Origin: Anaerolineae bacterium
GTDB taxonomy: Bacteria > Chloroflexota > Anaerolineae > S140-20
Assembly: GCA_027021705.1 (NCBI GenBank)
Contig: JALUTT010000140.1
Location: forward strand, 1 to 25,772
Direction: 5' to 3'
DNA: 25,772 nucleotides
The stretch's first letter is position 1. Each line of letters opens with the position of its first letter. The notes under the pieces were generated by a model. That model saw only the letters and a list, made by a program, of their open reading frames with translations, made no database searches and was not told where the DNA came from. Of the stretch, positions 1 through 25,772 are shown one piece after another. Both the position numbers and the translations under genes were made by a program.

Positions 1-108
1 GGCCTGGCGGAAGGCCTCCCACCGCCGGGCCACCTCCGCCTCCATCTCAGGGGTGGTCTGATCCCGGAAGGGCTCATCGGCCTGCACCAGGTGGAAGCAG
101 ATAGGCAG
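1..108 (-). CDS. Probable 5' part of a minus-strand gene running off the left edge (LPICFHLVQADEPFRDQTTPEMEAEVARRWEAFRQA...); start uncertain
   Basis: Open frame with strong G/C at third codon positions. An in-frame TGA lies upstream at 133-135, inside the heptamer tract. No recognisable motif. Confidence 0.4.
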   Translation of the reverse strand, partial: MPICFHLVQADEPFRDQTTPEMEAEVARRWEAFRQA

Positions 109-156
109 TCCTCGGTCCTCGGTCCTCGGTCCTCAGTCCTCAGTCCTCCGTCCTTA
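108..156. repeat. Heptamer tandem repeat (GTCCTCN) x7
   Basis: GTCCTCG x3, GTCCTCA x2, GTCCTCC, GTCCTTA read directly. Confidence 0.9.
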
Positions 157-230
157 GTCTGCCGTTCAGCCGCCGGGTTGTCAGGCCGCTCAATCGCCGG
201 GCCGCTTGATTGGCGGTCGGACGAAGTTCT

Positions 231-1250
231 CATCCGTTCCATCCGTTCCCCAATCCGTTGACAGCTTGTCCGCTCCGGTCACGGCGAGAGACACGAAGGG
301 CACCAAGAGCGCAAAGAGCACAAAGCGGCACGAAAATTCGATCGGCGCGAACAACTCTTGGGTCGAGACTCCCGAAGTCTGCCCCCCCATCCGTTCCATC
401 CGTTCCCCAATCCGTTGACAGCTTGTCCGCTCCGGCCACGGCGAGAGACACGAAGGGCACCAAGAGCGCAAAGAGCACAAAGCGGCACGAAAATTCGATC
501 GGCGCGAACAACTCTTGGGTCGAGACTCCCGAAGTCTGCCCCCCCATCCGTTCCATCCGTTCCCCAATCCGTTGACAGCTTGTCCGCTCCGGCCACGGCG
601 AGAGACACGAAGGGCACCAAGAGCGCTAAGAGCACAAAGCGGTACGAAAATCCGGTCGGCGCGAACAACTCCTGGGTCAAGACCCCCGAAGTCTGCCCCC
701 CCCATCCGTTCAATCCGTTCCTCAATCCGTTGACAGCTCGTCCGCTCCGGTCACGGCGAGAGACACGAAGAGCACCAAGAGCGCAAAGAGCACAAAGCGG
801 TACGAAAATCCGGTCGGCGCGAACAACTCCTGGGTCGAGACTCCCGAAGTCTGCCCTCCCTCCGTTCAATCCGTTCCTCAATCCGTTGACAGCTTGTCCG
901 CTCCGGCCACGGCGAGAGACACGAAGGACACCAAGAGCGCAAAGAGCACAAAGCGGTACGAAAATCTGGTTGGCGCGAACAACTCTTGGGTCGAGACTCC
1001 CGAAGTCTGCCCCCCCCATCCGTTCAATCCGTTCCCCAATCCGTTGACAGCTTGTCCGCTCCGGCCACGGCGAGAGACACGAAGGGCACCAAGAGCGCAA
1101 AGAGCACAAAGCGGCACGAAAATTCGATCGGCGCGAACAACTCTTGGGTCGAGACCCCCGAAGTCTGCCCCCCCATCCGTTCCATCCGTTCCCCAATCCG
1201 TTGACAGCTTGTCCGCTCCGGCCACGGGGAGAGACACGAAGGGCACCAAG
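231..1250. repeat. Non-coding tandem array, ~6.5 copies of a 156-158 bp unit
   Basis: Units start at 231, 388, 545, 703, 859, 1017 and 1174 (partial). They are near-identical with scattered substitutions, have no unique spacers, and the unit length is mostly not a multiple of 3. Confidence 0.97.
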
Positions 1251-1321
1251 CCCGGCTGGCAGCCAGGGAGGCTTGTGGGTAATCACCGGGGCGCAGCTAG
1301 GTGGTGCAAACGAGCTTTCAG

Positions 1322-1330
1322 TGGTATACT
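1322..1330 (+). promoter_or_regulatory. Putative extended -10 promoter (TGgTATACT) for the sensor kinase operon
   Basis: TGnTATACT about 70 bp upstream of ATG 1400; no clear -35. Confidence 0.5.
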
Positions 1331-1399
1331 TGAGACTATCATGCTCCTTCGCCCTTGCAGAACACACATCGAACGGTGGGTAGCCCCCCGGGGAGCAGG

Positions 1400-4348
1400 A
1401 TGATGCACATCAAGCACGCTACCACACGTCTGATAGACCTCATCGCCAGACCCTCGCGCTCGGTCACCGACGAGGAGGAACGGCGGCACGCGCGGCTGGT
1501 GGCGACTTTGCTGGCCGTCATGCTGCCGCTGTTCATCATCCCGGCCGCTCCGCGCATTCTATCGCCGCGCGAAAACATGCAGAGCATCACGCTCGCCTTC
1601 GTGCTCGTCGTGGCTTATCTGCTGAGCCGCACGCGCTATCACCGATGGGCGAGCGCACTGCTCCTGACAGCCTTCACCGTAGTACCCTTTACGAGTGCTG
1701 TACAGCGACCCGACGAATACCCCCCCCACCTCCTGGGGAACCTTCTGTTGTGGACTATTCCCACCTTGGTGCTTGGCGCCCTCTTGGAGCGTTTGCGTGG
1801 CGCCATCGGGCTGTTCACGCTGAACATGCTTCTCGCCGCCTGGCTGGTCGCAGCGCGCGAAGATGTCGCGTGGAGGCATCTGGCCGTCTTTAGCGGACAA
1901 GTGTTCGTCAGCGCCACCTTCCTGAGCATCAGCACTTTCCTATGGGAACGCGAGGAACGCACGGCCCGCCGACTCTCCAGAGCAATCGAGCAAAGTGCGA
2001 ACGCGGTGGTCATCACCGACCGGCAGGGCACCATCGAGTACGTCAACCCGGCATTCACGCGGGTCAGCGGCTACACCGCCGAGGAGGCCATTGGCCGCAA
2101 TCCCCGCATCTTGAAGTCCAACCACCACCCGCCGGAGTTCTACCAGGAAATGTGGGATACCCTTCTGAGAGGGGAAACCTGGCACGGGGAGTTCCTCAAC
2201 AAGCGCAAGAACGGCGAACTCTACTGGGAGGATGCCACCATCACTCCCATCCGTGACGCACGCGGCCAGACGACACACTATATCGCCATCAAAACGGAGA
2301 TCACCGCCCGCAAGCGCCTCGAGGCCGAGTTGGAGAAGCAACGCTATGAGCGTGAAGCCCTCTACCAGGCGGCGACCGCCCTTGCCTCCACCCTTGACGT
2401 GGACGAGGTGCTGCAAACCATCGCCAAGCAGGTGGGCGAGACGCTAGATGCCACCAGTGCCTACATCAACATCTGGGACCCCAAGACGAAAAGCAGCAAG
2501 GTCGTGGTCGAGTACTACGGTCCGGAAGCCTGCGATGCAGAGCGCGTCTCCGATTTGGGAGCGGTCTTCGTCGAGGAAGATGAAGAGTTCATCGCCCAAC
2601 TGGAGCGCGGCGAAATCCTCTTGAACCATGTGGACGATCCGGATATCCCCCCCCAGGATCGTGCTCATATGAAGCAATACGGCGCTAAAAGTGTCCTCTA
2701 CATCCCTCTTCGGGTGCGCGGGCGTCTGGTCGCCTTTGCCGAGGTGTGGGAGAGCCGCCGTCGGCGGGAGTTCACCCCGGAGGAGATTGCCCTCGCCGGA
2801 GCCATCAGCCAGCAGGCCGGTATCGCCATCGAGCACGCTCGCTTCACCGAACAACTGCGCACCCAACGCGACTTCCTGGAGAACATCATCAACGCCATCA
2901 CTTCCCCGTTCTACGTCATCAACGCCGATGATTACTCCATCGAAATCGCCAACCAGGCGGCGCGCGAGATGGGCATCGAGCGGGCATCCACCTGCTACGC
3001 CGTGACGCACAGGCGCGAGTCGCCCTGCACTGGCGACGAACACCCCTGCCCCCTCGTTCACGTGCGCGAGAGCCGCCAGGCGTATACTGTGGAGCATGTC
3101 CACTACCGCCCTGACGGCACACCCTATTACGTTGAAGTGCATGGATACCCCATTCTGGATCAGAACGGAAATGTGGTGCAGATGATCGAATACACACTGG
3201 ACATCACCGCCCGCCGCGCGGCTGAAGCCGAGTTGCGCAAACTGCACCGCGCCATCGAACACACCGCCAGCGGCGTCGTCATCACAGACCCGGAAGGGGT
3301 GATCGAATATGTCAACCCGGCCTTCACCCACATTACCGGCTACACCCCTGAAGAAGCCATCGGCCGGAATCCCCGCATCTTGAAATCGGGAAAACACTCC
3401 CGGGAATTCTATGCGGAGTTATGGAACACCATCAAGGGAGGCAAAATCTGGCGTGGTGAGATGGTCAACCGCCGCAAGAACGGCGAACTCTACTGGGAGA
3501 TGCAGATCATCTCGCCGATCGTTGACGAGCGCGGCGAGATCACCCACTTCGTCGCCGTCAAGACCGACGTCACCGAACGCAAGAGGATGGAAGAACAACT
3601 GAAAGCAGCCCACGACCAGGCCCTGGAGGCCAACCGGTTGAAGACGCGCCTCCTGGCCAATGTTAGCCACGATATGCGTACCCCCCTGGGGGCCATCGTG
3701 GGCTACGCCGAGATGATGAGCAACGGCATCCTTGGCCCTCTGACCGATGAGCAGCGGCGTGTCACTTTGAACATTCTGGATAGCAGCCGTCAGTTGCTCG
3801 ATTTCGTCAACGACCTGATCAACCAGGCCGAGTTGGAGACCGGCAAGATTGTCATCACACCCAGGCCCTTCACCCCTCAGGAACTGCTCGAAGCAGTCGG
3901 CACCCAGGTCGCCTTCGCCAGGCAAAAAGGGCTGACCGTCACGACCGAAATCGCTCCCGATCTGCCGGAAAAGCTCCTCGGTGATCCCTACTGGCTCTCC
4001 CAGATCCTGCGCAACCTGGTCAGCAACGCCATCAAATTTACCGACCAGGGCAGCATCCACATCGCCCTCCTGCGCCCGGACGAACAGCACTGGGCGATTC
4101 AAGTGCGCGACACCGGTCGCGGCATCGCACCGGAGGCCCAAGAGCGCATCTTCGAGCCGTTCCGCCAGGCCGATGAGACCCCCACACGCCGCGAACTCAC
4201 CGGCTCCGGCTTGGGGCTATCCATCGTCGCCGGCCTCACCGAACTCATGCAAGGCGCAGTCAAGGTGGATAGCACCGTCGGAGAAGGCAGCACGTTCACC
4301 GTCACCTTTCCCCTCCGGGTACCCTCTCACGCAGGAGAAGCACCATGA
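1400..4348 (+). CDS. Membrane-bound multi-sensor histidine kinase (TM region-PAS-GAF-PAS-PAS-HisKA-HATPase)
   Basis: N-terminal hydrophobic helices; PAS motifs IEYVNPAFT..GY..EEAIGRNPRILKS twice; GAF region; H-box SHDMRTPL; N-box NLVSNAIKFT; G1 DTGRGI; G2 GSGLGL. Start set at ATG 1400/1403 after GGGAG. Confidence 0.95.
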   Translation: MMHIKHATTRLIDLIARPSRSVTDEEERRHARLVATLLAVMLPLFIIPAAPRILSPRENMQSITLAFVLVVAYLLSRTRYHRWASALLLTAFTVVPFTSAVQRPDEYPPHLLGNLLLWTIPTLVLGALLERLRGAIGLFTLNMLLAAWLVAAREDVAWRHLAVFSGQVFVSATFLSISTFLWEREERTARRLSRAIEQSANAVVITDRQGTIEYVNPAFTRVSGYTAEEAIGRNPRILKSNHHPPEFYQEMWDTLLRGETWHGEFLNKRKNGELYWEDATITPIRDARGQTTHYIAIKTEITARKRLEAELEKQRYEREALYQAATALASTLDVDEVLQTIAKQVGETLDATSAYINIWDPKTKSSKVVVEYYGPEACDAERVSDLGAVFVEEDEEFIAQLERGEILLNHVDDPDIPPQDRAHMKQYGAKSVLYIPLRVRGRLVAFAEVWESRRRREFTPEEIALAGAISQQAGIAIEHARFTEQLRTQRDFLENIINAITSPFYVINADDYSIEIANQAAREMGIERASTCYAVTHRRESPCTGDEHPCPLVHVRESRQAYTVEHVHYRPDGTPYYVEVHGYPILDQNGNVVQMIEYTLDITARRAAEAELRKLHRAIEHTASGVVITDPEGVIEYVNPAFTHITGYTPEEAIGRNPRILKSGKHSREFYAELWNTIKGGKIWRGEMVNRRKNGELYWEMQIISPIVDERGEITHFVAVKTDVTERKRMEEQLKAAHDQALEANRLKTRLLANVSHDMRTPLGAIVGYAEMMSNGILGPLTDEQRRVTLNILDSSRQLLDFVNDLINQAELETGKIVITPRPFTPQELLEAVGTQVAFARQKGLTVTTEIAPDLPEKLLGDPYWLSQILRNLVSNAIKFTDQGSIHIALLRPDEQHWAIQVRDTGRGIAPEAQERIFEPFRQADETPTRRELTGSGLGLSIVAGLTELMQGAVKVDSTVGEGSTFTVTFPLRVPSHAGEAP

Positions 4349-4734
4349 ACGAGGCACCATCTTCCCCTCCTTTGGCTTTGATTATTGAGGACGATCCTTA
4401 CCAGAGCGACATCTTCGCCCGCGCGGTAGAGGTGGCCGGCTACCGCTCTGAGGTCCTCTCCAACGGGCAGGAAGCGCTCGACCGCCTGGAGAGCGGGATC
4501 ACCCCGGCGCTGGTAGTCCTGGACCTACACCTTCCCGGCACCGCCGGCGACGAGATTCTGCGCCACATCCGCTCCGACGAACGCCTGAAGGACGTCCCTG
4601 TCATCCTGGCGACCGCCGACCCCCGTATGGCTGACCCTCTCTACGAGGAGAGCGATCTGGTCCTGCTTAAACCCATCAGTTTCAGTCAGTTGAGCGACCT
4701 GGCCTCGCGCCTGCGCAGTCGAGTGTCCAGATAG
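4345..4734 (+). CDS. Single-domain response regulator (CheY-like receiver)
   Basis: LIIEDD, LVVLDLHLPG (phospho-Asp), ILATA, LLKP. ATGA overlap with the kinase stop. Confidence 0.93.
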   Translation: MNEAPSSPPLALIIEDDPYQSDIFARAVEVAGYRSEVLSNGQEALDRLESGITPALVVLDLHLPGTAGDEILRHIRSDERLKDVPVILATADPRMADPLYEESDLVLLKPISFSQLSDLASRLRSRVSR

Positions 4735-4796
4735 GAGACCCCATCAAGGAGCGGCCCCGGCAGCCCCAGATAAGGGAGATACGGTGTCGAGCGCAC

Positions 4797-4831
4797 CAGA
4801 CCTCCGAGGTCTTACAGACCCCGGAGGTCTG
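4797..4831. repeat. REP-like palindrome / possible terminator CAGACCTCCGAGGTCT-tac-AGACCCCGGAGGTCTG
   Basis: 16-bp arms with 1 mismatch; each arm is itself an imperfect palindrome. Confidence 0.75.
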
Positions 4832-4972
4832 CGTTTAGGGGAGGACCGGTCAACGAGAATTGGGTACGAATCAACGGACCACCGCGCCCGAAGTGGCGGG
4901 GAAAGGGGTTTTGGGGTATACTGGGAGTGTATTGGAGGAGGGGGCTGACTCTATGAAGTAAGGAGGACATTG

Positions 4973-6799
4973 ATGGATCGTAGAGCAGCATTTACCCGGC
5001 CTGACTGTCGGAAAGGGCCATTGTGGCCCGGCTTGTGGCGGGTTGGGAGTGGGAAGGCCCTAAGCGGGGTGCTCCTGGCTCTGGGGATGGTGGCGTTGGT
5101 CCTGCTGACCGCCCGCGCCGCCGGAGAGGGGGACCCAGAATGGTCTACCGACTCCCTCCTCGACTTCAGCAGTGGTACTATGGATGGCGTGGACGTCTGG
5201 AGCGATCCGGGGACGGTGCGGTTGGACCGAGCCTGGTACGCCAACGCACGGGTGAACGATGCCTCAAGTCAGGACAAATTTGACCCTCGGCTCTCCTTCG
5301 TCCTCACCAACACCGGAGGCACCACAACGACCATCTTCCTGATCGTGTGGGCGGATGAGCGTCACTCAGACCAGTATCCAGACATCTTCTTCTCTCAGAG
5401 CACCGACGGCGGTCAAAGCTGGTCGGCCGATGTCCAGATAGCTGACGATTGCTACCCCAGCAGCCCCCCCTATCCGAATTGCCCCAGCCTCCACACCCCG
5501 GACATCGCCGTGCGCTTGGCCGACCAGAGTTTCTGGGTGGTGTGGCATCAGGACCAGAGGGAGACGGGGACCGATCGGGGAGACATCTACTACGCCGTCA
5601 GCCACGACAAAGGGGCCTCGTGGTCCTCCCCCGCCTCGGTCTACACCGGCACGGGAAAGCAGCTCCGTCCCCGCATCGTTTCCCACGGTCAATCGGGTTA
5701 CCTCTATACCATCTGGGAGGATGAGCGGGACGATGCCGGCGACATTTACATCAGCCGCTACAACCCGGACGTGGACACCGCCTGGAGCTCTCCGGTCAAG
5801 ATCAACGACGACGGTGCCGGCAATGAACAGAGGGAGCCCGCCCTGGTCGTGGACGGCGAGGGGAATGTCTACGCCGTCTGGGAGGATACCCGCAACGACC
5901 CGGATGGGCAGATTTACTTCTCCCGCTGGATGAGCGGCACCACCTGGGGGACCTGGAGCACCAACACCCGGCTGAGCGATCCCTTGATGGACTGGGGGCG
6001 TGACCCCGACATCGTCGCCGGGCCGGGCGGCGTGCTCTTCGCAGCCTGGGTAGAGCGAGTGCCTACCGGACCTGCTTCCTCGACATATGACTTCCAGGTC
6101 GTGGTGGCCCGGAGCGATGATGATGGGGGAACTTGGACCTCCTCGGTCGTGCACCGGCTCGACAAGGCGTCGGCATCCAATGCCTTTTACGCCGCCCCTG
6201 CCATCGGCATAGGCCCCGCAGGAGTGGTCTACGTGGCCTGGCTACACAGCCCGGATTCCCAGGCCAGCACCTCCAACATCCTCTTCTCCCAGAGTCCTGA
6301 CGGGGGCATCCACTGGACCCGGCCCCGTGTCCTCAGCTCGCCGGGAGGCACCGTGGATGTGGACACCTCCCCCACCCTGCTCTCCAACCTCTTCGCGAGT
6401 CCGGTCGCCGTCGCCTGGCAGGACTTCCGGGACGGGGCCAGCACCCAGATCTACGCCACCGGCTATCCGGCCGACCACTACCTCACCAGCGGAGAGTACA
6501 ACCGCACCCTCGATGCCGGTGGTCCGGCAGCCTGGGGTAACATCACGTGGACGGCCACCATCACACCGGGCACCGACCTGGTGCTCGCCACCCGCGTGAT
6601 GACGGCCGTCGGCGCAGGATGGACAGCGTGGTACACGCATACCGCTTCCGGTGAGGCCATCCCCCATCCCTCCGGCCGTTTCATCCAGTACCGGGCTCGC
6701 TTCACCTCCGGCGGGAACGACACCCCGGTGCTGGACAAGGTCGTGATCTCCTACGAGCAATACCGCACCTACCTGCCCTTCGTGCTGAGGAAAAGCTAA
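4973..6799 (+). CDS. Secreted BNR/Asp-box repeat protein (sialidase-like beta-propeller) with C-terminal YLPFVLRK motif
   Basis: RBS AAGGAGG at 4960-4966; hydrophobic signal ending ARA-A; Asp boxes STDGGQSW, SHDKGASW, SDDDGGTW, SPDGGIHW; repeated vvWeD motifs. Confidence 0.8.
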   Translation: MDRRAAFTRPDCRKGPLWPGLWRVGSGKALSGVLLALGMVALVLLTARAAGEGDPEWSTDSLLDFSSGTMDGVDVWSDPGTVRLDRAWYANARVNDASSQDKFDPRLSFVLTNTGGTTTTIFLIVWADERHSDQYPDIFFSQSTDGGQSWSADVQIADDCYPSSPPYPNCPSLHTPDIAVRLADQSFWVVWHQDQRETGTDRGDIYYAVSHDKGASWSSPASVYTGTGKQLRPRIVSHGQSGYLYTIWEDERDDAGDIYISRYNPDVDTAWSSPVKINDDGAGNEQREPALVVDGEGNVYAVWEDTRNDPDGQIYFSRWMSGTTWGTWSTNTRLSDPLMDWGRDPDIVAGPGGVLFAAWVERVPTGPASSTYDFQVVVARSDDDGGTWTSSVVHRLDKASASNAFYAAPAIGIGPAGVVYVAWLHSPDSQASTSNILFSQSPDGGIHWTRPRVLSSPGGTVDVDTSPTLLSNLFASPVAVAWQDFRDGASTQIYATGYPADHYLTSGEYNRTLDAGGPAAWGNITWTATITPGTDLVLATRVMTAVGAGWTAWYTHTASGEAIPHPSGRFIQYRARFTSGGNDTPVLDKVVISYEQYRTYLPFVLRKS

Positions 6800-6802
6800 A
6801 CG

Positions 6803-6833
6803 AGTGCCCGGCACCTTTTCGGTGCCGGGCACT
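6803..6833. terminator. Perfect 13-bp hairpin between convergent genes (terminator or REP-like)
   Basis: AGTGCCCGGCACC-ttttc-GGTGCCGGGCACT immediately after the stop at 6799. Confidence 0.7.
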
Positions 6834-6988
6834 GCCGTTTTCCCCTGGGCACAACTCCGGCGCTACGCCGCCAGGCGCCCCCTGCAGACGAGGACAGACT
6901 GGGAGGCCAACCAGGCTCTTGTCCAGTGCCGCCTGCCTCTCCCCCAACTCCTCCACCCCGTAGAGAGCTCTCTTGAAGTGGGTGGCTC

Positions 6989-7426
6989 TCACGTCCCCCT
7001 CAGATGCTTACGCAGGGCCTCCAGCCCCAGCAGGTAGCTCTGCACACCGAAGCCGCTGATCTGTCCCAGGCAGACGGGGGCGATCACCGAGCGGTGGCGG
7101 AAAGGCTCTCGGGCGTAGACGTTGGAGAGGTGGACCTCGACGGTGGGCAGTGCGACGGCGGCGATGGCGTCGCGCAGCGCGTAGGAATAGTGGGTAAGAG
7201 CCCCCGGGTTGATGAGGATGCCGTCGGCCCAGCGCCGGGCCTCGTGGATCGCCTCGATCAGCGCCCCTTCGTGGTTGGACTGGAGGATGCGCAGCGTCGC
7301 CCCGTGCTCGGCCGCCCACGCCTCCATCGCCCGGTTGATCACCTCCAGCGTCGCCCGCCCGTAGACGTCCGGCTCCCGCTCCCCCAACAAGTTCAGGTTC
7401 GGTCCGTGCAGGACCAGGATTCGCAT
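6989..7426 (-). CDS. aroQ: Type II 3-dehydroquinate dehydratase
   Basis: [51 protein letters not shown]. Confidence 0.97.
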
Positions 7427-7463
7427 ATCCTGCCCCCCTCAACTGGTGCAGGGCACAAAGGCT

Positions 7464-7751
7464 TCAGCCCTCCGACAGCAGCGACAGCCTTTCCTGAAAG
7501 GCCTCCAGGCTCTCCGTCCGCATGGCCTCCACCAGCAGGTCCTGGAGCAGGGTAGCGTCCTCGATCTCGGCCAGCCCCTCGGCGATGGGCTCCAACGCCG
7601 GCCCCGTCGGGTCAAACCGCACCCGCAGCAGGTGCAGGATGGCTTCCCGCTGCCCTTCTAGGATCCCTTGTTGGAGGCCCTGCTGGAGGCCCTGCTGGAG
7701 GCCCTCCTCCAGAATCTGCTTGTACCAAGGAGATTCCTTCAAAACCGCCAT
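7464..7751 (-). CDS. Putative intragenic in-frame small protein (RpnS-like antitoxin), 95 aa
   Basis: In-frame ATG at 7751 preceded by GAGGTG-GGAT, exactly at the start of the C-terminal repeat helix (MAVLKESPWY). Confidence 0.55.
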   Translation of the reverse strand: MAVLKESPWYKQILEEGLQQGLQQGLQQGILEGQREAILHLLRVRFDPTGPALEPIAEGLAEIEDATLLQDLLVEAMRTESLEAFQERLSLLSEG

Positions 7752-8354
7752 ATCCCACCTCACAATCTGCCGCACTTGCTCCGGCTCCATCACGAAGCTG
7801 GCGAACAAGGCCAGCGCCGCCTCGACTTCCTCTCCCACCCCACGCTCCCGCAACACCTCCACACCCCGCCGGATCACCCCCTCGTCCGCCCCCCGCATCA
7901 GCGGCACGAAGGGCACCAGCCCCACCACCCCCGCCGCCACCACCCGCTCCGCCTCCAACTCCCACACCCGCACCACCTGGAAGTCCCGATGGGCCGTCAA
8001 GCCCATAAACTCCTGATGGTACCGCTCCGGCAGTTGCACCCCCTCCCCCGGCGGCAGCAGGTAGAGCACCAGCGGATAGGCCGGCAGGTCGTACCGATCC
8101 TCGGCCAGCGCCGCGTAGGCTTGCATCCGCCGGGGCATCCGCTTGTCCGCCCGCAGTTGGACCTCGACCACCAGGACGAAGGGGCCTTCCTGCCCCCGCG
8201 CCCGCAGCACCTCATCGCTGTGGCGCATCAAGAACTGGAACTCTCCCGACAGCCGCTCCTCGACCCGGATGGTCTCGTCTCCCAGCAGCCAGCGGGCCCA
8301 CTCCGTCGGCTCGCCGGCCAGCACGTACTTGCTCCCGATGTCCGCCCGGCCCAC
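7464..8354 (-). CDS. Rpn/YhgA-like PD-(D/E)XK nuclease (recombination-promoting nuclease / putative transposase family)
   Basis: D...K N-terminus, RHSD, VEVQ, MPRRM..Y, P.VLYL, and C-terminal ESPWY..I.EEG(LQQG)n..G helix. GTG start after GAGGAGG. Confidence 0.88.
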   Translation of the reverse strand: MGRADIGSKYVLAGEPTEWARWLLGDETIRVEERLSGEFQFLMRHSDEVLRARGQEGPFVLVVEVQLRADKRMPRRMQAYAALAEDRYDLPAYPLVLYLLPPGEGVQLPERYHQEFMGLTAHRDFQVVRVWELEAERVVAAGVVGLVPFVPLMRGADEGVIRRGVEVLRERGVGEEVEAALALFASFVMEPEQVRQIVRWDMAVLKESPWYKQILEEGLQQGLQQGLQQGILEGQREAILHLLRVRFDPTGPALEPIAEGLAEIEDATLLQDLLVEAMRTESLEAFQERLSLLSEG

Positions 8355-8405
8355 AATCTTCCTCCTCGCGTCGGTGTGTCGCTCCCGGAATCGGCAGTGT
8401 AGAAG

Positions 8406-8434
8406 ATTGTAGCATCATCCCGCCGCCGGCGCAA
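8406..8434 (-). promoter_or_regulatory. Sigma70-type promoter for the Rpn gene
   Basis: TTGCGC-17 bp-TACAAT with TGn extension, on the minus strand about 50 bp upstream of the GTG. Confidence 0.65.
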
Positions 8435-8654
8435 GGGGCAGAGGCCAAGCGGCAAGGAGCAAGCGGCAAGGGGCAAGCGACCACCCGACCAAGGGAGACC
8501 GCCGACCAAGCGGCAAGGGGCAAGGGGCAGGGGGCAAGCGACCAAGTGACCAAGCGACCACCCGACTACCTGACCACCTGACCAAGCGACCATCCAACCA
8601 AGTGACCACCCGACCAAGCTGTGGACCGCGGACTGTGGGCTGCGGACTGCGGAC
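8432..8654. repeat. Patchwork of short tandem repeats (CAAGCGG/CAAGGGG 7-mers, GACCAAGC/GACCACCY 8-mers, GGACTGY 7-mers)
   Basis: Directly visible; fills the gap between the aroB stop and the Rpn promoter. Confidence 0.85.
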
Positions 8655-10327
8655 TACACAGCCCCCAGGACCTCCGACCGGGGCGGATCGGCCACGATGA
8701 CCGGCTCCCCCACCCCCCGCAACAGGACGAAACGGCGCTTGCCCTCCCGGCGCTTTTTGTCCCGGCCCATCGCCTCCCAGACGGCCTCAGGGTCGTAGGA
8801 GGGCGGTTCCGTGGGCAACCCTAGCCGCCGGAGCAGCGCCCGGACGCGGGAGACCAGCGTCGCCTCGGCCAACCCCAACCGAACGCTGAGCCGGGCAGCG
8901 CAGACCAGCCCCATCGCCACCGCCTCGCCGTGGCGCAGCCGATAGCCGGAAAGCTGCTCGAAGGCGTGGGCGAAGGTGTGGCCCAGGTTGAGGATCGCCC
9001 GCCGCCCACCCTCGTAGGGATCCTCCTCGACCACAGCGATCTTGACCGCCACCGCCCGCGCCACCAGCCGGGCCGCCTCCTCCGGCTCCCGCAGCGCCTC
9101 GACCCCCGGCAGCGCCTCCAGCACTTCCAACAGGCCGGGGTCGGCCAGGAGCCCGTGCTTGACCACCTCGGACAGGCCGGCCCGCAGCTCCACCGGGGGA
9201 AGCGTGCGCAACGTCTCCGTGTCGGCCACGACGAGGAGGGGCATCTTGAAAGCGCCCACCAGGTTCTTCCCCTCGGGCAGGTCCACCCCCACCTTGCCCC
9301 CCACGCCGGCGTCCACCATCGCCAGGAGCGTCGTCGGACACTGGACGAAGGGAACGCCCCGCAGGTAGGTGGCCGCCGCGAAGCCGGCGGTGTCTCCCAC
9401 CACCCCTCCCCCCAGGGCGACGACGGGGCTGCGCCGGTCCAACCCGGCGGCGACGAAGGCCCGGTAGAGGCCGACCACCTGCTCCAGCGTCTTGTACTCT
9501 TCCCCATCGGGCAGCACGCAACGGGCAGGTGGGTCCAGGGGAGCGTGGAAACCCTCGGTCAGCCGGTCGGCGTAGAGCGGTCCCACCGTCTCGTTGGTGA
9601 CGATGGCGCTCCGACCGGCGAAGCCCCGCTCCACCAGCCATCGCCCCACCCCGGCCAGCAGCCCCGGTCCGATCTGGATGGGGTACTCGCCACCGGGGGC
9701 GCGGACGATGAGGGTCTCCACAGCCTGGAGGGGAGGAGCCGAGGCCCCGGGGTTAGCAGGAGAACGGGGTGATGGAACCGCCGGGTCGCGAGGAGGACGG
9801 CCCGCACGCACGCGGTTCCACAGGTCCAGCACGGCCTCGGCCACCTCCTCGGGGGTGCGCCCCGTCGTCTCCACGTGGTGGGGGATGCGGGCGTAGGCCT
9901 CACGGCGGGCGACCAGCAGCGCCTCTAGCCGGGCACGGCCATCGGGGCCGGCGAGCAGGGGGCGGTCCGCCACGCCGGCCAGCCGTTCCCAGAGGGCCGC
10001 CGGCTCCCCGTCCAGGCAGACGACGAGCCCGCTGGCCTGCATCACCGCCAGGTTCTGCGGATCCACCAACGCCCCCCCACCCGTAGCGATGACCAGCCCC
10101 TCCTGGGCGGCCAACTCCCGGCAGAGGGCCGCCTCCAGCCGGCGGAAGTAGCCCTCACCCTCCTCGGCGAAGATGGTCGCGATGGTCCGGCCCTCCCGCG
10201 CCTCGATGAGCGCGTCCATATCCACGAAGGGCCGCCCCAGCCGCTGGGCCAGGAGCCGCCCCACCGTCGTCTTCCCCGTTCCCATAAAGCCGGTCAGGAT
10301 CAGGTGCGCGTTCTGCCTTTCCCCCAA
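8654..10327 (-). CDS. aroKB: Bifunctional shikimate kinase / 3-dehydroquinate synthase (AroK-AroB fusion)
   Basis: AroK: LTGFMGTGKTTVG, EGEGYFR, IATGGG, RPLL. Pro-rich linker. AroB: DGEEYK, GGGVVGD, RGVPF, PTTLLAMVD, GKNLVGAF, LNLGHTFAHA. Likely TTG start at 10327 after GAGGAGG; the longer ORF-track start overlaps the TPR gene. Confidence 0.93.
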   Translation of the reverse strand: MGERQNAHLILTGFMGTGKTTVGRLLAQRLGRPFVDMDALIEAREGRTIATIFAEEGEGYFRRLEAALCRELAAQEGLVIATGGGALVDPQNLAVMQASGLVVCLDGEPAALWERLAGVADRPLLAGPDGRARLEALLVARREAYARIPHHVETTGRTPEEVAEAVLDLWNRVRAGRPPRDPAVPSPRSPANPGASAPPLQAVETLIVRAPGGEYPIQIGPGLLAGVGRWLVERGFAGRSAIVTNETVGPLYADRLTEGFHAPLDPPARCVLPDGEEYKTLEQVVGLYRAFVAAGLDRRSPVVALGGGVVGDTAGFAAATYLRGVPFVQCPTTLLAMVDAGVGGKVGVDLPEGKNLVGAFKMPLLVVADTETLRTLPPVELRAGLSEVVKHGLLADPGLLEVLEALPGVEALREPEEAARLVARAVAVKIAVVEEDPYEGGRRAILNLGHTFAHAFEQLSGYRLRHGEAVAMGLVCAARLSVRLGLAEATLVSRVRALLRRLGLPTEPPSYDPEAVWEAMGRDKKRREGKRRFVLLRGVGEPVIVADPPRSEVLGAV

Positions 10328-10419
10328 TCGTCCCTCCTCTCTGCCACGGGTACGGAAGCCCGCTCTACAAGGATCGAACGCCCATCCGTTCAACCTGCTC
10401 TCAACCGGTGTTCCATCCC

Positions 10420-11712
10420 TCACCCCTCGGCCCTCAGCACCGCCCTCGTCCGGTCGTTGCCGATGGCGAGGAGGACACACCCCACCACTCGAAGGCCATA
10501 CCACGCCGTTCGCAGCGGGTGGCCGGCCGCCCGGGCCATCGCCATCCGCAGCCGATAGAGCCGCACCAGGGCATCGCATCGCCGCAGACGGCGGGCCAGG
10601 GGATGCGCCCAGGCTATCCGCTGAGAGGCGGCCTCCCCCATCCCCTGCCGTGCCTCCAGCTCGGCCAGGGTGAGCAGGATGTCCAGAACCTTGTGAGGGT
10701 TGCCCAGCCCTTCCCAGAGGTCCAACGCCTGTCCCAGCCAGTCGCGGGCCTGGGCGATCTCCCCCTGATCGGCGTAGAGACGGCCCCGATGCTCGGCGTA
10801 GTCGGCCCGGCCGGCGGTGTCCTCGGCCTGCTCCCAGAGGGCAGCAGCCCGCTCCAGGCACTGCCACGCCTCCTCCCACCGGCACTGGCGACGGTAGAGG
10901 TCGCTCAGGTCGCCCCAGGTATAGGCCAAGCCGGTGATGTCACCCGCCGCCCGGCTCAGGCGCAACGCTTCCCGGTAGCAGCGCTCCGCCTCATCCCAAG
11001 AGCCCAGATCGGTCAGCGGCAGGGCCAGGTGGCTGAAGAAGCGCCCCCGGCTGCGGGAGTAGTCGGGCGTGTCAGGGCAGAGGCGAAGGGCCTGCCGGAA
11101 ACAGTGCACCGCCCGTCGCCACTTCCCCTGACGCCAGCGGACCAGCCCCACCGCGTTCCACACCTGGGCCATCAGGGTCGCCCCATCGGGGAGGCGGCGA
11201 GCCCAGGCGGCCGCCCGGCGATAGCAGCGCAGGGCTTCCCGCCACTCACCCCGGAACCAGTGGACACGCCCTAGGTCGAACCAGGCCGCGGCGATGCCTC
11301 GGGCTTCGCGACCCCGGCGGAAGGCCTCCAGGGCACGTCGGTGGACCTGGAGGGCCTGCTCCCATTGACCGCTGCCGCAATAGGCGTTCCCCAGGCAACG
11401 GAGCACGTGACCACGCAACGCCGAGCTCTCCTGGCGGGTCAACGCCTCGGCGATCCGCTCCAGGTAGGCGGCCCAACTGCGCCACCGGCCCTGCCGCAGC
11501 ATGTAGTCCTCCAGGGCCAGGGCGATGCGGGCGGCCCTCGGCCAATCGCCGGCATACTCGCCGCAGGCCACCATCGCCTGCAGGAGGTTGTCCCGCTGGC
11601 GGTCCAGCGCCTCCAGGTCGCCCCGATGGCGGTGGAGGTAGTCCAGGCTGAAAGCGGCCAGTCGGAGCACCTGTTCGGAGAAGAGGCGCCGCCGGGCCTC
11701 AACCGTCTCCAT
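10420..11712 (-). CDS. Tetratricopeptide repeat protein (STAND-type sensor domain encoded as a separate gene)
   Basis: Repeated LG..(Y/H)...G.W.EA..CY..AL helices. RBS GGAGGTG. 14-bp overlap with the upstream NB-ARC gene. Confidence 0.88.
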   Translation of the reverse strand: METVEARRRLFSEQVLRLAAFSLDYLHRHRGDLEALDRQRDNLLQAMVACGEYAGDWPRAARIALALEDYMLRQGRWRSWAAYLERIAEALTRQESSALRGHVLRCLGNAYCGSGQWEQALQVHRRALEAFRRGREARGIAAAWFDLGRVHWFRGEWREALRCYRRAAAWARRLPDGATLMAQVWNAVGLVRWRQGKWRRAVHCFRQALRLCPDTPDYSRSRGRFFSHLALPLTDLGSWDEAERCYREALRLSRAAGDITGLAYTWGDLSDLYRRQCRWEEAWQCLERAAALWEQAEDTAGRADYAEHRGRLYADQGEIAQARDWLGQALDLWEGLGNPHKVLDILLTLAELEARQGMGEAASQRIAWAHPLARRLRRCDALVRLYRLRMAMARAAGHPLRTAWYGLRVVGCVLLAIGNDRTRAVLRAEG

Positions 11713-13153
11713 CCGCTTCCCACCTCCCCAGCAGCTCGCTCATCACAAAGGTGTGGGTCAGTTGATGGATGGTGTACCGTTTCGTCGCCCGCCCGGCAAC
11801 CTGGAGGAGCGACATCTCGACCAGTTGCTCGATGGCCCGGTCCAGCCGGTCGTTGGGGAGCGCCGTAGCCGCCTGCAGGTTCTCCCAGTAAGCTCCGCTG
11901 GGGGCCAGCGCCGGCATCGCCAGGAGCACCCGCCGTGCGTCGTCGTCCAGCACCTCCCAGGAACGCCAGTAGATGAAGCGGTAGAGGTCCTCGTACCGGC
12001 GTCCCGTCGCTTCCTTCAACGCGGCGAGTACCCGGTTCAGGGGCAGGAAGCGAGCCTGACCGACGACCAGCTTGATGGCCAGGGGATTGCCTCCGGTCAC
12101 AGCGTAGACTTGGGCGAGGGCTTCATCGTCCGCTTCGGCCAAGGAGGCCACGCCCCGCCATCGGGCCTCGTACCGCATCAGGGCTATGCTATCGGTCTCG
12201 CTCAGCTCGCCCAGGGTAAGGCAGAAGACGGTGGGATGCCGTCCCAGGCTGTGGCGGCTGGTGAGGAGAAAACGGGTGGGATTCGCCAGCTCCCACAGGC
12301 GGGGGATCAGGACCTCCCGGTCGGCCATCGCCTCCAGGTTGTCCACGACGACCAGGTAGGGCTTGGCCTGGAGCAGGCTCTGAAGCCGGGCCAGCTTCTG
12401 GGGGAGGGGCCGACGGACCAACTCGGGTCGGTCCAACTGGACGGCGAGCCGGTCCAGGAATGCCTCGAAGGTGAGAGACGGCCCCTCCTCCCCCGGCCCG
12501 ACGAGCCCAATCCAGGTGGCAAAGCGATAGGGATGGGCCGTGATCCAGAAGACGTCGGCGAAACGGTCCTCTTTGGCCGCCCACGTTGCCAGTTGGTGGG
12601 CCAGTGCCGTCTTGCCCAGCCCCCCTAGCCCCTCGATGCTGATCAGCCAGGGGCCTGGGGCGGTCAGGAGGGCCCGGAGCTGGGCCAAGATGGCTTCCAC
12701 GCCGAAGAGGCGGGCGTAGGTTGGTGGTGGCAGGTGGCGCTGCCGATGGCGTTGGCGCTGAAGAGCCTGCCGTTGGGCCTCCTGCTCGATGCGCCAGAGG
12801 TGATGGGTCAGGGCTTGGAGAGCCTGGCTCTGACGGCTGTAGAGGGTGCTCTCCCCCACCCCCTGCTGATAGGCAAGCTGGACCACGCTCTTCTGGCGCC
12901 AGAAACGCTGCTCCAGGAGGGTGGCAGCGGTCACATCCTGAGCCATCAAGGATTCCAGGGCCTGCCTCAGGACACGCCGCAGGGCCATCGCCCGCCCCAG
13001 AGGGGTATCGGGCAGCCCTTCCCGGCGGCGCACCTCTCCGACAGCGGTCAGTTCGACCAGCGGATGTCTGCCCAGGTCCCGGTCACGGTGAAGGCGTTTG
13101 AGCGCGGTGTGGACGGTCTGGGTGAAGTGAGCATCCAGGGACCACGAGGCCAT
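11699..13153 (-). CDS. STAND/NB-ARC ATPase with N-terminal HTH-like region and C-terminal winged helix; no fused sensor repeats
   Basis: LFG motif, Walker A GLGGLGKT, Walker B LVVVDNLE, LLTSR, GGNPLAI, terminal IHQL (MHD-like). N-terminal LEQRF...SVVQLA...GVGESTLYSRQ..AL resembles a sigma region 4/LuxR-type HTH. Start uncertain (13153 or up to 13252). Confidence 0.85.
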   Translation of the reverse strand: MASWSLDAHFTQTVHTALKRLHRDRDLGRHPLVELTAVGEVRRREGLPDTPLGRAMALRRVLRQALESLMAQDVTAATLLEQRFWRQKSVVQLAYQQGVGESTLYSRQSQALQALTHHLWRIEQEAQRQALQRQRHRQRHLPPPTYARLFGVEAILAQLRALLTAPGPWLISIEGLGGLGKTALAHQLATWAAKEDRFADVFWITAHPYRFATWIGLVGPGEEGPSLTFEAFLDRLAVQLDRPELVRRPLPQKLARLQSLLQAKPYLVVVDNLEAMADREVLIPRLWELANPTRFLLTSRHSLGRHPTVFCLTLGELSETDSIALMRYEARWRGVASLAEADDEALAQVYAVTGGNPLAIKLVVGQARFLPLNRVLAALKEATGRRYEDLYRFIYWRSWEVLDDDARRVLLAMPALAPSGAYWENLQAATALPNDRLDRAIEQLVEMSLLQVAGRATKRYTIHQLTHTFVMSELLGRWEADGDG

Positions 13154-13162
13154 AGGCTGCAA

Positions 13163-13226
13163 TGGAGGTCTGCCGGAGATTTCTCGGAGGTTTTCCAGAG
13201 AAACCTCCGCCCCAACAGGGTATGCT
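13163..13226 (+). promoter_or_regulatory. Four 11-bp-phased direct repeats followed by candidate -10 TATGCT
   Basis: tGGAGgtctgc, cGGAGatttct, cGGAGgttttc, cAGAGaaacct at 13163, 13174, 13185, 13196. TATGCT at 13221-13226. Confidence 0.5.
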
Positions 13227-13233
13227 ATAGGGC

Positions 13234-13482
13234 AGGGGGCAGCCCGGACCAAACCCCGGCGTGCGACAGGAGATCGGGGGTCTCACCAGGGCTGTCCCCT
13301 TCTTTGCGGAATCGGTCCGTCGGTTCGGGATTATTGTACCACAAGGCCGGTAAGTCAGACAAGGCCGACGCCGACGTAGCTGTTCACCCTCCCGCAGGTT
13401 AGGCGCATTTCCGACTCGAAACCGTGTTTCAAATAGCCCATCGGGGCTGAAAGCGCCCTCGACCAGTGACCTGCGGGAGGGT
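13234..13482 (+). ncRNA. Candidate structured 5' leader / ncRNA with two long stems
   Basis: 12-bp stem 13234-13245/13289-13300 and 16-bp stem 13386-13401/13467-13482 enclosing inner hairpins. The single imperfect pair in each is G-U on the + strand. Confidence 0.4.
13333..13362 (-). promoter_or_regulatory. Putative promoter of the NB-ARC/TPR operon
   Basis: TTGTCT-18 bp-TACAAT with TGn extension on the minus strand. Confidence 0.55.
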
Positions 13483-13520
13483 AGGCTGAATAGATAGACG
13501 CTGACAAGGAGGTGATTGCG

Positions 13521-14723
13521 ATGAAGCATCTCAAGGCTTTGGGGATCGTTCTCGGACTGGTCGTAGTGCTGACGCTGGCGGTGAGCCTCACGCTGGCCCA
13601 AGGGCCGGGGCCGGCAGAGCAAGTCTCCCCCCAGGGGGAAGTCTCGGTCCAAGGAACGGTGAGTAGCAAGATCTCCTACCAGGGTGTGCTCAGGGAGAAC
13701 GGCAACCCGGTGAACGGCACGCGGACCATCACCTTCACCCTCTACTCCGATGATACCTGCGCCACCGAGGTGGATTCCATCGTCAAGAGCGGGGTGCCCA
13801 TCACCAACGGGCTCTTCAGCGTAGAGTTGAACGTAAACCACGATGACTTCAACGGCCGGTCCCTGTGGCTGGGCGTGGAGGTAGACGGCACCACGGTGGG
13901 GTGCCAGGAGATCCTGCCCGTTCCCTATGCCCTGAGTCTGAAACCGGGGGCGGTGATCAGCGACAGCGACGCCTACGTGGGGGTGAACTACTCCTACAGT
14001 TGGGGCCAACCTCTCCCCATCTACGCGAACGTATACGGGCTATACGCCGAGACCAAGGGAAACAACATCACCGCCTGGTACTACGGCGTGTACGGCTCCT
14101 CGGAATCCGACCACGGCTACGGGGGGTTCTTCAAGAACAGCCACAGCAGTGGAGCCGGCCTCTATGCCATAGGTGGGAGCGACAGCGCAGCCGACTTGGT
14201 GCTGGGGGCCAACTCCGACACCAATGACAACGGCGTTATCGCCTCCGACCCCAATCGGAGCAGCAGCGACATCGTGCTGAAAAGCAACGACAACGTGCGC
14301 ATTGACCTGGACAACGATCAGAGTGGTGAGGACGCGGACTTCGAGATCTACGACAAGGACGACAATCTGATCTTCGACGTAGACGAGAGCGGGGATGTCT
14401 CCCAGCCCTTGACCGCCGACGGCCTGGTCAAGGCGGCCGTCTACGCCAACTGCCGGTCCTCGGGGTCCAGCGTCTTCCGCTCCTTCAACCGGGTCAACGG
14501 CCAGGCGATCACCATCGCCAACGGCACGAGCGCCGGCCGCTGTTCCCTCACCTTCAACTTCGACCTGAGCAGCCGCTTCTGGGTGGCGATGCCCGCCTAC
14601 ACGGGTGCGGCCCGCACCGTCAGTTGCGAGATTGACGCCGGGAACACCCAGAAGCTCAACTGCGCTCGCTTTGACGTCAACGGAAACGGTGTGGACGGCA
14701 ACATTATGGTGTTGGTCTACTAG
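13521..14723 (+). CDS. Secreted beta-rich protein with ISYQG.L...GLFSV.L...WL.VEV...VPYAL N-terminal module (fibre/adhesin-like, function unknown)
   Basis: RBS AAGGAGGTGA at 13506-13515; signal peptide ending TLA-Q; central YGLYA/YGVYG/YGGFF/AGLYA repeats; Cys-containing C-terminal domain. Confidence 0.8.
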   Translation: MKHLKALGIVLGLVVVLTLAVSLTLAQGPGPAEQVSPQGEVSVQGTVSSKISYQGVLRENGNPVNGTRTITFTLYSDDTCATEVDSIVKSGVPITNGLFSVELNVNHDDFNGRSLWLGVEVDGTTVGCQEILPVPYALSLKPGAVISDSDAYVGVNYSYSWGQPLPIYANVYGLYAETKGNNITAWYYGVYGSSESDHGYGGFFKNSHSSGAGLYAIGGSDSAADLVLGANSDTNDNGVIASDPNRSSSDIVLKSNDNVRIDLDNDQSGEDADFEIYDKDDNLIFDVDESGDVSQPLTADGLVKAAVYANCRSSGSSVFRSFNRVNGQAITIANGTSAGRCSLTFNFDLSSRFWVAMPAYTGAARTVSCEIDAGNTQKLNCARFDVNGNGVDGNIMVLVY

Positions 14724-14772
14724 TACCTCATCAAACGGACTTTGCCAAACCGCTTGCGGAATCGTCGTCTCT

Positions 14773-14973
14773 CATCCGCTCAATCCGTTTTCAAATCCGT
14801 TGACAGTTATCCGCTCCAAGACGGACGGCTGTCAACGGATTCGGGGAGCGGATTGAACGGATTGCTTGCGGAGCAGCCGCCTCCCATCCGCTCAATCCGT
14901 TTTCAAATCCGTTGACAGTTATCCGCTCCAAGACGGACGGCTGTCAACGGATTCGGGGAGCGGATTGAACGGA
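14773..14973. repeat. Two identical 89-bp REP/MITE-like palindromic elements (112-bp period)
   Basis: CATCCGCTCAATCCG...AATCCGTTGACAG...CTGTCAACGGATT...CGGATTGAACGGA at 14773-14861 and 14885-14973. Confidence 0.92.
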
Positions 14974-15059
14974 GAGGGGTGCTCCCATAGGAGATGAACC
15001 AACGGGTCGGAATCATCTTGATGAGGTACTAGTCGGAGCGGTGAAAAGGAGGCGAAGGG

Positions 15060-15338
15060 ATGGACAAGCGGATCCTGATGATCGTGGTGGGCCTCCTCCT
15101 CGGCAGCCTCCTGCTGACCACGGCCACCCTGGCCGGCGGCGGCCATACCCTCTCCTGGAGCGTCCTGGGGGGTGGGGGCGGGTCCGTTGGGAGCGGCGGC
15201 ATCACCTTGGACGGGACCATCGGCCAGCCAGTGGTGGGGCAGGTCGGCGACTCATCCTACACGCTCTGTGCCGGCTTCTGGTGTGGGGTGGCGGGAGAGT
15301 ACCGGGTCTACCTGCCGGTGGTGCTGCGGGGAGCGTAG
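15060..15338 (+). CDS. Small secreted Gly-rich protein (W...GGGG...L.GTIGQP...Y.L..GFW) with C-terminal YLPVVLR motif
   Basis: RBS AAAGGAGG; signal peptide ending TLA-G; GC-rich third positions. Confidence 0.82.
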   Translation: MDKRILMIVVGLLLGSLLLTTATLAGGGHTLSWSVLGGGGGSVGSGGITLDGTIGQPVVGQVGDSSYTLCAGFWCGVAGEYRVYLPVVLRGA

Positions 15339-15363
15339 GCCCTTATCGCGCCGGGCAGCAGTC

Positions 15364-15398
15364 GAGCGGGGTCCCCAGCGGCCCCGCTCCTCTGTTTC
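15364..15398 (+). terminator. Possible intrinsic terminator
   Basis: GAGCGGGGTC / GGCCCCGCTC stem followed by a weak pyrimidine tail CTCTGTTTC. Confidence 0.45.
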
Positions 15399-15506
15399 CT
15401 CGGTCCTAGCAGCGCAGGGGCGGAGTGGCCTGATGGCCGTCGGCAGTTCTCTATCGTGGACTCCCCATCCGCGGCAGTCTCTCGGCAGCCCGCCCCGGCA
15501 GCGCGT

Positions 15507-15535
15507 TTGACATTTCTCCCTCTCCGTGGTATGAT
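15507..15535 (+). promoter_or_regulatory. Sigma70/SigA promoter of the hrcA operon
   Basis: TTGACA-17 bp-TATGAT with TGn extension. Confidence 0.9.
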
Positions 15536-15552
15536 TTGCCAGGTGTCACGAT

Positions 15553-15579
15553 TTAGCACTCTCAACTTGAGAGTGCTAA
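15553..15579. promoter_or_regulatory. CIRCE operator (HrcA binding site)
   Basis: Exact TTAGCACTC-N9-GAGTGCTAA between the promoter and hrcA. Confidence 0.98.
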
Positions 15580-15601
15580 ATCGTCTAAGAGGTGTGCACG
15601 T

Positions 15602-16669
15602 ATGGGGAGGCCAGGTGTGGGTCCTTATGAGGCTTCTGAAGCAAGGATGCTGACCCCCCGGCAGCAGATGATCCTGGGGCTGGTGATCCGCCAGTACGTG
15701 GCCCAGGCCCGGCCGGTCAGCTCGCGGGCCGTCGTCGAGGCCTACAACCTGCCCTTCAGTCCGGCGACGGTGCGCAACGAGATGGCCCGGCTGGAGGAGT
15801 TGGGCTACCTCACCCACCCCCACACCTCCGCCGGTCGGGTGCCCACCGACCTGGGCTACCGCTACTTCGTGCAGCGGCTCCTGGGCGAGACGGCCCTCTC
15901 GCCGGCCGAAGAACGGATGATCCGCCACCAGTTCTACCAGGCCCAGCGGGAGATGGGGCAATGGCTGCGCCTGGCGGCCAGCACCCTGGCCCGCACCGTG
16001 CGGACCGTCTCGCTGGTCACCGCCCCCCGGGCCGAGCAGGCCCGCTTCCGCCACCTGGAGCTGATCTCCACCCGAGGTCGGCTGGTCCTGCTCATCCTCG
16101 TCCTCCAGGGGGGCACCGTCCAGCAGCAGATGCTCACCCTGGCGGAGCCCCTGAGCCAGGACCGTCTCAGCCAGACGGCCCAACGGCTCAACGACCTTTG
16201 TGCCGACAAGACCATCGCCGAGATCGAAGCCCAGGCTCGCAACCTCCCCACCCTGGAGGCCGAGGTCTGCGACCTGGTGCTGGAGATAATGCGGGATGTC
16301 GAGAGCCGCGCCATCCCCGAGGTCTACCGAGACGGCCTGACCGAGGTCCTCCAGGAGCCCGAGTTCACGGAAAGCGAGAGCGCCCAGAAGCTGCTTCGGC
16401 TGCTGGAGGAGGAAAGCCTGCTGGCCGAGGTGCTCAACGAGGCCCTCTCCCCCTCGGCCGACGGCGTGCAGGTGCTCATCGGAGGCGAAGGGCGGTGGGA
16501 AGCCCTGAGCCATTGCAGCATGGTCCTGGCCCGCTACGGCATCCCCGGCACCATCACGGGAGCCCTGGGGGTGCTGGGGCCGACGCGGATGCGGTACGGA
16601 CGGGCCATCTCCGCCGTGCGCTACATCGCCGATCTGATGACCGACCTGGTCTACGAACTCTTCGTCTAG
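15602..16669 (+). CDS. hrcA: Heat-inducible transcription repressor HrcA
   Basis: LT.RQ..IL, PVSS, SPATVRNEM..LEELGYL..PHTSAGRVPTDLGYR.FV, GVLGPTRM.Y. Start could be 15602, 15617 or 15647. Confidence 0.97.
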   Translation: MGRPGVGPYEASEARMLTPRQQMILGLVIRQYVAQARPVSSRAVVEAYNLPFSPATVRNEMARLEELGYLTHPHTSAGRVPTDLGYRYFVQRLLGETALSPAEERMIRHQFYQAQREMGQWLRLAASTLARTVRTVSLVTAPRAEQARFRHLELISTRGRLVLLILVLQGGTVQQQMLTLAEPLSQDRLSQTAQRLNDLCADKTIAEIEAQARNLPTLEAEVCDLVLEIMRDVESRAIPEVYRDGLTEVLQEPEFTESESAQKLLRLLEEESLLAEVLNEALSPSADGVQVLIGGEGRWEALSHCSMVLARYGIPGTITGALGVLGPTRMRYGRAISAVRYIADLMTDLVYELFV

Positions 16670-16738
16670 CGCGGCCTGAACGGCGAAGGGAACCGACCCT
16701 TCGCGGAACCGAAACCCTGAGCGAGGAGGTGATGCACC

Positions 16739-17422
16739 GTGACAGAAGCCGAGGAGACCACCCAAACCACCCCCTCACCTTCGGAAGCGGTAGAGCAGGC
16801 TGAGCAGGAGAACCCCGCTCCGGCCGCCGAGGCGGTCGCTCCCCCGCCGGAGGCCCCTCCCGAAGCCCCGCCGGAGGAGGTGGAGTCGCCGGAGGAGGAG
16901 CTGGCCCGGCTGCGCCAGGAACTGGAGGAGGCGAAAGCCCAGGCCGCCGAGTACCTGGACGGCTGGCAGCGGGCGCGGGCCGAGTTCGCCAACTACAGGA
17001 AGCGCCAGGCCGCCGAGCGGGAGGAGCTAATCCAGACGGCCAACGCTACCCTCCTGAGCCGGCTGCTCCCCATCCTGGACGACTTCGAGCGGGCCTTCGC
17101 CACCCTGCCCCAGGGCCTGCAGGCCCTGACCTGGATCGAGGGGATCCTCCTGATCCAGCGCAAGCTCCAGATGATCCTCGAAGCGGAAGGCGTCAAGCCC
17201 ATCGAAGTCAAGCCCGGCGATCCCTTCGACCCCCTCTACCACGAGGCCGTGACCTACGAGGAGAGCGAGGCCTTCGACGAAGGCCAGATCATCGGTGAGG
17301 TGCAGAAGGGGTACCGGCTGAAGGATCGCGTGCTCCGTCCGGCCCTGGTCCGGGTGGCCAAGGCCAAGCCCCGGCCGGCGGAGAAGGCGGAAACCACGGA
17401 TTCCGGCGATGAGACCTCTTGA
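16739..17422 (+). CDS. grpE: Nucleotide exchange factor GrpE
   Basis: RARAEFANYRKR, LLPILDDFERA, FDPLYHEAV, QKGYRLKDRVLRPALVRV; RBS GAGGAGGTG. Confidence 0.97.
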   Translation: MTEAEETTQTTPSPSEAVEQAEQENPAPAAEAVAPPPEAPPEAPPEEVESPEEELARLRQELEEAKAQAAEYLDGWQRARAEFANYRKRQAAEREELIQTANATLLSRLLPILDDFERAFATLPQGLQALTWIEGILLIQRKLQMILEAEGVKPIEVKPGDPFDPLYHEAVTYEESEAFDEGQIIGEVQKGYRLKDRVLRPALVRVAKAKPRPAEKAETTDSGDETS

Positions 17423-17442
17423 ACAACGTCCTGTCTGCGGCG

Positions 17443-17617
17443 ACGGATTGGAAGAGAAGGTAACGGATTGGGGGAGCGGATTGAACGGAGAAGGGGCGCT
17501 TTCCCATCCGCTCAATCCGTTCTCAAATCCGCTGACAGCTATCCGTCCCCAAACGGACGGCTGTCAACGGATTGGGGGAGCGGATTGAACGGAGAGGAGT
17601 GCCCCCAGAGGATATGA
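17443..17617. repeat. REP/MITE-like palindrome cluster (one full 89-bp copy at 17505-17593 plus a preceding right half) between grpE and dnaK
   Basis: Same family as 14773-14973, and similarity continues about 25 bp downstream of the palindrome. Confidence 0.9.
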
Positions 17618-17649
17618 TTCACTCGATAAAGCACTAGGGGAAAGGCGTT

Positions 17650-19476
17650 ATGGGACGTGTTGTCGGCATTGACCTGGGAACGACCAACTCGGTATGCGCG
17701 GTGATGGAAGGCGGTGAACCCGTCATCATCCCATCCTCGGAGGGGGGGCGGCTCTTCCCCTCGGTGGTGGCCATCAACCCCAAGACCGGCGAGAGGATGG
17801 TCGGGCTGGTGGCCCGCCGACAGGCCATCACCAACCCGGAGAACACCATCTTCTCCATCAAACGCTTTATGGGGCGCAAGTACGACGACCCGGAGGTCCG
17901 GCGGGCACGGGAGATCGTCCCCTATCCCGTGACGGCAGCTCCCAACGGGGATGTGCGGGTGCTGCTGAACGGGCAGGAGTACTCCCCGCCGGAGATCTCC
18001 GCGATGATCCTCCAGAAGATCAAGGCGGACGCCGAGGCCTACCTGGGGGAACCGATCACCGAGGCGGTGATCACCGTGCCTGCCTACTTCAACGACAGCC
18101 AGCGCCAGGCGACGAAGGACGCGGGCCGCATCGCCGGCCTGGAGGTGCTGCGCATCATCAACGAGCCCACCGCCTCCTCCCTGGCCTACGGCCTGGGCGA
18201 CCACCGGGATCAGGTCATCGCCGTCTACGACCTGGGCGGGGGGACCTTCGACATCTCCATCCTGGACGTGGGCGATGGGGTCTTCGAGGTCCGGGCCACC
18301 AGCGGCGACACCTTCCTGGGAGGCGACGACTTCGACCGGCGGATCATTGACTGGGTGGCCGAGGAGTTCCTGCGGGAGCACGGCATTGACCTGCGGCAGG
18401 ACCGCCAGGCCCTCCAGCGCCTCAAGGAGGCGGCCGAGAAGGCCAAGATCGAGCTCTCCTCGGTCCTGGAGACGGAGATTACCCTGCCCTTCATCGCGGC
18501 CGATGCCAACGGCCCCTTGCACCTCAACGTCACCCTCAGCCGGGCCAAGCTGGAGCAGCTCACGGAGGACCTGATCGAGCGGACCCTGGGGCCTTGTGAG
18601 CAGGCGCTGCAGGACGCCGGTCTGAGGCCCGAAGAGATTGACGAGGTGATCCTGGTGGGCGGGATGACCCGGATGCCGGCCATCCGCGAGGCGGTCCGCC
18701 GCTTCTTCGGGAAGGAGCCGCACAAAGGGGTCAACCCCGACGAGGTGGTGGCCCTGGGTGCCGCCATCCAGGCCGGCGTCCTGAAAGGGGAGGTGCGCGA
18801 CGTCCTCCTGCTGGACGTCACGCCGCTGACCCTGAGCATCGAGACGTTGGGTGGGGTGGCCACCCCCCTCATCCCCCGCAACACGACCATCCCCACCCGG
18901 CGCAGCCAGATCTTCTCCACCGCCCAGGATGGACAGACCAGCGTGGAGATCCACGTGGTGCAGGGGGAGCGCCCGATGGCGGCCGATAACAAGAGCCTGG
19001 GTCGCTTCATCCTGGACGGCATCCCACCGGCCCCGCGCGGCACCCCCCGGATTGAGGTGACCTTCGACATTGACGTGAACGGCATCCTCCACGTCTCCGC
19101 CAAGGATGAGGCGACGGGCAATGTCCAACAGATCACCATCCAACCCTCCAGCGGCCTGAGCGACGAGGAGATCGAGGCGATGATCCGAGAGGCGGAGCGA
19201 CACCGGGAGGAGGATCAGCACCGCCGGGAGTTGGTGGACGCCCGCAACCAAGCCGATGCCACCCTGTACCACGCCGAGAAGGCGCTGCGGGAGCTGAGCG
19301 ACTGGATCACGCCGGGGATGCAGGCCCAGGCGGAGCGGCAGATGGCCGAGGTCCGGGAGGCCCGCGAGCAGGAGGACCCGGCCCGCATCCGTGAGGCCGT
19401 GGAGCGGTTGCGCCGGCTCCTGCGGGAGATCAGCACTCCCCCTCAACAAGAGGACACGACCACGACCACCCTTTGA
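17650..19476 (+). CDS. dnaK: Chaperone DnaK (Hsp70)
   Basis: [52 protein letters not shown]. Confidence 0.99.
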
Positions 19477-19553
19477 GGGAGGCAAACCCACTCTCTCCGA
19501 GAAGCTAGCCACCTCGGTCGTCCGTGGAAGGAGGAAGCGAAGGAAAGCCGGCT

Positions 19554-20678
19554 ATGGCTGCCAAGCGTGACTATTACGAGGTCCTGGGCGTCAGCAGGAC
19601 GGCTTCCCAGGAGGAGATCAAGAAGGCCTATCGGCGGCTGGCCCGCCAGTACCACCCCGACGTCAACAAATCGCCGGACGCCGAAGCCCGCTTCAAGGAG
19701 ATCAACGAGGCCTACGAGGTGCTGGGAGACCCGGAGAAGCGAGCGGCCTACGACCGCTTCGGCCACGCGGGCCTCGGCGGTCAGGGGATGCCCGACTTCT
19801 CCGACTTCGGCCTCGGCGGGCTGGGGGAGATCTTCGAGGAGTTCTTCGGCTTCGGTATGGGCGGTCGGAGCCGCCGTCGGGGGCCCCGGCGGGGCGAGGA
19901 CCTGCGGGTAGACCTCACCCTGACCTTTGAAGAGGCGGTCTTCGGCTGCGAGAAGCAGGTCCGGGTCAACCGCTACGCCCCCTGCCCCCTCTGCCACGGC
20001 ACCGGAGCCGAACCGGGCACCAACCCCGTCCGCTGCAACACCTGCGGCGGGGTAGGGGAGGTCCGCCGGGTGCAGCAATCCATCCTGGGCTCCTTCGTCA
20101 ACGTCACCACCTGCCCCACCTGTGGTGGAACGGGGGAGGTGATCCCCATCCCCTGTCGGCGCTGTCGGGGTAACAAGCAGGTGCGGGTGACGCGCACGCT
20201 GACGGTGAAGATCCCGGCCGGCGTGGACGACGGCACGCAGATCCGGCTGGCCGGTGAGGGCGAGCCCGGCACCTACGGCGGTCCCCCCGGCAACCTCTAC
20301 GTCGTCTTGCGCGTGCAGCCCCATCCCTACTTCCGCCGTCGCAACGACGACCTGATCCTGGAACTGCCCATCAACGTGGCCCAAGCTGCCCTAGGCGACC
20401 GCATTACCATCCCCACGTTGGAGGGGGAGGAGGAGATCCGCATCCCGCCGGGCACCCAGACCGGTCAGATCTTCCGGCTGCGAGGCCGGGGGGTTCCCCA
20501 CCTGCGGCGCAACGGGCGGGGCGACCTGCTCATCATCACCCACGTCGTCGTCCCCACTCAGTTGACCGCAGAACAGCGGGCCCTCTTCGAGAAGCTGGCC
20601 CAGACTTTGGGCCGGGAGAGCATCCCCCAGCAGGAGAAGGGCTTCTTCGAGAAGCTGCGGGAGGCTTTCAGCCTCTAG
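19554..20678 (+). CDS. dnaJ: Chaperone DnaJ
   Basis: J-domain with HPD, G/F region, four CxxCxGx zinc-finger repeats, C-terminal domain. Confidence 0.99.
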
Positions 20679-20679
20679 C

Positions 20680-20708
20680 TTGACGCCCAGCGGGGGGCGT
20701 GGTATAAT
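20680..20708 (+). promoter_or_regulatory. Promoter of the serS leader
   Basis: TTGACG-17 bp-TATAAT with TGn extension, directly after the dnaJ stop. Confidence 0.9.
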
Positions 20709-20733
20709 CGCCTCCCAAACCGAGATGGACAAC

Positions 20734-21080
20734 GACGATGACGGAGACGAGTAGGCCGGTGCCGGCTTCCAGAGAGCCGCCGGTTGCTGCGAGGCGGTAG
20801 TCGGGCCGGTCGAAATCCCCTCCCGAGTCGCTCAGCGAACGCCCGGGGGGTACTAACGCAGAGGCGCAGAGAACGCCGAGAGACCCCAAGGATTCCTCCG
20901 CGCCCTCGGCGTCTCGGCGGTGAAGAAAGCCCTCCCTCGGGTCAGTAAGGTGAGCCGGTTGCTCCCGTTACCGAGCACGGGTCTCCGACCCGCCGAGGTC
21001 CGCCGTCGCGAGGCGGCGGACGAAGCCAGGTGGCACCACGAGCGGCCCCCTCGTCCTGGTTCGGATGAGGGGGCCTTTAC
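20734..21080 (+). ncRNA. Serine-specific T-box riboswitch
   Basis: Stem I with AGTA, AGAGA and GCTG motifs; specifier TCC (Ser) at 20816-20818; Stem II with GAA/AGTA; CCGTTA pseudoknot; Stem III at 20998-21021; antiterminator CCAGG-TGGCACC-ACGAG; terminator 21044-21075 + TTT. Confidence 0.93.
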
Positions 21081-21118
21081 GTTGTGGGAACAACCTATCT
21101 CAAGACGGAGGTGGAGCG

Positions 21119-22405
21119 ATGTTGGACCTGGCCTTCATCCGCGATCATCCTGACCTGGTGCGCGAGGCCCTGCGCAAGCGGAACACCGATGCCCCGCTGG
21201 ACCGCATCCTGGAACTGGACGAACGGCGGCGTGTCCTGCTCAAGGAGGTGGAGGCGCTGAAGCACCAGCGCAACGTCGCCTCCAAGCAGATCGGGCGGAC
21301 GAAGGACCCGGCGGAGCGGGAGGCGCGGATCGCCGAGATGCGGGCCGTCTCCGACCGCATCGCCGCCCTGGATGACCAAGTCCGGGAAGTCGAGGCAGAG
21401 CTGAAAGAGGCGCTGCTCTGGGTGCCCAACATCCCCCACGAGAGCGTGCCCGTCGGCCCCGACGAGGAGGCCAACGTCGTCGTCCGCCAAGAAGGGGAGC
21501 CCAAGACCGCCGACGACTTCGGTTTCCAGCCCCTGCCCCACTGGGACCTGGGGCCGATGTTGGACATCATTGACTTCGAGCGAGGGGTGAAGCTCGCCGG
21601 CAGCCGCTTCTACGTCCTCAAGGGGATGGGAGCCCGGCTGCACCGGGCGCTGATCCAGTGGATGCTGGACATCCACGTCACCGAGAACGGCTACACGGAG
21701 ACCTACCTGCCCCACATGGTGCGGCGGGAGATGATGGTCGGGGCAGCCCAGCTCCCCAAGTTCGAGGACAACATCTACCACGATGCCGAGGAGGACTACT
21801 GGTTCATCGGCACGGCGGAGATCCCGCTGACCAACCTACACCGGGACGAGATCCTGAGCGCGGACCAGTTGCCCCTCTATTACGTCGCCCACACGCCCTG
21901 CTTCCGGCGGGAGAAGATGAGCGCGGGGCGGGACGTGCGGGGGATCAAGCGGGTCCACCAGTTCGACAAGGTGGAGATGTACAAGTTCGTCCTGCCGGAG
22001 ACCAGCTACGAGGAGTTGGAATCGCTGGTGGAGAACGCCGTGGACCTCTGCCGGCGGCTGGGGCTTCCGTACCGGGTGGTGGAGATCTGCACGGGCGACC
22101 TGGGGTTCGCCTCGGCCAAGACCTACGACATCGAGGCCTGGGCGCCGGGCAGCGGGGAGTGGCTGGAGGTCAGCTCCTGCAGCAACGTCGAGGCCTTCCA
22201 GGCCCGGCGGGCCAACATCCGGTTCCGGCGGGAGAAGAGGGCCAAGCCCGAGTACGTCCACACCCTCAACGGATCGGGGCTGGCCCTGCCCCGGACCCTC
22301 ATCGCCATCCTGGAGACCTATCAGCAGGCGGACGGCAGCGTCGTCGTGCCCGAGGTGCTGCGCCCCTACATGGGCGGGGTTGAGGTGATTCGGCCCCCGG
22401 TTTGA
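21119..22405 (+). CDS. serS: Serine--tRNA ligase
   Basis: MLD...[69 protein letters not shown]. Confidence 0.99.
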
Positions 22406-22430
22406 CACTTCAAGTCGAGCGTGGTATACT
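22402..22430 (+). promoter_or_regulatory. Promoter of the tRNA operon
   Basis: TTGACA (overlapping the serS stop)-17 bp-TATACT with TGn extension. Confidence 0.88.
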
Positions 22431-22473
22431 AAAACCGCCTTCGGGAGAGGACGAGCCTCCCGGCAGGCCACGC

Positions 22474-22563
<90 letters not shown>

Positions 22564-22578
22564 AACAGGAGAATACGC

Positions 22579-22667
22579 GGGGAGGTGCCAGAGTGGACGA
22601 ATGGGGCCGCCTGCTAAGCGGTTAGGGGGCGAGAGCTCCCTCCAGGGTTCGAATCCCTGCCTCCCCG
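22579..22667 (+). tRNA. tRNA-Ser (anticodon GCT), CCA not encoded
   Basis: GGGGAGG/CCTCCCC acceptor stem, GCCGC-CTGCTAA-GCGGT anticodon arm, long variable arm, TTCGAAT, G73. Confidence 0.96.
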
Positions 22668-22677
22668 CCTAAGACGT

Positions 22678-22753
22678 GCCCCCGTAGCTCAAAGGATAGA
22701 GCGTTTGGTTGCGGACCAAAAGGTTGCAGGTTCGAGTCCTGCCGGGGGTGCCA
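22678..22753 (+). tRNA. tRNA-Arg (anticodon GCG), CCA encoded
   Basis: GCCCCCG/CGGGGGT acceptor stem, D-loop with A20, TTTGG-TTGCGGA-CCAAA anticodon arm, GCAGG-TTCGAGT-CCTGC, GCCA end. Confidence 0.95.
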
Positions 22754-22783
22754 GAAGCCGATTGGGGTTGCCAACACCTGCCT

Positions 22784-22825
22784 AAACGCCCTCCCCTTCT
22801 ACGACGCGAGAAGAGGAGGGCGTTT
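22784..22825. terminator. Likely bidirectional terminator
   Basis: AAACGCCCTCCCCTTCT / AGAAGAGGAGGGCGTTT (17 bp, 1 mismatch) between the tRNA operon and the convergent gene. Confidence 0.75.
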
Positions 22826-22870
22826 GGCATTGCGGCCTAGGGTGACGACGGGAGTCGCCACCGAGAGCCG

Positions 22871-25090
22871 TTAGAGGCCGAGGAAGGCCCCTGCTTGCCG
22901 GAGCGTCTCGAGGATAAGGGAGAAATCGCCGTCGGCAAGCATTCGCCTGAGAGGTGTGGACCTCAAGAAGCGATCCCGCTCAGCCAGCGAGGGGATCTCA
23001 GATGCCCGTTCCAGCAGAGCACAACGGGCCTCCTCCAGGCCACGGATGGCCCGGTTCCCATCACCCTGATGGTGGGCCACGGCTGCTTCCAGCGTATGAG
23101 CGAGGACTTGGTGACGTTCCTCGCCGCTAGCCTTCAGAGCCTTCCAGGCTGTCGCCATGGCCTCGGCTGCGGCTTCCACGTAGCCTTTTGCAAGCCCGAG
23201 TTGGCAACGCAGCAGCGCAATAGCCCCCTGATAGCGAGAGCATTCTTCGCCCCCGCTCAGACTATCCGCACGGTTGATCCAACGCCGAGCTTCGTCCAAC
23301 AGCCCCTGCTGGCCAGCCAGTGAAGCCAGTTCTAAAGCAGCCTCCACCTCATACCGGGAATCAGCCAGTTCGCCGGCTCTGCGGCGAGCGTAAACAGCCC
23401 ACAATCGCGCTCGATCTCGATCGCCCGTCCGACTGTAGAGACGTGCAGCTCGACACGCAAGCCAGACTTGCGTTTCCCGATTCCCCAGGATGTTGGCCAG
23501 ACGCTGGGCTGCTTGCAGATGGTTCATCGCAGCGATAAAGTCACCTAACTCGCGCTCGGCACTGGCCATATTACCCAAGATGATCGCCCGAACCAGGGTG
23601 GCGGGACTTTCCGGCGTCAGCGCCAAGGCGAGCCGAGCTTGCTCCAGCGCCAGCCAGTCGTGCCCCAGATATGTGTAGACGCTGGCCAAGTTGTTGTGGT
23701 CCAACCGTCTCCACTCCGGCCGGTCCGCATCCAGAGCAAGCGCCTTCTGGTGATAAGCCAGAGCCAGGGGATACCTCCCCAGCATCTCGTAACAGGTTCC
23801 CATCAGCCGCAGCGCCTGAGCCCGCAAGTGCGAATCATCTTCGGCCAGCTCGAGAGCCGCCTCTGCCAGACGAAGGGCTTCCTGCAGCCGCCCTTCCCGT
23901 TGGGCCAACCAGCACTGTCGAGCCCGGACCTCGCTCTGAACATCGCTATCAGCCAGTGTCTCGGCCAGGCTCAGGGCTTGTTCCAGGTTTCGGGCCTGAG
24001 CCTGACGCTGGGCAGCCCGGTCATAAAGGGGATCGCAGCGCAATCGGAGCGTGAGCTGATGCCGTAGATTCGCCGATGTCGGAGCCAGGTCCTCTAAGGC
24101 CACCAGCGCCGTCTCATAGGCCTGACGAGCTATTTCCCAAAGGTGCTGAGCTTCGGCAACCTCCCCAACCTGTTCAGCTTCCACCACCAGGGCTTGACCA
24201 AGGCGCTGAGTCATCTGACGGACGGCAAGCATAACCGAGTGAGAAAGCTTGGGATCCACCAGCAGCCGAGCGAGATTGGCCAAGGCCAACGGCATTCCCA
24301 CCAAAGTGTCCAACGTCGGAGCCCCCCGAGCAGGCAATCGGAGCAAACGGGTCACCCGGTCGGCGGGGGAAAGGCCCAGTTCCTCCCGCCAGATCCGAGC
24401 GTAGCGTTGGTAGGCGGTCAGTGCAGCCTGATGCTGCCCCAAGGCCAGGTGCAGTCGGATTACGGCCTCGTGACCGGCCTCGTCATAGGGTTCAGCTCTC
24501 ACCAGTTCTTCGGCATAGTGAAGAGCACGCACCAGGTCCCCAGAAGCTTCGTAGCCTGTGATCAGGACTTCCAGCGCCCGAAGATAGCGCTCTTGGTAAC
24601 GCAGCCGGGGAGGATAGCACCATTCTGCATCGCAGCCTGTCAACAGAGGTCCTCGATAGAGACGCACGGCCTGCTCCAAAGATTTCAGCGTCTCTTCATC
24701 TGCTTCGAATTCGTGCTCCGGCGTCGGAGCCACCGGGACAGTGCAAGCCTCGAACTCGTCGAGATCGAGCCAGGCATCCGAGGGGAGGTTCCACATAAGA
24801 GTGTGAGGAGTGCTCTGCAGGCAAGTGACTAATACACCACCGGCGATCTGGCGAAGCCGCCAGAGCAGAGTGTTGAGGTTGCGGCGAGCCTGGCTATCGG
24901 GTAAATCGGGCCAGAAAGTCCCGGCGACTCGCCACCGATCCAGGACCTCACCCCGGTGGAGGATGAAGTAACCAAGGAGGGTACACAAGGTGGGAGCACG
25001 ATGGAGATCGTGGAGGGGAGCACCCAATAGGGTCACCTGGAGCCGACCCAAACAACGGATCTGGAGTCGCTCCTGCACAGGTGTCTCCAT
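22871..25090 (-). CDS. SARP-family (wHTH + BTAD) transcriptional activator with C-terminal TPR array; no recognisable ATPase
   Basis: I.CLGRL.V, FWPD.PDSQARRNL...L.RLR, WLDLDEFE, AV.LYRGPLL, EPYDE..H...IR, EELG..P, then TPR-like repeats. Confidence 0.88.
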   Translation of the reverse strand: METPVQERLQIRCLGRLQVTLLGAPLHDLHRAPTLCTLLGYFILHRGEVLDRWRVAGTFWPDLPDSQARRNLNTLLWRLRQIAGGVLVTCLQSTPHTLMWNLPSDAWLDLDEFEACTVPVAPTPEHEFEADEETLKSLEQAVRLYRGPLLTGCDAEWCYPPRLRYQERYLRALEVLITGYEASGDLVRALHYAEELVRAEPYDEAGHEAVIRLHLALGQHQAALTAYQRYARIWREELGLSPADRVTRLLRLPARGAPTLDTLVGMPLALANLARLLVDPKLSHSVMLAVRQMTQRLGQALVVEAEQVGEVAEAQHLWEIARQAYETALVALEDLAPTSANLRHQLTLRLRCDPLYDRAAQRQAQARNLEQALSLAETLADSDVQSEVRARQCWLAQREGRLQEALRLAEAALELAEDDSHLRAQALRLMGTCYEMLGRYPLALAYHQKALALDADRPEWRRLDHNNLASVYTYLGHDWLALEQARLALALTPESPATLVRAIILGNMASAERELGDFIAAMNHLQAAQRLANILGNRETQVWLACRAARLYSRTGDRDRARLWAVYARRRAGELADSRYEVEAALELASLAGQQGLLDEARRWINRADSLSGGEECSRYQGAIALLRCQLGLAKGYVEAAAEAMATAWKALKASGEERHQVLAHTLEAAVAHHQGDGNRAIRGLEEARCALLERASEIPSLAERDRFLRSTPLRRMLADGDFSLILETLRQAGAFLGL

Positions 25091-25212
25091 ATCCCTTAAT
25101 CCCTTACTGCCTGCTGCTGAAAGGATTCGCAGTAGGCACGGCCAATCGGCAACGAACAGACACCCCAGAGGTTATGGTTTCTAAAAGCCCATGATAGCCG
25201 TGTAATAGGTAG

Positions 25213-25241
25213 AAAATATACTGAAAGGGAGAGAATGTCAA
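25213..25241 (-). promoter_or_regulatory. Putative promoter of the SARP-TPR gene
   Basis: TTGACA-17 bp-TATTTT on the minus strand in an AT-rich patch. Confidence 0.5.
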
Positions 25242-25348
25242 GGAAGACCGATTAGCGATAGCCCATATCTTGGGAGGTCGCTGGTCCCTTTGACCACGCT
25301 TCCCTAGTAGGCATGCTGGTCGTTTGAGCCACCTGACTCATTTCTCAA

Positions 25349-25403
25349 AGGTCCTCGATAGAGACGCACAGCCTGCTCCAAAGATTTCAGCGTCTCTTCA
25401 TCT
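25349..25403. repeat. 55-bp direct copy of an internal piece of the SARP gene (24647-24701)
   Basis: 54/55 identical by direct comparison. Confidence 0.93.
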
Positions 25404-25612
25404 CTCTCACCTGACACTATGCGCAAAGCCCTGTTGGTGCTGTAAGGAGGATCACCACCGGATCCGCTGAGCCTATGGCAAGGGCGACTCAAGGGGGAGA
25501 CCCTCCGACACAGGCACCGATGCTGAACAACTGCAACGATGATCGCTTCCTGTGGGAGAAGTGGTGGCCTTGGACCAAAGTCTCAATGCAACGATAAGGA
25601 GGGCTTTGGCTT

Positions 25613-25772
25613 ATGAGCAAGCTTCCACAAACCTTCCCCTCACTCCTAGCCACGGGTTGTAAGGTGATTCTAGCTGCCACCATAATTGCCCTGATGCTCA
25701 CCGGAACGTCCATCCTGGAGAGAGCTTCTGCAGATAACCCAGACCCTACCCCGGCAACCCGGCTGGTAACTC
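25613..25772 (+). CDS. N-terminus of a secreted protein, truncated by the window edge (MSKLPQTFPSLLATGCKVILAATIIALMLTGTSILERASA-DNPDPTPATRLVT...)
   Basis: RBS AAGGAGG at 25596-25602; open to the edge; hydrophobic core and ASA cleavage motif. Not in the ORF track because it has no stop. Confidence 0.75.
   Translation, partial: MSKLPQTFPSLLATGCKVILAATIIALMLTGTSILERASADNPDPTPATRLVT

Follow-up and report, generated by a model that had tools for sequence, protein, structure and literature searches.

We identified a STAND regulator whose parts are spread over two adjacent genes, and it is fairly probable that the locus encodes a two-subunit STAND transcription switch, the likeliest targets of which would be its own promoter and the divergent gene pair SEC403-SEC92. 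The window, meaning the whole stretch of DNA that was analysed, has 25,772 nt and comes from an Anaerolineae bacterium (Chloroflexota; Anaerolineae; S140-20; assembly GCA_027021705.1, contig JALUTT010000140.1, positions 1-25,772, forward strand). The host is described as a filamentous Chloroflexota bacterium. In the window, the regulator and the secreted genes are flanked by aroK-aroB and the hrcA-grpE-dnaK-dnaJ operon. Relatives were surveyed in 49 loci with 57 NB-ARC genes (400 aa or longer) and in 301 genomes of the class. Repeats and motifs were searched in the own genome (5.19 Mb), and contigs of two further runs from another study, X2 and X3, were compared with the window. The locus comprises the following features:

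10420..11712, reverse strand: gene of the putative arm-plus-TPR sensor subunit, 430 aa
11699..11712, reverse strand: overlap of the NB-ARC stop and the TPR start (ATGGAGACGGTTGA), 14 nt, with GGAGG just upstream
11699..13153, reverse strand: gene of the HTH and NB-ARC (NBD-HD1-WHD) subunit, 484 aa, start ATG 13153
13164..13209, no strand: phased repeat array, candidate operator; GRAAAMCTCC on the regulator sense strand in 2-3 copies plus one inverted
13333..13362, reverse strand: sigma-70-like promoter of the regulator, TTGTCT-18-TACAAT with TG
13373..13502, no strand: hairpin MITE/REP-like insertion ("long stem"), 130 nt
13521..14723, forward strand: SEC403, predicted exported fibre-like protein, 400 aa from ATG 13521, head to head with the regulator
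14724..15045, no strand: dispersed repeat between SEC403 and SEC92, 322 nt, with two 110-nt internal copies
15060..15338, forward strand: SEC92, predicted small exported protein with a YLP-box tail (YRVYLPVVLRGA), 92 aa
15364..15389, forward strand: terminator-like hairpin closing the secreted pair, 10-bp stem and T-rich tail

A STAND regulator divided over two genes

The longest NB-ARC open reading frame (11699..13252, reverse strand) begins at TTG 13252 and encodes 517 aa, and the start common to the homologues in the alignment consensus is ATG 13153, giving 484 aa (P0001). The protein scores 33 bits against Pfam NB-ARC (cut-off 23.5). Among 50 aligned sequences, G178, G180, K181 and T182 of the Walker A motif GLGGLGKTA are invariant, and the motifs LVVVDNLE (D271), LLTSR (T298) and GGNPLA (G354, G355, P357, L358, A359) as well as the histidine H463 in IHQLT ("IHxLT") are invariant or nearly so. 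We take the latter to be what the NB-ARC literature calls Walker B, TSR/RNBS-B, GxP and the MHD-like histidine. The motif set places the protein among the predicted STAND / NB-ARC (AP-ATPase) proteins. It ends 11 residues past YTIHQLTHTF, in agreement with the sequence-only reading, according to which the gene stops right after its MHD-like motif. Among solved structures, the family profile matches plant immune NLRs best (Roq1, E 2.5e-11); AfsR (8k60_I, E 2.4e-8, profile positions 140-465 corresponding to AfsR 289-606), PH0952 (E 1e-6) and Apaf-1 were also matched.

The N-terminal domain profile matches region 4 of ECF sigma factors (6dxo_A, E 2.3e-6; 3hug_A, 3.9e-4), there is a weak TIGR02937 match at residues 89-151, and Pfam Sigma70_r4 matches are recorded for several homologues. 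Judging from these profiles, the DNA-binding HTH head that had been proposed is of the sigma-70 region-4 kind and belongs neither to the SARP nor to the LuxR class. Pfam gave no BTAD or Trans_reg_C match on the NB-ARC protein, which is therefore not of SARP architecture. BTAD is present on other genes, namely in the window (22871-25090), on contig C48 of the own genome and at locus L030.

The product of the second gene matches TPR_12 (E 9.8e-39), Pfam TPR_MalT (49 bits, cut-off 45) and positions 731-914 of the NCBIfam AfsR model. Because the Pfam TPR matches begin only near residue 100, residues 1-100 can be read as the arm. AfsR is one chain consisting of SARP (1-270), NOD (271-618), arm (619-777) and TPR (778-993), according to the part of PMC10936776 that gives these limits. 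The alignment to AfsR stops at residue 606, which is profile position 465, and the break between our two genes lies where AfsR has its boundary between NOD and arm. The order of parts is that of the one-polypeptide regulators of the MalT/AfsR/GutR type, spread over two genes.

The junction reads GGGAGGTGGGAAGCGG-ATGGAGACGGTTGA, with the Shine-Dalgarno-like GGAGG and the ATG of the TPR gene lying inside the NB-ARC gene, as expected from the earlier description of a separate TPR gene with its own ribosome-binding site and a 14-bp overlap. An overlap of the two frames by 14 nt, together with the existence of fused relatives, might suggest a frameshift from assembly or sequencing, or a fused gene recently broken by a pseudogenising mutation. 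We give this explanation almost no credence. The X2 contig (10488-12014) and the X3 contig (10397-12856) are independent and cross the junction, including 11690-11720, with 0 gaps, and no indels are listed between 10342 and 13616. A Shine-Dalgarno sequence and an ATG are present for the TPR gene itself, and both proteins are complete and line up with fused forms in the same order: in the fused protein P0121, residues 8-467 match residues 7-473 of the NB-ARC protein and residues 474-906 match residues 11-403 of the TPR protein. Moreover, the same split recurs in relatives with differing junction geometries. In 48 out of the 57 NB-ARC genes, an adjacent separate open reading frame (316-624 aa) was found 3' of the NB-ARC gene at a spacing of -73 to +91 nt; these 48 are the window's own pair, with its TPR_12 match, and 47 of the 48 other downstream frames tested, all 47 above the Pfam TPR_12 cut-off. 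Three split pairs are found in the own genome.

Across the class, there are 110 matches in 69 of the 301 genomes, with frames mostly of 430-570 aa and only two above 850 aa. Near-length homologues number 275, and the best 120 listed are short and TPR-less except one, which has 760 aa and TPR domains. We found 15 fused forms with 937-1055 aa. On a quick tree of 92 rows the label "fused" changes six times, of which at least three changes are forced by well-supported branches. The fused Chloroflexota HTH-NB-ARC-TPR relatives (P0121-P0135 and P0108; one chain of 760-1055 aa) are 41-48% identical to our protein over HTH-NB-ARC with a colinear TPR part, and by this comparison they are a minority state, few in number and scattered over 3 to 6 places in the tree. 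Altogether, the survey supports the two-gene form as a stable and widespread design and not a frameshift.

In some orthologues the TPR partner has diverged more quickly than the NB-ARC part, with identities of 31% against 60% at L077 and 30% against 48% at L023. Subunit 1 can persist alone, since the TPR gene is missing at L031 and L032. The sensor had been suggested to be exchangeable; its faster divergence and its loss agree with this, but no swap was seen.

The shared control region and the secreted pair

The phased repeats noticed in the intergenic region were borne out. Direct repeats GGAGGTCTGCC / GGAGATTTCTC / GGAGGTTTTCC follow each other with an 11-nt period (13164-13196), then comes the inverted copy AGAAACCTCC. 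The array is kept beside the NB-ARC start in 7/7 orthologous leaders aligned, the remaining leader is not conserved, and the composite tandem repeat motif occurs once in the 5.19-Mb genome. RNAalifold found no consensus structure in the leaders with the array. The array lies 15-60 nt ahead of the regulator start codon and the SEC403 start is about 310 nt away (about 180 nt without the MITE), a position that would suit autoregulation no less than control of SEC403. The regulator promoter shares its extended -10 element, TGTGGTA(C/T)AAT, with G137, G060 and G169, and a similar one is present in G018.

Of the long stems reported alongside, a 14-nt perfect inverted repeat exists (13386-13399 / 13469-13482; fold z -2.45), but it belongs to the 130-nt MITE, of which the genome has 162 copies (110 nt or longer) on 83 contigs. 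The X2 and X3 contigs join 13372 to 13503, while the summed depth at 13373..13502 is 5000-48000; other strains lack the MITE at this site. As a mobile repeat that is absent here in the X2/X3 contigs, the stem was ruled out as a regulatory structure. Since only about 28 nt separate the -35 box of the regulator from the SEC403 ATG when the MITE is taken away, the promoters of the regulator and SEC403 must overlap.

SEC403 and SEC92, the head-to-head secreted pair of the sequence-only reading, both lie on the forward strand and have N-termini that are basic and then hydrophobic, from which signal peptides were predicted by reading the sequence alone. The AF2 model of SEC403 (pLDDT 82) has a helix at residues 4-24. 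No Pfam or NCBIfam match and no solved-structure match at E<=1e-3 was found for SEC403, which has 534 homologues at E<=1e-3 among 8000 candidates scored; the family is multi-copy and occurs in 131 out of the 301 genomes of the class. A viral library gave 35 matches at E<=1e-3, some of them named tail fibre or tail spike, and the similarity to viral fibre proteins lies in one domain of about 105-150 aa, which fits the exported fibre module that had been proposed. Two larger proteins on contig C48 that share the SEC403 N-domain (BLAST) carry Peptidase_S74. By its predicted domains, SEC403 itself has neither this chaperone nor a Collar domain and would not be classed as a phage-type tail fibre.

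The 322-nt repeat behind SEC403 gives 731 BLASTN HSPs in the genome, including a near-full copy that is 96% identical (C181:19844-20151), and depth peaks here; in G018, SEC403 and SEC92 abut. Residues 80-90 of SEC92 score 14.5 bits against the NCBIfam model sort_motif_YLP (NF050076), just below the cut-off of 15, and the G018 homologue of SEC92 scores 11.7 bits against NF053834 (cut-off 10). In the genome, 50 frames end in the YLP motif, compared with 21 internal matches. The YLP-box tail is a putative sorting motif according to NCBI. SEC92 and the BNR protein of the window end in ...YLP(V/F)VLR.. like the YLP-box proteins of both models, from which SEC92 differs by its sub-cut-off score and by having little beyond signal peptide, Gly-rich core and tag. 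A SEC92 homologue adjoins the SEC403-family gene in 16/20 other loci, and the pair thus appears to be a conserved cassette of a tail-fibre-like protein and a YLP-box mini-protein.

Regulator and cassette as neighbours

By gene neighbourhood, cassette and switch appear to travel together in this clade. The block of TPR, NB-ARC, SEC403 and SEC92 genes is kept with different flanks in G018, which belongs to another family, and a SEC403-family gene lies divergently upstream at L032 and L076. A second split pair of the own genome (contig C144) and a split pair with an XRE head (G069) also adjoin SEC403 and SEC92. Because the C144 paralogue bears a coiled-coil head and lacks an HTH, its position beside the cassette cannot reflect the same kind of transcriptional link. 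In the reverse search, starting from 20 SEC403 loci of other genomes, a split NB-ARC pair was found at none, and a fused BTAD-AAA_16-TPR regulator adjoins the cassette in six, as it does on contig C48 of the own genome. In other genomes, the cassette can thus adjoin what are predicted to be fused STAND regulators of the SARP type. Together with the conserved, genome-unique repeats in the shared control region, this neighbourhood suggests that the split pair may switch on SEC403-SEC92.

The regulator could also be a genuine two-gene STAND regulator that only autoregulates or controls distant genes, with the cassette as a chance or syntenic neighbour. We regard this as unlikely, though it is the more serious of the two competing views of its role. 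The neighbours of the family vary widely, with DJ-1/PfpI genes, tail-collar genes or different secreted proteins on the facing side in other clades, and a SEC403-family gene was found at only 5/49 NB-ARC loci and not at the remaining 44, which counts against control of the cassette. The claim that the divergent secreted genes are conserved neighbours is therefore too broad for the family as a whole. At the orthologue L077 (60% identity), there is no SEC gene within 5.8 kb and arginine-biosynthesis-like genes lie upstream, and the repeat array sits close to the start of the regulator itself. Chance is harder to reconcile with a four-gene block kept across two families with different flanks, with three NB-ARC lineages with different heads and an unrelated class of STAND regulators all adjoining the cassette, and with the overlap of the promoters without the MITE. 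The composite repeat has no second occurrence in the genome, so that no distant target site was found.

Considerably less probable is a conflict or defence function, in which an NLR-like sensor with an HTH head answers an invader with a transcriptional response, and phages or tailocins are the origin of the fibre-like neighbours. It would agree with the plant immune NLRs as best solved matches, the resemblance of SEC403 to tail-fibre domains and the three Phage Tail Collar genes faced by L026. ECF-like HTH heads also occur in conflict systems linked with AP-ATPase-TPR proteins, as stated in a part of Kaur et al. (PMC8195603). Against it, PADLOC gave zero matches for the NB-ARC protein, SEC403 and SEC92, and Pfam and NCBIfam turned up neither a death nor a nuclease effector domain. 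With an HTH head in place of a killing effector, the NB-ARC protein does not resemble the catalogued defence STAND proteins (Avs etc.). The window has no phage genes, with aroK-aroB and the hrcA to dnaJ operon as flanks, the N-termini of SEC403 and SEC92 resemble signal peptides, and the multi-copy SEC403 family occurs in many genomes of the class.

Proposed mechanism and its meaning

For the two-subunit transcription switch, we infer the following mechanism by analogy to known STAND proteins. Subunit 1 comprises the sigma-70 region-4 HTH and a complete NB-ARC nucleotide-binding oligomerisation module, ending at the NOD/arm boundary, and subunit 2 the putative arm and the TPR sensor. The 14-nt overlap may couple translation of both genes, which would favour matched amounts. 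The arm-sensor subunit would keep the ADP-bound NOD closed in trans, by analogy to MalT, AfsR and PH0952. Binding of a ligand would free the TPR subunit or shift its position, after which the HTH-NOD subunit would bind ATP, form oligomers and sit on the 11-nt phased direct repeats, most likely acting on its own promoter and on the divergent SEC403-SEC92 cassette.

The sequence-only reading called this an undescribed system, which is too strong, as the component parts are of known kinds. AfsR, a large SARP of Streptomyces coelicolor (PDB: 8k60/8jke), is likewise a transcription factor of NB-ARC-type NOD, arm and TPR sensor, and part of one account gives it an MHD-like latch region too (10.64898/2026.09.02.748808). 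However, its head is an OmpR-type winged helix with BTAD instead of a sigma-70 region-4 HTH, and its chain is uncut, whereas here it is divided at the NOD/arm boundary. MalT of E. coli and PH0952 of Pyrococcus (PDB: 6mfv) have in common the logic of NOD, arm and TPR-like sensor, and the TPR protein of the window passes Pfam TPR_MalT. For both, autoinhibition through arm-NOD contacts is described in parts of PMC4381067 and PMC6468293. Both are single polypeptides, whereas our regulator would need its arm and sensor to work in trans, and MalT has a LuxR-type HTH at its C-terminus, unlike the N-terminal HTH of our regulator.

STAND/NLR switches are usually treated as single chains in which sensor, arm and NOD communicate in cis. 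A natural and widespread cut at the NOD/arm boundary would offer a ready system for autoinhibition and activation in trans, and the two-gene form would also show how sensors can disappear, multiply or give way to others. With its DNA-binding head and the genome-unique conserved repeats, the system would be unusually testable, having one regulator, one site and two promoters. The cassette connects two poorly understood features of Chloroflexota, a large fibre-like exported family and the YLP-box tail. As a tentative wider proposal, filamentous Chloroflexota may routinely build two-polypeptide NLR-type switches, in which an HTH-NOD core gains, loses or exchanges its arm-TPR sensor, the present one being dedicated to a surface-fibre cassette and acting at a single site. 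If true, this would tie an NLR-like sensor to cell-surface remodelling and give a handle on the YLP-box sorting pathway.

Genes of the locus and the point where the chain is cut

The window belongs to a genome of 5.19 Mb in 183 contigs, with an estimated completeness of 95%. Close homologues of its genes are labelled in the sources as Thermoflexia, Anaerolineae or Chloroflexota bacterium, and the public runs that contain DNA of the window carry the label hydrothermal vent metagenome. The ORF layout of the sequence-only reading was borne out by ORF calls in the window, and the features are:

6776-6799 and 15303-15338, YLP-type tails
8654 to about 10300, - strand, aroK-aroB fusion gene, one flank of the locus
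10420-11712, - strand, TPR gene
11699-13153, - strand, HTH-NB-ARC gene
13362-13333, sigma-70-like promoter toward the regulator, TTGTCT-18-TACAAT with TG
13521-14723, + strand, SEC403
14724-15045, 322-nt dispersed repeat with two 110-nt internal copies, terminal inverted TAGTACCTCATCAA
15060-15338, + strand, SEC92
from 15602, hrcA-grpE-dnaK-dnaJ operon, the other flank of the locus

The hrcA-grpE-dnaK-dnaJ operon is preceded (15507-15579) by a near-consensus sigma-70 promoter, TTGACA-17-TATGAT, and then a perfect inverted repeat, TTAGCACTC-N9-GAGTGCTAA (15553-15579), which we take to be of the CIRCE type from the CIRCE consensus. A 739-aa protein at 22871-25090 (- strand) has BTAD and TPR/TPR_MalT regions and no NTPase match, and is by its domain content a probable SARP-like regulator without an NB-ARC oligomerisation module (NOD).

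The NB-ARC gene product scores 33 bits with the Pfam NB-ARC model (cut-off 23.5). An alignment of 50 family members shows P-loop, Walker B, TSR and GGNPLA to be invariant, as is the histidine in the MHD-like motif 'IHxLT'. The protein is taken to be 484 residues long because homologues begin at the ATG at 13153 (MASWSLD...) and not at the TTG at 13252. As proposed earlier, it stops soon after the MHD-like motif, with its C-terminus 11 residues past YTIHQLTHTF, and the next gene overlaps it by 14 nt and has its own ribosome binding site: the junction is GGGAGGTGGGAAGCGG-ATGGAGACGGTTGA, with GGAGG upstream of the ATG. This second ORF, of 430 aa, matches TPR_12 (E 9.8e-39) and passes the Pfam TPR_MalT cut-off; its Pfam TPR matches start near residue 100.

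Residues 8-467 of P0121, a fused relative of 937 aa, align to residues 7-473 of the NB-ARC protein and its residues 474-906 to residues 11-403 of the TPR protein, so both genes together are colinear with one chain with no part missing. Positions 140-465 of the family profile correspond to AfsR 289-606 (E 2.4e-8). In the domain division of AfsR by Wang et al., the NOD spans 271-618, the arm 619-777 and the TPR 778-993 (PMC10936776). From this alignment and these domain limits, the 484-residue protein therefore stops at the boundary of NOD and arm, and the second gene encodes arm plus sensor.

The two-gene split of the regulator is real. A frameshift error at the junction, considered as an alternative in the sequence-only reading, is contradicted by contigs of the sequencing runs X2 (10488-12014) and X3 (10397-12856) from another study, which span the junction gap-free; relative to the window they carry 30 and 53 substitutions, respectively, and no indel is listed from 10342 to 13616. 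Related loci are also mostly split. The same design is found twice more in the genome of the window, on contigs C24 (494 aa + 405 aa) and C144 (426 aa + 405 aa, followed by a second TPR gene).

For comparison, 48 more loci were taken from genomes of the class. L035 was left out because its NB-ARC gene is broken into pieces of 243 and 214 aa, and the count after exclusion is based on 49 loci with 57 NB-ARC genes of at least 400 aa. None of these 57 genes is a fused NB-ARC-TPR gene, and 48 of them are followed by a separate same-strand ORF of 316-624 aa starting -73 to +91 nt from the stop, in many loci with overlaps of 4, 10, 16, 19, 25 or 31 nt. Pfam TPR_12 was passed by 47 of the 48 downstream ORFs tested outside the window, the sole exception being an MGS-like protein in L048. 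The nine NB-ARC genes without an adjacent TPR gene are:

L033, L046 and L061:374, contig end
L052:12861 and L061:5135, another NB-ARC gene comes next
L048, MGS-like ORF next
L070, frames broken, with X
L031 (59% identity) and L032 (55%), orthologues with convergent genes next

L031 (genome G060) and L032 (G137) belong to a genus with genomes of 2.0-2.3 Mb, and both loci keep the HTH-NB-ARC gene with no TPR gene behind it; the contig of L033 (G169) stops too soon to judge. L052, L053, L054, L058, L061 and L066 each have two or three NB-ARC(+TPR) modules in tandem on the same strand, and in L052 and L061 two NB-ARC genes are consecutive with no TPR gene between them.

Across the class, 110 matches (E<=1e-40) were found in 69 of 301 genomes, with only two open frames longer than 850 aa. 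A large protein collection holds 275 near-length homologues, the best 120 of which are short and TPR-less save one (760 aa, with TPR domains), and 15 fused homologues of 937-1055 aa. A quick maximum-likelihood tree with 92 rows, of which 16 are fused forms, requires six changes of the fused state, and well-supported branches force at least three of these. The clade of the window has 12 rows (support 99), all split.

The secreted cassette and its neighbouring regulators

The start codons of SEC403 (ATG 13521) and SEC92 (ATG 15060) each have AAGGAGG upstream. Both N-termini consist of a basic and then a hydrophobic segment ending in AQG or LAG, from which both proteins are predicted to be exported. 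SEC403 has no Pfam or NCBIfam match, and its family comprises at least 534 proteins and occurs in 131 of the 301 genomes of the class, in many of them in multiple copies. In the AF2 model (pLDDT 82) a beta-sandwich at the N-terminus is followed by a Gly-rich part and, at the C-terminus, a beta domain; a Foldseek search against solved structures gave none at E<=1e-3. In a viral library 35 matches to SEC403 were found at E<=1e-3, some named tail fibre, tail spike or collagen-repeat, and the ESM Atlas clusters agree with these (DUF7452, Peptidase_S74, Collar). Two large proteins on contig C48 of the same genome, with the SEC403 N-domain (by BLAST) have a C-terminal Peptidase_S74, a tail-fibre chaperone domain.

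The SEC92 family consists of Chloroflexota proteins of 92-98 aa, and SEC92 itself ends in YRVYLPVVLRGA. In the genome of the window, 50 stop-to-stop frames (80 aa or longer) have the pattern [YF]LP..[LIVMF][RKQN] at most six residues from the stop, compared with 21 internal matches; most of the proteins concerned are exported and 500-2200 aa long. The idea that the YLPxVLR tail is a new sorting tag was dropped when a profile scan matched NCBIfam NF050076 (SEC92, 14.5 bits, cut-off 15) and NF053834 (orthologue in genome G018, 11.7 bits, cut-off 10). By these profiles the C-terminal tail appears to be the catalogued 'YLP-box'; a literature search on its spellings returned unrelated peptides only. 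YLP-box proteins are not a general neighbour of the regulator family, with just five in 724 kb (four SEC92-likes and the BNR protein of the window).

SEC403 and SEC92 are a true pair. They occur together at four places in the genome of the window, and a SEC92-like gene (BLASTP) is present in 16 of 20 SEC403 loci of other genomes. They adjoin directly in G018 and are separated in the window by the 322-nt dispersed repeat, which gives 731 BLASTN HSPs in the genome, including a 96% copy at C181:19844-20151. This repeat type is also seen at 17462-17617 and as arrays in 1-1400 of the window.

All neighbourhood counts (49 + 4 + 20 loci) are from samples of related genomes and are not independent events. 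A SEC403-family gene is present in five of the 49 NB-ARC loci (window, L022, L030, L032, L045) and in L076, one of four metagenome loci. Among the members of the window's clade with enough upstream DNA, three of four have a divergent SEC403-family gene upstream (L022, L032 and L076), L032 still doing so though its TPR gene is missing; the fourth, L077, has arginine-biosynthesis-like genes in its place. L075 seems to be the same locus as L022. The TPR/NB-ARC/SEC403/SEC92 block is whole in G018, with 61% identity per large protein and different flanking genes. The divergent secreted genes are common neighbours within the clade, but not in the family as a whole.

The SEC403-SEC92 pair also adjoins the C144 paralogue and, in G069, a regulator with an XRE head, and a further secreted neighbour of 495-535 aa is common to C144 and L076. 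In the 20 SEC403 loci from other genomes, the split NB-ARC pair was found in none, and in six a fused BTAD(-AAA_16-TPR) SARP-like STAND gene adjoins the cassette, in most cases as the gene immediately ahead of it on that strand. An island of secreted proteins on C48 (313-26894; L072, L073) likewise begins with a fused BTAD-AAA_16-TPR regulator of 1289 aa. The cassette is best argued to be a STAND target because two unrelated classes of STAND regulators adjoin it; by guilt by association, it may be controlled by the adjacent regulators. Behind its regulator the C48 island has a run of genes for exported proteins: Lon_C-like ones, Calx-beta/beta-helix ones that end in YLP tails, four that share the SEC403 N-domain (Peptidase_S74 is present in two of these), and two that are SEC92-like.

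In most clades of the split family the facing genes are different ones, among them DJ-1/PfpI genes, triplets of Phage Tail Collar genes, and genes for exported proteins with beta-helix or Ig domains. In L026 (G010) and L055 (G135) three genes in tandem, each of 165-174 aa, lie opposite the split pair; in L026 the first of them matches the Phage Tail Collar domain (Pfam Collar, E 8e-31). In a large clade the divergent gene encodes about 150-175 aa (L025, L028, L034, L039, L042, L049, L054, L057, L062, L063 and C24), which is DJ-1/PfpI in L025 (Pfam E 3.8e-17) and was judged by size and position in the rest. PADLOC gave no match for the NB-ARC protein, SEC403 or SEC92, and a generic TPR model was its sole match.

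Control region and DNA-binding head

Both the phased repeats and the long stem that had been noted in the intergenic region are present, and only the repeats hold up as candidate regulatory features. The 14-bp perfect stem (13386-13482) is part of a 130-nt element (13373-13502) that recurs across the genome: 162 copies, each 110 nt or longer, are spread over 83 contigs. In the X2 and X3 contigs the element is absent here, 13372 being joined to 13503, so the site is polymorphic. A role of the hairpin as attenuator or operator upstream of SEC403 was therefore ruled out, and the element is a MITE/REP-like insertion, not a regulatory structure. It starts 10-11 nt upstream of the -35 hexamer of the regulator promoter, whose extended -10 is common to G137, G060 and G169. 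The SEC403 promoter must overlap this promoter region, because without the insertion only about 28 nt lie between the -35 box and the SEC403 ATG.

A single block of the leader is strongly conserved, located between the regulator promoter and the regulator start codon (13164-13209) and made of two to three direct GRAAAMCTCC copies in 11-nt phase plus an inverted copy. These phased repeats were found in all seven aligned orthologous leaders and in L023, and the genome (5.19 Mb) has a single occurrence of their composite tandem form. RNAalifold found no pairs and no common structure in the conserved leader, and Rfam gave sub-threshold, chance-level matches only for 12900-15700. The array is probably an operator for an oligomerising HTH protein. 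Its position near the regulator's own start suits autoregulation no less than activation of SEC403.

From 45 sequences a profile was made of the 150 residues preceding the NOD. It hits ECF sigma factor region 4 (6dxo_A, E 2.3e-6; 3hug_A, 3.9e-4), with weaker hits to SigL, SigF and FliA; Sigma70_r4 Pfam matches are recorded for several homologues. Other heads in the family are XRE-like HTH (L045, L066:8018) and a coiled coil (C144 paralogue).

A possible mechanism and known relatives

In STANDs of the MalT type, contacts between arm and NOD stabilise the closed ADP form and the inducer works via sensor and arm (PMC4381067, PMC6468293). In AfsR the DNA-binding head is inhibited by NOD and TPR until ATP is bound (PMC10936776). 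NOD, arm and TPR of AfsR are all in a single chain, whereas here arm and TPR are encoded by a second gene. With the cut at the NOD/arm boundary the arm-sensor would act in trans as a partner protein, its level would be matched to that of the other subunit by translational coupling, and the partner would be free to evolve faster or be lost. The TPR part is less conserved than the NB-ARC part in L077 (31% vs 60% identity) and L023 (30% vs 48%), and the TPR partner is lost in L031 and L032. The two genes, their colinearity with one chain, the HTH head and the conserved repeats are firm; every later step of the mechanism is what we infer from them.

The components, NB-ARC STAND, TPR sensor, sigma-r4 HTH and YLP-box, are of known kinds. 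A regulator split into HTH-NB-ARC and TPR genes was not found described in the openly accessible literature searched; PMC13581612 speaks of 'split proteins' solely in its methods section, with regard to Avs7 and Dsr1. What is new is the clade with a sigma-r4 head, together with the position of the cut between NOD and arm, the phased repeats, which are conserved and unique in the genome, and the repeated association of STAND regulators with the SEC403-SEC92 cassette.
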